Shown here: positions 1 through 64,000 of the stretch, one piece after another
How the letters are laid out: each line of letters starts with the position of its first letter
How positions within the stretch are numbered: position 1 is the stretch's first letter
IMG/VR virus record: IMGVR_UViG_3300009430_000004
Span: 154,089 to 218,088 of that record
Strand: one strand, 5' to 3'
DNA: 64,000 nucleotides
Translations under genes and position numbers: made by a program
The notes under the pieces: model-generated
The model's input: the letters and a program-made list of their open reading frames with translations, nothing else
Told to the model about the DNA's origin: nothing
Database searches by the model: none

Positions 1-562
1 CAACACCAGCTTTACTACTGTCAATCCATGTTTTTCCACCTATCTGAAGGGACTCCTCCCACCCAGAGTTTGGGAAAATTAATGCACCATCAGCGTCTAG
101 GGTATCCCCTGATTTACTAAGTTTTCTAGCTGGGTCAAAATTATTATTTGACCATAATCTAGACCATGCTTTCCAATCTGTCCCAGTTGAATACCCACCT
201 CTAACCCAAGTATCAGAATTACCAGATGAATGTGATATATACATCTGTCCGATAAAATCACTTGAGCCTACATGAGTACCATATACTACAAGAACACCCC
301 ATTGATAACACCCAGCAGGGTAGTTAGAGTTTCCTCCACCATAAATATTGTCTATACTATATATACCAGGGGTTGTCAAGCTATTCCAATCGCCGACAAA
401 TTTCCCCATAGCTCGAAGCATACTAGATACTTCAAATCCATCGAGCAGGTCAGCATTTATGCCAGACCCATGCCCATGGACTAATTTTATTAAGTCAAGA
501 AGATTTCCATGGTGGGCTGTTATATACCCACCAGTTTTACTTCCACCTCTATTACTTGCCAT
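1..562 (-). CDS. Tail fibre protein with pyocin-knob-like domain (runs off left edge; not in ORF track)
   Basis: Manual translation MASNRGG...GSGINADLLDG...TPGIYSI...QWGVLVV...QMYISH...WKAWSRL; AAAGGAG RBS; paralogous to knob modules of 3648..7433. Confidence 0.8.
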   Translation of the reverse strand, partial: MASNRGGSKTGGYITAHHGNLLDLIKLVHGHGSGINADLLDGFEVSSMLRAMGKFVGDWNSLTTPGIYSIDNIYGGGNSNYPAGCYQWGVLVVYGTHVGSSDFIGQMYISHSSGNSDTWVRGGYSTGTDWKAWSRLWSNNNFDPARKLSKSGDTLDADGALIFPNSGWEESLQIGGKTWIDSSKAGV

Positions 563-599
563 GATTATTCAACTCCTTTCATAAATAGTAAGGATTCTA

Positions 600-3500
600 T
601 TAAGTTAATGTTGAAACCTCTACAATTCTATTTTGAGGTTGCACCAATCTATTAGTAAATTTAGCCCTGTTCTTAAATAAGTTATCAAGTTCTGTATCTG
701 TCATACCCCTCTTACAAACAATCAAATCACGAAAGAATGAGTTACATGGAGTTGTCGGACTATTCTCACTATCCCATCCCCAACCCCCTAGGTTTAAATC
801 GTAACCAAACTTAGTTACATAACCATTAGGAGCCATGGAATATCCCGAAATAACTCTTGTGTATACACCCTCTGTGTATGACCATTCTTTTATTGTCAAA
901 GTTGAGCCTGATTTAACAAGACTAATCATTCTTGGATTATTATAATATTTAGCTGGGTCTATATCTGTTGGTGAAGCTTCAGAAATCTTATTTACCTGAT
1001 GAGTTTTCCCCCACCAAATGTAGTTACCACCAACAGTGTTATCTCCACACCCCAAGGAATCTAAATTAAAACTACCAAACTTATCATCTGATGTACCAAC
1101 AGGTATCTTGAAATAAACTATCGACCAATCACCATTCCAATTTAAACCTAAGTCTCGATGAAGATTAAAGGCTAATAATGATCTTTCTCGGATTCCATCA
1201 ACAAATGGTGTGATAAAAGGTCGTTTTTCCCATTGTACTCCACTAACATAGATAAGCCCTTTATCAGGAGAATATCCCCATACTAATGCATCAGCCGCTA
1301 TACCCCAGTCACAACTGTCAAAGAACTTTGTTGTTAGAGATATCCTATGCCAAATATCATCCTCTATCAAATGAGCATTGTACTTATCACTTGAAGAAAC
1401 CCATGTAGCCCAGTCGGTTTTTAAAATAGCAAATGAATAAGGATTAATTCCTGCTTTATTTATTACTTTAACATATGCTGATGAAGTGATATAATCACCT
1501 ATATTACCACTGAAAGCACCATTATAGACACCTTCCCATCCATGCCACTGTTCACTATCACCAGTCTTTTCAAATTCCCATGTTGTTGGACCTATATACG
1601 GTCTTATTGTATTCTTTCGTATAATCCCTCTAACTGTCCAGGGGTCGGTATGTCCACCAACAGTAGCCCATAGGTTCTCTGTTCTTCCACCAACCCATGC
1701 ATACCCATCTTCAAATACTACATTTTCCTCTATTGCTGCTTTAAATTGTCCAGTTGTATCCTTAGTATTAATACTAAGAGGGAAATATACAGCGTCAGAA
1801 GGTATATATGGAGGTAGTTCTTTTACCTTCGTTCTTAATTCACCAGTGCTAGTTATAGGCATCATGCTACCAGTTAGACTTTGGATTTCACTCAGAGTTA
1901 AACATCTGTTATACACATGCATATCCCTAACACTACAATTAGATTTTTCATTGAAGTAAATTTTATTAGCTGAGAATTCTATTGGAATTTCAGCGGTCAT
2001 ATATAATACTTGTGGTGCTGAAGTTAATGGTGTTCCATCAACTAAACCGAATGCTCCTGCCAATCCACCATCTATATACCACATTTCAACTAGATTCCAT
2101 CCTTTAACTAATGGTATATCTACAACGGGGTTTGACGGCACATTCCAACCACCAACCCAAACTACTGGTCCATTATTAATTCTCATAGCACCCCAGTCAT
2201 CAGCAATATATTTATGCTGAACTGTTACTGCTTCTGAGCAATACACAAATGTTCTCCATACAATCCCAGCATTATACTGAGATATATTCATATTAAAATC
2301 AGGGGTATCATCATCTAAATCCTTAAATGATGGGTCAGTGTATTCACTTATTTCATACCCTCCCCTGCCGATACCAACCCCTTTTACTGTATATCGAGTC
2401 CATTTATTTTTATACTCAGTTGTTTCTAGACCATTCTTATAAATTTTAAACTCATTGCCTGTCTTTGTTAGAATAAGTTTATTGAACTTATTGTCAAGGA
2501 TATGCTTCTTCTCTGACACTAAGGTGAAATCACCATAGAAATCAAATCTTGATGTTATTTCTAGCTTAGCATCTCCTCGTTCACCATTTATTCTAGCTGT
2601 CGGACAATTTCTTTTCTCAAGTTGTATATCAGCGAAATCAACGGTTGTATGTGAAAGCTGACTATTCATGAATACCCCACTGAATCGTCTATGAGGACCT
2701 TCAACGAACGTATATGGGGCATATGCCTGTTTCCACCCATCTTCTAGATCCTCAGTATAAATTGGGAGGGTACAACGCCAAGCCCCATTATCAAGGAACC
2801 ACCACCCTATAGAAAATGGTATACCATTCCCCTTGATAACTTTAAATTTGAATGACCAAACCCATGTTTCACCAGTATTATATGTGATTTCTGGTCCTTC
2901 ATATGATATGGGCCAATCTCCTCCATTACCGTCTTTTCTAATACACCTAATTCCATTTCCATAAGGTGTTTTGATGTATTCATGAAAAGTCTGACCATCT
3001 CCAGTACCAACAACCCAATTTTTATATCCATTAGAAAAATTCCCATTTTCAATGTAATTCTTACTAGCCTCATGAATGGAAATAAAATCCTGTCCCAATG
3101 GGAATACACAGTTTGTAGCTTTTACATTAGGGTTATCTAGCATTATATAATTGATATCCCTAAATTCGATTTTATAACTCTCCCAACGACCAAAATCCTC
3201 TATTTGAAACCACGCTCTCAAGGAATGTACAAAGTCACTAGGTAATGTAAATTTAATAGCGAAATCCACCCACTGACCATTAATATCTCCAGTTCTCCAA
3301 GTTTTAGCGATTACCCATCTATGAGGATTGGGTTCTACACTCATATAGTGGAATCCTATACTGGTCAAGGATTCATCATCTGGTGTTTTCCAGCATTTTA
3401 TTTTTCCAGTTATCAGAAATGTTGAACCATCATAATCATAGTAATCTGTGAATGTTGGTCCATGTACATCTCTTGTACTTGTAATAACTTTATCTATATA

Positions 3501-3635
3501 ATATTCTGTAAGTCTATCGTGACAATTCCCATCAAACGGGAAATGGTGTATTAAACCATTTGTTACAAGGGGAAGTCGTTCTTCGACTTCCCCAGCAATT
3601 AATAAATCTCCATCCTTAAAACGCCCTGCAATCAT
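600..3635 (-). CDS. Virion receptor-binding/tail protein with LamG-, CBM- and PA14-like beta-sandwich domains
   Basis: 1011 aa; HHFPFDGN LamG-like start, KNYIENGNFS and QLEK/QWEK CBM4/9-like motifs; inside tail operon; AGGAGG RBS. Confidence 0.65.
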   Translation of the reverse strand: MIAGRFKDGDLLIAGEVEERLPLVTNGLIHHFPFDGNCHDRLTEYYIDKVITSTRDVHGPTFTDYYDYDGSTFLITGKIKCWKTPDDESLTSIGFHYMSVEPNPHRWVIAKTWRTGDINGQWVDFAIKFTLPSDFVHSLRAWFQIEDFGRWESYKIEFRDINYIMLDNPNVKATNCVFPLGQDFISIHEASKNYIENGNFSNGYKNWVVGTGDGQTFHEYIKTPYGNGIRCIRKDGNGGDWPISYEGPEITYNTGETWVWSFKFKVIKGNGIPFSIGWWFLDNGAWRCTLPIYTEDLEDGWKQAYAPYTFVEGPHRRFSGVFMNSQLSHTTVDFADIQLEKRNCPTARINGERGDAKLEITSRFDFYGDFTLVSEKKHILDNKFNKLILTKTGNEFKIYKNGLETTEYKNKWTRYTVKGVGIGRGGYEISEYTDPSFKDLDDDTPDFNMNISQYNAGIVWRTFVYCSEAVTVQHKYIADDWGAMRINNGPVVWVGGWNVPSNPVVDIPLVKGWNLVEMWYIDGGLAGAFGLVDGTPLTSAPQVLYMTAEIPIEFSANKIYFNEKSNCSVRDMHVYNRCLTLSEIQSLTGSMMPITSTGELRTKVKELPPYIPSDAVYFPLSINTKDTTGQFKAAIEENVVFEDGYAWVGGRTENLWATVGGHTDPWTVRGIIRKNTIRPYIGPTTWEFEKTGDSEQWHGWEGVYNGAFSGNIGDYITSSAYVKVINKAGINPYSFAILKTDWATWVSSSDKYNAHLIEDDIWHRISLTTKFFDSCDWGIAADALVWGYSPDKGLIYVSGVQWEKRPFITPFVDGIRERSLLAFNLHRDLGLNWNGDWSIVYFKIPVGTSDDKFGSFNLDSLGCGDNTVGGNYIWWGKTHQVNKISEASPTDIDPAKYYNNPRMISLVKSGSTLTIKEWSYTEGVYTRVISGYSMAPNGYVTKFGYDLNLGGWGWDSENSPTTPCNSFFRDLIVCKRGMTDTELDNLFKNRAKFTNRLVQPQNRIVEVSTLT

Positions 3636-3647
3636 ATATATCCCTCC

Positions 3648-6600
3648 TTAAATGAATACAATGTCTAATGCATTTTCTGAGGAATTGTGTCTTAGCTCTA
3701 TTTTGTTATTAATAGCTATAACACCTGCACTTAATCTATTATTGGTTACATTATCAGCATCACTTCTTAGGAATTGACTAGCATGTAAACCATCTACTGT
3801 ATCTGAGTTACCGCCATTAGCTGGTAATGTAGTCGGAATATCTTCCATTCTAGCAACCCTTTTCCAAGCTTCCCAAGTACCAGATTCTTTATTTCTAAAC
3901 CACATATTACCAGACCTCCACGATATTGCAATCTGTGTTGCCCATTGATGTTGAGGTCCACTAAATTGATTATGGATTACAGATTTATCTGATTCACCAT
4001 CTTCTGTTGGCACATTTACATCACAATGATAGAACCCACTATGATCTAATGTATTGGCATCTCGAGATGTTATATGAGATAATGCTAAGTTAGAAACATG
4101 ATAACCATCAATGGTATCTGCATTACCTCCATTAGCTGGTAATGTAGTAGGAAGATCCTGCATTGTAGCCATCCTAGTCCATGGTTGCCAATCATCATCC
4201 CATCCACCTCTGAAGTAAATATCCTTGTTTTGATGAGACATATACATCTGATTTACGGCATTTCCAGCACTTTTAAGACCCTTGAATACAACAAGAGTAC
4301 CATATTGATATGCATTAGCTGGAGGTGTATTTACACAACCAGTAAATTCAGAAATCGTATACATGCCAGGCTTTCTTAATGTATTAAAATCGCCTTTAAA
4401 TATAGTGCCATCACCAACAGCTCTCATGAAATCTTCAGACTCAATTCCGTCAAACTTATCAGCATCAAGCCCTGAACCAGCACCGTCATTACCTGAGTTC
4501 CAATTAGTTACCCATGGACACCATGTACCGTGAGTCTTTTCTCTTATATACATTGTATTACCATTGTTAGTCGTTGAAAATGCTAATTGTGTAACATAAT
4601 CTTTATCGGCTGAACATATTACCAAAATCTTATGCCAGTCGAGTCCTGCAACACCATATGCAGGATTTGGTACATCATACCATCCATTATCTAACAACGT
4701 ATTTAAATCATAACCTGCTGGTAATCTTTTTGCACCATTACCTAAGCCATATCCAGAAGGTGCGAAGTAGTCACGAATGTTTTTACCACTCATTATTATA
4801 TCTTTAAGAGTCATTGTACCAACAGGTGACATTCGGGCCCCTTCATGCCAACCGTTTCCATCGTCCCATCCCCATGTAAAGTAATCTTGGTTTTCAATTC
4901 CATCATCACTTATACCAAATCTCATTTCTGAGAAATTGTTATTCTCAATGTGCTTAATATATCCAGGGTCATTTGCTTGTGATGGGAAGTAAATTATTGA
5001 GTCTGTTCCTTGTTTACTAACAATCAAGGTTTTACTAACTGTCATATTACCAGCAGTTGTAGTATCGGTATCTGACCTCATAAACTGAGATGCGTGAATT
5101 CCATCCACTGTATCTGCGTCAATATTTGAGTTGTGACCAGTATTAAGGTCAGTTAAATCAAAAATCGTTGAAGCCGCTATATGCCAAACTAGATGTGCTC
5201 CTGCTGTTGGTGCAGGTCCCCCGTCAACTGCTAGGAAACCACCATCATTAAATATACCAGTTTCACCGCAAATATGGACCCTAATATACGTCTCCCACTT
5301 ACCAGTACCAACATTAGTTGATAACCAATAGTGTAATGTATTATCACCACTATCGTTAGAATAATAATTCAGATGATAACCCACTGGAAGTTTTGCTTTA
5401 AAAACCATTATGAATACGCCATTAATTCTACTATAGAAACGCTGAACCACACCTCCATAATGAGGGGATGTTGGGTTACCATTATGTCTAATTTCTAATA
5501 CTTTTTTGGTCTTATTTGGAGCAGTATTCATATCAATTCTATTTATTGCAACACCATCACTACCTGCTGAGTTATTATAAATAAAATATCCATTTAAACC
5601 ACTAGCAAATTCTTCATCTAATAATAGTTTTTTACCTTGTCTAACAGCATATGCTATAGGATTGATTGCACCCATGCCGTTATTACCAAGTATAACTTGC
5701 AGAAGTTTATATCCCTCTGAGTTAAAACTATTAGCATCAAGAGGTCCTTCAACTGTTAAATAGTTATTGATGGTGTCACCATTTTTATTAACAGCATCAG
5801 TTATTCCAATATCAGCTATTGTGGATGGATTGTCAGCGGAAGTCACTCTACCTTTACCATCAACAGTCACTCTCTTATATGTGCCAGGATTAACACCAGT
5901 ATTTTCTAATGTTAACTCAAGATAAGCTTCACTTTCACCGAGAGTTGCAGTTCCAGTAGCATCACCATAGATACTTAATCCATGGGTATGTGTTTTCATT
6001 GATCTAAGATTTAATTCATTGGCAAGCCCATCAATTGTAGAAATTGAGGGTCTTCCGTAGTTTATATAATCTCCTGGACGAAGAGTATGTCCAGTACATA
6101 ATTTAAGAGTTCCTTCTTCAGCATTTCTAACTGCTATCAATAGATGATTGGAGTCTAAACCTCCAACAACCATGGTTGAATAGTCAGCTACAAAAAGGGT
6201 TACATCAGAAGCATTACCACCAGGAGTATGCTTAGCATATAATGCTATCCAACCACCCGCAGGTCCACTCATTAAAATACCACCATCATCTACAGTTACA
6301 GGTGGACACCCAGCTAATCCTGCAATAACAGTACCAACTGGAGGCATAAAAATATCTATATATGCCGATACATTATTTTCTTTATCCATCGGTATAACTA
6401 TAAATCTATTTGTCCATTTTACTTTTGAGTTGTTCCATGATATAACACCCCCACCAGTTATGGCAAAGTGTGCTTGCATGTAGTCAACAATCTTTTGGTC
6501 TCTGGCATCAACTTCATCTTTTCTATAAGCATCGGCTATACCATAACCTGCTATAGTAGTAGGACTAGAAGCACCAGTGATACGACCTTGAGCATTGACT

Positions 6601-7433
6601 GTGAACATAGTATAGGTTCCAGGGGTAACCCCTGTGTCGGTAAGATATAATGTATTACCGTTTTTAGATAATCCTGTGCCAGGAATAATCTGACCAGCAC
6701 CACTAAATTGAACGAAATTAAGGTTTGTTACACCAACTTGAATTCCATCATCAGTAGTTAATACCCAACCAGAATCTTTATTCCAAGTACCATCTTCAAC
6801 AAATACGAACATACCTTTCTTTATAGTAGCCGTACTGTTACAATCAGTTGCTCTTTCCCAAGCACCTGCATGAGCAATCCATATACCATTTTGATTAGGT
6901 GTTGCTTGGTCTTTTACAAGAACTCTATCATTTTCATTAAGTTGTATATCATCAATTACATGAAGTCCAGCTAACGATATATCTCCTCTTGTTGCAATTC
7001 TAACAGAGTCTTTAACATCCAAACCAAGTATTACATTATCAACATAGTTCTTTGTTGCGGGATGCATAGGCTGAGTAGGGTCAGCGTGAAGTATTAAGTA
7101 TCCACGCATAGAGTCCCCGTCTTTATTAACAGGGTCATAGCCTCTTACTGTATCTGCGTCCAAACCGCTATTTAATCCATCAACTGTTTTCAATAATGCC
7201 AATATATTTGCGGCATTGAAATCAACTGCTGGAAGCTTTGTTGCCAAAGCGGCAGCTACTGTTTGAGCAAATGTTGGGTCGTTGTTAATTGAGGCGTATA
7301 AGTCCTTTAATGATATAACATTATCGAACCATTGATATCCTTTTATATCTGCTATTGTGCTAGTAACCAATCCTAACCATTCTATTATACTGACTGGTCT
7401 TTGGGGATGCATTACTAAATTTTTATCAGCCAT
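3648..7433 (-). CDS. Long modular tail fibre protein
   Basis: 1261 aa; GLDAD/DADTVDG linkers, two TG(V)xPGTY..TV...GR(I/V)T repeats, three knob modules, LPANGGN(A/S)DT repeats; late promoter upstream. Confidence 0.85.
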   Translation of the reverse strand: MADKNLVMHPQRPVSIIEWLGLVTSTIADIKGYQWFDNVISLKDLYASINNDPTFAQTVAAALATKLPAVDFNAANILALLKTVDGLNSGLDADTVRGYDPVNKDGDSMRGYLILHADPTQPMHPATKNYVDNVILGLDVKDSVRIATRGDISLAGLHVIDDIQLNENDRVLVKDQATPNQNGIWIAHAGAWERATDCNSTATIKKGMFVFVEDGTWNKDSGWVLTTDDGIQVGVTNLNFVQFSGAGQIIPGTGLSKNGNTLYLTDTGVTPGTYTMFTVNAQGRITGASSPTTIAGYGIADAYRKDEVDARDQKIVDYMQAHFAITGGGVISWNNSKVKWTNRFIVIPMDKENNVSAYIDIFMPPVGTVIAGLAGCPPVTVDDGGILMSGPAGGWIALYAKHTPGGNASDVTLFVADYSTMVVGGLDSNHLLIAVRNAEEGTLKLCTGHTLRPGDYINYGRPSISTIDGLANELNLRSMKTHTHGLSIYGDATGTATLGESEAYLELTLENTGVNPGTYKRVTVDGKGRVTSADNPSTIADIGITDAVNKNGDTINNYLTVEGPLDANSFNSEGYKLLQVILGNNGMGAINPIAYAVRQGKKLLLDEEFASGLNGYFIYNNSAGSDGVAINRIDMNTAPNKTKKVLEIRHNGNPTSPHYGGVVQRFYSRINGVFIMVFKAKLPVGYHLNYYSNDSGDNTLHYWLSTNVGTGKWETYIRVHICGETGIFNDGGFLAVDGGPAPTAGAHLVWHIAASTIFDLTDLNTGHNSNIDADTVDGIHASQFMRSDTDTTTAGNMTVSKTLIVSKQGTDSIIYFPSQANDPGYIKHIENNNFSEMRFGISDDGIENQDYFTWGWDDGNGWHEGARMSPVGTMTLKDIIMSGKNIRDYFAPSGYGLGNGAKRLPAGYDLNTLLDNGWYDVPNPAYGVAGLDWHKILVICSADKDYVTQLAFSTTNNGNTMYIREKTHGTWCPWVTNWNSGNDGAGSGLDADKFDGIESEDFMRAVGDGTIFKGDFNTLRKPGMYTISEFTGCVNTPPANAYQYGTLVVFKGLKSAGNAVNQMYMSHQNKDIYFRGGWDDDWQPWTRMATMQDLPTTLPANGGNADTIDGYHVSNLALSHITSRDANTLDHSGFYHCDVNVPTEDGESDKSVIHNQFSGPQHQWATQIAISWRSGNMWFRNKESGTWEAWKRVARMEDIPTTLPANGGNSDTVDGLHASQFLRSDADNVTNNRLSAGVIAINNKIELRHNSSENALDIVFI
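3810..4170 (-). repeat. Imperfect ~45-bp direct repeat flanking one knob module (about 3810-3855 and 4125-4170)
   Basis: Both copies contain CCATTAGCTGGTAATGTAGT (encodes TTLPANG). Confidence 0.8.
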
Positions 7434-7462
7434 AAAAAATCACTCCTTTCTAGCTATTTCTT

Positions 7463-7474
7463 TATTAAATTGTT
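7463..7474 (-). promoter_or_regulatory. Late promoter AACA-N6-TA (tail fibre operon)
   Basis: AACA ATTTAA TA. Confidence 0.7.
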
Positions 7475-7507
7475 TTTAATAACCAAAATTATTCCGAGTT
7501 AAAGGGC

Positions 7508-7557
7508 AAATGTGGGATGTAAGCAAGCTTAAAAGCAATTGCTTACATCCCATATTT
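7508..7557 (-). terminator. Intrinsic terminator, 19-bp stem
   Basis: AAATGTGGGATGTAAGCAA / TTGCTTACATCCCATATTT. Confidence 0.7.
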
Positions 7558-7563
7558 AGCATT

Positions 7564-8352
7564 TTATAACTTTCGTATATAAGTTGCACTCACAAATCCT
7601 ATACCTGACGAAATAACTGTTGTAGGCACAGGAATTGACCACCAACCATTTTGGAGGTTCATTAATTTAACTCTAGTATTCATTTCTAATTCACAGATAA
7701 CAGGGTAATTTGTGCCCCTACCTGATCTCACATTAAGCATTTTAGCAGTTGTTACTCCATATACTTCATTTGATGGAACTGCTGCTTCAGGTAATATAGC
7801 AATTCCTAAGTGGTCAAGGATACCATAAGCAATCGCAATACCCATCTTCTGTTGTTCTGGGATAGTATCCACTATCTGTTTGTCAACATCATTGTCGATG
7901 AAGGCTCCTTCAACGATAATTGCAGTCATATCAGTTTGTCTGATTACACCGTAGTAATCTGTTTTCCCATTTGTGCTTTTTTTTGAGAATGTTGGGTTAG
8001 GTCTAAAGTTTTGACCTGTTACAGTATGAACTCTTTCAACAACTTTTTTAGCTAAATCAGTGCCTTTTCCGTAGAAAATGCTATGGATAGCCTCAGCTCC
8101 GTCTCCACCACCAGCATTGTAATGGATTGAAACAAAATAGTCAGCTCCCCATTTATTAGCCATGTCGCATCTTTCTGTAAGTCCAACATACCTATCATCG
8201 CTTCGTGTTAATCCCACTGTTAACCCATGCCGAACAAGTACCTCTTTACATTTTAGTGTTGTAACAAGATTCATGTTCTTTTCAACAAGACCATTTGCTA
8301 CAGCACCAGGTTCATTTCCACCATGTCCAGCGTCTAACCATACCTTTGGCAT
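7564..8352 (-). CDS. N-acetylmuramoyl-L-alanine amidase (Amidase_3) with C-terminal SH3b
   Basis: DAGHGG..E..N, SIHYNA, IVEGAF Zn/catalytic motifs; LNVRSGRGTNY..I SH3b motif. Confidence 0.9.
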   Translation of the reverse strand: MPKVWLDAGHGGNEPGAVANGLVEKNMNLVTTLKCKEVLVRHGLTVGLTRSDDRYVGLTERCDMANKWGADYFVSIHYNAGGGDGAEAIHSIFYGKGTDLAKKVVERVHTVTGQNFRPNPTFSKKSTNGKTDYYGVIRQTDMTAIIVEGAFIDNDVDKQIVDTIPEQQKMGIAIAYGILDHLGIAILPEAAVPSNEVYGVTTAKMLNVRSGRGTNYPVICELEMNTRVKLMNLQNGWWSIPVPTTVISSGIGFVSATYIRKL

Positions 8353-8375
8353 ATTATCAGCCCCTTTCTTTTTAT

Positions 8376-8387
8376 TAATTTAATGTT
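8376..8387 (-). promoter_or_regulatory. Late promoter (amidase-SH3)
   Basis: AACA TTAAAT TA. Confidence 0.7.
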
Positions 8388-8408
8388 TGTGATATGAAAA
8401 AAATACAT

Positions 8409-8444
8409 AAAAAATAAGGAATCGTGATATAAAACACGATTCCT
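8409..8444 (-). terminator. Intrinsic terminator
   Basis: AGGAATCGTG / CACGATTCCT with A-tract. Confidence 0.75.
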
Positions 8445-8449
8445 CACCT

Positions 8450-9604
8450 TTAACCTTCTACCAATACTCTGTAGGTATTTGGTCCTACAACGCTATCATC
8501 AGCAATGTGATGATTCCATTGATATTCTTTAATTTTTCCTGCTGTAAGCGGTCCGAAACATCCATCTGGATCTGCCCCAACAGCAGTTTGAACCCATCTA
8601 ACAGCCTCTCCCCTACTACCAATTCTAAGAACTGGCATCTTAGCATAGGTACTCTTTGTTAAAGCACCAACACTACCATCAACATCAAGAAGATTTCCAT
8701 TCTTGTCTGTTATTCCAAGAGCTCTTGTTAACTCTTGGTATGCTCTAACTTTACTAGAGCCACCAGGAACAGGTTTATTTAGTTCTGCAATAGCTTCATT
8801 AAGCTTTCCTAATGTCTTAGGACCTGCAACACCATCATCTTCTCCTGCACCAAGATACTTTAATTGGAATGCTTTAACAGCAGCTTCTGTTCTTGGACCA
8901 AAATCTCCATCAGCAGATAGTTGATATCCAAGTTTAACGAGCTTTAATTGCATTTCCATAACTGTTGTACTCTTATCTCCTCTTCTGAGGCAAGTTATTC
9001 CAGGGTTTGCTTTTGGCTTCTGTACAGGAATTACTGGTGCACCATTTTGAGTAGGCATTCCAGCGGCATCCAATATGCCATGAGCTATAGCAATCCCAAA
9101 TCTTTGTTGTTCTTCAACAGTATCCACTATTTTACTATCGGCACTATCAACAAATGCTCCTTCAACAATTACAGGAGGTGCATTGTTACCTCTAATAACG
9201 CCATAATAGTCAGTTCCTCTTGAATTTAATCTTGTGTAGGTTGGCTTTGGTCTAGTATTTTGTCCTAATTCGGACACGATTCTGTTAACGATACGTGATG
9301 CTAAAATATCATCTGTCATTCCGTGGAAGATACTATGGATGGCTTCCACCCCATCCCCACCACCAGCATTGTAGTGAATGGACACAAAGAAATCAGGTCC
9401 CCAAGCATTTGACAAAGCACATCTTTCATCAAGATCGAGATAAATGTCAGTTGTTCGGGACATTCCAACAATAACACCATGTCTCTCAAGTTCTACCTTA
9501 CAAGCAATTGCTGTTGTGAGATTCATGTGTTTTTCAATTAAGTTACCAGAAACGGCACCAGGATCAGAGCCACCATGACCAGGGTCTAACCATACTTTTA
9601 GCAT
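8450..9604 (-). CDS. N-acetylmuramoyl-L-alanine amidase (Amidase_3) with three PG-binding repeats
   Basis: DPGHGGSDPGA, SIHYNA, IVEGAF; DGDFGPRTEAAVKAFQ, DGSVGALT, DGCFGPLT..IKEYQ PG_binding_1 motifs. Confidence 0.9.
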   Translation of the reverse strand: MLKVWLDPGHGGSDPGAVSGNLIEKHMNLTTAIACKVELERHGVIVGMSRTTDIYLDLDERCALSNAWGPDFFVSIHYNAGGGDGVEAIHSIFHGMTDDILASRIVNRIVSELGQNTRPKPTYTRLNSRGTDYYGVIRGNNAPPVIVEGAFVDSADSKIVDTVEEQQRFGIAIAHGILDAAGMPTQNGAPVIPVQKPKANPGITCLRRGDKSTTVMEMQLKLVKLGYQLSADGDFGPRTEAAVKAFQLKYLGAGEDDGVAGPKTLGKLNEAIAELNKPVPGGSSKVRAYQELTRALGITDKNGNLLDVDGSVGALTKSTYAKMPVLRIGSRGEAVRWVQTAVGADPDGCFGPLTAGKIKEYQWNHHIADDSVVGPNTYRVLVEG

Positions 9605-9635
9605 GGGTTGTCACTCCTTCTTTGTTATAGATTCT

Positions 9636-9647
9636 TAATAGAATGTT
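9636..9647 (-). promoter_or_regulatory. Late promoter (amidase-PGBD)
   Basis: AACA TTCTAT TA. Confidence 0.7.
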
Positions 9648-9650
9648 AAA

Positions 9651-9695
9651 AAAATAAAAGTTAAATGGTGATTAACACCATTTAACCTTATTTTC
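9651..9695 (-). terminator. Intrinsic terminator
   Basis: GTTAAATGGTG / CACCATTTAAC. Confidence 0.75.
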
Positions 9696-10184
9696 TTATT
9701 TGTGGACTTCAAATAAAATCAACTCACCAGTATTTAACCCAAACTTTAATGTTATTGTTAATCTATCAGAGTTTAAAGTCCAATCTCTAGTCCTAAAGAG
9801 CCTACCCCTAACACTGTGATATATAACTAATGAATCCTTATCAACATCATACAATGGTTGATTAATAGGACATACAGTAGTTCCATCACCAGGAGATTTG
9901 AATTCTGACTCTAATATGACAGAATTTCTTTCTAATCTGAAAGTATAAATATCCCAATCATCAGGGTTGAAAACACCAGTAACTGATTCTTTTTTACATA
10001 CGTGAAGTTTATACTTACCATCAGCAGCGTCATTTCTATATATGACATCATTACGATAGTATATTTCGTTTTCCTTAAAATCACGCACTTTGTCGATATT
10101 GTATAACACAACATCAGAAATTAACCTGATAATATTGTTAGAATCAATATTCCTCAGATTATCTTTCATAATTTCAATACTCAT
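9696..10184 (-). CDS. Putative virion protein (possible small carbohydrate-binding motif)
   Basis: 162 aa, AGGAGG RBS, co-transcribed with late gene; Y.RNDVIY...Y..HVC....FNPDDW resembles CBM5/12. Confidence 0.5.
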   Translation of the reverse strand: MSIEIMKDNLRNIDSNNIIRLISDVVLYNIDKVRDFKENEIYYRNDVIYRNDAADGKYKLHVCKKESVTGVFNPDDWDIYTFRLERNSVILESEFKSPGDGTTVCPINQPLYDVDKDSLVIYHSVRGRLFRTRDWTLNSDRLTITLKFGLNTGELILFEVHK

Positions 10185-10197
10185 GTTCTATCCCTCC

Positions 10198-11148
10198 TTA
10201 TTTATCGAGAGTCATAAGGTCGGCATAAATCTTAGCCCCATTAACGTCTACAATATCCTCAAGGACATATTGATTGTTTATATACGCCCCATTAGTAACT
10301 GACAAAACGTTGTAAAGAAAATAGGGAAATGATTCTAATGCCAGTAATGCTGCTGCATCATACATATGAATATATGCCTCCATGTAGCTCCTTACAGTTA
10401 AATCTTTAAGTCCTAGATTCATACCCTCTTTTGTTAGAGCCTTAACAAATGTTGAGAAGTCAGTGAAATCTTCTGGAACCATCATATCATTAATCTCTTT
10501 TAAAACGAAAGGATTACCATTTACACAATTTTTAAGTGCATAGTTAGTAACCATTTCACTATCGGTTAAACCCAGCATATTGATAAGATAGAACTTGCTT
10601 GCAAGGAATAGTACCTTATGCATTTTGCTCTTATCAACATTTAATGCATATTTCTTATTTAATACTCTAACGAACATGTTTGAGTACACCGCAGAACCGT
10701 TTGTAATGATAACATTACGAGTTGCTATTTGCTTACTGTAATGATAGCAGAGCTTAGCAAGATATGCAGATTCAATCATTGTATAAAGTTTCTTAGGGTC
10801 AATGTTAACATTGCCGTTTTCTTTATTCATTGTACCATACACATCAACTACAACAACAGCTACTACTTTATCAGCAGCATTTTTAGTTAAGAAGAATGGC
10901 ATACATGAAGGTATTTTAGCCCCATCTGGTGAATACATAAGCATGATATCCCCAGTTTCAACTTCATTAAGAACTTTATACTTTAATGGGAATTTAAAGT
11001 TCTTGTTTATTATCATAAATGCCTCTTCAAGGTTGTTCTTCTTGAGAACAGTTCCATTTTGTAATATTTTGGCTATATTGTTTGTAACTGCCCCGCTTTG
11101 ATTAAGATTCCTATATATGAAGGTATCTTGAAGCGTTTTGAATGACAT
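10198..11148 (-). CDS. Putative virion structural protein
   Basis: Long ORF; start moved to ATG 11148 behind GAAAGGA RBS and late promoter 11179..11190. Confidence 0.55.
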   Translation of the reverse strand: MSFKTLQDTFIYRNLNQSGAVTNNIAKILQNGTVLKKNNLEEAFMIINKNFKFPLKYKVLNEVETGDIMLMYSPDGAKIPSCMPFFLTKNAADKVVAVVVVDVYGTMNKENGNVNIDPKKLYTMIESAYLAKLCYHYSKQIATRNVIITNGSAVYSNMFVRVLNKKYALNVDKSKMHKVLFLASKFYLINMLGLTDSEMVTNYALKNCVNGNPFVLKEINDMMVPEDFTDFSTFVKALTKEGMNLGLKDLTVRSYMEAYIHMYDAAALLALESFPYFLYNVLSVTNGAYINNQYVLEDIVDVNGAKIYADLMTLDK

Positions 11149-11178
11149 ATTACCACATCCTTTCACACTTTTTAATAT

Positions 11179-11190
11179 TATTAGTATGTT
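11179..11190 (-). promoter_or_regulatory. Late promoter
   Basis: AACA TACTAA TA. Confidence 0.7.
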
Positions 11191-11242
11191 TCCATAGTAT
11201 GTAAGAAAAAATAGTCTCTGATTATTAAAATATTTTTTGACA

Positions 11243-11278
11243 AACTTTAATATAAAACAAATTAAGAGTATATATTAT
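11243..11278 (+). promoter_or_regulatory. Early motif TATATATTAT (11269) plus AACT-N6-TA variant (11243)
   Basis: Upstream of nuclease-sbcD-dnaB operon. Confidence 0.6.
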
Positions 11279-11292
11279 ATAACCGAGGAGGG

Positions 11293-11955
11293 GTGAAAAT
11301 GTATAATAGTGGGCATACTCAGTATTTTAATAGTGATAATATAGAAGTGCCTAGTGCAACGACCGTATTAAAGATTTTAAATAAACCTGCCCTTGTTAAA
11401 TGGGCTAATTATTTAGGCTTCAAGAGACAAAATGTCGATGAAGTGTTAGATGCATCAGCTACTATTGGCACATTAGTGCATCAATTGATATATAGTTACT
11501 TAATGGATAAGTATGTTATATGGATTGGGACAAGAAAATGTGGTAAAGCTACTGCAATGATGTATATGAACAGCTTCCTTGAATGGAAAAGGACACATGA
11601 AGTGAAACCTACATTCATGGAAAAACAATTTACCAGCAAAAGATTTGGTGGTACAATAGATTTTTACGGTGAAGTCGATGGTAAAAAGACAGTATTAGAC
11701 TTCAAAACATCAAAGAAACCTTATTCGTCTATGTTCCTTCAGTTAGCAGCTTACTGTATAATGTTAGAAGAGGCTGGATATGAAGTAGAACAATTGGCGA
11801 TTATAATTATTAATAACTCAGGTTATAATGAAAAGTTTATAACAAGGGAGGAGATACAAAGGTATATTGACGTATTCATAAAACTCGTGGAAGTATTTCA
11901 TAACTGGTACGACTTGAATATAGAGCATGGATGGGGGGATATACTTGCAAAATAA
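11293..11955 (+). CDS. PD-(D/E)XK family nuclease
   Basis: GTLVH, GGTIDF, VLDFKTS, QLAAY motifs. Confidence 0.85.
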   Translation: MKMYNSGHTQYFNSDNIEVPSATTVLKILNKPALVKWANYLGFKRQNVDEVLDASATIGTLVHQLIYSYLMDKYVIWIGTRKCGKATAMMYMNSFLEWKRTHEVKPTFMEKQFTSKRFGGTIDFYGEVDGKKTVLDFKTSKKPYSSMFLQLAAYCIMLEEAGYEVEQLAIIIINNSGYNEKFITREEIQRYIDVFIKLVEVFHNWYDLNIEHGWGDILAK

Positions 11956-13132
11956 TCCGTATGTTGGAGCCATTTTCGCTGACGTTCATACAGGTGCGTT
12001 TAAACCTGTTATACTATACAATGAGTTTAAGGAAGAGGCTCTAGAATATCTAGAAGGACTAGCAATCCTTGATTTTATAGTTATTTGTGGAGATTTCTTC
12101 CACACTAAGTTATCAATGAATTCAGACCACGCTAAGTATGCATTTCAAATACTGATGAGATTATTAGACATCTGTGAGAAGAAAAATGCTAAACTTAGGA
12201 TAGTTAAAGGTACTGAAAGTCATGACAATAAACAATTAGAAATATTTGAGTCTATAATCAAAATGAGCAAGTATGACTTTAAGATTATAGACACAGTTGG
12301 AACAGAAATGTTATTTGACGATATGAAGGTTCTATATATACCAGAGGAATATGTAGAAGACAAGGATGAATATTATAAGGACTATTTTGACCAAGAATAT
12401 GATATGATATTCGGACATGGTTTAGTGTCAGAAGTTGTATTCGTAGCTTCAAGGCAGGAGAGTGAAGAAACTATGGCTAAAGCTCCTGTATTTAAATCAG
12501 AAGAATTGCTCAGAATATGCAAAGGACCTGTATTCTTTGGACATATTCATACACCTCAGGTCATTAATGATAGATTTATTTATGTTGGTTCATTTTCAAG
12601 ATGGAGTTTTGGTGAAGAAGAAGATAAAGGGTTTTATACCGTATCATATGAAACTGACAGCAGTAATTTCATGACAGAGTTTATTGTCAATAAGAAAGCG
12701 AGGAAATATGATACTATTACTATAGACTATACTTCGCCAATATTTGATAAATCTGAAACTGAACAAGTAGATTATCTAATTAAGTTAGCAAATTCTCTTG
12801 TAATTGATTATTTGAGACTTGAGATAAATATACCTGAGGAATACGACAAATCGCCATTATTGGTGAATATGATTAATGATGTCTTTAATAAATATCCAAA
12901 TATAAAGACAAAGATTAATAACAACAAGAAGCTTCGACAAAAGAAAGAAACAGAAGAAAAGATAAATCTATTATTAACACGATATGGATTTATATTCGAT
13001 AAAACGCTGAGCCATGAGGAGAAACTTTCATTGTTTATTAAAGAAAAATACAACAGAAACATTCCTGTAAATAAGATGAGACAATATCTTTATGAGCAGT
13101 TAAGAGTTAGGGGGTCTCAGCATGGTGTCTAG
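11927..13132 (+). CDS. sbcD: SbcD/Mre11-like metallophosphoesterase nuclease
   Basis: ADVH, GDFFH, GTESHD, FGH, GHIH, YVGS motifs. Confidence 0.85.
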   Translation: MDGGIYLQNNPYVGAIFADVHTGAFKPVILYNEFKEEALEYLEGLAILDFIVICGDFFHTKLSMNSDHAKYAFQILMRLLDICEKKNAKLRIVKGTESHDNKQLEIFESIIKMSKYDFKIIDTVGTEMLFDDMKVLYIPEEYVEDKDEYYKDYFDQEYDMIFGHGLVSEVVFVASRQESEETMAKAPVFKSEELLRICKGPVFFGHIHTPQVINDRFIYVGSFSRWSFGEEEDKGFYTVSYETDSSNFMTEFIVNKKARKYDTITIDYTSPIFDKSETEQVDYLIKLANSLVIDYLRLEINIPEEYDKSPLLVNMINDVFNKYPNIKTKINNNKKLRQKKETEEKINLLLTRYGFIFDKTLSHEEKLSLFIKEKYNRNIPVNKMRQYLYEQLRVRGSQHGV

Positions 13133-14780
13133 AAATAATAAATTCAAGCTAGTTGAATATGAGCAAAAGAAAATACCACTAAAATTCGATATTACAATGC
13201 TAAATATGTTAGTAGGATACTTGTTTAAGAAGTCAGCACAGATTACTAGAAAGTCCTTAACAAGTATGAATAAGTTATTTACAATAATAGATGAAAGGGT
13301 ATATGAAGGCAATGAGCAACTAGAGGCTAGACTTAATTTTATAAATAGAGCATTGAAAGCAAGACTTGAGCTCGGCATGGAGAATGAAAATGTAATAATT
13401 AACTTTTGTCGAACTGACAACTATAATAAAGAGAATGACGAAATAATAAAGAACCTTGAAATATATAAGAGAATTAATTTCGAGGAAATAAAGTTTATAA
13501 ATAAGGCAGTAGAAGATAGACTTCAATATGCCGACTTATTTAATTACAAAGACCACCTATATTCAACGGTGGAGAAATTAGACTCAGGTGATTATGACTC
13601 ATTTCAAGAAATAAATAATGAGTTGCTGAGTATATGTAAGGTTATAGTTAATAATAGTAGAAAGATTAAGGTTGTTGAAGAAGTTGATACATTCAGCTTA
13701 GACCCTGAAACTTTCGAAGATAATGTAACTGATATAGTTAATAGACTGAAAGACCCATCAAGAATACTCAAGACAGGACTTCAGAAGCTTAATCAAATAT
13801 TAGCTCCTGGATACCAGTCTAAGAGACTTTATATGTATATGGGTCTTCCAGCAGGATTTAAGTCAGGTATCTTGTTGAAAACTGCAAGAGATATTAAGAA
13901 GTTCAACAAGGGTGTAATGACAAAGAAAGCAGGAAAGAGTCCATGTGTGTTATTAGTCACCATGGAAAACTCTGTGGAAGAATCAATTGAACGTCTATTT
14001 AATATGACAGTTACCCCTGATGATATCAGAAACTTCACAGCTAAACAAGTTGTTAAGATGCTTAAGGAACAAGGGGAACTCATACTTAAAGATGACGAAG
14101 ATATTGATATCATCATTAAATACTATCCAAATAGAAGTATTGATACCAATGACCTCTATACAATTATAGAGGAATTATCAGATGACAACAAAGAAGTTAT
14201 AGCTTTAATTCTTGACTATATTAAGAGAATCAGACCTGCTGAAAAAGCAAAGGATGAAAAAGAAGAATTAAAGAATGTAACAAACGAATTAAAGAATTTG
14301 GCAACAGAGTTAGATATACCAGTTATAACAGCTCATCAGTTAAATAGGGCAGGTGCTGGAGCAGTAGATGCCGCAATGCAAGCTAATAAAGAAGACTTAG
14401 CAAGATTTGTTGGTAGAGCTAATGTAGGTAGTGCTTGGGAAGTTGTAGAAAACTCAGACTGGTGCTGTATTATTAACGTTGAGAAGAAACGTGATACTGG
14501 TCAATATTATCTAACATTCAAGAGAGTTAAGATAAGGTATAGAGACCCTAATGATTTAGGTTACTTCAATCATCCATTCGTTATGGGTAATAGGATGCAG
14601 CTTATTGATGACATGGGTCTTGATAAACCATTATCTGAAGAAAGCTTATCATCAGACTTCGAGGGTGTTGAGCTTGGAAACAAGAAAGGTAAGAGAAATG
14701 CAACTGAACGTGAGGTCATTGATGATGACAATGATAGTGATATCTTTGAATTTGCATGTGCAATAAATTCAAGAAAATAA
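13122..14780 (+). CDS. dnaB: DnaB-like replicative helicase
   Basis: Variant Walker A GLPAGFKS, TMEN, LILDYI, ITAHQLNR motifs. Confidence 0.85.
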   Translation: MVSRNNKFKLVEYEQKKIPLKFDITMLNMLVGYLFKKSAQITRKSLTSMNKLFTIIDERVYEGNEQLEARLNFINRALKARLELGMENENVIINFCRTDNYNKENDEIIKNLEIYKRINFEEIKFINKAVEDRLQYADLFNYKDHLYSTVEKLDSGDYDSFQEINNELLSICKVIVNNSRKIKVVEEVDTFSLDPETFEDNVTDIVNRLKDPSRILKTGLQKLNQILAPGYQSKRLYMYMGLPAGFKSGILLKTARDIKKFNKGVMTKKAGKSPCVLLVTMENSVEESIERLFNMTVTPDDIRNFTAKQVVKMLKEQGELILKDDEDIDIIIKYYPNRSIDTNDLYTIIEELSDDNKEVIALILDYIKRIRPAEKAKDEKEELKNVTNELKNLATELDIPVITAHQLNRAGAGAVDAAMQANKEDLARFVGRANVGSAWEVVENSDWCCIINVEKKRDTGQYYLTFKRVKIRYRDPNDLGYFNHPFVMGNRMQLIDDMGLDKPLSEESLSSDFEGVELGNKKGKRNATEREVIDDDNDSDIFEFACAINSRK

Positions 14781-14798
14781 AGTGATGGGGGTTATAAA

Positions 14799-15125
14799 AT
14801 GTCTACAAATATTACTAGATTAAAAGAGTTGATTGGCAAAGAAATGGACATGGGACTTATCTATTGGGAGGAATATGATTTCAAAAAGACACACAATCAC
14901 ATGAATATCGGAACGTACAAAATCGAGTATAAAAAGATTCTGAAAGAACAGTTCGATATTGAAACTCCATACAATAAGCTAAGTGAAGAAGAAACTGCTA
15001 AAGTCTTAGATGGGTTTGAGAAAAAATTCCGTGTATCAACCGAGCTATTTAAACTCAGAAATACAGTACATCAATTCAGAGCACCACAATTACAATTGTG
15101 GATACAACTTAGTAAGAAGAAGTAA
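14799..15125 (+). CDS. Hypothetical protein
   Basis: 108 aa with GGGGG RBS, in operon. Confidence 0.6.
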   Translation: MSTNITRLKELIGKEMDMGLIYWEEYDFKKTHNHMNIGTYKIEYKKILKEQFDIETPYNKLSEEETAKVLDGFEKKFRVSTELFKLRNTVHQFRAPQLQLWIQLSKKK

Positions 15126-15141
15126 TGGGGGTATACTGAAT

Positions 15142-15369
15142 ATGAAAAAGAAGATATTAAGATTTATTCAGTTTATTACCAATGTACACAGAATACACCA
15201 TATTACGTATTCTTATGGATGGACATTTAAACCGATACCAATTGGATACTTTGATGGATATAAAGAGAAAGACTGTAAAGAAAACTGGTGGGCTCTAAAG
15301 AAAATCAAAGGATTCCATGTTATAAAAAGAAAAGATTTTCATGATTGTACCACAACGGGTACATATTAA
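15142..15369 (+). CDS. Hypothetical protein
   Basis: Start moved to ATG 15142 after GGGGG RBS; followed by terminator. Confidence 0.55.
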   Translation: MKKKILRFIQFITNVHRIHHITYSYGWTFKPIPIGYFDGYKEKDCKENWWALKKIKGFHVIKRKDFHDCTTTGTY

Positions 15370-15372
15370 TAT

Positions 15373-15416
15373 AAAAAAATAAAATCGGGGTAGCTTATGC
15401 TACCCTTAATTTTTTT
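15373..15416. terminator. Bidirectional terminator
   Basis: GGGTAGC / GCTACCC between convergent genes. Confidence 0.7.
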
Positions 15417-15702
15417 GGCTTATTGACCTATTCTTAACCTCTATCTTCGTCCAATACCCATGAAGATGAGGGGTTGTTCGTATCATATTGAAAAATGAGC
15501 TCGGAATATCTCGTTTATATGTATTACAACTTATTATATGTTTAAGTATATCCAATGACACTATATTCTGTCGTATTAAACTGAACTCAAAATCCTCATT
15601 AAAGAATTCATATATAACATGATAATACACTGATAATTTAACCCTTTCAGCAATAGTTAGGTCTTCTCCATTTACAGTCTTAATTATACTCTCCATACTC
15701 AT
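15406..15702 (-). CDS. Hypothetical protein
   Basis: 98 aa, AGGGGG RBS, downstream of CGTA-class promoter. Confidence 0.55.
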   Translation of the reverse strand: MSMESIIKTVNGEDLTIAERVKLSVYYHVIYEFFNEDFEFSLIRQNIVSLDILKHIISCNTYKRDIPSSFFNMIRTTPHLHGYWTKIEVKNRSISQKN

Positions 15703-15804
15703 ACCCCCTAAAACCTTTGTCGGAACATAAAAAATATAAGTCCAAAAGATAAACTTATAATTTTTCCAATAGAATATAATAATAGATGCCGTACCTTAAC
15801 GTCA

Positions 15805-15844
15805 TCCATTATTATAATATATATTTTCTGGATTTGAATATACG
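15805..15844 (-). promoter_or_regulatory. CGTA-N17-TATATATTAT promoter
   Basis: Plus-strand ATAATATATA 15814-23, TACG 15841-44. Confidence 0.65.
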
Positions 15845-15845
15845 A

Positions 15846-16274
15846 TTATAGTCCAGCCTCTCTATTATTGAGTTTTAGAGCATCATCCTCTAAAATAAGT
15901 ATTTCATTGATTACATCAAATATGTCCATTGTGAACAATTTTAATGTTTTCATAGTAAACTGAGACGCACTTGTCAGATTATTTATTCTAAGAATCATAG
16001 ACCATAACTCAGTTGTCCCATAAATTTCAAAACTTAATCTTTTTGGTTGAAATTTATATTTAGCGAACTCCTCTTCTGATAAAGTAACAGTTGATATTAT
16101 CTTTCTAAGATGGTCATGATATTTATCTAACAACGATGTATAATTAACGATTATTCTAGTATTGTTATTATCAATAAAAGAACTTTTTAAGTGTAGCTTA
16201 GCATGGGATATGTCTTGAGTTTTACCAAACTCAATGAGGTCTTGAATAGTATTACACTTTGTTATTGTTAACAT
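15846..16274 (-). CDS. Baseplate wedge/tail protein X-like (LysM-related) protein
   Basis: P.RLSFEIYGTTELWSMILRINN motif typical of gp53/tail-X-like proteins; AGGAGG RBS. Confidence 0.6.
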   Translation of the reverse strand: MLTITKCNTIQDLIEFGKTQDISHAKLHLKSSFIDNNNTRIIVNYTSLLDKYHDHLRKIISTVTLSEEEFAKYKFQPKRLSFEIYGTTELWSMILRINNLTSASQFTMKTLKLFTMDIFDVINEILILEDDALKLNNREAGL

Positions 16275-16285
16275 TTTTTCACCTC

Positions 16286-16663
16286 CTAAACGTTATCTGT
16301 AATATATACAGCCCTAATGTTTCTATCCATAAAACAACAAATAAATCTAGCACCTGAATGTATGATGCCGTTTATATCAGCTTTAAATTGTAAATCCGTA
16401 TTAGCAAACCTAGGTATGGTTATCCAGTTTTGTGTGGTAACTGAATTAGTTGGTGAAGGTTTGCACTCTTCGTCGTTCAAGAATATATTGCTATTGAACA
16501 CGACATTGTTAGTCGAGGGGTTACCCTTGCCTATTAATGGCATAATTTTTGGGACATTCATCTTAAATGAACCGCTACCGTGACTATGATTTCCAATCAA
16601 AAAACAATACTCCATTTGATTTATATCATATTCTTCCAGACAATCCATAATCATCTTAATCAC
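16286..16663 (-). CDS. Putative baseplate/virion protein
   Basis: 125 aa beta-rich, upstream TACA-N6-TA late-like motif, co-transcribed with tail-X-like gene. Confidence 0.45.
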   Translation of the reverse strand: MIKMIMDCLEEYDINQMEYCFLIGNHSHGSGSFKMNVPKIMPLIGKGNPSTNNVVFNSNIFLNDEECKPSPTNSVTTQNWITIPRFANTDLQFKADINGIIHSGARFICCFMDRNIRAVYITDNV

Positions 16664-16696
16664 CTCTTTCTAATATATTTCCTTATATTAATGTAG

Positions 16697-16730
16697 AAAA
16701 AAATAAGAAGAGGTGTAACCCTCTTCTTAA
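16697..16730 (-). terminator. Intrinsic terminator
   Basis: AAGAAGAGG / CCTCTTCTT. Confidence 0.7.
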
Positions 16731-17014
16731 CAAGCGACAACAAACCATAAAATCAATACGGGATGTATCATATAAGATCCATAAAACTCAATCCTAAATT
16801 CATGAGAATCAACACCAAATTTTTCCTCACAGAATAATTTGAATTTTTCAATATCTTCAGGTGTTACATCTTCATATTTTACGTCCATACCTGCTTCTTT
16901 TAAAGCCTCTGTAAATCTCTCATTAGGTGTCAACTCACGAAATGAAGGTTGGTCATACTTCGATTTGTATTCATCATCAAATTTGATAATAGCCTTTTTC
17001 TTTTCGGCTTCCAT
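16727..17014 (-). CDS. Hypothetical protein
   Basis: 95 aa, AGGAGG RBS. Confidence 0.6.
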   Translation of the reverse strand: MEAEKKKAIIKFDDEYKSKYDQPSFRELTPNERFTEALKEAGMDVKYEDVTPEDIEKFKLFCEEKFGVDSHEFRIEFYGSYMIHPVLILWFVVAC

Positions 17015-17025
17015 TGTTATCCCTC

Positions 17026-17631
17026 CTACAGATTAATCTTGATGCAAATCTTTTCAGCTCTTAATTTAGCTTTATCAAGATGACCCATCAATATAAATAA
17101 ATGTTGAGGTTTTGAAACTGAAAATCCATTAATGGAAATTGCGTGTTTACTTATCTCCAAATGCCATGATGCTAGAGTTAAATCTTCTACTATCACGGAA
17201 TGTAAGTAAATTTCTTTCTCAAGTAGAATATCAATTATTGAACACATTAATACATTATCAACCTTTGTCTTACATAAGGTAAGGACATTCTTTACATCTA
17301 AAGAATCACCATATAGAATATTACTTCTGAGGTATGTTAACTGAAATATTGGTCCAGCATCTAATAGTTTGAAATCAAATATTGGATCAAGTCCAGTTGG
17401 CTTAGTTTGTTCATATATGTCCAACACATTGGTTGGGAATAGCAATTCCATTATATCTGAATCAATTTTTCTAGCAGCTTTATTTACTGCTTCGATATCA
17501 ATATCTTTTTCCATTCCAGAAAGTTTTCTTAATATTTCTCCGAATTTGTCTTGGGGGTTTGATTTTAAATCAATACCTATAAACCCAATTGTTGGTTCTG
17601 TTCCATTCATCTTTGCTTTTTCATTAAACAT
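17026..17631 (-). CDS. Hypothetical protein
   Basis: 201 aa, AGGGAG RBS. Confidence 0.6.
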   Translation of the reverse strand: MFNEKAKMNGTEPTIGFIGIDLKSNPQDKFGEILRKLSGMEKDIDIEAVNKAARKIDSDIMELLFPTNVLDIYEQTKPTGLDPIFDFKLLDAGPIFQLTYLRSNILYGDSLDVKNVLTLCKTKVDNVLMCSIIDILLEKEIYLHSVIVEDLTLASWHLEISKHAISINGFSVSKPQHLFILMGHLDKAKLRAEKICIKINL

Positions 17632-17744
17632 GTTTCCACATCTCCCTTTGTCATATTTTTTTAGTTTATTTGATTTTTACTATCTTTAATACATTTAAAT
17701 AATATACAAATAAATCGGCGTTTGTTGATTAGAGGTGATGAAGA

Positions 17745-18917
17745 ATGGGAATAGAATTAAATTCGCAACAAACCGATACAGTTGATAGATTAGTTAAATG
17801 GTGGCATAGTAGAGATAAACAAACCTTTGAGATATCAGGACCTGCTGGTTCTGGTAAGACTACATTGGTTTATTATCTAATTGAGCGAATAGGGATAGAC
17901 CCTAAAAAAGTATTATTTATGGCTTATGTTGGCAAGGCAACAATGGCACTTGCTAGAAAAGGAAATTTTGCTAAGACTATACATAGCACTATTTATAGAT
18001 TAGTTGAAGTTCCTAAACTAGATAATGAAGGAAATCCTATAAAGAAAAATAATAGGGTTGTAACAACAACTGTTTTTCAGAAGAAGGATAAGATAGATGA
18101 TGATATACAGGCGTTAGTTATTGATGAGGGTTCTATGGTAAATAAACAGATAGCTGAGGATATACTTAGCTTTAATTTGCCAATAATTGTACTAGGAGAC
18201 CTAAACCAGCTACCCCCTGTATTCGGAGACTCTTATTTCTTACAAAAACCTGATAGTGTACTTACTCAAGTTATGAGACAGATGGAAAATGACCCAATAG
18301 TACATTTAAGTCAGAGAGCTATAAGAGGAGAATATCTAAACATAGGTAAATATGGACCTATGTGTTTTGTTATTGATAAGGAAGTTATCAATGATAATTT
18401 ATTAATTAAGTCTGATATAGTTATCTGTGGAAAAAATAAAACAAGAGAAGATATCAATAACTATGTAAGACGACAAATTAAAGGAATTAAATCTGACATA
18501 CCAGTTATGGGAGAAAAACTTATATGTAGACAGAATAACTGGAACCTATCTGTTGGAGGGGATATATTCCTCATAAACGGTTTAATAGGTTATATGGAGG
18601 GTATCTATCTTGATACCTATAATAAGAAGTCTATTTGCATAGATTTCAGACCAGAGTTTATGGAAGATGACTACTTTGAGAAGATACCAATGGACTATGA
18701 ATACTTATTCCAGACTTATGAGGAAAAAAAACGAGGCAAGAGAAGTTACTATAATAAGTTTGAATTTGCATATGCCATTACTGCACACTTAGCACAAGGT
18801 TCGCAGTATGATAAAGTAATGATATATGACGAAAGAATAGGTGACAGAGATTACTATAGGAAATGGTTGTACACAGCCATAACTAGGGCTGTTAAAGGAT
18901 TAGTAGTAGCTGTATAA
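17745..18917 (+). CDS. SF1B helicase (RecD/Dda-like)
   Basis: GPAGSGKTT, IDEGSM, GDLNQLPPV, AYAITAHLAQGSQY, YTAITRA motifs. Confidence 0.9.
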   Translation: MGIELNSQQTDTVDRLVKWWHSRDKQTFEISGPAGSGKTTLVYYLIERIGIDPKKVLFMAYVGKATMALARKGNFAKTIHSTIYRLVEVPKLDNEGNPIKKNNRVVTTTVFQKKDKIDDDIQALVIDEGSMVNKQIAEDILSFNLPIIVLGDLNQLPPVFGDSYFLQKPDSVLTQVMRQMENDPIVHLSQRAIRGEYLNIGKYGPMCFVIDKEVINDNLLIKSDIVICGKNKTREDINNYVRRQIKGIKSDIPVMGEKLICRQNNWNLSVGGDIFLINGLIGYMEGIYLDTYNKKSICIDFRPEFMEDDYFEKIPMDYEYLFQTYEEKKRGKRSYYNKFEFAYAITAHLAQGSQYDKVMIYDERIGDRDYYRKWLYTAITRAVKGLVVAV

Positions 18918-19029
18918 AAAAAATAATATGCGGGAGGTCTATCTATCCAGATATAACCTCCCTCTTCCTTAGGGTAATTGATAATTAGACTATATTTTTT
19001 AGTGTCTCAATTATCATTTATGTGTATAC
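18916..19029 (-). ncRNA. Candidate early small RNA (~110 nt)
   Basis: CGTA-N17-TATATATTAT-N6-GTA promoter, 12-bp hairpin, terminator with T-tract only on this strand, no RBS-led ORF. Confidence 0.5.
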
Positions 19030-19066
19030 ACAATTATAATATATATCTGTGTTGGACTACTTTACG
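19027..19066 (-). promoter_or_regulatory. CGTA-N17-TATATATTAT-N6-GTA promoter
   Basis: ATAATATATA 19036-45, TACG 19063-66. Confidence 0.7.
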
Positions 19067-19098
19067 GTTTTCCTAAATACAGAAAAAATAATTTAGAT

Positions 19099-19133
19099 TA
19101 TATATTATATGTAGGTATCAGAACAAATTTATA
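19099..19133 (+). promoter_or_regulatory. Early (19099) and late (19122) promoters in tandem
   Basis: TATATATTAT ATGTAG GTA; AACA AATTTA TA. Confidence 0.65.
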
Positions 19134-19150
19134 AGAAGGGATGGGTTTAT

Positions 19151-19312
19151 ATGGAACCACCAAAGGTTTTAGCAGACCTTATGAAACCTTTGACTCAAAG
19201 GAACATACAATTGGCGACAGAAACGCCAGAAGAAAAAATGCAACGAATAAAAGACCAATTTGGTCTTTACCATGGTCCTGGTAAAAGGAAGAAAAAGAAG
19301 AAGAAAAAATAA
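19151..19312 (+). CDS. 53-aa protein with poly-lysine tail (not in ORF track)
   Basis: MEPPKVL...GPGKRKKKKKKK; AAGAAGGG RBS; early and late promoters directly upstream. Confidence 0.65.
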   Translation: MEPPKVLADLMKPLTQRNIQLATETPEEKMQRIKDQFGLYHGPGKRKKKKKKK

Positions 19313-19334
19313 ATATAAAAGGAGGGTGGGTTAA

Positions 19335-19613
19335 ATGGATTTAGAAAAATTGCAACAAATTATTGCTTACCTTGGAGGAGAGAATAAAATAGCAGGATTT
19401 GTATTTGACAATAGTGGAAGAAGACTATTTGAGAAAGATTTCAGTCTTGCTAAATATCTCATTCCTGATACTGAAGTTTTAGTATTTGTGGAAAAGGATG
19501 GTTATGGAAACACGTTTAAAGTGTTTAAAGCAGTTAGTGATATCCAGACTGTAATAGGAGTCGATGATGTTGCTACCATAGACCACATAGATACAAGATT
19601 TATAAGCATGTAA
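19335..19613 (+). CDS. Hypothetical protein
   Basis: 92 aa, AAGGAGGG RBS, terminator downstream. Confidence 0.65.
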   Translation: MDLEKLQQIIAYLGGENKIAGFVFDNSGRRLFEKDFSLAKYLIPDTEVLVFVEKDGYGNTFKVFKAVSDIQTVIGVDDVATIDHIDTRFISM

Positions 19614-19661
19614 AAAGAATATGTATATAGTAGGATTTTATTCTACTATATACATATTTTT
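19612..19661 (+). terminator. Intrinsic terminator
   Basis: AATATGTATATAGTAG / CTACTATATACATATT. Confidence 0.7.
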
Positions 19662-19685
19662 AATCTATATAAAGGAGGTGGGGTA

Positions 19686-20000
19686 GTGTTTGGTTTGAAA
19701 GATTCAAATATGCCTGTAACAGAATTTGATAGAGACCCTAGGAAACAAGAACTATTAGACAGATATAATCATGGAGACCCTATAGTAAAGAATGTAGTAG
19801 ATAGACTCAATGATTTAAAGTTTAATAAATCAGAAACAATTGATTGGGTCCGATATACTATCGTTAAAGAATTTGAGGATGTTATCTATTATTGCATGAA
19901 AGCTTATCAGGCTATATTGTCAGAGAAGGTTTCAAATGCTGGTAGTATATTTATCGTAGACAAATTATTTACGGTGGATGAGTTGACAAAAAAGGATTAG
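19686..20000 (+). CDS. Hypothetical protein
   Basis: 104 aa, AAGGAGG RBS, GTG start. Confidence 0.6.
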   Translation: MFGLKDSNMPVTEFDRDPRKQELLDRYNHGDPIVKNVVDRLNDLKFNKSETIDWVRYTIVKEFEDVIYYCMKAYQAILSEKVSNAGSIFIVDKLFTVDELTKKD

Positions 20001-20030
20001 ACCAAATAAATTATAAATTATAATTGGGAT

Positions 20031-20084
20031 AACAGTTAATTAAGAAATTTAACTGATATTTCAGTTATATATTATTATGCTGTA
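20031..20084 (+). promoter_or_regulatory. Late (20031) and early (20066) promoters
   Basis: AACA GTTAAT TA; TATATATTAT TATGCT GTA. Confidence 0.65.
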
Positions 20085-20108
20085 ATCAGTAAATAAATAA
20101 TCAAAAAA

Positions 20109-20130
20109 ATAATTATATTATTAGGAGGTA
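20109..20130 (+). repeat. 22-bp shared leader, copy 1
   Basis: ATAATTATATTATTAGGAGGTA, identical at 34853 and 45321. Confidence 0.9.
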
Positions 20131-20137
20131 AACAATC

Positions 20138-20617
20138 ATGGCTAAAGGAAAAAGAAAATTCGTTGAGAAAATCGCTCGTATTAAGGAGCTTCAGAAAGAG
20201 GCTGAAAAGGAAAGAAGAAAGGCGATAATTGAGTGTGCTCACCAAAATGAAAAAGGCAAGCTCAAGATTCACCCAGTTAACGAAAAGGGTGATTATGAAT
20301 GTAAATACTGTGAAGAGCAGTTCAACATGAACTCCATCAGCAGAAGTAACATTGAGGACGCAATCGAAACAATGCACAATGCTATTCAGCAAATCAGATG
20401 TTTCTCTGATCCTGAGGACGATGCTAAGCTTGTAAGATTACTTGGCGAACTTGACTTCAACATGCAGGAAGTTGGCGAGCTCTATGAGAGAATCGTTAAC
20501 CTATACGGCAAGAACAAGAAGAAGAACAGGGGTGACAAGTACAAAGATCATGATAGCTTCGGTAGCTACGGTGCATCCTCATTAAGCTTCATTGGTGGCG
20601 GAAAGAAAAATAAATAG
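20138..20617 (+). CDS. Putative Zn-ribbon protein with basic termini
   Basis: CAH...CKYC motif; carries the 22-bp shared leader. Confidence 0.6.
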   Translation: MAKGKRKFVEKIARIKELQKEAEKERRKAIIECAHQNEKGKLKIHPVNEKGDYECKYCEEQFNMNSISRSNIEDAIETMHNAIQQIRCFSDPEDDAKLVRLLGELDFNMQEVGELYERIVNLYGKNKKKNRGDKYKDHDSFGSYGASSLSFIGGGKKNK

Positions 20618-20648
20618 TAGAAAGCTGCATCAGTCTTTTTAGGTAGCG

Positions 20649-20689
20649 GATGTGTAAGATGGAGTACTCCATCTTACACATTCATTTTT
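20649..20689 (+). terminator. Intrinsic terminator
   Basis: ATGTGTAAGATGGAG / CTCCATCTTACACAT plus T-tract. Confidence 0.75.
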
Positions 20690-20766
20690 GTCTGTTTTAC
20701 AGACAATTATTTTTTGTATCAAAAGAAATTCCAATACGTAAGGGCGTAATAAATTACAAACTAACA

Positions 20767-20778
20767 AACATTATATTG
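20767..20778 (+). promoter_or_regulatory. Late-type promoter (topoisomerase B)
   Basis: AACA TTATAT TG. Confidence 0.55.
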
Positions 20779-20804
20779 GAGTATATTTAAGAAGGGGTGA
20801 TATA

Positions 20805-23231
20805 ATGGAAAAGTTTGTAGATGATGTTATAGAGCATAAAGAGGATGACATCGAGAAAATACAGACTAAACCCAATATGTATATCAGCTACTCAGGTAGA
20901 AGGGGTTCTAAACAGTTAGCTTATGAAAACATCAATAATGGTATTGATGAATGCATTAACCCTAATTCACCTGGAGATGAGATTGATATTGTAATTGATG
21001 AGACTGAAAACTCAATAAGTGTAACCGATAATGGTAGAGGAATTCAGTTTGAAAAGATGGAACTTGTCTGTACAAAGTTACAGGCTGGAAGTAAATTTAC
21101 TAGAGAGGGAAGCGGTGGTTCTGCTGGTGAAAACGGTGTAGGTATGACCGCTATGAATGCTCTCTCAGACTGGTTTGAAATCATTTCATATAGATATGGT
21201 GAAAGAGCCAAGGTAAGATTTGAGTTAGGAAAGCTAGTTCAACCTCTTACTGTAAAGAAAGTATCTGGGGATAAACATGGAACAACGGTCGCATTTAGAC
21301 CATCATCTATGTTCCTAGGAGAAGATTGTGCTATAGACTCTGATGAGTTATTGGCATGGACTGAAAAAATTATTTGTTTAGTACCACCTGAAATAAAGGT
21401 AAACTTTAATGTGATTAAGAAAGGAAAAGAATCAACAATCCAAAAGAAATTTAGAAATAAAAATGGTCTTTACGACTATTGCAAGAAGTTGGCTAAAAAG
21501 CCGCTTATAGACCCAATTCATTTTATGAGAACAATGAAAATGATGGAGAGAGTGAATACAATAACACCATCTAATTTAGATGATGCTATGAAATCACCAA
21601 ACTCGACATTTAAAGACGTAGAACGCTTTATTGGGCTAGAAGTGGCATTTACGTTCAATTCTGGTAGTGTAGACATGGTTGCTGATTCATTCTGTAATTT
21701 TATTAACACAGTAGAGAATGGTGTGCATGTAGATGCAGTTAAAACAGGTATATTACAATACCTAACTAAACAGACAAAAGATATGATGTCTGAGAAGGAA
21801 GCTAAGAATATTGATATAACCTTTGGTGATGCAGCTCAAGGTTTAGTATTAACAGTATACTTGAGCACTAATATGCAACCTCAGTTTGCATCTCAGACTA
21901 AAGAGAAGTTAACAAATAACGATTTCTTCAAACCTCTAAGAGATATGTCTTATAGAGCTTTGGATGAATATTTTAAGAAGAATACAAAAGAGCTGAAGAA
22001 GCTTACTGATATGATAAAGACTAATGCTAAGGCTAGAATAGAAGCCAACAAGGTTAGAAACTCAGTCATTAAAGGTGAGACAACTTCACTCGATGAGCAT
22101 AAATTAAAGAACTTTGCTCCTGCAAATAATAAGGGTAGAAATGAGTATAGAGAGTTATTCTTGATAGAAGGAGACTCAGCAATGGGCTCTGCTAGACAAG
22201 GAAGATTCGATAATGACACTCAAGCACTATTTGCCCTTAAGGGAGTCCCCCTAAACTCATTTAGCTTAAAGCTTGACAAAGTATTATTAAATGATGAGTT
22301 TAGAGGATTAACAAAAGTCTTAGGTTGTAACATAGGAGAAAGATTTGACATAACTAAGTTGAAGTATAAGAAGATTATCATCATGACTGACGCAGATATT
22401 GACGGTAATAGAATTACATCACTTATTTGTGCATTCTTCTTAGTGCATATGCCTGAGATAGTAAAACAAGGTTATCTGTATAAAGCAGTTACGCCTTTAT
22501 ATAAAATAAAGGATAATAAGAAACCTTTCATACTCAATAAACAAGAGTACATTGAAGTCTTTGAGGAAAGAGTTAGAAAGAACATCAGACTTATTAATCC
22601 TGAAACAAAGGTTGTATTCAAGGAAAAAGATATGAAGGAATTCTTGTTAAATAACAGAGAATACCTTGAAGAATTAGATAGAGTAGCAAATCATTTCGCA
22701 GTACATCCTATGATAGTTGAATTCTTAGCTATACATATGGATGATAGCGACTTCCTCAAAAAGCTTAGAAAGAAATTCCCTGAATTGAAAGTTGATGAAG
22801 ACAATGTATTGTCAGGTATATATGAAGGTAGATATCAGAATATAATACTTGATAAGATATTCAATAAAAGAGTCAACACTTTGAAGACTCTTATTAGAGA
22901 AGTCAATCAGAATAAAGCTTATTACATTCTTCATGAAGTTAGAGGTAAGGAGTTCGAAGATAGAGGGTTAATGTCAATCGGTGAGTTGTTAACATTATGT
23001 GAAAAGTTCCAACCTGAGATAGAAATGAGGTATAAGGGACTTGGTGAGTTAGACCCAGCTAAACTAAGAGAAACAACTCTTGACCCGAATAATAGAATAC
23101 TTATCAAACTTACTCTTGAAGACTTGGAAGCAGAGTTAACTAAGTTTAGAATATTACACGGAGATGACTCTGAAGAAAGAAAGAAGCTTATGGCACACTT
23201 CAAAATCAATAGGGAAGATCTTGATAACTAA
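20805..23231 (+). CDS. gyrB: Type IIA topoisomerase ATPase/TOPRIM subunit (GyrB/ParE)
   Basis: ENINNGIDE, DNGRGI, EGDSA, IMTDADIDG, RYKGLGE motifs. Confidence 0.93.
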   Translation: MEKFVDDVIEHKEDDIEKIQTKPNMYISYSGRRGSKQLAYENINNGIDECINPNSPGDEIDIVIDETENSISVTDNGRGIQFEKMELVCTKLQAGSKFTREGSGGSAGENGVGMTAMNALSDWFEIISYRYGERAKVRFELGKLVQPLTVKKVSGDKHGTTVAFRPSSMFLGEDCAIDSDELLAWTEKIICLVPPEIKVNFNVIKKGKESTIQKKFRNKNGLYDYCKKLAKKPLIDPIHFMRTMKMMERVNTITPSNLDDAMKSPNSTFKDVERFIGLEVAFTFNSGSVDMVADSFCNFINTVENGVHVDAVKTGILQYLTKQTKDMMSEKEAKNIDITFGDAAQGLVLTVYLSTNMQPQFASQTKEKLTNNDFFKPLRDMSYRALDEYFKKNTKELKKLTDMIKTNAKARIEANKVRNSVIKGETTSLDEHKLKNFAPANNKGRNEYRELFLIEGDSAMGSARQGRFDNDTQALFALKGVPLNSFSLKLDKVLLNDEFRGLTKVLGCNIGERFDITKLKYKKIIIMTDADIDGNRITSLICAFFLVHMPEIVKQGYLYKAVTPLYKIKDNKKPFILNKQEYIEVFEERVRKNIRLINPETKVVFKEKDMKEFLLNNREYLEELDRVANHFAVHPMIVEFLAIHMDDSDFLKKLRKKFPELKVDEDNVLSGIYEGRYQNIILDKIFNKRVNTLKTLIREVNQNKAYYILHEVRGKEFEDRGLMSIGELLTLCEKFQPEIEMRYKGLGELDPAKLRETTLDPNNRILIKLTLEDLEAELTKFRILHGDDSEERKKLMAHFKINREDLDN

Positions 23232-23232
23232 T

Positions 23233-23260
23233 GGGCTAGAAATCTAGCCCTATTTTTTTA
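23233..23260 (+). terminator. Terminator between topoisomerase genes
   Basis: GGGCTAGA / TCTAGCCC plus T-tract. Confidence 0.7.
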
Positions 23261-23263
23261 AAA

Positions 23264-23273
23264 TATATATTAT
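23264..23273 (+). promoter_or_regulatory. Early motif (topoisomerase A)
   Basis: TATATATTAT. Confidence 0.6.
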
Positions 23274-23299
23274 TGATATAGCAATGATGAGGGAGGTAA

Positions 23300-25705
23300 T
23301 TGTTAATGGGAAAGAAAGAAAAAAAGAAACGTAATAAAACTGCCGATTATAACGGCAATATAGAAATACGTAATATAGGAAATGAATGTACAGCACTTAT
23401 GAAGATATTCGGTGCTAACAATAATCTTATGAGGCATCTTCCATTCGTAACAGATGGATTAAAGCCTGGTGAGAGAAGAATACTTTATACAATGTATGAG
23501 GAGCTTAAAGCTGTATATAATGGTAGATTTAAAAAGGTATCTGCTATTGTAGGGCAGACATTATTCTATCACCCACACGGTGAAGCTCCAGTATATGATA
23601 CAATAACAAAATTAGGTCAGCCATGGAATAACATTCAATGTCTAGTAGATGGAGGAGGAAACTTCGGTTCACCTATGGGAGATGATGCAGGAGCTTCTCG
23701 TTACATTGAGGCAAGATTGAGCTTCTATTCCCATAAGTGTTTCTTTGAAGAGTTTAGTCCTAACATAGTAGATATGAAGCTCAATTATCTTAATGATAGA
23801 AGAGAGCCTGAATATCTTCCATCAAGATATCCAAATGTGCTGATTAATAATACCTTTGGTATAGGTTATGGAGTTGCATGTGGTCTTCCTACTTATAATC
23901 TAAAAGAAGTTTTAGCTTTAACCATAAAACTTTTGGATGACCCAGATTATGAAGATGTAACTCTTATACCTGATAGTCCAACAGGGGCTTATGTTATAGA
24001 TGAAGGACAATTTAAAGAAATATCTGAGACTGGAAAAGGTAAGTTTAAAATGAGAGGTGTTATGGACATTAATGAAACTGAGAACACCTTGACTATTAGA
24101 TCAGTACCTCTACAAGTTTCAGCAATTGATGTTAAAAATGACATCATATCATTATTTGAGGAAAATAAGATACAGGGACTAAAGGATATTAGGGACGACT
24201 CTGATATCGGTTATATCGAGTTGGTTCTATATCTTAAGAAAGAAGTAGACCCAGTATCCATAATGCATACTATATACACTAAGACAAATATGGAGAAGAC
24301 ATTCCCTGTAAACTTCAAATTAATTGATGATTATGAGGATTTCGACTTCAATGTAAGGTCTTTACTTCTTAACTGGATTGACTTCAGAAGAGAAACAAAA
24401 AGAAGACTTTACAATCATAAGCTCATTAGAGCTAGAGAAAGACAGCATATTCTCGAGATACTATTATTCATATTAAATAAGGATAATGCTGAGAAAACTC
24501 TGAAGATTGTAAAGCAGTCTGAAAATAAGAAAGAAATTATAAGTAAGCTTATGAAAGAATATGGTATATCATCATTACAAGCGGATACTATTTCGGAGAT
24601 GAAAATGACTGCATTCTCAAAGGAAGCTTATAAGAGATACGTGGAAGAGAAGAAAGATATTGACGACAAAGTTGAAAAGTTTGAGAAAATAGTACGTTCC
24701 TCAAAGAAAATAGACAAGATGATTAAAGAAGAACTTGAGGAAGGTATCAAACTATTCGGAGAGGATAGAAGAAGTAAGGTAATCACAATTGATGGTGAAA
24801 CTAAGATAAGAGATACTAATCACTTAGTTGTATTGACATTGAATGGTTTCATTAAGAAACTACCTGATAAGTCAACAACTATAGGATTTATCAATCAAGG
24901 TGACTATCCAATTGAAATTATCGAGATTAAGAATACTTCTGATTTACTAATCTTCGATGAGACAGGAAAGATTTCTAAGTTGCCAATACATCTATTACCT
25001 AATAATGATTTGAACGGTGAGGGTGATAAGATAAGCAAGTATTGTGCAATCAATGGAAAGATTACAACAATAATTCCAAAACCTACAGATTTAGTGTTGT
25101 CTCAAGTTAAAGTACCAATATACTTCTTAATGGTTACAAAGAAAGGTGTCATCAAGAAGACTTTAGCTAATCATTATACTAACATCAAGAATGAGTTGTT
25201 AGGTATGATAGTTAAAGATGGTGATGAACTGAAATCAGTTAAGTTGTTAGCTGGAGATAAGAATGTCGTTATTTATACTAATAAAGGTTTTGGTGTAAGA
25301 ATATCTTCAACTGAAATAAAAGAAACTAGCAGAATGAGTATAGGTGTTAAAGCTATTGAAATGGGACTTGATGAAGAAGTCATAGGGATGGATATAGTTA
25401 ATGAGAAAGATAAATATCTATTCTGCTTAACCAATAAAGGCACAGGAAAGAAATCTTCATTGGACACTTTTGCTGTGATGGATAGGAATAGTAAACCTCT
25501 AAGATTAGTTACTTTGGATGCTGACGAGGATTTAATGTTGGTTAGAGTGGTTAAGGGTAACGAGGTTTATAAAGCATATCTAAAGAATACAGTTGAAGAA
25601 ATCAAATTGCAGGATGTAATAGAATTACCTAGATTATCTAAAGGTAAGAAACTAATTCCTGTAAGAAAAGGTGAGGTAATAATTGATATAAAAGAAGTGA
25701 AGTAG
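23300..25705 (+). CDS. gyrA: Type IIA topoisomerase cleavage subunit (GyrA/ParC) with beta-pinwheel CTD
   Basis: DGLKPGERR, YHPHG, catalytic ASRY, CTD blade repeats; GyrA-box absent. Confidence 0.93.
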   Translation: MLMGKKEKKKRNKTADYNGNIEIRNIGNECTALMKIFGANNNLMRHLPFVTDGLKPGERRILYTMYEELKAVYNGRFKKVSAIVGQTLFYHPHGEAPVYDTITKLGQPWNNIQCLVDGGGNFGSPMGDDAGASRYIEARLSFYSHKCFFEEFSPNIVDMKLNYLNDRREPEYLPSRYPNVLINNTFGIGYGVACGLPTYNLKEVLALTIKLLDDPDYEDVTLIPDSPTGAYVIDEGQFKEISETGKGKFKMRGVMDINETENTLTIRSVPLQVSAIDVKNDIISLFEENKIQGLKDIRDDSDIGYIELVLYLKKEVDPVSIMHTIYTKTNMEKTFPVNFKLIDDYEDFDFNVRSLLLNWIDFRRETKRRLYNHKLIRARERQHILEILLFILNKDNAEKTLKIVKQSENKKEIISKLMKEYGISSLQADTISEMKMTAFSKEAYKRYVEEKKDIDDKVEKFEKIVRSSKKIDKMIKEELEEGIKLFGEDRRSKVITIDGETKIRDTNHLVVLTLNGFIKKLPDKSTTIGFINQGDYPIEIIEIKNTSDLLIFDETGKISKLPIHLLPNNDLNGEGDKISKYCAINGKITTIIPKPTDLVLSQVKVPIYFLMVTKKGVIKKTLANHYTNIKNELLGMIVKDGDELKSVKLLAGDKNVVIYTNKGFGVRISSTEIKETSRMSIGVKAIEMGLDEEVIGMDIVNEKDKYLFCLTNKGTGKKSSLDTFAVMDRNSKPLRLVTLDADEDLMLVRVVKGNEVYKAYLKNTVEEIKLQDVIELPRLSKGKKLIPVRKGEVIIDIKEVK

Positions 25706-25732
25706 GGGTATCCCCTACTTCACTCTTATTTT
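25694..25732 (+). terminator. Intrinsic terminator
   Basis: AGTGAAGTAGGGG / CCCCTACTTCACT. Confidence 0.75.
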
Positions 25733-25739
25733 AAAGGAG

Positions 25740-26378
25740 TTGAAAATAATGACAATCAATTTCTATGATGTTGTAACAAAAATGAATGAATTAAAGAATA
25801 AGGTATCATATATAAGGATAGATTTTAATATTGAACAAATAAAACCTGAGAATCAAGATGCCCCTATAATAACACCAAGATACACGGTTGCTTTTATCGA
25901 GCCACCTAGATTTATTGTAAAGATAAAAATATATAAATCTTTGCATGATATGTTATTGAGGGAGATTGAATTTGACTTAAGTCAGTTCAATGTAGCATTT
26001 GAATATGTAAAGGCATTATGTATCACAGATGACCATGATCGTCATATTAGCACAATAGTCTATAATTATAATTCGGCTCAAATAGAACAACATATGGAGA
26101 AGGTAAAGAACTTCTACAGCTTCGTTGGTAATTTCAATATTAGGAATGGTGTCTATAGATCGGTTGAAGAAGCTTATAATTCCTTTGAAGCTTATAGTAG
26201 AAGATTCTATGCTTCATTTGCTTCCAGAATACCACCTATAGAGATGGGTAAGATAAATAATATGAAAGAAGAAATGAAGCAGTTATCAAGGATAATAATG
26301 GATGAGAAATATATGTATATTATAAAGGACACATTAAACTTCTCATTGTTGGATGATGAGAAACTATACTGGTTATAA
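25740..26378 (+). CDS. Hypothetical protein
   Basis: 212 aa, AAAGGAG RBS. Confidence 0.6.
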   Translation: MKIMTINFYDVVTKMNELKNKVSYIRIDFNIEQIKPENQDAPIITPRYTVAFIEPPRFIVKIKIYKSLHDMLLREIEFDLSQFNVAFEYVKALCITDDHDRHISTIVYNYNSAQIEQHMEKVKNFYSFVGNFNIRNGVYRSVEEAYNSFEAYSRRFYASFASRIPPIEMGKINNMKEEMKQLSRIIMDEKYMYIIKDTLNFSLLDDEKLYWL

Positions 26379-26407
26379 AAGGAGGATTATCCTCCTTTAT
26401 TTTTTTT
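26377..26407 (+). terminator. Intrinsic terminator
   Basis: AAAGGAGGA / TCCTCCTTT plus T-tract. Confidence 0.65.
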
Positions 26408-26419
26408 CCAATTAATTGG

Positions 26420-26431
26420 AACAAATTAGTA
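26420..26431 (+). promoter_or_regulatory. Late promoter
   Basis: AACA AATTAG TA. Confidence 0.65.
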
Positions 26432-26450
26432 ATTACCATAAGAAGGGGAG

Positions 26451-26975
26451 ATGGGGATGGATAGACAACCAAGGATTATAGATGAAACCTTTTTAATGGA
26501 GTTCGCTAAATCCTATAACACACTGAAAGACGATGGCATGATTCCAGTTGGCATCAAAAAGAAGCTAATGGTTGAATTTGAATGCAAAGAATCGTCTTAC
26601 TACAGATATCTTCAACTAGCAAGAGATAAAGGGTATGTGTCCGACAGTTATGAGGAGAACACGACAGCTATGAGAAAAAGAGAAGCCAAACTCAGAGAAG
26701 CTCATAAAGTTATTGAACCTGATATGGCTGCAACTCTTAGAGAGATACTGTACGGTAATGAAACAAAGGTAGAGGAGAAAGCTCCTGAAAAAGAAAGCGA
26801 CATATTTATAAGTTTACATAGTGGTTATGAAGACTCTAAAGATGCTGAAAAATATTTTGTTGTAAAAGAGGAGTCAAGTATCGCTCAACCCACGCCAGAA
26901 CCGCCCAGTAGGGTTAAACCTTCAATCGGTACTATCTTGATGGATTACGTCAAGAAAATTTTCACAAAAAGATAA
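26451..26975 (+). CDS. Hypothetical protein, possible N-terminal winged-HTH
   Basis: CKESSYYRYLQLARDKGY helix pattern; own late promoter and terminator. Confidence 0.5.
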   Translation: MGMDRQPRIIDETFLMEFAKSYNTLKDDGMIPVGIKKKLMVEFECKESSYYRYLQLARDKGYVSDSYEENTTAMRKREAKLREAHKVIEPDMAATLREILYGNETKVEEKAPEKESDIFISLHSGYEDSKDAEKYFVVKEESSIAQPTPEPPSRVKPSIGTILMDYVKKIFTKR

Positions 26976-27015
26976 GATATACGGCTAAAAACCGTATATC
27001 TTATCTTATTTTTTT
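26968..27015. terminator. Bidirectional terminator
   Basis: AAGATAAGATATACGG / CCGTATATCTTATCTT. Confidence 0.75.
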
Positions 27016-28180
27016 ATGCTTCTTCCTTTTCATAAAGGACATTAAATACTTCCCTTATATCCATCTTACCATCAAACATATCCTCATTGAACTTTCTTAA
27101 CCAAGCTGAAAGCATTTGTTGCTTCTCATATGTTGGGTCATTGAGGTAGTTTTCATAGTAACCTTTATAAGCTGCAAGGTTATCCTTTAATTCTTCCTTC
27201 AAATCCTTCGGAAGGTTTGGATCATCCAAATCCCTTTCGAGTTTGTTAATCATATTCTTCATTCTTGTCTGATTCTTAGGATGTACACCTATGAATGTAG
27301 ACATGATATTCTGCATAATTCCAGCTATGTCATCAATAACATTAAGAACTGGAACATTTCTAACTATTCTGTTGTACATTTTATTTGGGTCATTCTGCAA
27401 CTTATCTAACGCTGTTGCAAGTGGCTGTGCATACCCATATGATGCAGCAAAGCTATCAGAGAATCTCTCCATACCATATCTAAATAGGTTTGATATGTCG
27501 AAATTAACAACCTGTTGAGCCATAGCAAGTGGGCTACCAAGTAATGGTCCAGAAATGTGATAAAGAAGTCTATTAAGCCCAGCACCTATATTATAGAATA
27601 CTGATAGATACTTCTTAAAGAACCTTTCAACACCCATTCTGATTTCAGTTATTAACTGTACAACCCAATGCTGAACAGCCCAGCCTATAGGACTGTATAA
27701 CAGAGTTGGTATTGTGCATAGGAAGTAAAATGGAGATGTGTCAAAATTGTGTCCTATCTCATGAAGTATGATAGCCATCATTTCTTTCTCATTCAATTTA
27801 GTCTGAGAAATAAGTGCTGTGTCAAGGAACACATAGATTTTCAATCTCTCATTGATAAATTTACCTGATTCTTCCCTTTTCTCGATGTTCTTAAGATACA
27901 TCATAGGGAAAGATGATATTGGTGTGCAGGCATTAGGTACTGAATCTTGCCAGTGAATTTTAATATACTTAACTCCAAAGAAATCAGCAAGAATCTTCTG
28001 TAATTTCTGGTTAGGTTCTGATTTATCTATATCAGTCATCGCCCTGAAAATACTCTTATCGTTATCCTTTCTGATTATCTCTGCAATTTTAGCAAGTTCT
28101 GCCTCCGCTGCTTCGAATTGTTTAGGCTTACCTAGATAAGCTTCCATAACAGGGTTATTTTTTCTTGAAAAAATAGCCAC
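27014..28180 (-). CDS. Zincin-like metallopeptidase, putative virion protein
   Basis: IILHEIGH and downstream E.FSDSFAASYG motif; late promoter. Confidence 0.7.
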   Translation of the reverse strand: MAIFSRKNNPVMEAYLGKPKQFEAAEAELAKIAEIIRKDNDKSIFRAMTDIDKSEPNQKLQKILADFFGVKYIKIHWQDSVPNACTPISSFPMMYLKNIEKREESGKFINERLKIYVFLDTALISQTKLNEKEMMAIILHEIGHNFDTSPFYFLCTIPTLLYSPIGWAVQHWVVQLITEIRMGVERFFKKYLSVFYNIGAGLNRLLYHISGPLLGSPLAMAQQVVNFDISNLFRYGMERFSDSFAASYGYAQPLATALDKLQNDPNKMYNRIVRNVPVLNVIDDIAGIMQNIMSTFIGVHPKNQTRMKNMINKLERDLDDPNLPKDLKEELKDNLAAYKGYYENYLNDPTYEKQQMLSAWLRKFNEDMFDGKMDIREVFNVLYEKEEA

Positions 28181-28216
28181 AATTTTATCATCCCTTTCAT
28201 TTATTAGTTTTCCATT

Positions 28217-28244
28217 TAATTTATTGTTTTAAAACAATTAAATA
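28217..28244. promoter_or_regulatory. Back-to-back late promoters sharing a 16-bp palindrome
   Basis: ATTGTTTTAAAACAAT; AACA-N6-TA on both strands. Confidence 0.75.
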
Positions 28245-28270
28245 AGATAAAATAATAAAGGGGTGATATT

Positions 28271-29431
28271 ATGGCAAATGATAGAGTATTATTAAATGAA
28301 TTATACCCTTTAATAGAGAAGGGTCTATCCAAAAAAGAAAATACCCAGAAGCTTAAGCTGGCTGTAAGCCAATTCCTTGATAGGAACAATGAAAAATTAA
28401 CCACTAATGGTCCAGTATATAGAATTATATTCTCAGAAGAGGATGCTAATAAACTATACGAAGCTATAGAAGTTGACCCGCTTACAATCAAGGGAATAAT
28501 TAATAGGTCACCGACAATTAAGAGTCAGTGGCAGATAATGAATAATCCTTTCAACTCTGCAATAGCCTTGACTATTAGATATTATAAGGTTAACAAGAAC
28601 CCTGAAATGGTTAATGCAACGCTTATATATTTAACAATGTCAATGTATCCATCATTACACTATAAGTATTTTCAATATGAACCTAATGAAAATATAATGA
28701 ATTATACCATCAATAATCTATCAAATAAGTTTAAAATCAAACAAACTGGTACAATTTATGCTGCCTTAGTAGATACTGTACAAGTTAGTGATAGGACTTA
28801 TACTGACGATTTGATACGTGGTACTGATAAGGATATCGTTGACTATATCGAAGCAGTTAAGACAAGAATGAATAGTTTGCTTAGAAAAATATCAAATGAA
28901 TTTTATGAGAATGATAAAAAAAAGAATTATCTTAATACTGAAAGCGATAGCTTCGAAGAAGATAATTATCATGAAGCTGATAGCAATATCTACGCTGTGG
29001 AACGTGTTACTAACAATGTCGTCCTAAAACTTATAGTTAATGGACCAAATATACAGCTAGTTAATATTGCGGCTAAAATGAGCCAAGTAAGTGTTAGTGA
29101 ACTGAGGAATTATGTTAATACCTTGGTTATCGGGGAGAATCGTGAACAAATTAAGACTGTTGTTGAATGTATTTTATTCTTATATTTATTTGATTCACAG
29201 AACAAAGTTGAGGATATAGGAAGCAATAAATTCCTATTCTATTGTCTTGAAGTATATAAGAAATCTAATACTACAGACGAGAATATCATAAAGATTAAGA
29301 AGATTCTTGATGAATGGTTGGAAGACTTAGGAACATACAAAAAAACTCAGAGACTTGCTACTATCAATAATTTTAGAAGGGCTTTGTTTACCTTCTTCGT
29401 TCTAAGTATTCAACATACGGGAAATAGCTAG
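28271..29431 (+). CDS. Late all-alpha protein of unknown function
   Basis: 386 aa, AAAGGGG RBS, late promoter. Confidence 0.6.
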   Translation: MANDRVLLNELYPLIEKGLSKKENTQKLKLAVSQFLDRNNEKLTTNGPVYRIIFSEEDANKLYEAIEVDPLTIKGIINRSPTIKSQWQIMNNPFNSAIALTIRYYKVNKNPEMVNATLIYLTMSMYPSLHYKYFQYEPNENIMNYTINNLSNKFKIKQTGTIYAALVDTVQVSDRTYTDDLIRGTDKDIVDYIEAVKTRMNSLLRKISNEFYENDKKKNYLNTESDSFEEDNYHEADSNIYAVERVTNNVVLKLIVNGPNIQLVNIAAKMSQVSVSELRNYVNTLVIGENREQIKTVVECILFLYLFDSQNKVEDIGSNKFLFYCLEVYKKSNTTDENIIKIKKILDEWLEDLGTYKKTQRLATINNFRRALFTFFVLSIQHTGNS

Positions 29432-29595
29432 AAAAAAAAGCGGGGTCAGAGATAAAAGCATAAAGCCTGGCGTATAGCCCCCCATTGACCCCCCCATCAT
29501 GTGGGAAATTAAACCATGTAAACCATGGATGATGGCTGTTTAAATAGTCACCACATTATCATTTCCCAAGGAATTGACATATTATATATACACAC
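29432..29595 (-). ncRNA. Candidate early structured RNA (~160 nt)
   Basis: CGTA-class promoter, multiple stems, GGGGUCA/UGACCCC terminal stem plus U8. Confidence 0.55.
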
Positions 29596-29632
29596 ATGAT
29601 AATAATATATATTTTATTAGTGTGACTTTACG
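29593..29632 (-). promoter_or_regulatory. CGTA-N17-TATATATTAT-N6-GTG promoter
   Basis: ATAATATATA 29602-11, TACG 29629-32. Confidence 0.7.
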
Positions 29633-29638
29633 AATTAT

Positions 29639-29680
29639 AAAAAAATAAGGAAGATGATTAATTTCATCTTCCTTATTTTT
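29639..29680 (-). terminator. AATAAGG-family terminator
   Basis: AAAAATAAGGAAGATGA / TCATCTTCCTTATTTTT. Confidence 0.75.
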
Positions 29681-30212
29681 CTAACTCATTTATTAACTTA
29701 TTCATTATAACAGTATTACTTATATATCGTAATACAGTTGGATCATTACTTAATGCCTGCCTGCATATATCTTCAGTTTGAATCTTGCAGAATTGTAATG
29801 CTCTAGGAGTTTTCTTAACAGCTTCCATGCATATTTCTTCAGTCTGTTCTTTTACAAATTGTAATGCAGTACCATTCTGCCTAACAGCTTCTATACACAG
29901 CTCATGAGTTTGGTTATCCTTTATCATATTAAGTATCCTACCATTACGCTTAACAGCTTCAAGCTTCATTTCATATGTAGGATTCATTATAAACTGATAT
30001 GACAAAGGATTGTTTCTAATAGCCATTAGACATAATTCCTCAGTTTGGCTTTTAACATATTCCAAGGCATCACCATTCTGTGTAATGGCTACACGACATG
30101 CTTCCTCAGTTTGTGGACTAAAATACCTCAATAACAATCCGTCACGCCTTAAATCGTCAATAATAACAGATGGTAAATGATAGTGGTTTCCTCTCATAGC
30201 AAATTCTCCCAT
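29673..30212 (-). CDS. DUF4116-like repeat protein
   Basis: Five ~24-aa repeats of EE(L/I)C.EAV..NG.AL.(Y/F)VK.QT. Confidence 0.75.
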   Translation of the reverse strand: MGEFAMRGNHYHLPSVIIDDLRRDGLLLRYFSPQTEEACRVAITQNGDALEYVKSQTEELCLMAIRNNPLSYQFIMNPTYEMKLEAVKRNGRILNMIKDNQTHELCIEAVRQNGTALQFVKEQTEEICMEAVKKTPRALQFCKIQTEDICRQALSNDPTVLRYISNTVIMNKLINELEK

Positions 30213-30250
30213 AGATTTTATACCTCCTAATTATATTAGTATCTATATTA

Positions 30251-30281
30251 ATAATATATACTTAGCGTGTCGTAAAATACG
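30251..30281 (-). promoter_or_regulatory. CGTA-N17-TATATATTAT promoter (DUF4116 gene)
   Basis: ATAATATATA 30251-60, TACG 30278-81. Confidence 0.7.
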
Positions 30282-30325
30282 AAAAAAATAAGGATGGTGT
30301 AAAACCATCCTTATTTTCTTTTTTT
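30282..30325 (-). terminator. AATAAGG-family terminator
   Basis: AAAATAAGGATGGT / ACCATCCTTATTTT. Confidence 0.75.
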
Positions 30326-30454
30326 CTCTCTCTTAACGAATTTGTATGTTCCGTCATCATTCGTTACAAGCATCGGTGCATTATGAATTGCATACCCCAT
30401 AAACACCACAGTTACTACAACACAGGCTATAAGAATCTTTACTACTAATGGCAT
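30311..30454 (-). CDS. 47-aa membrane peptide (not in ORF track)
   Basis: MPLVVKILIACVVVTVVFMGYAIH...KREKKRK; early motif at 30489. Confidence 0.55.
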   Translation of the reverse strand: MPLVVKILIACVVVTVVFMGYAIHNAPMLVTNDDGTYKFVKREKKRK

Positions 30455-30488
30455 ACCCCATACCCCTAATATATTATTTCATACTGTG

Positions 30489-30498
30489 ATAATATATA
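30489..30498 (-). promoter_or_regulatory. Early motif
   Basis: TATATATTAT CACA GTA. Confidence 0.55.
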
Positions 30499-30511
30499 AA
30501 TATAACTTCTA

Positions 30512-30850
30512 TTAGGTCAATACTATTTTATACCCAATAAACTTTTGTATTGCTTCTCTTACACTAGGCTTATAACAAGCCACACAATTATCAATCGCAG
30601 TTTCATAGAGATTTATGGCAATTATAACGCCATTGTTGTCAAATTCTATATCCCCACGAGTTGCCCCTGGTAATCTTATTCCATAAAAATTTGGTATAGT
30701 ATTATCACATAGCATATATGTGAATCCACCATAATCTATACAAGATTTATACACATCTAATAAGTGTTCATCCATAGTTCTAGTTAGATCATTTACATAC
30801 CTATCATTATTACACTTTTCATACGGCTTCGTTGATACTAACTCTTCCAT
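30512..30850 (-). CDS. Hypothetical protein
   Basis: Start moved to ATG 30850 after AGGAGG RBS. Confidence 0.55.
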   Translation of the reverse strand: MEELVSTKPYEKCNNDRYVNDLTRTMDEHLLDVYKSCIDYGGFTYMLCDNTIPNFYGIRLPGATRGDIEFDNNGVIIAINLYETAIDNCVACYKPSVREAIQKFIGYKIVLT

Positions 30851-30860
30851 AACAAACCTC

Positions 30861-31259
30861 CTAAAATGAATTAAGAATTTCGGTAAAATAGAATAGTAAA
30901 TCATGTGTTCTGACAATGTTATTATTAAGAATAACAGAATCAATATTGTCAACTATCTTTATATAATACCTCTTATCCTTTTGTACTATTAAACCTTTCT
31001 TTGGGTCCATCATCTTGAGGATTCTCACAAATAAATCAACGGACTTTTTCTCATTATAGAAAAATATCAATGAATCCTCATAGTTTGTTTCAATTGTATT
31101 CACGACAATATCCTTAAATCCCTCTTGCTCATGATAATGTAGCATTGTCAAAGGATATATATTAACATCTGTACTCGTCTTTGTACCTAAAACCGTTCGT
31201 ATTGCATTAGGTTGCTTCTCTATAAATAAAGTTTTTGGAAATGATTTAATAAAATCCAT
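30861..31259 (-). CDS. Hypothetical protein
   Basis: 132 aa, AGGAGGGG RBS. Confidence 0.6.
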   Translation of the reverse strand: MDFIKSFPKTLFIEKQPNAIRTVLGTKTSTDVNIYPLTMLHYHEQEGFKDIVVNTIETNYEDSLIFFYNEKKSVDLFVRILKMMDPKKGLIVQKDKRYYIKIVDNIDSVILNNNIVRTHDLLFYFTEILNSF

Positions 31260-31333
31260 AATATCCCCTCCTATCTATTATATAATGGTTGGGAATATTT
31301 TATATAAGAACTCAATTTTTTCTTTACGAAAAA

Positions 31334-31345
31334 AACAATTAAATA
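31334..31345 (+). promoter_or_regulatory. Late promoter (RNAP beta-C fragment)
   Basis: AACA ATTAAA TA. Confidence 0.7.
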
Positions 31346-31374
31346 AGACTAACTAAATAGAAAGGGGTGAGTTT

Positions 31375-32094
31375 ATGGCTATAACAAAACAAACTAGAAA
31401 ACAAATGGAAGCCTTAATATATTCCGTTTTCGATGCTCTCGACCCTTCCAAAACAAATAGTAATAAATACAAGGATTTCTTCGGGGAAATGTCGGATTCA
31501 CAGTTCGATTCATTTTTTAGAAATTTCTTTAAGGATGAAAATCAGTATTTAACTCTTGATGTTGTGGATTATGAGAGAGATTTTAAGATTGAAAATGTTG
31601 AGCAAGCAGCTAAGATACTTGGGGTTCCATTATTTGAGAAAGTAGTTATGCCATTTGTTAATAAAAATACAGATAAACCAGTCATTACTAAATATGAAGT
31701 ACCTGTGGGATATGTGCATGTTAAGAGGGTTCAGCAGATGCTCAGTAAGAAGAACACTACTTCTACTGAAATAGCTTCCCGTTCAGCATTAACAGGACAG
31801 GTTGTTGGAAAGGATAAGAATGCAAGAGACTCTGATGCTGAAAACTTCGCATTAGTTACGCTTAATGCTAATGAGACATTAAGAGAGTTTATGGGTCCAA
31901 GAGCTGACGACTTAGTAATGAAGAATGAAATGTACGCTTCAATAGCACAAAAGGGATATGTTTCCCTAGACCAATTAACTAACCATGTTGAAAATAAGAC
32001 TACTTTAAATGCCCTCGATGTACATCTAATAGGTATGGGTATTAAGTCAGACCTTGTTACTCAAGGATTATTGGTTAAGAAATCACTAAAATAA
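31375..32094 (+). CDS. RNA polymerase beta C-terminal fragment, probably virion RNAP
   Basis: VPVGYVHVKRVQQ, RS.LTGQ, R.SDAENFAL, LREFMGPRADD match the beta clamp region; only a late promoter upstream. Confidence 0.75.
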   Translation: MAITKQTRKQMEALIYSVFDALDPSKTNSNKYKDFFGEMSDSQFDSFFRNFFKDENQYLTLDVVDYERDFKIENVEQAAKILGVPLFEKVVMPFVNKNTDKPVITKYEVPVGYVHVKRVQQMLSKKNTTSTEIASRSALTGQVVGKDKNARDSDAENFALVTLNANETLREFMGPRADDLVMKNEMYASIAQKGYVSLDQLTNHVENKTTLNALDVHLIGMGIKSDLVTQGLLVKKSLK

Positions 32095-32137
32095 AAAAAA
32101 TAAGGTATGGAGAAATCCATACCTTATTTTTATTTTT
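32092..32137. terminator. AATAAGG-family bidirectional terminator
   Basis: AAAATAAGGTATGGA / TCCATACCTTATTTT. Confidence 0.8.
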
Positions 32138-32466
32138 TAATATGTTACTATATACTCATCATCTTCCCCATCGAATACACGTTTTGCTTCCATAACGGAT
32201 TTGTATAAATCGAATAGAGTAATCGGATGAAAAGTATTAAGATACTCAATAAAAGTTCTTCCATCATTAACTATAGCCAAGGATTTATCACGATCAAATG
32301 TAATCGTAACCTTTTGAGTATTATCAAATTCATTGACAAATATAAACTTTGGAAAAACGTTATTAACGTTTACAAACCTAGTAGTTTGACAAACCTCATG
32401 ATTTATTGATGTTCTAACCTTGTTGTACATTGACTGATAATCTTTTAATTCAAACATTTCTTTCAC
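32137..32466 (-). CDS. Hypothetical protein
   Basis: 109 aa, AGGAGGG RBS. Confidence 0.6.
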   Translation of the reverse strand: MKEMFELKDYQSMYNKVRTSINHEVCQTTRFVNVNNVFPKFIFVNEFDNTQKVTITFDRDKSLAIVNDGRTFIEYLNTFHPITLFDLYKSVMEAKRVFDGEDDEYIVTY

Positions 32467-32476
32467 CCTCCTTATA

Positions 32477-33064
32477 TTAACCGTAAACTATAATGCCTTT
32501 TTTGGTACTGATACATCCAGTTAACCAACCAAAGGAATCTTGTTCACCTGCAAATACTCTATAACCTGCTCCTTCGACCTTCTTAATATTGGTCCAATTA
32601 CATCTTCCATTACTGGATATCAATGCACCGCAAGCTAACCCATCTATAATACGAGCAGCATCATCCTCATTATCACTATTCATGTCAATATATAATCGAC
32701 CTTCATAGTCATATGACTTAACTTCAGATTCACCAGATTCAACTTTCTTGAGCATGTCAAGAAGTTCTGTCAAGTAATCCTTAGTTTCTGGATGTATCTT
32801 CTCTTCAAGAGGTGAAGGGTAATTATCAAAATGTCTCCAACCGAGACTGAGTAAGTATTCAAAAGCTTCAGCATTTCTATTACTGCTGAAATCTGAAACA
32901 GTCATTGAGATTTTGCTATAATCTGTTCTAACATTGAAAGTCTTAGCTTCCTCATCCTTTTGTCCGAGTTCTTTCCTTGTTAGGTTAACTCCATCAAAAG
33001 ATACAATCTCAAGAATGCTACCCATATAGGTTTTAATAAAAACTGGTTTTTCTAATCTTATCAT
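32477..33064 (-). CDS. Hypothetical protein
   Basis: 195 aa, GGGAGG RBS, CGTA-class promoter; C-terminal GEQDSFGWLTGCI motif. Confidence 0.6.
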   Translation of the reverse strand: MIRLEKPVFIKTYMGSILEIVSFDGVNLTRKELGQKDEEAKTFNVRTDYSKISMTVSDFSSNRNAEAFEYLLSLGWRHFDNYPSPLEEKIHPETKDYLTELLDMLKKVESGESEVKSYDYEGRLYIDMNSDNEDDAARIIDGLACGALISSNGRCNWTNIKKVEGAGYRVFAGEQDSFGWLTGCISTKKGIIVYG

Positions 33065-33150
33065 GATTTAATTCCTCCCACAGAATCAAAATATTTTTCA
33101 CTAGCATCTATATTTACTAGCGGAACATACAAATATATTATCTACGTATG

Positions 33151-33190
33151 TACACAATAATAATATATATTCATCATGTTTTAATTTACG
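33151..33190 (-). promoter_or_regulatory. CGTA-N17-TATATATTAT-N6-GTA promoter
   Basis: ATAATATATA 33160-69, TACG 33187-90. Confidence 0.7.
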
Positions 33191-33206
33191 ATTTTAATAT
33201 TATAGG

Positions 33207-33218
33207 AACATAGAAATA
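33207..33218 (+). promoter_or_regulatory. Late promoter
   Basis: AACA TAGAAA TA. Confidence 0.65.
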
Positions 33219-33245
33219 ATCGAAAATAATTGTGAGGTGATTATA

Positions 33246-33413
33246 ATGAGTGACAAAGGAGAATTGCACATTGTAACAGAAGTTGGGACATTTGGCGATT
33301 TAAATATAACCGACCCAACAAAGAAAAAGGTGGCTAAAAAGGACGAAGATATGGATGCCCTTATAAGAGAAGCTCACCAGGAAAACATAAAAAATCTTGG
33401 ACAGAAAAAGTAA
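33246..33413 (+). CDS. 55-aa late protein (not in ORF track)
   Basis: MSDKGELHIVTEVG...; GAGGTG RBS; late promoter 33207 and terminator 33416. Confidence 0.65.
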   Translation: MSDKGELHIVTEVGTFGDLNITDPTKKKVAKKDEDMDALIREAHQENIKNLGQKK

Positions 33414-33415
33414 TT

Positions 33416-33448
33416 GGTATGGGAGTTAGTCTCCCATGCCTAATTTTT
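33416..33448 (+). terminator. Intrinsic terminator
   Basis: GGTATGGGAG / CTCCCATGCC. Confidence 0.65.
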
Positions 33449-33467
33449 ATCGTAAGGAGATGGTTAT

Positions 33468-33614
33468 ATGGAAATTCAAACAATTGGTAATGATGAGGTA
33501 AAAATAGAGCCTCTACCAATAGAAGTGATAGAACCAATCGAACCACCAGTAATTGATTGTTCTGCTGTATTTTCAGCATTAGGGGTTCCCCCTCATTTAC
33601 TAGGGGTTAAATAG
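33468..33614 (+). CDS. 48-aa peptide ending in portal-like motif (not in ORF track)
   Basis: MEIQ...CSAVFSALGVPPHLLGVK; AAGGAG RBS. Confidence 0.55.
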   Translation: MEIQTIGNDEVKIEPLPIEVIEPIEPPVIDCSAVFSALGVPPHLLGVK

Positions 33615-33635
33615 AAAGTTAATAGTTAAAATAAA

Positions 33636-33654
33636 TATATATTATCTTTCTGTA
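33636..33654 (+). promoter_or_regulatory. Early promoter (tubulin)
   Basis: TATATATTAT CTTTCT GTA. Confidence 0.65.
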
Positions 33655-33695
33655 ATCAAACATAAATAATCTAAATATAAAGGAGATGTATATCA

Positions 33696-34826
33696 ATGTT
33701 AAAAGTTTGCGTAATCGGTATAGGTAATGCTGGAAACCAAATAGCTGAGTTGGCTAAAAAGGAAAGAAACATTCCTGGGATTGCACTCAATTCAAGCGAG
33801 AAAGATATATCAACACTATGTCACGTAGATAAGTTTATCGTAGGTGACGAAAAGGGTGCTGGTAAAGATCGTAATATCGCCAAAGAGTTTATGAGACAGA
33901 ATATTCAAACACTACTGAAACAAGATTTGTTTAAGAAGATGGTTGAAGAGAATGAGGTTGTGTTTATCGTAAGTTCTACAGGCGGCGGAACAGGAAGCGG
34001 AATGGCTCCCGTATTAACAGATATACTCACAAGGGTGTATCCAATGAAAAAATTCCTGTTAACATTCATACTGCCACCATTAAGAGAAAGCGTAGCTGCA
34101 CAACAAAATACAATTGAGTATCTTAAAGAGATGAGAAAGTTTAATCCAACTTATCTTCCATATGACAACAACAAGCTTGCTGGAAGACCAACAAGTGTTA
34201 TGATGGAAGAAGTTAATAAAGAAGTTGTTGAAGACTTTTGTATCATCCGTGGAGATTATCAGTTCGCTACTCAATATAACAGCATAGATGAAAAAGACAT
34301 GCTGAAGCTTATTGAGACGCCAGGAAGATTGAGCTTTGCTAAGGTCTATAATATCAGAGAGAAAGACCTTGATGACAAATCAATCGAAGACCATTTAATA
34401 AATAATATCACAAACACATCAGTAATGTGTGAATTGGAAAGAGATAGAATCATTAAGAGACTTGGCATAATTACTAATCTTAACGAGAAGATGCACAAGT
34501 TACTAGATACTAATCTTCCAACTTTAAAAGAACTTATTGGCGAACCTGTAGAAGGGTTTGAACATATCTATGTTAATAAGGCAGATGATGAACCAAATAG
34601 AGTTATTGCAATTCTTTCAGGTTTGTCTGTTCCTGATGACAGAATTGAAAAAGTTCTGCAACGAATTGAGGATGCAGAAGAACAGCTTATGAAGACCAAG
34701 GATTCATCAATACTTGATGATGCTAAAACTGACTTGATAGATGAGTTGAGAGACACATCTGGAAGTAAGGTTGGTGCTCAAGAAGTTGACCTTGGAGATA
34801 TCTTCGACAGCTATATGAAGAAGTAA
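33696..34826 (+). CDS. Tubulin/FtsZ-family GTPase (PhuZ/TubZ-like)
   Basis: VIGIGNAGNQI, GAGKD, STGGGTGSG signature, T7-loop-like SIDEKD. Confidence 0.9.
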   Translation: MLKVCVIGIGNAGNQIAELAKKERNIPGIALNSSEKDISTLCHVDKFIVGDEKGAGKDRNIAKEFMRQNIQTLLKQDLFKKMVEENEVVFIVSSTGGGTGSGMAPVLTDILTRVYPMKKFLLTFILPPLRESVAAQQNTIEYLKEMRKFNPTYLPYDNNKLAGRPTSVMMEEVNKEVVEDFCIIRGDYQFATQYNSIDEKDMLKLIETPGRLSFAKVYNIREKDLDDKSIEDHLINNITNTSVMCELERDRIIKRLGIITNLNEKMHKLLDTNLPTLKELIGEPVEGFEHIYVNKADDEPNRVIAILSGLSVPDDRIEKVLQRIEDAEEQLMKTKDSSILDDAKTDLIDELRDTSGSKVGAQEVDLGDIFDSYMKK

Positions 34827-34843
34827 TAAAATAATTTATCAAT

Positions 34844-34874
34844 AACAAAAAAATAATTATATTATTAGGAGGTA
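34844..34874 (+). promoter_or_regulatory. Late promoter fused to 22-bp shared leader, copy 2
   Basis: AACA AAAAAA TA then ATTATATTATTAGGAGGTA. Confidence 0.75.
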
Positions 34875-34881
34875 ACCTATT

Positions 34882-35745
34882 ATGAGTATTAAAGAATTTG
34901 TGAGAGACTGGAAACCAAAGAAAATGAGTAAAGATGACAGGACATACATGCTGTATGATAACATTCCTGCCATGGTAAGCTTCTATATTAAGAGGGGACA
35001 TGCTGACCAGGATACAGTAAATAAGCTGTTTGACAAAATGGAAGATCCAAAGTTCCCTAAGACATTACTTAGAATTTTAAAGACACAGGATGAAACTCCT
35101 GTTGAGCTTGGAATGGCTGTTGTTATTGCTGACTTCTTAGAAAGAAGGCATGCCAAAGTTGATGAAGAAACTCTTGGAATGTATGATGAATCTGTAACAA
35201 AGATTCTTAAGCCAAGAATGAAAAAGCTCAGCAAGAAGCTTGGTCTTGAAAAGGATATCCTTAAGGAGCTGCTGGTTGTAGTGCCTGATACTGATGTTAT
35301 GTCAGACAAGAAGTTCATCGGCATTTATGTAATGAAGATGCTTAGAAGACTTTATATCCTTGCAAAGGATACTGACCTTGGTCTGGAAGATGTTAAAACT
35401 GTTAAGAAGCTTTTCAAAGCTCTATTCGGCGATGACCAGATTGATAATATAGCTATCAATGTACTTCTTGAAAGAAAAGAAGGAATGAAGAATTTCGGCG
35501 ATAGACAACTTGCTGTTTGGAATCTTATGACTTCTTTCGCTCTTGAGACTTTAGAAGATCACAAGAAGAAAGAAATCAAAGAAATGCTTGAGCATTATAT
35601 CGGCAGAAGAGCTAAAGATGCTGAAAAAGGTAGGGACTTCGCTAGAAGAGTGCAGTTAAGCCAGGTTGCAGAGGATAATTATCCAAAGCTTGCTGCTGCT
35701 GTAGAAGACCTTTGCGAAAAGGACAAGAATAAGAAGTTCCTGTAA
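34882..35745 (+). CDS. Charged all-alpha protein of unknown function
   Basis: 287 aa; 22-bp shared leader; late promoter. Confidence 0.65.
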   Translation: MSIKEFVRDWKPKKMSKDDRTYMLYDNIPAMVSFYIKRGHADQDTVNKLFDKMEDPKFPKTLLRILKTQDETPVELGMAVVIADFLERRHAKVDEETLGMYDESVTKILKPRMKKLSKKLGLEKDILKELLVVVPDTDVMSDKKFIGIYVMKMLRRLYILAKDTDLGLEDVKTVKKLFKALFGDDQIDNIAINVLLERKEGMKNFGDRQLAVWNLMTSFALETLEDHKKKEIKEMLEHYIGRRAKDAEKGRDFARRVQLSQVAEDNYPKLAAAVEDLCEKDKNKKFL

Positions 35746-35760
35746 AACAGAGATGAAATA

Positions 35761-35795
35761 GAAGAGGGTATAATTACTCTCTTCTTTTTCTTTTC
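35761..35795 (+). terminator. Intrinsic terminator
   Basis: GAAGAGGGTA / TACTCTCTTC plus T-tract. Confidence 0.65.
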
Positions 35796-35843
35796 CCGAA
35801 GATTGATAAAAAGACCAAATAAGTAAAAAATTACTAAGGTCAT

Positions 35844-35855
35844 AACAAATATTTA
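35844..35855 (+). promoter_or_regulatory. Late promoter
   Basis: AACA AATATT TA. Confidence 0.6.
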
Positions 35856-35884
35856 AATTAATGGTTAAGGATGGGGGAGTTAAA

Positions 35885-36769
35885 ATGATAGGTATTTATA
35901 ATGGGAGCAAAACACCATGGGCGACAAGTAAGGTGAGCGATAAGGTTTTATGTCTGTTCAAATCAAAGGAATATCCTAAGGATGGACAGGTGAACAAGAA
36001 GTCAGCTCATATAATAGCCTACAACACGCTGTTTGGCTCCACTTTAGATAATGCTTTAACGAGCATATTGAACGGGTATGTAAACATGAAAACTATGGAG
36101 ACTCTAACTGATAAGAGTACAACAATTATATTTAGTAAGAAAGATTACAATCCGTTCGTAACAGAAAGAACAAAACAGCTCAAGGATATATTCCTTATTA
36201 CACTTAGCCTCAGAGGTAAAAGAGTAATAGATATATCTAATGAGAACACTTTCCTTCTGGAAGGGTTCATCATGGGCGGCGAATTAACTGTGATAGCTTC
36301 ACTCAACAACTTTGAGAACACTTTGCAAATAAGACTGCTCGATAGTGTTCAAGCTAAGGTGGTTGTTTACACATTCCGCAGGGATGGAGAAAATAATAAG
36401 ATGGGAATGACAGTCCATACTGTTGATGCTGTTGAAGCTGATTTCGAAGCGAGTTTCTCGATGAAGAAATTCAGACCTTCAAAGCCTACCCACACAATAA
36501 TTTGCTATCGCAAAGACAAAGAACAGCTCCTTCAAGTTGTTGACACGACAGTCCATAACATCGTGGAGATTTCCAAGACAACTATGGAGCAAGTTATCAA
36601 ACAGTTAAAAGATGAGAATTACAAAGCTGTGACACTATTCGTTAATGATTCTGAGGTCAATAGTGTTACAAAGAAAATCTATGGTGCCGCAATGGTTAAC
36701 CTTTCAAAGAATTTCAAAACATATTATGAATTAATAAATACTGGAAAAGTAAGAAAAATAAAATTATAG
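35885..36769 (+). CDS. Hypothetical protein
   Basis: Start moved to ATG 35885 after GGGGGAG RBS; late promoter 35844. Confidence 0.6.
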   Translation: MIGIYNGSKTPWATSKVSDKVLCLFKSKEYPKDGQVNKKSAHIIAYNTLFGSTLDNALTSILNGYVNMKTMETLTDKSTTIIFSKKDYNPFVTERTKQLKDIFLITLSLRGKRVIDISNENTFLLEGFIMGGELTVIASLNNFENTLQIRLLDSVQAKVVVYTFRRDGENNKMGMTVHTVDAVEADFEASFSMKKFRPSKPTHTIICYRKDKEQLLQVVDTTVHNIVEISKTTMEQVIKQLKDENYKAVTLFVNDSEVNSVTKKIYGAAMVNLSKNFKTYYELINTGKVRKIKL

Positions 36770-36780
36770 ATGAAGACAAC

Positions 36781-36825
36781 AGAGCTAATCCTTATACGGG
36801 ATTAGCTCCTTTATTATTTTTTTAG
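36781..36825 (+). terminator. Intrinsic terminator
   Basis: GAGCTAATCC / GGATTAGCTC. Confidence 0.7.
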
Positions 36826-36852
36826 ACAAGTATATATTTTTATTTAGTCATA

Positions 36853-36864
36853 AACTTTATATTA
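36853..36864 (+). promoter_or_regulatory. AACT-N6-TA variant promoter (recA)
   Basis: AACT TTATAT TA. Confidence 0.45.
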
Positions 36865-36905
36865 AGGCTAAATATTTTAAATTAGGCTGAAGGGAGAGAT
36901 ATAAT

Positions 36906-38144
36906 ATGGCTAATAGAATGCTTGAAAGATTAAGAGAAAAAGATAAAAAAGGCTTATTCAAAGCCTCACAAACTTCTATAAGTTATCCGACAGGATTCGT
37001 TCCATTCGATTATAGAAATGGATATATGGTTCAGGTAAGAGACCTGGATGAGAATTTAATAACTGAGTACCCGTCAGTGGGAATGGTAGGGGGAACCTTT
37101 ATCACCATCATAGGTAAGTCGGGTACAGCAAAGACAACATTCGCTGCACAGATAGCGGCAAAGATTGTACGACCATATGAAAATGCGTTCGTACAACATT
37201 ATGACCTCGAACAAGCTTTGACATATACAAGAATAAAGAATATCACTGGCTTGTTACAGAGAGAAATGGATGATAAGTATATACTTAAGCAGGAAAAGAA
37301 CTTTATTGAGGATATCTTTGACTCAATAATGGCTATAGCTAATGAGAAAGAGGCGAATAAAGCTGATTACACATACAATACGGGATTATTGGATGAGTTT
37401 AACAGACCTATATTTGCCTATGTTCCGACAGTAATAATTGTCGACTCTATACCTACAATTGCTTCTAAAGATACAGGAGATGCAATGGAAGGTGGTACTT
37501 ATGCTAACAGAGTTGCTAAGGCATTGGCTCAGTTCTATAAGAGATTGATGCCAGTAATAAAGACTTACAACATAACTGTTATTGCTATTAATCATATCAA
37601 TCAGAAGATTGAGATTAATCCAATGATGAAGACTCAACCTCAGTTATTATATATGAAGATGGATGAGTCAATACCAGGTGGAAATGCACCAATTTACTAT
37701 GCACATAATCTTCTTAAATTTATCTCAGTTGGTTCTGAGAAATATAATATGGAAGAGCATGGATTCGACGGATTTAAAACTCGTTGTGAGCTACTCAAAT
37801 CAAGAACAAACAAAGCAGGTCAATACTGCAATCTTATTTACAATCAGGTTACTGGTTTCGACCCAGTTCTTACTATGTATGACTTTGCTAAAGAAAACGA
37901 ATTGGTTGATGGAAGAAGACCATACAACTATATCGTGGACTACAAAGACATCAAATTCGATGCTAAGGTATTTAAGAAAGAGTTCTTGACTAATGATAAG
38001 CTCAGATTTGCATTATTTGATAAGACTGTGCCTATATTACAGAAACAGCTTTCAAGGGTTGACCCTGAAGAAAGTAGCACAATGCACATTAGTGAAATAC
38101 TTGATAGACTTGAAAGGTCACAAGAAAAGGAATTCGCAGCTTAA
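36906..38144 (+). CDS. recA: RecA/UvsX-like recombinase
   Basis: GKSGTAKTT Walker A, YDLEQA, IIVDSI Walker B, INHI, PGGNAPIYYA. Confidence 0.85.
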   Translation: MANRMLERLREKDKKGLFKASQTSISYPTGFVPFDYRNGYMVQVRDLDENLITEYPSVGMVGGTFITIIGKSGTAKTTFAAQIAAKIVRPYENAFVQHYDLEQALTYTRIKNITGLLQREMDDKYILKQEKNFIEDIFDSIMAIANEKEANKADYTYNTGLLDEFNRPIFAYVPTVIIVDSIPTIASKDTGDAMEGGTYANRVAKALAQFYKRLMPVIKTYNITVIAINHINQKIEINPMMKTQPQLLYMKMDESIPGGNAPIYYAHNLLKFISVGSEKYNMEEHGFDGFKTRCELLKSRTNKAGQYCNLIYNQVTGFDPVLTMYDFAKENELVDGRRPYNYIVDYKDIKFDAKVFKKEFLTNDKLRFALFDKTVPILQKQLSRVDPEESSTMHISEILDRLERSQEKEFAA

Positions 38145-38145
38145 T

Positions 38146-38155
38146 TATATATTAT
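38146..38155 (+). promoter_or_regulatory. Early motif (nvRNAP beta-C)
   Basis: TATATATTAT. Confidence 0.6.
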
Positions 38156-38183
38156 TAGTATGGTAGAGACAGAATAATATATA

Positions 38184-40496
38184 ATGAAAGGAGACAGGCA
38201 AATGTCAAATGTTCAACCGAAACCACAATTAAGAAAAGAAAAAGACTATATTAATACGACAACGATAAGGTTGAAAGAGACCTTATGTGAAAAAGAGGAA
38301 AAGTACCATTTTAAAGATGATATATTCGGTATGACATTACTAACGAACCCTGGATATATAAGTGCTTCAAGAAATATAATGTTTACATCACATTTGAGGC
38401 AGTTCGTTAACCTGTTGAACCCTGAGTTTCCAAAGGTGTTTACCAACTATGAAAATATAGTTGGTAAATACTCAACTGGATATTATAGGGCGAAAACAGA
38501 TTTAAAGGTAGTTGATAAAATAGCTAAGTTCGGCAACGGAGTATTGGACAATCATCTATATCTTCTATTCACATATGATGAAGAGAATGATAAATATGAT
38601 GTTATTCAGAAACGTATAGTTGAAGACTTAACAGAAAAGTTCGGGTTCCCTTACAATAATGAAGTAATGGATGCTAAGGAACCAGGAGATGAAGTAAGAG
38701 CAGGAGAGGTGTTATACAAGACACCGTCATATGATGAGGACATGAATTACTGTTATGGTAAGAATGTCAAGTTCATGTATCTGCTAGATAATGACACCAT
38801 AGAGGACGCAATAAAGTGTTCTAAGTCATTTGCAAAGTCTATGAAATCTAAGGAAGTAGAAACTGTTAAAGTGTCCCTAAATGATAACGATATATTCTGT
38901 AATTATTATGGGACAAACGAAGAGTACAAGTGCTTCCCAGATATTAATGAGTTTATAAAGGATAAGATAGTTTGTGTTAAACGAAGAATACACAACAATC
39001 AGCTTTTATATGATGTAAAGAAATCAAATCTAAGAAAAATCAATTTTATGTCAGACAGCCTATCATTCTGTGAAGGTAGAATTGTAGACATAAATATCTA
39101 TTCAAATAAACCAATAGAAGAGATAGAAGACAATAGCTTTAATAGGCAATTATTAAAATATATTAAAATGCAGAGAGAATTCTACATCAAGGTTTATGAG
39201 AGATGTAAAAAGATAATAGACTCTGGCTCAAAGTATTCCAGTGAAGTTAACTTCTACTATAAGAAAGCTAAGAACATTCTCGATGAAAAGTATAAATGGA
39301 AAGAAGAAGATAATTCAGTATTCAGTAATATGATTATTGAATTCTTAATCGAGAGAGATGTTGAACTTTCAGTGGGACAGAAGATTACAGGACGATATGG
39401 AAATAAGGGAGTAGTATCTGAAATACTTCCAGACGAGGAAATGCCGTTCTTGGAAACTGGGGAAAGAGTTGATATCATATTCAATACTCTCGGCGTTATA
39501 AACAGAACAAATTCATTCCAGTTAATGGAGCAGTCAATTAACTTTATTTGTAACAGAGTAAGGGAAAGACTGAAGATTATGAATGATTTGAAAGAGAAGG
39601 AAAAATTATTATTTAAGATAATTAATTACTTCAATGACAAGCAGGCTGATAGTCTGCATGATTACTATAAGAGATTGGCTAAAGTCGACAAAGAAGATTT
39701 CTTTGAAGATATTATAGAAAGAGGAATATTTGTTCATATCCCGCCACTATGGGAAGACAGGAGTCTATTCGATAGACTTAACGACATTTATAAAGAATTC
39801 ACATGGATTAAACCATATGATGTTTATGTCAATAGGTTTGGTAGAAAGATAAAGATGTTGAAACAGTTAATAGTCGGGGATATGTACGTTATAAAATTAA
39901 AACAAACATCAAAGAAAGGTTTCTCGGTAAGAGCAACAGGTTCTCTTAGTAAGAGAGGCGTTCCAGAGAAATCTAATAAGGCTAAAAATCATCAGGAGCT
40001 TTATTCAAGAACACCTATAAGAATAGGTATTGATGAAAATCTCAATACTGCAATTGGTGTTGAAACCGAAGAAATAGCTAAGATCCACTTATTCTATAGG
40101 TCATCAGTTATAGGAAGACGAGACCTAGGAGAAAGATTAACAACAAATATTAAGGAAGTAAAGGAATTTAAATATTCACCAGAGTTTAAGAATAGAAATG
40201 TTGAGATTCTTCAAGCTTATCTTAAAGCAATGGGTCTGAAAATAGACTTTGAAGAGGATAAGTATTTCATAGATATATTCCTAGGTAGTATGGAGGAATA
40301 TAATTATGGGGATAAAACCTTTATATGCACTAGGAGAGAGTTTGAAGATAGAAAAACTAGGATGGACGTTGAAACTGACTTCCGAGAAAAGAACTATTTC
40401 GTTGGCTCTAAGGCTGAATATGAGGAAGCTGTCGATAAAAGAGTCAATGATGTCAATTTAAGAAAGTCTAAGTATGTAATAGATGTAAAAATGTAA
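38184..40496 (+). CDS. RNA polymerase beta C-terminal half, probably non-virion RNAP
   Basis: TIEDAI, GQKITGRYGNKGVVS..LPDEEMP, VDIIFNTLGVINR, VGDMYVIKLK motifs; early motif upstream. Confidence 0.9.
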   Translation: MKGDRQMSNVQPKPQLRKEKDYINTTTIRLKETLCEKEEKYHFKDDIFGMTLLTNPGYISASRNIMFTSHLRQFVNLLNPEFPKVFTNYENIVGKYSTGYYRAKTDLKVVDKIAKFGNGVLDNHLYLLFTYDEENDKYDVIQKRIVEDLTEKFGFPYNNEVMDAKEPGDEVRAGEVLYKTPSYDEDMNYCYGKNVKFMYLLDNDTIEDAIKCSKSFAKSMKSKEVETVKVSLNDNDIFCNYYGTNEEYKCFPDINEFIKDKIVCVKRRIHNNQLLYDVKKSNLRKINFMSDSLSFCEGRIVDINIYSNKPIEEIEDNSFNRQLLKYIKMQREFYIKVYERCKKIIDSGSKYSSEVNFYYKKAKNILDEKYKWKEEDNSVFSNMIIEFLIERDVELSVGQKITGRYGNKGVVSEILPDEEMPFLETGERVDIIFNTLGVINRTNSFQLMEQSINFICNRVRERLKIMNDLKEKEKLLFKIINYFNDKQADSLHDYYKRLAKVDKEDFFEDIIERGIFVHIPPLWEDRSLFDRLNDIYKEFTWIKPYDVYVNRFGRKIKMLKQLIVGDMYVIKLKQTSKKGFSVRATGSLSKRGVPEKSNKAKNHQELYSRTPIRIGIDENLNTAIGVETEEIAKIHLFYRSSVIGRRDLGERLTTNIKEVKEFKYSPEFKNRNVEILQAYLKAMGLKIDFEEDKYFIDIFLGSMEEYNYGDKTFICTRREFEDRKTRMDVETDFREKNYFVGSKAEYEEAVDKRVNDVNLRKSKYVIDVKM

Positions 40497-40532
40497 GAAT
40501 AAGGTATGGGGTTTCCCATACCTTATTTTTTT
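40497..40532 (+). terminator. AATAAGG-family terminator
   Basis: AATAAGGTATGGG / CCCATACCTTATT. Confidence 0.8.
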
Positions 40533-40556
40533 GTCAAAACTCAATAATCGTAAAAC

Positions 40557-40587
40557 CGTATTTACTCGATTATCAAATATATATTAT
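40557..40587 (+). promoter_or_regulatory. CGTA-N17-TATATATTAT promoter
   Basis: CGTA 40557-60, TATATATTAT 40578-87. Confidence 0.7.
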
Positions 40588-40636
40588 TATTGTAGATATA
40601 CATAAGATATGGGATTATGTGTATTGAATATATTCT

Positions 40637-41209
40637 ATGGGAGGAATAGAAATGAAAAGTATAGTAAACTTAATAGTATTAATTATTATCTGCGTGGTAG
40701 GAGTTGAGGTGGCAAATAAAATCGTTAGCTGTTTTAACAACGGTGAGGAGGTAAAGGTTGTAGCTATAATAACTACAATAGTTGTTGTGGCAATCATTGT
40801 TCTAGCAAAAGAATTTTTATGTGTTGGAACCGAACCTGGTATAAATGAGGAAGATGAGGACGATGACTCAAAAGGAGGTCGAGTAATTAACCTAACTCAT
40901 TACAGAAGGGAAGATGGTGAATACGCTCAAATCACACCTGTTAAGGTGATAGATAATGTCAATAAGTTTGATAATGATGAGGATTTGTATGTTCCTGCAT
41001 TATCTAGGGTTGAAAAGGAGAACTTAATACATTATGAAAGGATTGATACGGAGTCAATCAAACAAGAAGTTCTCAGGATGATTTCAACTGGCAACAGAAG
41101 AATTGAAATGGAAGTTGTCGAAAGATTAAACAGACTTGCACAAGTAGAGGACACTTCAGAGTTTATGGAAGAGAATCCTCAAGTATTAAAATTCATATTT
41201 AGTTATTAA
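40637..41209 (+). CDS. Membrane protein with two N-terminal TM segments
   Basis: Two hydrophobic stretches then acidic domain; CGTA-class promoter; true start likely ATG 40652. Confidence 0.6.
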   Translation: MGGIEMKSIVNLIVLIIICVVGVEVANKIVSCFNNGEEVKVVAIITTIVVVAIIVLAKEFLCVGTEPGINEEDEDDDSKGGRVINLTHYRREDGEYAQITPVKVIDNVNKFDNDEDLYVPALSRVEKENLIHYERIDTESIKQEVLRMISTGNRRIEMEVVERLNRLAQVEDTSEFMEENPQVLKFIFSY

Positions 41210-41229
41210 TTGAAAGGGTGGGAAATTAA

Positions 41230-42360
41230 ATGAATAAGAAAGTAAACCAAATCAGACCAACAAGAGTTATAGAGGTAGTTGAGCTAATCGAGAAAATCCG
41301 TGCAGAACATCCAACAGCAACATTGAGAAATGTATTCCAGTTGCTTAAATCAGGTAAGGCATATTCCAGATTGAATGATTATGAAAAGAAGAAAATTTGG
41401 GACGAGCCAGATATCACCGCTGCCTTACAAGTGTTTGTCAATAACTCCAATGAAGATGATAAACAACTTTTTGAAAAATCTTCAGATATGAATGAAACTG
41501 TTGACAGGATCATTGGAGACATAATGGCTGGTAAGACTTATAATTCTTCTGAAGGAGATAACGAAGAGTTGGAAACTGACAAAAATAAAGGAGAAGACGA
41601 AAACATGGAAAATTATATTAAGAAAACTGGCGAAGACACAACTCCAAAAAATATTGAAGAATACTTTAAAAGTGAAAGTGGGGAAGAAGCTATGAAAACC
41701 GAGCAAACTGGAACTAAAGGTGAAGAAAATAAATCTGAAAAGACATCACCTAAGAAATATAACGGCAAAGCCTTCATATTCAAATATAAGAAAGCAGTTG
41801 ACCTAAATGAGACTATAGAAGTCTCAATCGGAGACAAAGATGGGAACAAAGAAAGCAACAAAGATGAAAATTGGAAAACAATTGAAGGTGTTGAATACGA
41901 AACTAAAGACGGGGCTGAAGCTGGTGAAAAGAAATCTGGGATAGTAGTTGAGTTTGTTAAGAAACTTAAGATGCTACAAGAAAAGGAATCAGAATCTTTT
42001 ACAAAGCTTGTTAATATAATCAAAGAAAAGAAGAGCCTTGATCTGGATGATCTTATAGAAGAAATGGATATGAGATTATTCGGTTTGATTGGTGTAATCA
42101 TGGCGTTTGCTAGTAAGTCCAATGTTGAAAAGCATCAAATAGCACAGTACATAGTATGTACTGCTGAAGGGCTATATGATTATGCAGTTTATGAATCTGA
42201 TGTTACAGGTACTGATATAGTAGTTTCGGGTAATGTTATTCCTTTCAAGAAGAAGGAAGAAATAGTTACTAAAAAGACGGAAGACTATAGCCATATACAT
42301 TTTCCAAGTGTAAAAACTAAACTTGAAGGGATGGCTAAGAGAAGAGCATTATTCGGTTAA
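41230..42360 (+). CDS. Hypothetical protein with acidic low-complexity centre
   Basis: 376 aa, GAAAGGGTGGG RBS. Confidence 0.65.
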   Translation: MNKKVNQIRPTRVIEVVELIEKIRAEHPTATLRNVFQLLKSGKAYSRLNDYEKKKIWDEPDITAALQVFVNNSNEDDKQLFEKSSDMNETVDRIIGDIMAGKTYNSSEGDNEELETDKNKGEDENMENYIKKTGEDTTPKNIEEYFKSESGEEAMKTEQTGTKGEENKSEKTSPKKYNGKAFIFKYKKAVDLNETIEVSIGDKDGNKESNKDENWKTIEGVEYETKDGAEAGEKKSGIVVEFVKKLKMLQEKESESFTKLVNIIKEKKSLDLDDLIEEMDMRLFGLIGVIMAFASKSNVEKHQIAQYIVCTAEGLYDYAVYESDVTGTDIVVSGNVIPFKKKEEIVTKKTEDYSHIHFPSVKTKLEGMAKRRALFG

Positions 42361-42367
42361 TTTATAA

Positions 42368-42406
42368 AATAAAAATAAGGGCAAATCTTCATGCCCTTAT
42401 TTTTTT
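42368..42406 (+). terminator. AATAAGG-family terminator
   Basis: AAAAATAAGGGCA / TGCCCTTATTTTT. Confidence 0.75.
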
Positions 42407-42426
42407 CCTTTAATTCGTATTATACT

Positions 42427-42448
42427 TATATATTATAACAAAGTAATA
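42427..42448 (+). promoter_or_regulatory. Overlapping early and late promoters
   Basis: TATATATTAT AACAAA GTA and AACA AAGTAA TA. Confidence 0.65.
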
Positions 42449-42474
42449 ATAAATCGAAAGGTGGTAATTTTATC

Positions 42475-43113
42475 ATGAAGAGAACAAAAATATTTATGGG
42501 CTTAGAGTTCACAGGATTAAGAAAGGACACTAGCCTTGTGTCTATAGGATTAGTTTCAGAAGATGGTAGAGAATTCTACGCTGAAGCTACAGATTATGAA
42601 CCGATACTTGTTGACCAATGGTTAAAGGATAACGTTATAAGCAAGTTAAAATACCAAGGTGTTCAAGCATCACCATTGAATGGAGAAGGGGAAATTGTCG
42701 TTCAAGAGGAGCCTGTGGTAAACGAAGAAAATCTTCCGTTCCACATATACATGTGCGACAAATCTTCGGTGATTGCTCAAAGTCTCAGAGAATGGTTTGC
42801 ACAGTTTGATTTTGTTGAAATATGGTGCGATGTTTATGCGTATGACTGGGTTGTATTCTGCGACTTGTTTGGTACTACAGCATTTGATATTCCAGCAAAT
42901 ATATACTACATTCCATTTGACCTTGCTACTGCAATGAGGATGTGTTCAGTAAACCCAGATTTGAACAGAGAAGGTTATGTTGCTATCCCTGAAGTGAACA
43001 GAGCTACTAATCAGCATAATGCATTATGGGATGCAAAGATTCAATTGCTTACATTAGCAAGACTTCAAAAGAAATATGACTTCGCAGATAGAGCATTAAA
43101 ATTTGATTTCTAA
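42475..43113 (+). CDS. DEDDh 3'-5' exonuclease-like protein (Rv2179c-like), first Asp replaced
   Basis: G-L-EFTGL, SIGLV, YDW, HNALWDA motifs. Confidence 0.75.
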   Translation: MKRTKIFMGLEFTGLRKDTSLVSIGLVSEDGREFYAEATDYEPILVDQWLKDNVISKLKYQGVQASPLNGEGEIVVQEEPVVNEENLPFHIYMCDKSSVIAQSLREWFAQFDFVEIWCDVYAYDWVVFCDLFGTTAFDIPANIYYIPFDLATAMRMCSVNPDLNREGYVAIPEVNRATNQHNALWDAKIQLLTLARLQKKYDFADRALKFDF

Positions 43114-43142
43114 ATCAGGAAGGGTCAATCCCTTCCTGATTT
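43113..43142 (+). terminator. Intrinsic terminator
   Basis: AATCAGGAAGGG / CCCTTCCTGATT. Confidence 0.7.
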
Positions 43143-43172
43143 ATATATTATTCTCTTGTAAACATAACAATG
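43142..43172 (+). promoter_or_regulatory. Early and late promoters (ligase)
   Basis: TATATATTAT TCTCTT GTA; AACA TAACAA TG. Confidence 0.65.
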
Positions 43173-43184
43173 GAGGTGAGGTAA

Positions 43185-45269
43185 ATGATGGATAAAGACA
43201 TGCTAATTGGAGCATTGTCCACGATATATCTAACTATTGAAGAGAAAGATGATTATGCTAAAGCAATAGAAATGTTAAATGCCATGAAAATAAATAGTTT
43301 AGTTAATTATTATATTAACGTGGCTGAAGAGTATGATGAACAAGATTCTGTTATCATACAACAAATCATATGGATACTCCAAGCAATATATAATAATAGT
43401 GGGGAGATATCTCCTGTGACGGATGAAGATTATGATAAGATATATGAAATAAATAGGACATTTACTGGTGAAGAAATAGTAGGTTCCTTTAATGCTTCAG
43501 ATAGAAATATATCTAATCATAAGTATCCTGATTTAAGAGGAACCTTAGATAAGGTTCATTTTATTACCCTCGAAGATAAGGGTAAAGATAAAAGAAAGTC
43601 AATCCCAGAATGGAGAAAAGCAGTAGAAAATAAACTGGGGCGACCTTTAACCGATGATGAATGTCAAATGTATGCATTTCCTAAATTTGATGGTTTATCT
43701 GAAATATTTGAGTGTGATAATACTGGATTAGTCGAGAAAGTATTGTCGAGGGGAGATACAGATAAGAACGAAGCTGTTGATACCACTAAATTATTTAAGG
43801 GAACTAAATTCAGTATGATTGAAGGATGGAATTCACCTTATGGAATAAAGACAGAGGTTGTAATGTCAGAAGATAATTATAATGAACTCTGTTCTAAGGA
43901 AGGTGACTTTAAGAGTCCAAGAAGTGCAGTATCGTCCATATTGAATTCAAAGGAACTTGATAGGAAGTATCTAAAATATCTGACTGTAGTTCCATTACAG
44001 ATTCAGAATTATGATACTAAGCAAATAATAGTGGCACCATCAATGTTTCAACAATATCCATGGAGTCTAATAAATCTTAATGATGAAGACCATATGAGAG
44101 AAACCTTTAATGGTATAAAGAAAAAGATGGAAACAGAATATGGTGTACCTATAGACGGTATAGTTTTAAGATTTAAGAATACAAATCTTCATACTGTGTT
44201 AGGACGAGATGGTGCAATTAATAAATATGAGGTTGCATTTAAGTTTCCACCAGAGCAGAAGAAAACCATATTAAAGGATATAGACTTCTCAGTAGGTATC
44301 CTTGGAGGGGTTACCCCTGTTGCTAAAATAGAACCTGTTAAAATTAAAGGTAATACAATCAAAAGTATTAGCTTAGGTTCTATTGATAGATTTGAAAGCT
44401 TTGAATTCAGAGTTGGAGATGAGGTAATTGTAAAATATGATATTATACCTTATCTGACAAAAGATGAAACATGTAAACCTGGGATTGGAAAGAAATTTGA
44501 AACTCCTAAAGAATGTCCATTTTGTCATGAGGAGTTAAAGAAAGACCCTGTGTTAAAATGTGTTAATCTAAATTGTGAATCTAGAGCTATAGGTAAGATT
44601 CTTAATTATGTAGAAAAGATGAGAATCGCTAATATATCTATTGGTATAATAACAACCCTATTCAAGGCAGGTTATTTAAAGTCTATCGAAGACTTATATA
44701 AACTGGAAAAACATAAGAGGTCTATTGTTATGATGGACGGATTCGGTGAAACATCTTTCAATAAGATTATTGCAGGTGTAGATTCGAGAAGAGATGTATA
44801 TGACTATGAATTTATGGGGTCATTAGGTATCCCAGATATCGGTCGCAAAATGTTTAAAAAGATTTCAAATATATATTATCTAGATGAGTTAATACAGATA
44901 TGTATTAATGACAAGGCTGAAAAGCTTACTGCGATAGGAGGTATAAAGAAGAAGACAGCTAATAAAATTATAGAAGGTGTAAACCTTAATAAAGATTTAA
45001 TTACATTTCTACGTTCCGAGTTAAAAATTAGGAGGGATGAACGAAGATATACAATCAAAGTGTACTTCACAAAAGTGAGGGATAAAGAATTTGCAAAGTA
45101 TCTTGAAAGTAAAGATGTCTTAATAATGGAAAGCTATAACAATGAAGTTGATTTGTTAATCATTCCAGACAGAAATACTGAATCAAGTAAAATAACTAAG
45201 GCTCAAAAAGCTAATAAGGAAATCGTCACAATTGACGAGGCTTATAAGATGTTCGGTTATAACCAGTAA
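43185..45269 (+). CDS. ligA: NAD-dependent DNA ligase
   Basis: KFDG adenylation motif, DGIV, AFKFP, OB fold, CPFC..C...C Zn finger, BRCT tail. Confidence 0.92.
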   Translation: MMDKDMLIGALSTIYLTIEEKDDYAKAIEMLNAMKINSLVNYYINVAEEYDEQDSVIIQQIIWILQAIYNNSGEISPVTDEDYDKIYEINRTFTGEEIVGSFNASDRNISNHKYPDLRGTLDKVHFITLEDKGKDKRKSIPEWRKAVENKLGRPLTDDECQMYAFPKFDGLSEIFECDNTGLVEKVLSRGDTDKNEAVDTTKLFKGTKFSMIEGWNSPYGIKTEVVMSEDNYNELCSKEGDFKSPRSAVSSILNSKELDRKYLKYLTVVPLQIQNYDTKQIIVAPSMFQQYPWSLINLNDEDHMRETFNGIKKKMETEYGVPIDGIVLRFKNTNLHTVLGRDGAINKYEVAFKFPPEQKKTILKDIDFSVGILGGVTPVAKIEPVKIKGNTIKSISLGSIDRFESFEFRVGDEVIVKYDIIPYLTKDETCKPGIGKKFETPKECPFCHEELKKDPVLKCVNLNCESRAIGKILNYVEKMRIANISIGIITTLFKAGYLKSIEDLYKLEKHKRSIVMMDGFGETSFNKIIAGVDSRRDVYDYEFMGSLGIPDIGRKMFKKISNIYYLDELIQICINDKAEKLTAIGGIKKKTANKIIEGVNLNKDLITFLRSELKIRRDERRYTIKVYFTKVRDKEFAKYLESKDVLIMESYNNEVDLLIIPDRNTESSKITKAQKANKEIVTIDEAYKMFGYNQ

Positions 45270-45292
45270 TAATAAAAAATTATTCACTGGAT

Positions 45293-45342
45293 AACATATC
45301 AATGAAGGCAAAAATAAATTATAATTATATTATTAGGAGGTA
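45293..45342 (+). promoter_or_regulatory. Late promoter plus 22-bp shared leader, copy 3
   Basis: AACA TATCAA TG; leader 45321-45342. Confidence 0.75.
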
Positions 45343-45349
45343 GACAATT

Positions 45350-45703
45350 ATGTCAAAGGAAAATGCAAGACTTATTGAAATCAGAGAAAATGAAAAGGAA
45401 ATAATGAAGGTAGCTGAGAAAGCTCAGAAGTACCTAGAAGAAGAAAATAACATAGTTATCACTCATCCAGCAGCAATCCCAACAATCGGATATGCTTTCT
45501 TACGTTGCCTGATAGAGCACCTCAATGAGAACAAATCAGTTGGAAACAACATTGAGATTAACGTAATGCAGCTTTTCGATATGGGTATCAGCTATAGAGA
45601 GAACGATGATGCAGAGAAAGAAGGAAACTTCGATCCATATCTTAGACCTGGTCAAGAGTTCAAGCTTCTTGTTAAGGATGATGGTGAGACTGAAGAGGAT
45701 TAA
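45350..45703 (+). CDS. Divergent HU/IHF-like DNA-binding protein
   Basis: Two helices, then I.V.QLF...ISYR, F.PGQEFKLLVK pattern; 22-bp shared leader. Confidence 0.6.
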   Translation: MSKENARLIEIRENEKEIMKVAEKAQKYLEEENNIVITHPAAIPTIGYAFLRCLIEHLNENKSVGNNIEINVMQLFDMGISYRENDDAEKEGNFDPYLRPGQEFKLLVKDDGETEED

Positions 45704-45709
45704 TAGAAT

Positions 45710-45748
45710 CATAATATCGGATGGGGTTTCCCATCCGATATAATTTAT
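45710..45748 (+). terminator. Intrinsic terminator
   Basis: ATATCGGATGGG / CCCATCCGATAT. Confidence 0.7.
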
Positions 45749-45794
45749 ATATTCAGTTAAACATTTTTTTCTATTAGGAGAGGGGGTAAAAACT

Positions 45795-46295
45795 ATGTTT
45801 ACTTACAATGGTGTTAGGTTTAACGAACTTGAGGAAGTGACTGTAAAAGAAGGTCCTTTCAAGGGAGTACGAGGAAAATTTATTGGGTCTAAACACTGTC
45901 CTACAGAACAAAACCAGTTGAGATTTATTGCTGAAGTAAGAGTAGACCATATTAATACATTAGAGGTTGAATTCAGTAATTTACAAAAAGATGGTATTGA
46001 TTATATAATTTGCTTAGTTAGCGAATTTGCTGGTGAGCAAGTAATTGAGAAGATTATCCATACTGTAACGCTCCGTAATGATACTGAGCTGGGTAATTAT
46101 TTGACAGAACTTGATAGAGGACTTGCTCTAAAGACAAGGATTGAAACATTTACATCTCTTAAGATGCAGATAAATGAGAAGCTGAGATATTTTTACAAAG
46201 CTTTCTCAGCCGAAGACATGAAGCTTGAGATGTATATAGATAATATTCCTCTTCGTTCTGATGTTGTAACTTATTTTAAAAGTAGAATGATGTAG
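45795..46295 (+). CDS. KOW (NusG-CTD-like) domain protein
   Basis: EVTVKEGPFKGVRGKF ... LEVEFSNLQK. Confidence 0.55.
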   Translation: MFTYNGVRFNELEEVTVKEGPFKGVRGKFIGSKHCPTEQNQLRFIAEVRVDHINTLEVEFSNLQKDGIDYIICLVSEFAGEQVIEKIIHTVTLRNDTELGNYLTELDRGLALKTRIETFTSLKMQINEKLRYFYKAFSAEDMKLEMYIDNIPLRSDVVTYFKSRMM

Positions 46296-46306
46296 GGGGG
46301 CTGGAT

Positions 46307-46561
46307 ATGGATATGTTAGATGGAAAGCACCTTACAGAACCTTGTGAGGTGTTTATTGGTTATGTGACATTTAAAGATGGCACTAAAGAAGTATACCATA
46401 CAGCTCAGAAATCTAAAGAATCTGCACAAGCTTTCTTTGAAATAATGGCAACATCTTACGGGATGTTTGAATATAAAGATATAAAGGTTGTACCATTAAA
46501 TGAAGCTCTATTAGATTCTGGATATAAGGTTATTGCAATTGCAACAGTCCCAACGGAGTAA
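46307..46561 (+). CDS. Hypothetical protein
   Basis: 84 aa, AGGGGGG RBS. Confidence 0.6.
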   Translation: MDMLDGKHLTEPCEVFIGYVTFKDGTKEVYHTAQKSKESAQAFFEIMATSYGMFEYKDIKVVPLNEALLDSGYKVIAIATVPTE

Positions 46562-46580
46562 ACTCTAAACTGATTTTATT

Positions 46581-46599
46581 CATATATTATATATTCGTA
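46581..46599 (+). promoter_or_regulatory. Early promoter variant (nvRNAP beta-N)
   Basis: CATATATTAT ATATTC GTA. Confidence 0.6.
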
Positions 46600-46671
46600 A
46601 GGAGGTGTGAATAAAATCAGTTTTATTTTATATTGACACAAAAAATCTATGTTCCTGAAGGGGGAAATTCG

Positions 46672-48342
46672 ATGAAAGACTTTATAAAATCGTATAAAAA
46701 CCCTAACGAGAGCCGAATAAATTTCGGACTCATGAATCGAGAATACGATGATGATTTAATCCAGTATCTCGTGAATAGTTGTAAATCCCTTGAGGTTCTA
46801 AAGAATATCAAGTTTCTAGGTTATGATTATACTGATGATGAAACTAAGATAGACCTCAATGATTACATGACAACTCGTAAAAAGAGTAAGAAAAAGGTTG
46901 ATACGAAGTATATGTATCTACAAGATAGTAGATACGGGGAGCTGAAGTTAAAATTCATGCTCAAATGTAAGGATGAAACATTCCAATTAACAAAGAAACT
47001 TCTAGTCCCAGTTCCAGATGAAAATGGATACTATACAATAAAGGGAAAGAAGTATTTCTTATTATATCAGCTTGTCGATGCGTCGACATACACAACACGA
47101 CAAAACCTAACTCTGAAATCTCTTATGCCTATAACGGAAAAGAGAAATCAGAAAACCTATTCAGATACAGAAGGAAATAGCTATACTGCTCCAGCGTATG
47201 TGATATATGTATTCAGAAAAGAAGTAGACATTTTACTGTTTTATTTCGCAAAGATAGGTGTTAAGAAAACCTTAGATTACTTCTCAGTGAGTCAAATAAT
47301 TAAATTCAGAGAAGATATCGTAGACAAGGAAAACAACATCTATTTTTCGATCAATAGCAAAATGGTGCTAGAAGTAAATCGTTACTTCTTTTTGAAGTAT
47401 CAATACGTGCAGAGTATAATATTCATGATTCTAAACATTTGCTCGAATAGATTGTCATTTGATAATCTTGAGAACAAAACGTACTGGATAGAGAAAATAG
47501 GTAGCATGAATGCTACAAATGCTTATAATTATTATGAGAAAGGTTTAAGCAGTTTAACTTATTTTGATAGACTGCTGGATGAAACCACAAAGGATATTCT
47601 CAAGTTACATGATGAGAACAAGAGAAGTATCTATGCAATCGTAAGATGGATGATTCAGAACTTCAATGAGCTAAGAAAGAAAGATAATCTGGCTCTTGAA
47701 AATAAACGACTAAGATGTAATGAATATATTGCATCACTATTAACTAAAGCATTTAGTGATAGACTTAATCGTATAATAGGTTTGGGAAATAAGATATCTA
47801 TAGACAAGATAAAAGAGATATTCAAATTCCCTGGCGATATCATTATGCAACACCTATATAAGTCTGGATTGCTACGTTATGATGACAAGATTAACGACAT
47901 GGACTTCTTTAGTAAGTTCAGATATACTTTAAAGGGACCTAATAGTTTAGGTAATAAGAATGATAATAATATCTCCATAAAGTATAGGGGAATCCATCCT
48001 TCTTATATAGGAAGGATTGACATAAACGTTTGCGGTAATTCAGACCCAGGAACATCTGGTGTTATAACACCATTTTGTGAAACAGATGGGTTGTATTTTG
48101 ACGGAAAGAATGAACCAGAAGAGTTTAAATACAATTTTGAGAAAGATATTATTGACCGTAAGAGAGAGACTTCAGATAAGTATTTCATTGATGTTGGATA
48201 TGAAAACATAACAGACTACTTCAATGTCCATGAAAGATTCGCTAAGGTCAATAGAGGTATAACAATCACAGAGATTGAAAAGGAAGACTTTACTAAATAC
48301 TTTATTAAAATTAATATCAATGATGGGGATGATGAGATATAA
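46672..48342 (+). CDS. RNA polymerase beta N-terminal half, probably non-virion RNAP
   Basis: YTIKGKKYFLLYQL, SKFRYTLKGP, RGIHPSYIGRIDI..GNSDPG match beta fork/Rif regions; start moved to ATG 46672. Confidence 0.85.
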   Translation: MKDFIKSYKNPNESRINFGLMNREYDDDLIQYLVNSCKSLEVLKNIKFLGYDYTDDETKIDLNDYMTTRKKSKKKVDTKYMYLQDSRYGELKLKFMLKCKDETFQLTKKLLVPVPDENGYYTIKGKKYFLLYQLVDASTYTTRQNLTLKSLMPITEKRNQKTYSDTEGNSYTAPAYVIYVFRKEVDILLFYFAKIGVKKTLDYFSVSQIIKFREDIVDKENNIYFSINSKMVLEVNRYFFLKYQYVQSIIFMILNICSNRLSFDNLENKTYWIEKIGSMNATNAYNYYEKGLSSLTYFDRLLDETTKDILKLHDENKRSIYAIVRWMIQNFNELRKKDNLALENKRLRCNEYIASLLTKAFSDRLNRIIGLGNKISIDKIKEIFKFPGDIIMQHLYKSGLLRYDDKINDMDFFSKFRYTLKGPNSLGNKNDNNISIKYRGIHPSYIGRIDINVCGNSDPGTSGVITPFCETDGLYFDGKNEPEEFKYNFEKDIIDRKRETSDKYFIDVGYENITDYFNVHERFAKVNRGITITEIEKEDFTKYFIKININDGDDEI

Positions 48343-48369
48343 TAGGGAAACCTATTATATCTTATTATT

Positions 48370-48768
48370 TTGGAGGATGGAATAATGATAAAGACTTCTT
48401 ATTTTGCTAAGTTCAATGGAGATAATGGAGTCTCTATAGCAACTAATACACCTTGGTGGTTTAAAGGAGAAATATATCCTGAATTGGCTCCACCTAAGTG
48501 GTTGATGGTTAAATATAATAAGAAAGAAATAACTGACGAAGATTATGAAGCTTTATATAATTATCATGTGCTCAGAAAACTCATGCCATTGAAGGTTTAT
48601 AATGACCTCAATGAAAAGGTGTTACTCGGGTATAAAGAATCGGGACAGTTTTGTCATAGAAGGGTTGTTGCAAGATGGTTGAAAAAACGTCTTGGAGTTA
48701 CAATAAAAGAAATTGATTACCCAGAGGAAGGTGATAAGGATGACGATGAAGTATCACGGGAAGCATAA
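48370..48768 (+). CDS. DUF488-like protein
   Basis: IKTSYF..GVSIA..P, ELAP, FCHRR.VA.WL. Confidence 0.7.
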   Translation: MEDGIMIKTSYFAKFNGDNGVSIATNTPWWFKGEIYPELAPPKWLMVKYNKKEITDEDYEALYNYHVLRKLMPLKVYNDLNEKVLLGYKESGQFCHRRVVARWLKKRLGVTIKEIDYPEEGDKDDDEVSREA

Positions 48769-48979
48769 AGCAAACCCTATAAATCCGTATACTAAGCCAA
48801 ATAGGAAAGTTCATTTCTGGACATGTGAAGATTGCGGTTCGATACATTGGAGCACAGATAAGGAAGAACCTAATTGTTCTTGTAAGACCAGACATGAGCC
48901 AGTCCCAATATTGGCAATGGGTAAATGTGCAGTCAAGTTTTGGAAGAAATTAATGAGTTTAATAAAATACTATCCATAG
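48713..48979 (+). CDS. Small Zn-ribbon protein
   Basis: WTCEDCGS...CSC. Confidence 0.5.
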   Translation: MITQRKVIRMTMKYHGKHKANPINPYTKPNRKVHFWTCEDCGSIHWSTDKEEPNCSCKTRHEPVPILAMGKCAVKFWKKLMSLIKYYP

Positions 48980-49173
48980 AAGGTGAATTTATGGCTAAAT
49001 CAAGATTACGACAACTTGAAGATTTCAAAGCTGACTTAGAAATCGTATTTAGTTTGTTAGAAGACGATTTTAAGGAAGCTAACCAAACTATAAATGGAAT
49101 GATGGCTGTTGACCAATTCAACCATTTATATAAAACACTCTGTAGTGAGATTGATAGAGAGAAAAACAAATAA
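48925..49173 (+). CDS. Hypothetical protein
   Basis: True start probably ATG 48991 after GAAGGTG. Confidence 0.5.
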   Translation: MCSQVLEEINEFNKILSIEGEFMAKSRLRQLEDFKADLEIVFSLLEDDFKEANQTINGMMAVDQFNHLYKTLCSEIDREKNK

Positions 49174-49184
49174 TAAATAAGGGG

Positions 49185-49670
49185 ATGGGAATCTTGTTCA
49201 ACAATCCAAGGAAAATAAAAATTGAATTCAAAGAACAAATCACACGCACTCAAAATTTATTTGGTTCTATAGAAGAGCTAAAGAGTGCTGATTTATATCT
49301 GGTTGAAAGAAACCCGAATGGACATTGTTTATGTGTCTGTAAACCAAAGGACAGAGGTGAATATTTAGTAGATATACACAATGAAGATATCAAATCAATC
49401 TATGTGAGTCCTATACCAGCAGACCCAATGGCTGCTGCTATGGCTATGATGCAAGCTATAATAAATAAGGATAAGCCAGGCTGTGAATATTGTGATGAAT
49501 GTGAACATATATTTCCAACTGAGTCACAGCAGGAAATTCTTAGGAGAACAGGATATAGTAATATTCCTGACCATATGTGTTCATTAAGTCAGAAAAAGAT
49601 AATTCATAATGGGCAACATCCAAGACTACCGAAGCCTAGTGACTGTCCACTAAAAGGAGGAATGATTTAA
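49185..49670 (+). CDS. Hypothetical protein with Cys-rich C-terminus
   Basis: CEYCDECEH...C...P.DCPL. Confidence 0.6.
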   Translation: MGILFNNPRKIKIEFKEQITRTQNLFGSIEELKSADLYLVERNPNGHCLCVCKPKDRGEYLVDIHNEDIKSIYVSPIPADPMAAAMAMMQAIINKDKPGCEYCDECEHIFPTESQQEILRRTGYSNIPDHMCSLSQKKIIHNGQHPRLPKPSDCPLKGGMI

Positions 49671-49966
49671 TGGTTTATGTACCTTTTGTAATGCCATTCT
49701 TTAGGAAAAAAGAAGAGTCTAAACCATCAGGTTTTCCTTCGAAAGGTGAGGGGAGGTTTGAACCGTATTTAATGAAAGTAATTGTTAGAAATAGCCACGG
49801 CAAAAGATTCGGTACTGTAATAAGGCTAAATCTAATTGATGAATTACCTAAGAAATTAGAGCATATAGGTTTCTATAAGATTGAAGAAACTCATATACTG
49901 GATTCATTTGAGACTATGGTATATGAAGAACAAAATAAATTAGTGAAAGAGGGTAAAGAAATATGA
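49670..49966 (+). CDS. Hypothetical protein
   Basis: AAGGAGG RBS, TAATG coupling. Confidence 0.6.
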   Translation: MVYVPFVMPFFRKKEESKPSGFPSKGEGRFEPYLMKVIVRNSHGKRFGTVIRLNLIDELPKKLEHIGFYKIEETHILDSFETMVYEEQNKLVKEGKEI

Positions 49967-50205
49967 CAATCAGGGAAAAAATGGAACAAATGTTATTTGA
50001 GCACGGAATGTTTGAATCACAGGCTAAAGAGGTAATGGATAAAGTTGAGAAGGAAGAGGTTGAAATGAAAGGTAGATGGGACGATGAAGAAACTGATTAT
50101 CCAACACCTATGATTAATGTCGCATGGATTGCTGTTAAGCATCATGCTCTTGAATGGATAGATGCTAATTTACCTAAAGCTTGGTATCGACCAATGTTCC
50201 TATAA
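49963..50205 (+). CDS. Hypothetical protein
   Basis: ATGA overlap, 80 aa. Confidence 0.6.
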   Translation: MTIREKMEQMLFEHGMFESQAKEVMDKVEKEEVEMKGRWDDEETDYPTPMINVAWIAVKHHALEWIDANLPKAWYRPMFL

Positions 50206-50228
50206 TGATAAAATATAAAAAATAATTT

Positions 50229-50272
50229 AATATGAAACTTATCTTTAAGAGAGATAAGTTTCATATTTTTTT
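50229..50272 (+). terminator. Terminator containing AACT-N6-TA
   Basis: AATATGAAACTTATCT / AGATAAGTTTCATATT. Confidence 0.7.
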
Positions 50273-50289
50273 AAAGTGGTGGTGATGCG

Positions 50290-51075
50290 ATGCTTGACAT
50301 AGATATAGACAAAATAAGCAGAACGTTAATTCAACCTATTAAAGAATTAACACTAAAAATACACATAAAATTATTACAAGAGAAGGAAGGGCGTAAAGAA
50401 AACTTCCATCATTTATTTAACTTTGACGGTAATAAATACCTCAAGTTAGACTTACAGTCATTTCTCACATTAGAGATGAATGACGGGGAGTGGGCTAGAG
50501 ATAAGTCCATACTGATAGATCAAAAGAATATCTATCACATAATAAAAGGCTTTGAGACTATGATTGAGTCAATATATAACGGCGGAGTGTTTGCAGTTAA
50601 TAAAAGCGGAGAGGTTGTTATATTTTCGGACAAGATTCAAGAGCATACAGTAAAGCTATTTAATATAGGTAATAATCAGAAATTAATTCTGAAACCTGCT
50701 AAGATATTTGATGAGAACGAAGTATCATATGAAGGTGTAGTTATATTCTTTAATAAAACAGACAACTTTGTACAACTACCAATAGATGCGTTCGAGTCAT
50801 TATATTATACATTAAAACAAACCAATATATTTGTTTACTCTCAGCTTCTATTAAATTATTATATGTCATGTATTAAGGATGAGAAGATAGAGTTGAAAGA
50901 AGTTGTTAGCAAGAGTCAGGCTAAGACTCCTAAGAAGCAACATCCGTTATTTGTAGAACAAAAAGAGGAGGTTAAATCTAGTGTATTTAAGAAGGACTCA
51001 GATGAAGAGTTTTTCAACTTTAATAATGGAGGTAATAAAGATGCTGGGGTTCAACAAGAAGAGAAACCAGAATGA
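50290..51075 (+). CDS. Hypothetical protein with acidic tail (nucleic-acid binding suspected)
   Basis: 261 aa beta-rich core, DSDEEFF tail; AACT-N6-TA motif upstream. Confidence 0.6.
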   Translation: MLDIDIDKISRTLIQPIKELTLKIHIKLLQEKEGRKENFHHLFNFDGNKYLKLDLQSFLTLEMNDGEWARDKSILIDQKNIYHIIKGFETMIESIYNGGVFAVNKSGEVVIFSDKIQEHTVKLFNIGNNQKLILKPAKIFDENEVSYEGVVIFFNKTDNFVQLPIDAFESLYYTLKQTNIFVYSQLLLNYYMSCIKDEKIELKEVVSKSQAKTPKKQHPLFVEQKEEVKSSVFKKDSDEEFFNFNNGGNKDAGVQQEEKPE

Positions 51076-51280
51076 TGATGAGAAGCTCTGCACAGCAGAG
51101 TTTCTTATAACTCGGTATGAGAATTCAGAAATTGTCAAAGTGCCTATTGATGTTACTTTTGACATGGTAGAAGGAGATGATGATGAAAACTTTAAAAGAG
51201 CTTATAGGTCACTTGTAGCTTCAGATAGCTTAAGAAAGGGTGACCATATGGTAGAATTAATACGAATATATACTAAGTAA
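51041..51280 (+). CDS. Hypothetical protein
   Basis: Start moved to ATG 51041 after GGAGGT. Confidence 0.55.
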   Translation: MLGFNKKRNQNDDEKLCTAEFLITRYENSEIVKVPIDVTFDMVEGDDDENFKRAYRSLVASDSLRKGDHMVELIRIYTK

Positions 51281-51287
51281 AGGAGAG

Positions 51288-51644
51288 ATGACAATGGAAA
51301 GTAATGAATTAGTAAAATTATTTAATGAGAAGGTAGATTACCTTCTAAAGAATTCAGATTTAATGACAGTTAAAGACCATGACATCGTCGTTAAGATAGA
51401 TGGAAAAGGTGAGACTGCAACAGCTCGAAAACTAAAAGAGAAATTTATAGTCAGCACAATTAGTGAATCAATATTTATTGTCGCTAATTATGAGGTTAAT
51501 AATGACCCTAATAAATGCGATTTAATAATGACTATATCAAATTCAGGTCACACATTTGTTGCCAATATAGGCGAGTATCTTAACGCTAAGCTATTATTGG
51601 CTAAATTGCTGGATAAGGTAGAGTTGAAAAACAGAAACCTATAA
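51288..51644 (+). CDS. Hypothetical protein
   Basis: 118 aa, AAGGAG RBS. Confidence 0.6.
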   Translation: MTMESNELVKLFNEKVDYLLKNSDLMTVKDHDIVVKIDGKGETATARKLKEKFIVSTISESIFIVANYEVNNDPNKCDLIMTISNSGHTFVANIGEYLNAKLLLAKLLDKVELKNRNL

Positions 51645-51655
51645 TGCAAATTGTT

Positions 51656-51674
51656 TATATATTATATATTGGTA
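51656..51674 (+). promoter_or_regulatory. Early promoter
   Basis: TATATATTAT ATATTG GTA. Confidence 0.65.
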
Positions 51675-51690
51675 ATAATTTTGTAGAGGG

Positions 51691-52350
51691 GTGATTTGCA
51701 TGAATATAGGTGTATATACAGGAAGGCTCGTTCTCATAATGGGAGATGAGTTCTGTGAAGTTGAGCTATATCGTGAGGGGAAGAAGCTCAAAAAGGGTCT
51801 AGGGTATATAAAAGGCTCTATAGTTTATATCTATAGAGGGAAGATGGAGAAATTCAAGAAATCTGAATTGGTAGCTGGAATATATCTGGACAGGAATGAT
51901 AATTACGTATTCGTGGAACCAACAAGAGATGAAGCTATTAAATACAGCATAGATAATATATCTGAGCTAGATATAGACAAAATCTTTAATGAAGTTGGTG
52001 AAAATGAAGATGATTTTGTTCAGCCAGAAGACATCGAGATTATAAATAACAATTCGGAAGTTTATATTCCGACAATTAAGGATGATGATGACTTTTTAAA
52101 GTATATTGTCAAGAAAGTCATAATCGACAAAAAGATTAATCTGAAAAACTATAAAGATAAGTTCACAAGCCAGTATGACCTCAACAATATGAAATCAGGG
52201 TTAAATAAAGATACCAAGATGACTGTACCTAACTTTAAGAAGTGGTGTGAGGCTCTTGGTATCACTTGGGAAATGAGGATATTTGATGCTGGCGTGGATA
52301 AGTTGAATCCATTACCCGATGATATATTTATAGAAAGTGACAATTTTTAG
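51691..52350 (+). CDS. Protein with putative C-terminal XRE-like HTH
   Basis: MTVPNFKKWCEALGITWEMRI pattern; early motif upstream. Confidence 0.5.
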   Translation: MICMNIGVYTGRLVLIMGDEFCEVELYREGKKLKKGLGYIKGSIVYIYRGKMEKFKKSELVAGIYLDRNDNYVFVEPTRDEAIKYSIDNISELDIDKIFNEVGENEDDFVQPEDIEIINNNSEVYIPTIKDDDDFLKYIVKKVIIDKKINLKNYKDKFTSQYDLNNMKSGLNKDTKMTVPNFKKWCEALGITWEMRIFDAGVDKLNPLPDDIFIESDNF

Positions 52351-52370
52351 GAGGGGTGGTTAATCCGCCC

Positions 52371-52394
52371 CTCCCATATATATATATATGGGAG
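52371..52394. repeat. 24-bp perfect palindrome CTCCC(AT)7GGGAG
   Basis: Direct reading; overlaps an upstream hairpin and the downstream RBS. Confidence 0.85.
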
Positions 52395-52756
52395 ATGGGA
52401 AAATGAATGATATTAAGATAAAATTAACTAGAGATCAATTGAATAATATTATAAAATTTCTAAATACTATTATGCAGAATGATATAACATCATTCTACTT
52501 ATATCTGGATATAACACCAGATAATCCACCTACACAAGAACAGTTGGACAAACTGTATGAGTGTATTGAACGAACAGTTAAGATTTATTATCCCGAAAAT
52601 ATTTTTTCTAAATTTGAGGTTGTGTACTTAGAGCAAGGAGTTAGTGTAGATTATGATATAGATACTCCGAAGCTTGAGGCATTCCTTTCGAGGGATATTA
52701 ATAATACAAGGAAAATTTCTGATCCTAATTACTCAGCGAGTAATATACTACAATAA
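52388..52756 (+). CDS. Hypothetical protein
   Basis: 122 aa. Confidence 0.55.
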   Translation: MGDGKMNDIKIKLTRDQLNNIIKFLNTIMQNDITSFYLYLDITPDNPPTQEQLDKLYECIERTVKIYYPENIFSKFEVVYLEQGVSVDYDIDTPKLEAFLSRDINNTRKISDPNYSASNILQ

Positions 52757-52769
52757 GGGGGGTTTAATA

Positions 52770-53108
52770 ATGGAAAATCAAATTAAACAACAAGACGACA
52801 CAATACATGCAAATTTGTCTGAAAATGCATCAATTACCTTTCACATGGGGAACCCACATGTGGTCATGACTATATCTGCTGAGGGAATAATTTCCTTTCC
52901 AGATTCAATCAAGGAAGCTAATGCAGATGAGATTGCAAAGCAGGTTATAACCTTATTAGAGGATAATACTGCAACTAAAGTCGCTAATCTAAAGCAAATA
53001 CTTAGAAGTGTGGATGGAAGAAAATTTGCTGATTATGGGACAATGAATTTTGTGAAAGCTGTGTTATTTGACAAAATTTATAATTTATATATTGGGGATG
53101 GTAAGTAA
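52770..53108 (+). CDS. Hypothetical protein
   Basis: Start moved to ATG 52770 after AAGGGGGG. Confidence 0.55.
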   Translation: MENQIKQQDDTIHANLSENASITFHMGNPHVVMTISAEGIISFPDSIKEANADEIAKQVITLLEDNTATKVANLKQILRSVDGRKFADYGTMNFVKAVLFDKIYNLYIGDGK

Positions 53109-53109
53109 T

Positions 53110-53913
53110 ATGGAGCGTTTAACATTTTTCGGAACAGGGTGTTTTAATAATACCAAACTTGGAAATAACAGTGGTTTCTTTATGGTAGAAGATAATTTAT
53201 TTATCATTGACTGCGGAGAGACAGTTTTTCATAGTATACTAAAATCAGGCGTTCTTAAATATGCCAAGGACATTACGGTTATGGTAACACATGGACATGG
53301 AGACCATGTAGGTAGCTTCACATCATTTGCTTTCCATGTGTTCTATTTCATGAATAAAAAGGTTACATTGGTTACAAATAATCAGGACGATATTGTTGGG
53401 GTGTTTAACAGACAGATGGGTAACATAACAAAGTATGTTAAGCTAAAGAGTACCAACAAAGATGGCTCAGTTTCTTTTAATATTGGATGTACTGATGTGA
53501 ATATACAGTATGTAAAAGTTGACCATGTTGACTACTTAAAGAGTTATGGACTAATAGTAAATATTAATAATCCTTTATCAGGAAAGGATAGTTTCTATTA
53601 TAGTGGTGATAGTAGCGATATTAAGCCATTTATATTAAGAAAGTTTGAAAGGGGAGAAATAGAATATATTTATCAAGACGTTACATTTAAGGAATATGAA
53701 AATCAACCTCATATGTCAGTATATAAGTTGATGGAAAAAATTCCTGCTGAAAAGAGAGATAAAGTATTCTGTATGCATTTAGATCCTGATTTTGATATTC
53801 AGATTGCAATGAATCTTGGATTCTCTATACCTCCCCGTACTACAGAAGGAGGCGTTATAAGATGTCAAAGTATATCAGGACAGATTTTAGAAACCATCCT
53901 ATACTATTCGTAG
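53110..53913 (+). CDS. MBL-fold phosphodiesterase (Apyc1/RNase Z-like)
   Basis: GTG, NNS, IDCG, THGHGDH, HV..SY, YSGD, QD, H, MH metal-ligand series. Confidence 0.8.
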   Translation: MERLTFFGTGCFNNTKLGNNSGFFMVEDNLFIIDCGETVFHSILKSGVLKYAKDITVMVTHGHGDHVGSFTSFAFHVFYFMNKKVTLVTNNQDDIVGVFNRQMGNITKYVKLKSTNKDGSVSFNIGCTDVNIQYVKVDHVDYLKSYGLIVNINNPLSGKDSFYYSGDSSDIKPFILRKFERGEIEYIYQDVTFKEYENQPHMSVYKLMEKIPAEKRDKVFCMHLDPDFDIQIAMNLGFSIPPRTTEGGVIRCQSISGQILETILYYS

Positions 53914-54449
53914 ATAGGAGATTGTCTAAAGAGGAGAAAAAACCAGGTTTATACTATTATGCTATAAGACACGATGATGAACAGTGGCTTCCTGCAACAA
54001 TAGAAGAAGCTGTTCTCGTCAATCACTATGGGACAATCATCAGTAAAGAAAAGCTAGATTTAGATGTTCCTGAGTGGAGAGGTGGATATTATATCAACCT
54101 CAGTGAAGAAGAATCAGATGAATTTCTATATGTCAACAAGTTGGTGACATTGGATGAATATTTGGAGGAAGTTGGCTACGGTGTTAAGTGCAGAGTGTTT
54201 CTAGGTATACCATCAATACGAATTCATGGGAAAGAATATAAGGTAAGTATTTTTGATAGAAAAGGTTATTTCAACAAAGGTACTGCCTATATTTTTAATG
54301 ATTGGGTTTTACCATATAAAGGGACTTTACAAGAAACTGTAGGGAAATACTTGGAGCCAGGGGTTTATAAACATCATGAACATATCTTCCTTCTCTTTCC
54401 AATTTATGATGAGGAACATGTTTATAATATTGGGAATCTGGAGGAATGA
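53862..54449 (+). CDS. LPD28-like domain protein
   Basis: LFVDRR..GLYYYAIR.DD...PATIE..VLVNHYGTII motif. Confidence 0.65.
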   Translation: MSKYIRTDFRNHPILFVDRRLSKEEKKPGLYYYAIRHDDEQWLPATIEEAVLVNHYGTIISKEKLDLDVPEWRGGYYINLSEEESDEFLYVNKLVTLDEYLEEVGYGVKCRVFLGIPSIRIHGKEYKVSIFDRKGYFNKGTAYIFNDWVLPYKGTLQETVGKYLEPGVYKHHEHIFLLFPIYDEEHVYNIGNLEE

Positions 54450-54727
54450 TTATTATGGCAAGGTGGATGAAGGGGGTACTCCTTCACACTGACGTAGGTG
54501 TGAAGTTGTTGTGCTTAAAGGGAAATGGTAGACCTTGGACTAAAGAAGAGTGTTTCAGATATTGCAATTTAAGACAAGACGAGTTTGACAATAAAGTGAG
54601 GTCTAACAGATTAGTATTAAAGGCATCATTGATAGATGCGACAAATAAAAAAGGTCGGGACTGGTATAAAGATGAGAATAACTTTAAAGAAGTATCAGTA
54701 TCTATCGACTATAACAGAATGCGGTAA
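54446..54727 (+). CDS. Hypothetical protein
   Basis: 93 aa, GGAGG RBS. Confidence 0.55.
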   Translation: MIIMARWMKGVLLHTDVGVKLLCLKGNGRPWTKEECFRYCNLRQDEFDNKVRSNRLVLKASLIDATNKKGRDWYKDENNFKEVSVSIDYNRMR

Positions 54728-54740
54728 CGAGTGTTTTTTA

Positions 54741-54778
54741 ATTCCTATTACAACAAGATTGTAATAGGAATATTTTTT
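54741..54778 (+). terminator. Terminator containing late promoter
   Basis: TTCCTATTACA / TGTAATAGGAA. Confidence 0.7.
54752..54763 (+). promoter_or_regulatory. Late-type promoter inside terminator hairpin
   Basis: AACA AGATTG TA. Confidence 0.55.
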
Positions 54779-54803
54779 ATATTTTTTTAGGAGGTATTTT
54801 ATA

Positions 54804-55130
54804 ATGAATAAAAAAGAAGGAATAACAAAGATATTTAATGATTATGTAGAAAAAGGAGGTTGTGTGATGGATTTAATACCAAAGATTGAAGCTTTATACA
54901 ACGATGATGACATAACATTCAAGATTACTAATATAATAAAAGAAAAAACTATGTTCGGTTCAACAACTATAGAAGCCGAGTGTGTTCAGGATGGGGTAAC
55001 TGTTATAGTTACAATGCCGTATGATGTGGCTAATGATAATAAAAAGATAAAAGAGGTTTTGAAGCAGGCATATATGGCAAAACCTAAGCTCACTGAACAA
55101 GAAACTCTTAATGTAGGAGATATACTCTAA
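54804..55130 (+). CDS. Hypothetical protein
   Basis: 108 aa, AGGAGG RBS. Confidence 0.6.
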   Translation: MNKKEGITKIFNDYVEKGGCVMDLIPKIEALYNDDDITFKITNIIKEKTMFGSTTIEAECVQDGVTVIVTMPYDVANDNKKIKEVLKQAYMAKPKLTEQETLNVGDIL

Positions 55131-55160
55131 TACTATCAATCCGAGGATTGGGGTGAAAAG

Positions 55161-57830
55161 ATGAAGATAAAATATTTGTTATTAAAGAATTTTGCTAGTA
55201 TTTATACAGCAATGAAGAAAAAGGTAGTAGAAATAGACTTTAAAAAGTCTAAGAACAGAGTAATCCTATTAGTAGGAGATAATGGTACTGGTAAAACATC
55301 TTTATTGAGTGCTCTTCACCCATTTGCTTATCCAGGGAATATGGATGTGCGAGATACTGGAGAATTGATTTTAGATGAGGTTGATGGGTATAAAGAGGTA
55401 CATCTTGAAGATGACGGTACACTATATGTAATAAAACATCATTACTTATATACTAAGAATGGTAGAAATGTTAAAAGTTATATATCAAAAGATGGCACAG
55501 AAATGAATCCTAATGGAAATGTGACATCATTTAAAGAAATAATTTTATCAGAACTATCTCTGGAAATTGATTTCCTCAAGTTAATTAGGCTTGGTTCTAA
55601 TGTTACTAACTTTATAGATATGAAAGCATCTGAGCGTAAGAGTTTTACTTCAGAATTATTATCTGAGGTTGATGTGTATAGTAAGCTATATAAGAAGATT
55701 AATGAGGACAGTAGAGTTTTAAAGACTATGATGAAATCAGTAACTGATAAGCTAGAGAAGTTAAAAATCCTTGATGAAAAGGATGTCATAATAGTAATAG
55801 AATTATTAGAAGATAAGTTGACTTCGTTGAAAGAAGAGAAAGATTCGTACAATAGTCAAATTTGGTCTATAAATGGTTCTATTGGTACATTAATACCTGA
55901 AGGGGTTGAATCTTTCCTATATTCAATCAGGACAGATGAAGAATCATACAATGACATGGTTAGGGAGATAAAGACAAAGCAGAATAAGATAGATAAGATA
56001 CCAATGATTATAATGGGAAGTATTGAGGAATCTATATCCTCCGTAATGACTGAAATAACTAATAATGAAAATAAGATAGCTATGAACACAAATATGATAA
56101 ACTTCTACTTCACACAGTTGAATAATCTATATACTCAGAAGGAAGAGAGAGAAAATAATCTGAAGTATATAACTTCAGATTTAGAGTATACTAAGTTAAA
56201 CGACCTATATCTCGGTTTACATCGTGAGAAAGAGAAGTTGGATAAGCACTATAAAAATTATGAGCCTAAGTGTAGCAAAGATGATATGTTGTCGGCACTT
56301 AGACTTATGCAGGAAATAGAGCAGTTTGTGTCAAACATTCATACATTTAATCATAATGCTGTAACTAATGTTGTTAATCATATGCTGAATGATGAGGATG
56401 TAAATGATAATGTTCGACGTGAGATATCTAGTATTGATGATAAGATTCAGAAGAATAACTTCGAACTAATGAAGTTAAATAACATAGTTGGCAAGAAAGA
56501 CGGAGTATATGTACTATTCAAACCAACAGACTGTAAGTCCAGTAATTGCCCATATGTTAAGTTCTATGATGACCATGTTGATGCTAAGAAAGATTCTCCT
56601 GTTGAGAAACTTACTGCTGAAATAAAGAAACTTGAGAATAAACGAGAATTCTTTGAGTCTATGTATGATATTAATAAAAATATAGACTATATACTTCTCT
56701 TAATAAAATCAAATAATAAATTAATTGAGAAGTTACCTGAAGATTTCTTCAGTATAAAAAGAATTCTTAATTCAATTAAAGATTGTATACCCTTCTTTGA
56801 TGAAGATAATATCACTAATTATATAGCGGTGCTTGAGGAGTATGAGCATTATTTATCTATCAAGGAAAAGATAAAGGACATTAAGAAGGAATTATCTTTC
56901 ATTGAGAAGAATGCCACATCTCTTGCTACAATGCAGAAAGAGCTAGATGTGTTAGATAATGATATTTATAAACTTAATAATGACATTAACTCATTAAAGA
57001 AGGTCAACGAAATGTTAAGTGTGAGAAACGATAAATTATCAGACTTGAGAGAAGTTTATGAAGATTATAAAGATGGTCTTGATGAAATAAAGGACTTGAG
57101 TGATAAGGCTTCTAAGCTATTTGACAGTTTGGTAGAGCGTAGAAAGATACAGAAAAAGATAGATGAGTATATTGTCATCAAAAAGGATTATGAACGTAAA
57201 ATCTCAGTATTGGACGTTCAAATAAAGCAAGTTGACGAAGAGATAACAAACAATAAATTCAAATTAAGAGAGTTTGAGGCTCTTAAAGAAGAAAAAGCTA
57301 TCATCGAAGAACAATTCGATGATATAGACACTATAAAAGAAGCATTGTCATCTAATAAGGGAATGCCACTACTATTCATTCAGCTATACTTAAGGAAAAC
57401 TAAAGCTATTGTTAATGAGTTATTGAGTGAGTTATTCGGTGGTGAACTGGAAATAGATGATTTTGACATAAATGATAGAGAATTTAAAATACCTTATATC
57501 AAGAATGGTATTAGAGTTTCAGATATCATATCTTGTTCACAAGGTGAGAGAAGCTTTATATCTTTGGCAATATCATTTGCTCTAGTAAAGCAATCAATAG
57601 AGCGATATAATATCATGCTCTTAGATGAGATTGACTCAACTCTCGATATGACTAATAGACCAATATTCATAAAGATATTGGAAGAACAGTTAAAAGCAAT
57701 AGGCTCTGAACAGGTATTCTTGATAACACATAACAACATGTTTGATAATTACCCTGTTGACTTAATTATGACATCAGACATTGAAATAGATAATTACAAG
57801 AATACTAATGTTATCTTCAGGGCAGCATAA
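55161..57830 (+). CDS. sbcC: SbcC/Rad50-like SMC ATPase
   Basis: GDNGTGKTS, long coiled coil with central C-x4-C, CSQGE signature, LLDEID, ITH. Confidence 0.9.
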   Translation: MKIKYLLLKNFASIYTAMKKKVVEIDFKKSKNRVILLVGDNGTGKTSLLSALHPFAYPGNMDVRDTGELILDEVDGYKEVHLEDDGTLYVIKHHYLYTKNGRNVKSYISKDGTEMNPNGNVTSFKEIILSELSLEIDFLKLIRLGSNVTNFIDMKASERKSFTSELLSEVDVYSKLYKKINEDSRVLKTMMKSVTDKLEKLKILDEKDVIIVIELLEDKLTSLKEEKDSYNSQIWSINGSIGTLIPEGVESFLYSIRTDEESYNDMVREIKTKQNKIDKIPMIIMGSIEESISSVMTEITNNENKIAMNTNMINFYFTQLNNLYTQKEERENNLKYITSDLEYTKLNDLYLGLHREKEKLDKHYKNYEPKCSKDDMLSALRLMQEIEQFVSNIHTFNHNAVTNVVNHMLNDEDVNDNVRREISSIDDKIQKNNFELMKLNNIVGKKDGVYVLFKPTDCKSSNCPYVKFYDDHVDAKKDSPVEKLTAEIKKLENKREFFESMYDINKNIDYILLLIKSNNKLIEKLPEDFFSIKRILNSIKDCIPFFDEDNITNYIAVLEEYEHYLSIKEKIKDIKKELSFIEKNATSLATMQKELDVLDNDIYKLNNDINSLKKVNEMLSVRNDKLSDLREVYEDYKDGLDEIKDLSDKASKLFDSLVERRKIQKKIDEYIVIKKDYERKISVLDVQIKQVDEEITNNKFKLREFEALKEEKAIIEEQFDDIDTIKEALSSNKGMPLLFIQLYLRKTKAIVNELLSELFGGELEIDDFDINDREFKIPYIKNGIRVSDIISCSQGERSFISLAISFALVKQSIERYNIMLLDEIDSTLDMTNRPIFIKILEEQLKAIGSEQVFLITHNNMFDNYPVDLIMTSDIEIDNYKNTNVIFRAA

Positions 57831-57861
57831 AGATAGTTAAGTATTTCTTAACTATCTTTTT
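57829..57861 (+). terminator. Intrinsic terminator
   Basis: AAAGATAGTTAAG / CTTAACTATCTTT. Confidence 0.7.
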
Positions 57862-57864
57862 GAA

Positions 57865-57883
57865 TATATATTATTATGCTGTA
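57865..57883 (+). promoter_or_regulatory. Early promoter
   Basis: TATATATTATTATGCTGTA, identical 19-mer at 20066. Confidence 0.65.
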
Positions 57884-57908
57884 GATTAATTACAATATTT
57901 ATTTAAGT

Positions 57909-58454
57909 TTGGGAGGGTTCAAAATGTTAAAAGAAAAAATGACAATGGAAGATTTAATGGCTAGGCTAAAGAAGATGGGACTTTATGCGTATAGTCACAG
58001 GGGAGAACAAAATGTTGTAACAATTGTCTATGGATACACTAATCCTGACTATGAAATAGGACAGGATACACACAATGTTTGCGGTGAAACACCATTTGAA
58101 ATCTTTGAAAAGATTACAGCATGGATTAATGACAAGAAGTTCTGGTTAGAACAAGATAAATATCTAGTTCTAGATTATGCAGAAAACCCATATAATATTG
58201 ACCTTAGTTACGAGCTTTTGAAAATGGGTTTCAAGTGTGCTGACATTGAATTAGAAGAAACTAACTTTGTAGCAGTTGATTGTAGATTCTGCTATATAAA
58301 TGAAAATAAAATATTCTGCTATGACGGAATCCTGAGATTTGATAATGTTGGTAATAAGTTCTCAACTATGGAGTACATTAAAGTATGGGTTGAGAAATTC
58401 AGCATATTCTTCCCAGGGAAGGAATTTGTACCTTGTAAAAACAAAGACATATAA
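57909..58454 (+). CDS. Hypothetical protein
   Basis: True start probably ATG 57924; early motif upstream. Confidence 0.6.
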   Translation: MGGFKMLKEKMTMEDLMARLKKMGLYAYSHRGEQNVVTIVYGYTNPDYEIGQDTHNVCGETPFEIFEKITAWINDKKFWLEQDKYLVLDYAENPYNIDLSYELLKMGFKCADIELEETNFVAVDCRFCYINENKIFCYDGILRFDNVGNKFSTMEYIKVWVEKFSIFFPGKEFVPCKNKDI

Positions 58455-58490
58455 AAATAGAGCTAGGAGAAATCCTAGCTCTATTTTTTT
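58453..58490 (+). terminator. Intrinsic terminator
   Basis: AAAATAGAGCTAGGA / TCCTAGCTCTATTTT. Confidence 0.75.
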
Positions 58491-58491
58491 A

Positions 58492-58522
58492 CGTAAAATC
58501 AAGACCAATAATTATATATTAT
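58492..58522 (+). promoter_or_regulatory. CGTA-N17-TATATATTAT promoter
   Basis: CGTA 58492-95, TATATATTAT 58513-22. Confidence 0.7.
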
Positions 58523-58541
58523 AATAGTGAGGTGATAGAAT

Positions 58542-58778
58542 ATGATAGGATTAAGAATACCAAAAACGGATCAACATATAAGACATGATAATTTTGATGA
58601 TGTCAAGGCTTATGTTGAAAAGGAATACCCAAATGTTAAATTTGATGAGCTGGACGATAATGTTAAAACAGGAATGCAAATGGAATATTATCTAACCAGT
58701 AAAATCAAGATACCTGATGGAGATGCTAGTAAGTATGTAATACCTTACTCCACAGGTATAGAAGAGGATAAAAAATAA
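58542..58778 (+). CDS. Hypothetical protein
   Basis: 78 aa, GAGGTG RBS, CGTA-class promoter. Confidence 0.6.
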   Translation: MIGLRIPKTDQHIRHDNFDDVKAYVEKEYPNVKFDELDDNVKTGMQMEYYLTSKIKIPDGDASKYVIPYSTGIEEDKK

Positions 58779-58806
58779 GGACATGGTTACCCATGCCTTA
58801 TTTTTT
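58770..58806. terminator. AATAAGG-family bidirectional terminator
   Basis: AAAAATAAGGACATGG / CCATGCCTTATTTTT. Confidence 0.7.
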
Positions 58807-58810
58807 TGTT

Positions 58811-59992
58811 TTAATCATCGTCATCTTCATCAGGAGATACTACTTCAATTACTTTGTAACTTCTTCCTCTTTCATCAGTAGCGTATCTTCCATCATCACT
58901 AAATTTAACTCTACCTATATCTTTCTTTCTTGGTAGAGGGTAGTCAAATACCTGTTGATTATTTTTATCTAATGCAACAAATTCCCAGTCTCCTGTGTCT
59001 ATCCATTTCTTAACGACAACTCTAACACCTCTATTTTCATATTCGATGTATTTACTTCCCTCTTCGCTTCTAAATGGATTTTCTACACTACTGAGTCTTT
59101 CTTCTATCAGACGGGAATATCTGTCCATTTCGATGTCAGACATACCATCATCCTTACTCTTTTCAATTTGTTCAACCAATGAATCAACTTCATCATCATC
59201 GTCATCATTATTTCTAGAACCAAACTCTTTAACAAAGTTGTTTCTTCCATACTTAAGAACATTCTTAAGATATGTAGTTGCAATCATTTCTGATGTAGCT
59301 CCACCTTGAGCGTTAGCTGCATTTGTCTTACCATCAGCCTTGATTTTAAGGTCTGCAATAGTTTTCTTAATAGATGATATTTCCTTGATAATACTAAGCT
59401 TGTTTTGCTTAGATGAAAGTATGGACATAATAAGGTCATTAACATACTTACTAACGCCCCTTGTCTTACTAGCCTCTAACCCCTCGTATTTCTTATCAAG
59501 TCTTTTACCAAACTTATTAACTTCATCAAGAAGATTGTATAAAAGAGTTAATTCTTCAGCAAACTCTTTCTTATAAGGATTTTCTTCCTTCTTAAGTTTG
59601 TCATAACTCTTTTTCTGTTCATCTATGATCCCGTCATCTATACCATCTTCACTGTCTTCTCTAAATATCTCATCTATATCAATGAGATTAGCCGCACTGG
59701 TAGCATCATAATCGTCATCATTGGAACCGTCTTCATTGGTGGATACGTTTCCAATTTCACCTGCCGACATGAACTCCAGGTCACTGAATTCCTTATTCTT
59801 CTTCTTTTTTTTCTTGTCCTTTTTCTTCTTAGATAAAGAAGATAAAGTAAATACTTCCTCTTTCTCCTCAGGCTCTTTTACCTTAGGAGGTGAAGGTATT
59901 GTACTTCTCAGAGTCTTAATCTCCGAGATAAGGCTATCTTTCTTAATAGGCATATTAATATTAATAGTGTACTGGTCGCTCATAATAAACAC
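58811..59992 (-). CDS. Late coiled-coil protein with poly-Lys and poly-Asp tracts
   Basis: 393 aa, AGGAGG RBS, late promoter 60002. Confidence 0.65.
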   Translation of the reverse strand: MFIMSDQYTININMPIKKDSLISEIKTLRSTIPSPPKVKEPEEKEEVFTLSSLSKKKKDKKKKKKNKEFSDLEFMSAGEIGNVSTNEDGSNDDDYDATSAANLIDIDEIFREDSEDGIDDGIIDEQKKSYDKLKKEENPYKKEFAEELTLLYNLLDEVNKFGKRLDKKYEGLEASKTRGVSKYVNDLIMSILSSKQNKLSIIKEISSIKKTIADLKIKADGKTNAANAQGGATSEMIATTYLKNVLKYGRNNFVKEFGSRNNDDDDDEVDSLVEQIEKSKDDGMSDIEMDRYSRLIEERLSSVENPFRSEEGSKYIEYENRGVRVVVKKWIDTGDWEFVALDKNNQQVFDYPLPRKKDIGRVKFSDDGRYATDERGRSYKVIEVVSPDEDDDD

Positions 59993-60001
59993 CTCCTTAT
60001 T

Positions 60002-60013
60002 TATTATAGTGTT
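60002..60013 (-). promoter_or_regulatory. Late promoter
   Basis: AACA CTATAA TA. Confidence 0.7.
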
Positions 60014-60046
60014 TTTCTTATACTAAATTACATAGCTAAATAAATT

Positions 60047-60114
60047 TATATATTATATAAGTGATAATAAATACCATACCAATGGTTTTTAATTTTATTC
60101 TCAACAAAAATATA
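60047..60114 (+). promoter_or_regulatory. Early (60047) and late (60103) promoters (DNA polymerase)
   Basis: TATATATTAT; AACA AAAATA TA. Confidence 0.65.
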
Positions 60115-60135
60115 ATATGAGGGGAGTGATAATTA

Positions 60136-61950
60136 ATGGAGTTTCTGAAGAATATAGATAAAGACAATATTATGCTAATAAACGTAATATATCACAATGG
60201 AAAAAAAGAAACCAGTTATAACGACTATCTCGATATAGTATATAAAGAGTTAGATACAGGTAATAAGAAAGTTGTTACAATCGAAAATCCTGAAATGGAT
60301 ATATATTTTGCAAAAGAAAATTGCCGAAACTATGACTACAATAAGTCATTTATTGAGATGAAAGATGCTGAAACACATAGATGTAAGTTTAAAGAAATGC
60401 CATTCTATATCGCCAAACAAGCAGGTGATGAGTACATTAGGTATGTAAAGAACTGCATCGAGACAAAAAATAGGGCTGGGATCAATAACATACATAAGTA
60501 TAAGTATGTATTTGGTTCAGACTATGATATTGAAAATTGGTACAGGATACAATGGTATCTTAATTATACCAACGATAAACCAAAACCGATAACTAAGCAG
60601 TTCCTAGATATAGAGGTTGACGGTATTGATGTTGAGGGGGTTCCTGTTGATGGTGTCTGCCCGATTAATGCAGTAACCATAGTGGATGAACAATCACTAT
60701 CATGTCATACGTTCTTATTAAGGAATGATAAAAATCCTCAGATACAGGAGTTTGAGGATACAATTGATGATTTTATCAATGACCTCCATGAAGCATTTGA
60801 TGATGTTTATGGTAAGTTAGATTATAGGATTTACATGTATGATGAGGATAGAGAAATAGACCTTATAAGGGATATATTTAAACTCATTAATACAATGAAA
60901 CGAGATTTCCTTATGATATGGAACATGGGGTATGATATTCCGTACATCACAGGTAGGATAATTGAGCTTGGATATGACCCAGTTGAAATCATGTGTCATA
61001 AGGATTTTAAGATAAAGGAGTTATTCTATAAGAAGGATAACTTAAACTTCAAGGTAGAGAATAAGTCAGACTACTTTAAGATATCTTCATATACCTATTT
61101 TGCAGACCAAATGTTATTATATGCAGGCTTAAGAAAAGGGCAAAGTGAGTTAAGGTCTCATGCTCTTAACTATATAGCACAGGTAGAAATAGGTGATGAA
61201 AAGCTAGACTATCATGAAGAAGCTGATATCAAAACATTACCTTATGTAAACTATAAGAAGTTTGTAATGTATAATATAAAAGACGTTCTGCTACAATTAG
61301 GTATTGAGATAAAAACTCATGATATCGACAATATATACTTAAGAGCGTATTCTAATGCAACTTCTTATTATAAGATATTTAAACAGACTGTCTTCTTAAA
61401 GAATCGTGCTTATTTAGAGTTTTATCAGCAGGGATTAGTTATTGGCAATAATGTCAATATTGATTATGGTATTTCTAGGTACGATTCTAAAGATGATGAC
61501 GATGAAGATGAAAAGTTTGACGGAGCTTTAGTTGCTGACCCAATGTTAAACTGTCACACTGGTATCGAATTATTACAGCATAAGAGTATGTTTATATTCG
61601 ATAATGTAGTAGACATGGACTTCAGCAGTATGTATCCTCATATAATTATAACATTCAATGTTGCACCTAACTGCATGATAGGTAAGTTAGTCCTCAACAA
61701 AGAAATAAAGGATATGTACAATAAGAAAGATATTGACAATGATAAGTATGATGCAGGTAAAGATTTTGTTGATAACATGCTAATTAAGAATGTTGCTAAC
61801 ATGGGAACTAAGTGGTTCAAATTACCTGATGTTGTCGAGCTAGATAGCTTGGTGCGAAATAAGTTTAAAATTCAAGACACAACTAAGATAGTTATGTCTA
61901 AAGAACAATTTAGCAAGTATTTCTTAGAAGGATTAAAAATTGTTGTTTAA
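60136..61950 (+). CDS. Family B DNA polymerase, N-terminal half (exonuclease plus motif A)
   Basis: LDIE (ExoI), WN..YDIPY (ExoII), YNIKD (ExoIII), DMDFSSMYP; no motif B or C. Confidence 0.85.
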   Translation: MEFLKNIDKDNIMLINVIYHNGKKETSYNDYLDIVYKELDTGNKKVVTIENPEMDIYFAKENCRNYDYNKSFIEMKDAETHRCKFKEMPFYIAKQAGDEYIRYVKNCIETKNRAGINNIHKYKYVFGSDYDIENWYRIQWYLNYTNDKPKPITKQFLDIEVDGIDVEGVPVDGVCPINAVTIVDEQSLSCHTFLLRNDKNPQIQEFEDTIDDFINDLHEAFDDVYGKLDYRIYMYDEDREIDLIRDIFKLINTMKRDFLMIWNMGYDIPYITGRIIELGYDPVEIMCHKDFKIKELFYKKDNLNFKVENKSDYFKISSYTYFADQMLLYAGLRKGQSELRSHALNYIAQVEIGDEKLDYHEEADIKTLPYVNYKKFVMYNIKDVLLQLGIEIKTHDIDNIYLRAYSNATSYYKIFKQTVFLKNRAYLEFYQQGLVIGNNVNIDYGISRYDSKDDDDEDEKFDGALVADPMLNCHTGIELLQHKSMFIFDNVVDMDFSSMYPHIIITFNVAPNCMIGKLVLNKEIKDMYNKKDIDNDKYDAGKDFVDNMLIKNVANMGTKWFKLPDVVELDSLVRNKFKIQDTTKIVMSKEQFSKYFLEGLKIVV

Positions 61951-61965
61951 AGGAGAGGATAAAAA

Positions 61966-62616
61966 ATGGAAGAAATATTATTTGACCTTACATCAAAGGA
62001 TGTAAAGAAATTAAATGAATTCAATCAGGTTGTTAAAAAGTATTTTAATAACTATTATTTATTTGAAGATGGAGTTGTTATAGGGGAAAGTATCCTAGAT
62101 AAGGGCTCGCACTGTTGTATCTCAACTATCATACCGATGGATAATATTCCTGAAGATTCAATTCCTTATTTTAACTCATCAGCCATATTTCAGTTGATTA
62201 AAGATAGGAAAAAGGAAATAAAAGCTGTAGTCATTAGCTATGGTAGAACATGCTTAAGACTTGCTGACGGTTTGGACTATACAATTGGTGGAATTATTAA
62301 AAAAGATGAGATTAAAAAAGAAATTAAAGATAGTTATGATTTAGCAAAAAGGATCATAGAAAAAACTGATAAAGAATCTGAGAAAATTGAGGATTCCACT
62401 ATCGACCAGTTAGTGGACAATGAAATTGTCACTTATGACAACGATGTTCATAAAGTAAGAATGACTAAAGAATTAATTCCTGCATTAAAGAAGGGATTGA
62501 ATGTTAATATTGCTTTTAATGACATAGAAGGTGATGAGACTAAATTTGAAACAATATTAATGACTGATAGGGAAGACATAAAAACTTATCATAAGTATAC
62601 TTGCATTAGATTCTAG
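61966..62616 (+). CDS. Hypothetical protein next to the polymerase gene
   Basis: 216 aa, AAGGAG RBS. Confidence 0.6.
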   Translation: MEEILFDLTSKDVKKLNEFNQVVKKYFNNYYLFEDGVVIGESILDKGSHCCISTIIPMDNIPEDSIPYFNSSAIFQLIKDRKKEIKAVVISYGRTCLRLADGLDYTIGGIIKKDEIKKEIKDSYDLAKRIIEKTDKESEKIEDSTIDQLVDNEIVTYDNDVHKVRMTKELIPALKKGLNVNIAFNDIEGDETKFETILMTDREDIKTYHKYTCIRF

Positions 62617-62645
62617 TGGCGATTTATCGCCACTTTATTTTTTTA
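62615..62645 (+). terminator. Intrinsic terminator
   Basis: AGTGGCGAT / ATCGCCACT. Confidence 0.65.
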
Positions 62646-62663
62646 TAGGAGGTAAAAAGATAG

Positions 62664-62942
62664 ATGTTTTTTAAGAAGTTAATGTCAATTAGTAAATTTA
62701 AATCCACTATAAAAGAAATAGAATCTGATAGATTCTTCTATTTTAAAGAAGAAATTATGAAGGAATTGATTCATAATAAGAAACTTGGCATTGTAAGTTT
62801 TAAAATTTACTTACCTAAGTTTATTCACGACAATCCAACCCTATATAAGGAATTTGAAGCATTCCTTAATAAGTTAGGTTATCAATTGGTTAAATATAAT
62901 ATCGGGGAATATATCGAAGAAGACCCTCGGTTAAGAAAATAA
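62664..62942 (+). CDS. Hypothetical protein
   Basis: 92 aa, AGGAGG RBS. Confidence 0.6.
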   Translation: MFFKKLMSISKFKSTIKEIESDRFFYFKEEIMKELIHNKKLGIVSFKIYLPKFIHDNPTLYKEFEAFLNKLGYQLVKYNIGEYIEEDPRLRK

Positions 62943-62946
62943 TTTT

Positions 62947-62958
62947 AACATAATTATA
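62947..62958 (+). promoter_or_regulatory. Late promoter
   Basis: AACA TAATTA TA. Confidence 0.65.
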
Positions 62959-62979
62959 AAAAAGAGGAGGGGATCGAGT

Positions 62980-63141
62980 ATGGGAGAAAAATATCCTGAA
63001 TGTCCGTATGCATTACAGTGTTGCTGTCATGTTGAAGGTTCTAATACTAAGCCCTGCGTGAGAAAAGAACAAGACAAAGCGGCTGGTAAGCCGAATTCAT
63101 TCGAACCTAAGTTCTGCACATATTCAATGAATCCCCCATAA
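62980..63141 (+). CDS. 53-aa Cys-rich late peptide (not in ORF track)
   Basis: MGEKYPECPYALQCCCHVEG..PC..FCTY; GAGGAGGGG RBS; own promoter and terminator. Confidence 0.7.
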   Translation: MGEKYPECPYALQCCCHVEGSNTKPCVRKEQDKAAGKPNSFEPKFCTYSMNPP

Positions 63142-63172
63142 GGTTTTTAACCTTATGGGTTATTTCATTTTT
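63128..63172 (+). terminator. Intrinsic terminator
   Basis: CCCATAAGG / CCTTATGGG. Confidence 0.65.
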
Positions 63173-63173
63173 A

Positions 63174-63199
63174 AACAATATATTGTGAACACAATAATA
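63174..63199 (+). promoter_or_regulatory. Two tandem late promoters for the ncRNA candidate
   Basis: AACA ATATAT TG and AACA CAATAA TA. Confidence 0.65.
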
Positions 63200-63378
63200 A
63201 GTCGGGGGATTAATATAGATTTTTAGAATTTTCCACAAATAAACCTCCTTAAAGCGTTTTGTTAATTAGTGTTTTAAAAGGCCCTTAAAATTGGTGAAAA
63301 ACTATCAATTCCTCCGACTTATTATTAACATAAAAAATAACCTATGTGTACATGAGTGTGCATATAGGTTATTTTTTT
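63185..63378 (+). ncRNA. Candidate late structured RNA (~180-190 nt) with anti-SD motif
   Basis: Two tandem AACA-N6-TR promoters, closing stem with G-U pair, own terminator, no ORF. Confidence 0.6.
63332..63378. terminator. Bidirectional terminator ending the ncRNA candidate
   Basis: AAAAAATAACCTATGTG / CATATAGGTTATTTTTT. Confidence 0.75.
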
Positions 63379-63411
63379 ATCCTTTATTTTGTAGTTATTA
63401 AAATTATCGGG

Positions 63412-63423
63412 AACAAAAATATA
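63412..63423 (+). promoter_or_regulatory. Late promoter (portal)
   Basis: AACA AAAATA TA. Confidence 0.7.
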
Positions 63424-63454
63424 AATAAATTAAGGTTAAAGAAGGTGATAGATA

Positions 63455-64000
63455 ATGGCAAAGAAAGATGAAAAAAAGAATGGTGTATCTATCAAGAAAG
63501 TAGAAAAACCTTTGATTAAATTAAACTCCTTGTTTAACGATATCATTGACAATATTTCATACAATACATCTAAATCAGACAATCGAAGAGAAAAAGAGCT
63601 GAAGAAGTTATCGGATGAAATAGATGATATAGTATTCCAGGAGATTAAATCACTTACTACTTTCACAGGGGATGATATATCAACTTTCTTAGTTAAACTA
63701 TTTAATGATTATGACAATCAACAGCAAACGGCGGTTAAGGGTATAGAAGATATATTTGCATCGGAAACAAACGGCATATTCCAATTCTTTCAGGAGAGAT
63801 ATAAGAATCTTAATCTTCTCTATGATGATTTGAATATGATTTGTAGCCAATTATATGAGTTGCAAGAAGCTATTGCCGCTACAAGAGATGCTATCGTCAC
63901 TTCTGACGATTTATCTCAAACGGTTTCAAGAACTCTTAAGTTCAAGAACTCAAATGAGAAAGAAAAAGCCCATATTGCTCTTATCGAGAATATGGAGAAG
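63455..64000 (+). CDS. Portal protein, N-terminal part (runs off right edge)
   Basis: Manual translation; LYDDLNMICSQLYELQEAIAATRDAIVTSDD resembles T4 gp20/phiKZ-type portal N-terminal motif; late promoter 63412. Confidence 0.6.
   Translation, partial: MAKKDEKKNGVSIKKVEKPLIKLNSLFNDIIDNISYNTSKSDNRREKELKKLSDEIDDIVFQEIKSLTTFTGDDISTFLVKLFNDYDNQQQTAVKGIEDIFASETNGIFQFFQERYKNLNLLYDDLNMICSQLYELQEAIAATRDAIVTSDDLSQTVSRTLKFKNSNEKEKAHIALIENMEK

What the first reader, a model, noticed from the sequence alone, without database searches (positions are those of the whole stretch)
63174..63378. Late, self-contained ~180-nt rod-like RNA with an anti-Shine-Dalgarno sequence, upstream of the portal gene
Seen: terminator (63128-72), two tandem AACA-N6-TR promoters (+1 predicted at 63185 or 63199), ~130 nt with no ORF, then a strong terminator (63332-78) and a separate portal promoter. 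AAGUCGGGGGA (63199-209) pairs with UCCUCCGACUU (63310-320) in 11 bp, 17 bp from the upstream start. One pair is G-U, which would be an A-C mismatch on the other strand and so favours a plus-strand RNA. An inner stem UAAAGCG/UGUUUUA also forms. ACCUCCUUA (63243-51) mimics the 16S rRNA 3' end and is complementary to the AGGAGG RBSs used by this phage. Inference: a phage sRNA that sequesters RBSs, or a 6S-like RNAP decoy acting late.
Basis: partly seen in the sequence, partly recalled or inferred. Interest (0 to 1): 0.85.

Follow-up and report, generated by a model that had tools for sequence, protein, structure and literature searches.

The report
Candidate small RNA before portal gene
A short stretch with no gene, just before the portal gene of an uncultured AR9-like giant phage, looks like a real small RNA gene with its own promoter and terminator; two related phages have the same layout, but what the RNA does is still a guess.

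Summary
AACA-N6-TG (63174-63185) and AACA-N6-TA (63188-63199) match the published AR9 late-promoter consensus. That motif is strongly enriched in the window's intergenic DNA. An 11/17-bp helix closes about 100 nt of ORF-free sequence, followed by a strong terminator. The downstream gene is the portal.

"Rod-like" is overstated. The interior folds no better than shuffles, and the inverted repeat alone could be chance (about 0.15 expected per window).

The decisive evidence is comparative. Two relatives (portal 65-68% identical) have the same unit at the same place: the same promoter, with +1 zero to two nt before a 5'-3' closing helix of unrelated sequence, then 85-100 ORF-free nt and a terminator. 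End-pairing p is 0.001-0.004 per locus. G-U pairs and folding energies favour the plus strand.

ACCUCCU recurs in one relative, in a hairpin loop. The other has only CCUCU.

The unit always follows a small-protein gene of one family. It is absent from about 40 other relatives, so it is accessory. There is no Rfam match, no other copy and no formal covariation.

Verdict: probable new phage small RNA (about 0.7). Anti-SD pairing is plausible (about 0.3). A 6S-like role is unsupported.

The parts
62664..62942 (+). 92-aa protein gene. It is the cassette partner that accompanies the ORF-less unit in all three phages that have the unit.
   Evidence: Homologs (24-28% identity) lie directly upstream of the unit in L075 (90 aa) and L073 (135 aa, with an added N-terminal hydrophobic segment). 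No family, PADLOC or PDB-fold match. AlphaFold model pLDDT 84.7.
62947..63141 (+). AACAtaattaTA promoter plus a 53-aa Cys-rich ORFan. This segment is an insert specific to this phage, lying between the 92-aa gene and the unit.
   Evidence: No homolog among 5.8 billion proteins. The identical promoter sequence AACATAATTATAAA drives the ORF-less unit directly in L075.
63135..63172 (+). Intrinsic terminator that ends the 53-aa gene's transcript and isolates the unit.
   Evidence: 11-bp stem plus T-run. The hairpin is 18/19 identical to the terminator in front of the L073 unit.
63174..63185 (+). Distal AR9-type late promoter AACA-N6-TG, predicted +1 = G63185.
   Evidence: Motif match. Consensus and TSS rule from PMC5312081 and PMC7598289. 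The TG variant is less enriched than TA.
63188..63199 (+). Proximal AR9-type late promoter AACA-N6-TA, predicted +1 = A63199, which is the first base of the closing helix.
   Evidence: The same arrangement (+1 zero to two nt before the helix) is found in L073 and L075.
63193..63209 (+). 5' arm of the closing helix (11 bp from 63199; 17 bp from 63193).
   Evidence: End-pairing energy is -19.0 kcal/mol, p=0.001 against 2000 dinucleotide shuffles, and 0.0007 of genomic windows reach it.
63243..63251 (+). ACCUCCUUA, complementary to the AGGAGG-type ribosome-binding sites.
   Evidence: Read directly from the sequence. Mean unpaired probability 0.51. ACCUCCU recurs in L073 in a hairpin loop. The background rate of ACCTCCT is 0.006 per 100 nt.
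63249..63277 (+). Inner hairpin UUAAAGCGUU / AGUGUUUUAA, present in the MFE structure only.
   Evidence: Not significant: the interior has z +0.9.
63310..63326 (+). 3' arm of the closing helix. It holds a second CCUCC, which is paired.
63332..63378 (+). Strong intrinsic terminator (20 pairs plus a U-run), the predicted 3' end of the RNA. It also looks terminator-like on the minus strand.
   Evidence: AR9 RNA-seq shows strong termination at predicted terminators (PMC5312081).
63391..63423 (+). Conserved GTAGTTATTAAAATTAT followed by the portal gene's own promoter AACAaaaataTA (+1 = 63423).
   Evidence: The 17-mer is identical in L073. The portal promoter is conserved in L003, L073, L074, L075, L077-L079.
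63455..64000 (+). 5' part of the portal gene (740 aa in full; it continues at contig position 1).
   Evidence: tblastn hits to the AR9/PBS1 portal vertex protein, E 1e-44. phrog_3004. Synteny with AR9 g132-g126.

Best explanation
The segment 63185/63199-63378 is a stand-alone gene for a non-coding RNA of about 180 nt on the plus strand.

The phage's AR9-type non-virion RNA polymerase would start at an AACA-N6-T-A/G promoter. The first transcribed bases form the 5' arm of a helix that closes on a 3' arm 100 nt downstream. About 12 nt later a strong intrinsic terminator ends the transcript and caps its 3' end.

The RNA belongs to an accessory cassette together with a ~90-aa protein gene. The cassette sits in a variable hotspot between the DNA-polymerase cluster and the portal gene.

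The most likely mode of action is base pairing. A CU-rich stretch identical to 8 nt of the 16S rRNA 3' tail (ACCUCCUU) lies in the weakly structured interior. It would pair with AGGAGG-type ribosome-binding sites of phage or host mRNAs, possibly including the cassette's own gene, and lower their translation. C-rich loops of Firmicute sRNAs such as RoxS work this way.

Shown: the sequence anatomy, the promoter motif's enrichment, and recurrence of the architecture in two relatives. Inferred: transcription, timing, targets and effect.

My confidence splits as about 0.7 that it is a real small RNA gene and about 0.3 that it works through anti-SD pairing.
For: **Promoter.**
- AACA-N6-TA is 26/68 intergenic against 12% expected, and typically lies 21-57 nt before start codons.
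- The consensus and TSS rule come from AR9 dRNA-seq (PMC5312081; PMC7598289).
- The phage RNAP beta subunit and the portal are closest to AR9/PBS1.

**Same unit in relatives fetched only through the portal protein.**
- L073: AACAttatagTA, a 10-bp helix UGGUAAUAUG/CAUAUUACCA, then a terminator.
- L075: AACAtaattaTA, an 8-bp helix AUAACGGG/CUCGUUAU plus GCGG/CCGU, then a terminator.

**End pairing** (first 25 nt against last 25 nt).
- Against shuffles, p = 0.001, 0.004 and 0.002; Fisher combined 1.5e-6.
- Against real genomic windows, the fractions are 0.0007, 0.006 and 0.010.

**Strand.**
- Helices contain G-U pairs in the plus sense.
- Plus-strand domain energies beat minus-strand ones in L073 (-21.4 vs -17.3) and L075 (-19.9 vs -11.2). 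They tie in the window.

**No coding alternative.** No conserved ORF exists on either strand.

**Anti-SD.**
- ACCUCCU is shared by the window and L073 against a background of 0.006 per 100 nt.
- Its unpaired probability is 0.99 in L073.

**Linkage.** The unit always follows the 92-aa-family gene.

**Known parallel.** RoxS C-rich regions bind SD sequences and block translation initiation (PMC5419742).
Against: - No transcript data exist; the phage is known only from metagenomes.
- There are only three orthologs. Their interiors are not significantly similar (p 0.12, 0.88, 0.14) and MAFFT cannot align them, so no formal covariation statistic was possible.
- The anti-SD is degenerate in L075 (CCUCU) and half-paired in the window.
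- The interior has no significant structure.
- The unit is absent from about 40 relatives, so it is dispensable.
- Seven to nine nt of anti-SD complementarity would fit nearly every mRNA and predicts no specific target.
Confidence: 0.4

Rival explanations
1. It is a real structured small RNA, but it acts by binding a protein rather than by pairing with ribosome-binding sites. It could be a decoy or sponge for an RNase, an RNA chaperone, a host defence sensor, the cassette's own ~90-aa protein or, least likely, RNA polymerase (6S-like). On this reading the anti-SD motif is incidental.
For: The only feature conserved in all three orthologs is the closing helix that starts at +1, together with the terminator, not the CU-rich motif. 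The unit is strictly linked to one small-protein family. Accessory hotspots in phages commonly hold counter-defence functions (general knowledge).
Against: No fold resemblance of the 92-aa protein to RNA-binding proteins. No Rfam 6S, Y RNA or pRNA match. No rod or central bubble. ACCUCCU recurs in L073 at p of about 0.01.
Confidence: 0.2
2. It is a non-functional remnant. An accessory gene of the hotspot decayed or was deleted and left its promoter, a scrap of sequence and its terminator. The inverted repeat is chance or a recombination scar.
For: The locus is a gain-and-loss hotspot. The inverted repeat in the window alone is expected about 0.15 times per window. The interior is unstructured and unconserved.
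Against: In three lineages with 32-35% portal divergence (68% and 66% identity to the window's portal), each keeps an ORF-free unit of 100-120 nt, a promoter placed zero to two nt before a significant end-to-end helix of a different sequence, and a terminator. Neutral decay would not preserve this.
Confidence: 0.12
3. It is a cis-acting element, not a trans-acting RNA. It could be a 3' UTR or stability element of the upstream cassette gene, or a transcriptional insulator that shields the portal promoter from read-through.
For: In L075 there is no terminator between the 90-aa gene and the unit, so the unit would also be that gene's 3' UTR. The unit ends in an unusually strong, bidirectional-looking terminator just before the conserved portal promoter.
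Against: The window and L073 have a terminator upstream of the unit and a dedicated promoter for it. Relatives without the unit manage with a single terminator before the same portal promoter. An insulator needs neither a promoter nor a closing helix.
Confidence: 0.1
4. The signal belongs to the minus strand. AAGGAGGT (reverse complement of 63243-63250) would be the ribosome-binding site of a small minus-strand ORF: GTG with 8 codons, or TTG 63238 with 43 aa.
For: SD-to-start spacing is good in the window (7 nt to GTG) and in L073 (6 nt to ATG). AACA-N6-TT lies 27 nt upstream of the GTG on the minus strand.
Against: The ORFs are 8 or 43 codons in the window, 3 in L073 and none in L075, and they are not conserved. 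The TT variant of the promoter motif accounts for only about 6 of about 129 hits in intergenic DNA, that is, depleted. L073 has no minus-strand promoter motif. The 43-aa ORF has no Pfam hit (the only library it was searched against). G-U pairs and energies favour the plus strand.
Confidence: 0.03
5. It is a DNA-level element: a miniature inverted-repeat transposable element or another element bounded by terminal inverted repeats.
For: 17-bp inverted repeats (16/17) flank 100 AT-rich bp.
Against: It is single-copy in the window. No other copy exists in IMG/VR or the JGI metagenome collection: all 52 plus 1 pattern hits are unrelated repeat families or chance. There is no clear target-site duplication. 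The orthologous units have different arm sequences, whereas transposase-recognised ends would be conserved.
Confidence: 0.02

Closest known systems
Firmicute trans-acting sRNAs with C-rich seed regions (RoxS/RsaE type)
   Same: Own promoter, no ORF, intrinsic terminator, size of 100-200 nt, and an exposed C/U-rich motif complementary to the Shine-Dalgarno sequence. [quoted passage not shown]
   Different: No sequence or covariance-model match to RsaE/RoxS or any Rfam family. It has one CCUCC-type motif rather than several CCC(C) regions. It is phage-encoded and read by a phage RNA polymerase promoter. The 5'-3' closing helix is not a feature of RoxS. Targets are unknown.
Phage-encoded small non-coding RNAs reported from transcriptomes of jumbo and other virulent phages (for example the four ncRNAs annotated in Pseudomonas phage PA5oct, PMC7318152 abstract)
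   Same: Short ORF-free transcription units inside a large virulent phage genome.
   Different: Those come from Pseudomonas phages and are supported by transcript data. This one has no transcript data, comes from an AR9/PBS1-like phage, and shows no sequence relationship to them. The AR9 transcriptome paper reports antisense transcripts but, by term search, no intergenic ncRNA (PMC5312081).
6S RNA
   Same: About 180 nt, with paired 5' and 3' ends, and proposed to act late.
   Different: No extended rod with a central bubble (interior z of about 0). No hit to the Rfam 6S models. RNA polymerase binding is untested.
phi29-family packaging RNA (pRNA)
   Same: A phage RNA of about 120-170 nt whose 5' and 3' ends pair. 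Little sequence but similar structure among relatives (my own knowledge). The unit lies next to the portal gene.
   Different: No Rfam pRNA hit. It is absent from most relatives with the same portal, so it cannot be an essential packaging component. The phage family and packaging machinery are different.

Membership tests
AR9-type non-virion RNAP (late) promoter | AACA-(6N)-T-A/G, with the last base as the TSS | tested here: met
   63174-63185 (TG) and 63188-63199 (TA). Consensus from PMC5312081 and PMC7598289.
AR9-type non-virion RNAP (late) promoter | The motif is used genome-wide upstream of genes in this phage | tested here: met
   26 of 68 AACA-N6-TA hits lie in the 12% intergenic DNA, mostly 21-57 nt before same-strand starts.
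AR9-type non-virion RNAP (late) promoter | The phage encodes AR9-like multisubunit RNAP | tested here: met
   38184-40496 matches phrog_3295 and the AR9/PBS1 RNAP beta subunit at 37% identity, E 2e-110. Uracil DNA and real TSS usage cannot be tested here.
Stand-alone bacterial/phage sRNA gene | Own promoter and intrinsic terminator bounding an ORF-free stretch | tested here: met
Stand-alone bacterial/phage sRNA gene | Structure conserved in orthologs despite sequence change | tested here: met
   The closing helix is present in 3 of 3 units with unrelated sequences; p 0.001-0.004 each. With only three sequences and no alignable columns, there is no R-scape-type statistic.
Stand-alone bacterial/phage sRNA gene | A discrete transcript is detected | not testable with these tools
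   No transcriptome is available for this uncultured phage.
Anti-SD (C-rich seed) translational repressor sRNA | Single-stranded C/U-rich motif complementary to SD, conserved among orthologs | tested here: inconclusive
   ACCUCCU is in the window (unpaired 0.51) and in L073 (0.99, hairpin loop). L075 has only CCUCU (0.77).
Anti-SD (C-rich seed) translational repressor sRNA | An identified target with extended complementarity | tested here: inconclusive
   Duplex scans against 69 translation-initiation regions give generic SD pairing (median -8.7 kcal/mol for the 9-mer) and no clear specific target.
6S RNA | Match to the Rfam 6S covariance models | tested here: not met
   No hit at gathering score, or at E up to 10 in the region.
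6S RNA | Long irregular rod with a large central bubble | tested here: not met
   Only the closing helix is significant. The interior has z +0.9 and 0.0.
6S RNA | Binds RNAP holoenzyme and templates pRNA | not testable with these tools
   Needs biochemistry.
MITE / TIR-bounded mobile element | Multiple copies with the same terminal inverted repeats | tested here: not met
   Single copy in the window, in IMG/VR and in the metagenome collection.
MITE / TIR-bounded mobile element | Target-site duplication | tested here: not met
   The flanks GAACAC / AACATA give no clean duplication.
phi29-type pRNA | Rfam pRNA model match, and presence in all relatives that share the packaging machinery | tested here: not met
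   No Rfam hit. The unit is absent from about 40 portal relatives.

The most novel reading that the evidence does not exclude
A jumbo phage makes, from a late promoter, an abundant and stable RNA that carries a copy of the 16S rRNA 3' tail (ACCUCCUU). The RNA would titrate Shine-Dalgarno sequences in trans. That would be an RNA-based, sequence-generic way to re-programme translation late in infection, for example by damping strongly SD-dependent host or early-phage mRNAs, or by working with its partner ~90-aa protein.
Probability: 0.08. Interest if true: 0.8.

Novelty: new member of a known kind. Interest (0 to 1): 0.5.

Why it matters
Small RNAs encoded by virulent phages are few, and none is described for the AR9/PBS1 group of uracil-DNA jumbo phages; the AR9 transcriptome paper mentions only antisense transcripts. 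If real, this would be a non-coding gene read by a non-canonical phage RNA polymerase from a promoter whose start site can be predicted to the base. That precision makes it an unusually clean candidate to test.

Its strict pairing with one small-protein family in a gain-and-loss hotspot hints at an RNA-protein accessory module, perhaps involved in host takeover or counter-defence. The anti-SD idea gives a direct, falsifiable mechanism.

The limits are that it is dispensable, rare (3 of about 45 relatives) and so far purely computational.

Tried and rejected
- **Rfam.** Searched at gathering score on the whole window and at E up to 10 on the region and on both orthologs. Only hairpin-like miRNA noise came back.
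- **tRNA/tmRNA.** None.
- **Nucleotide and protein searches of isolate phages with the region and the N-terminal 182 aa.** Nothing. Only the full-length portal found AR9/PBS1.
- **Homologs of the 53-aa and 92-aa ORFs by word-indexed search.** Only self hits. The 92-aa family was found only by synteny.
- **The 92-aa family alignment against other collections.** Nothing new in IMG/VR or in the GTDB genomes.
- **Inverted-repeat pattern scans of IMG/VR and the metagenome collection.** All hits were unrelated or chance.
- **17-mer GTAGTTATTAAAATTAT in IMG/VR.** Only chance AT-rich hits.
- **Portal alignment against GTDB genomes.** Nothing, so no host was identified.
- **MAFFT alignment of the three units.** The ends did not align, so RNAalifold, the count of structure pairs and a covariance model were not attempted.
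- **Local alignment of the interiors.** Not significant.
- **Target prediction with RNAduplex.** Uninformative.
- **Structure of the 92-aa protein.** The model is confident but has no significant PDB neighbour.
- **Other long intergenic gaps of the window (18918-19334, 33065-33695).** They hold small ORFs with ribosome-binding sites, not further ORF-free units.
- **Two look-ups hit short contigs without upstream sequence**.

Full report
**What the window is**

The window is the last 64 kb of a circularly permuted 218-kb metagenomic contig, IMG/VR 3300009430_000004, which is the same as Ga0114938_1000007. An identical copy of the region lies in a second sample (0 differences over 6.5 kb).

It is a 33% GC jumbo phage. 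It carries a phage multisubunit RNAP beta subunit (38184-40496), gyrase, ligase, DnaB and a family-B DNA polymerase.

The RNAP subunit and the gene downstream of the finding are closest to Bacillus phages AR9/PBS1. The RNAP beta subunit is 37% identical (E 2e-110). The portal vertex protein is 26% identical (E 1e-44). The gene order DNA polymerase, small genes, portal, tail tube, sheath matches AR9 g132-g126.

**Checking the observation**

All listed features are at the stated coordinates:

- Plus-strand terminators lie at 62615-62634, 63135-63159 and 63332-63377.
- AACAatatatTG is at 63174-63185 and AACAcaataaTA at 63188-63199.
- There is no ORF with a ribosome-binding site between them and the terminator.
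- The 11-bp helix (17 bp from 63193) joins 63199-63209 to 63310-63320 with one G-U.
- ACCUCCUUA is at 63243-63251.
- A separate portal promoter, AACAaaaataTA, is at 63412-63423.

The promoter reading is well founded. AR9 dRNA-seq defined late promoters as AACA-(6N)-TA/G, with the last base as the start site (PMC5312081; PMC7598289). In this window 26 of 68 AACA-N6-TA matches fall in the 12% of sequence that is intergenic, mostly 21-57 nt before a same-strand start codon. Shifted or altered control motifs show no such excess.

Two cautions apply:

1. The RNA is not rod-like. The 100 nt between the arms fold no better than shuffles (z +0.9 and 0.0), and the closed domain has the same energy on both strands here (-33.0).
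2. An inverted repeat of this quality with a 20-300 nt loop is expected about 0.15 times per window by chance. On this window alone the structure argument is weak.

**Relatives**

The two ORFs between the 216-aa gene and the unit had no word-sharing homologs among 5.8 billion proteins. The closest IMG/VR relatives go straight from the 216-aa gene's terminator to the portal promoter (L003, L006). So the whole of 62617-63400 is an insertion.

I fetched further relatives through portal homologs. The space before the portal turned out to be a hotspot:

- Most relatives have nothing there.
- Several have DUF1653 or other small genes.
- Two, L073 (68% portal identity) and L075 (66%), carry a homolog of the window's 92-aa gene (24-28% identity), followed by an ORF-free unit with the same anatomy as the finding.

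In the portal tree these three belong to one clade (support 93/94) with two members that lack the cassette.

**Architecture of the three units**

Each unit has an AACA-N6-TA promoter whose predicted +1 lies zero to two nt before the first base of a helix. That helix closes on a 3' arm 85-100 nt downstream. Six to twelve nt after the 3' arm comes a strong terminator, then the conserved portal promoter.

| Locus | Helix | Length |
|---|---|---|
| window | AAGUCGGGGGA / UCCUCCGACUU | 11 bp |
| L073 | UGGUAAUAUG / CAUAUUACCA | 10 bp |
| L075 | AUAACGGG / CUCGUUAU, plus GCGG / CCGU | 8 bp + 4 bp |

The three helix sequences are unrelated.

I tested pairing between the first and last 25 nt of each pre-terminator RNA:

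| Locus | Energy (kcal/mol) | p vs 2000 dinucleotide shuffles | Fraction of real genomic windows of equal length |
|---|---|---|---|
| window | -19.0 | 0.001 | 0.0007 |
| L073 | -14.4 | 0.004 | 0.006 |
| L075 | -13.6 | 0.002 | 0.010 |

The Fisher combined p against shuffles is 1.5e-6; the genomic-window fractions are. L073 and L075 were not chosen for this property, so they are a fair replication.

A motif with a density of about 5e-4 per position sits at the base of the helix in all three loci. That is also far from chance.

Homology of the window and L073 units is supported by their flanks. The upstream terminator hairpin is 18/19 identical, and GTAGTTATTAAAATTAT is identical after the unit's terminator. 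The interiors have diverged beyond significant similarity.

**Strand**

Helices contain G-U pairs in the plus sense. These would be A-C mismatches on the other strand. Domain-only energies favour plus in L073 (-21.4 vs -17.3) and L075 (-19.9 vs -11.2) and tie in the window. With terminators included, all three favour plus. Promoters and unidirectional upstream terminators agree with this.

**The anti-SD motif**

ACCUCCU is in the window (ACCUCCUU) and in L073 (CACCUCCU). By my own knowledge of the Bacillus 16S 3' end, each matches 8 nt of that tail.

The background for ACCTCCT on this strand in these phages is 0.006 per 100 nt, so its recurrence in one of two orthologs has p of about 0.01.

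- In L073 it forms the 10-nt loop of a hairpin (unpaired probability 0.99).
- In the window it is about half paired (0.51).
- L075 has only CCUCU next to a hairpin (0.77).

The minus-strand reading, that the motif is the SD of a small ORF, fails. The ORFs are 8 or 43, 3 and 0 codons and are not conserved. The only minus-strand promoter-like motif is the TT variant, which is depleted in intergenic DNA.

**What it is not**

- No Rfam family matches at gathering score. Hits at E up to 10 are hairpin noise and differ between the three loci.
- It is not a tRNA or tmRNA.
- It is not a repeated or mobile element. It is single-copy in the window. Pattern scans of IMG/VR and the metagenome collection returned only unrelated inverted-repeat families or chance hits. 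The orthologs have different arms.
- It is not 6S-like in shape.
- It is not a phi29-type pRNA. There is no model hit, and it is absent from most phages with the same portal.

**Best explanation**

It is a small non-coding RNA gene, about 180 nt from 63199 or about 195 nt from 63185. It would be transcribed by the phage's AR9-type polymerase and closed by a 5'-3' helix and a terminator hairpin, features that would make the RNA stable. It forms an accessory cassette with a ~90-aa protein of unknown fold class (model pLDDT 84.7, no significant PDB neighbour).

I put about 0.7 on this. For mechanism, the best-supported idea is pairing of the exposed CU-rich stretch with AGGAGG-type ribosome-binding sites. 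RoxS-type Firmicute sRNAs work this way (PMC5419742). I put about 0.3 on it, because the motif is not kept in L075 and no specific target emerges. A protein-binding role (about 0.2), a decayed remnant (about 0.12) and a purely cis role (about 0.1) remain open.

'Late' is an inference from AR9. The same motif here also precedes the DNA polymerase gene (promoter at 60103) and, in its TG variant, the gyrase B (20767) and ligase (43161) genes. AR9 has a class of continuously expressed genes (PMC7598289).

**Novelty and verdict**

This is a new candidate family within a known kind, phage-encoded small RNAs. It is not in Rfam and is not described for AR9-like phages. By term search, the AR9 transcriptome paper mentions only antisense RNAs.

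The 6S idea is not supported.

The evidence is limited to three orthologs with no alignable covariation and no transcript data. The element is dispensable and rare. Interest is moderate.

Noticed in passing
window 62617-63400; L073-L082, L088-L118 upstream of the portal gene: The gap between the 216-aa gene and the portal gene is a gain-and-loss hotspot. It is empty in most relatives, holds DUF1653 or other small genes in several, and holds the 92-aa-family gene plus the ORF-free unit in three.
   Followed up: partly
L101 1517-1776: A more distant relative (50% portal identity) has a different ORF-free stretch of about 150 nt between two terminators at the same locus. It is preceded by an early-type TATATATTATTAAT motif instead of AACA-N6-TA and may be another non-coding unit.
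   Followed up: no
window 15807, 19012, 20048, 29578, 33136, 42409, 57847 (repeat families D2, D6, D7, D15): A recurrent AT-rich motif (…ATAATATATAT… / TTATATATTATTAT…) in intergenic regions. It resembles the AT-rich early (virion RNAP) promoter class described for AR9-like phages.
   Followed up: no
window 20104-20140, 34848-34884, 45316-45352: A conserved leader AATAATTATATTATTAGGAGGTA lies directly before three start codons (family D1).
   Followed up: no
window 62980-63141: A 53-aa Cys-rich ORFan with its own AACA-N6-TA promoter and a strong ribosome-binding site. It has no homolog in any collection searched. It is inserted between the 92-aa gene and the unit only in this phage.
   Followed up: partly
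L098-L100, L105-L107 (portal genes of IMG/VR relatives): In L098, L099, L106 and L107 the portal match spans 2.5-2.8 kb; in L100 and L105 it covers only residues 6-594 (about 1.8 kb). In all six the longest portal ORF is about 580-600 aa. This suggests an interruption of the portal gene in those lineages (an intron, a homing-endonuclease insertion or a frameshift).
   Followed up: no
window 63391-63407 and L073 2939-2955: GTAGTTATTAAAATTAT, just upstream of the portal promoter, is identical in the window and L073 although the adjacent unit has diverged completely. It may be a regulatory site for the portal promoter.
   Followed up: no
L073 2329-2736: The L073 member of the 92-aa family carries an extra hydrophobic N-terminal segment of about 40 aa, probably membrane-spanning, that the window and L075 versions lack.
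   Followed up: no
metagenome loci L024-L072 (Ga0180434 contigs): The inverted-repeat pattern scan turned up by accident an abundant element of about 127 nt, bounded by inverted repeats (AAGTCGGCGGAATAGGGGGGG…). It occurs on many high-GC contigs of one metagenome and is probably a MITE-like repeat of an unrelated organism.
   Followed up: no
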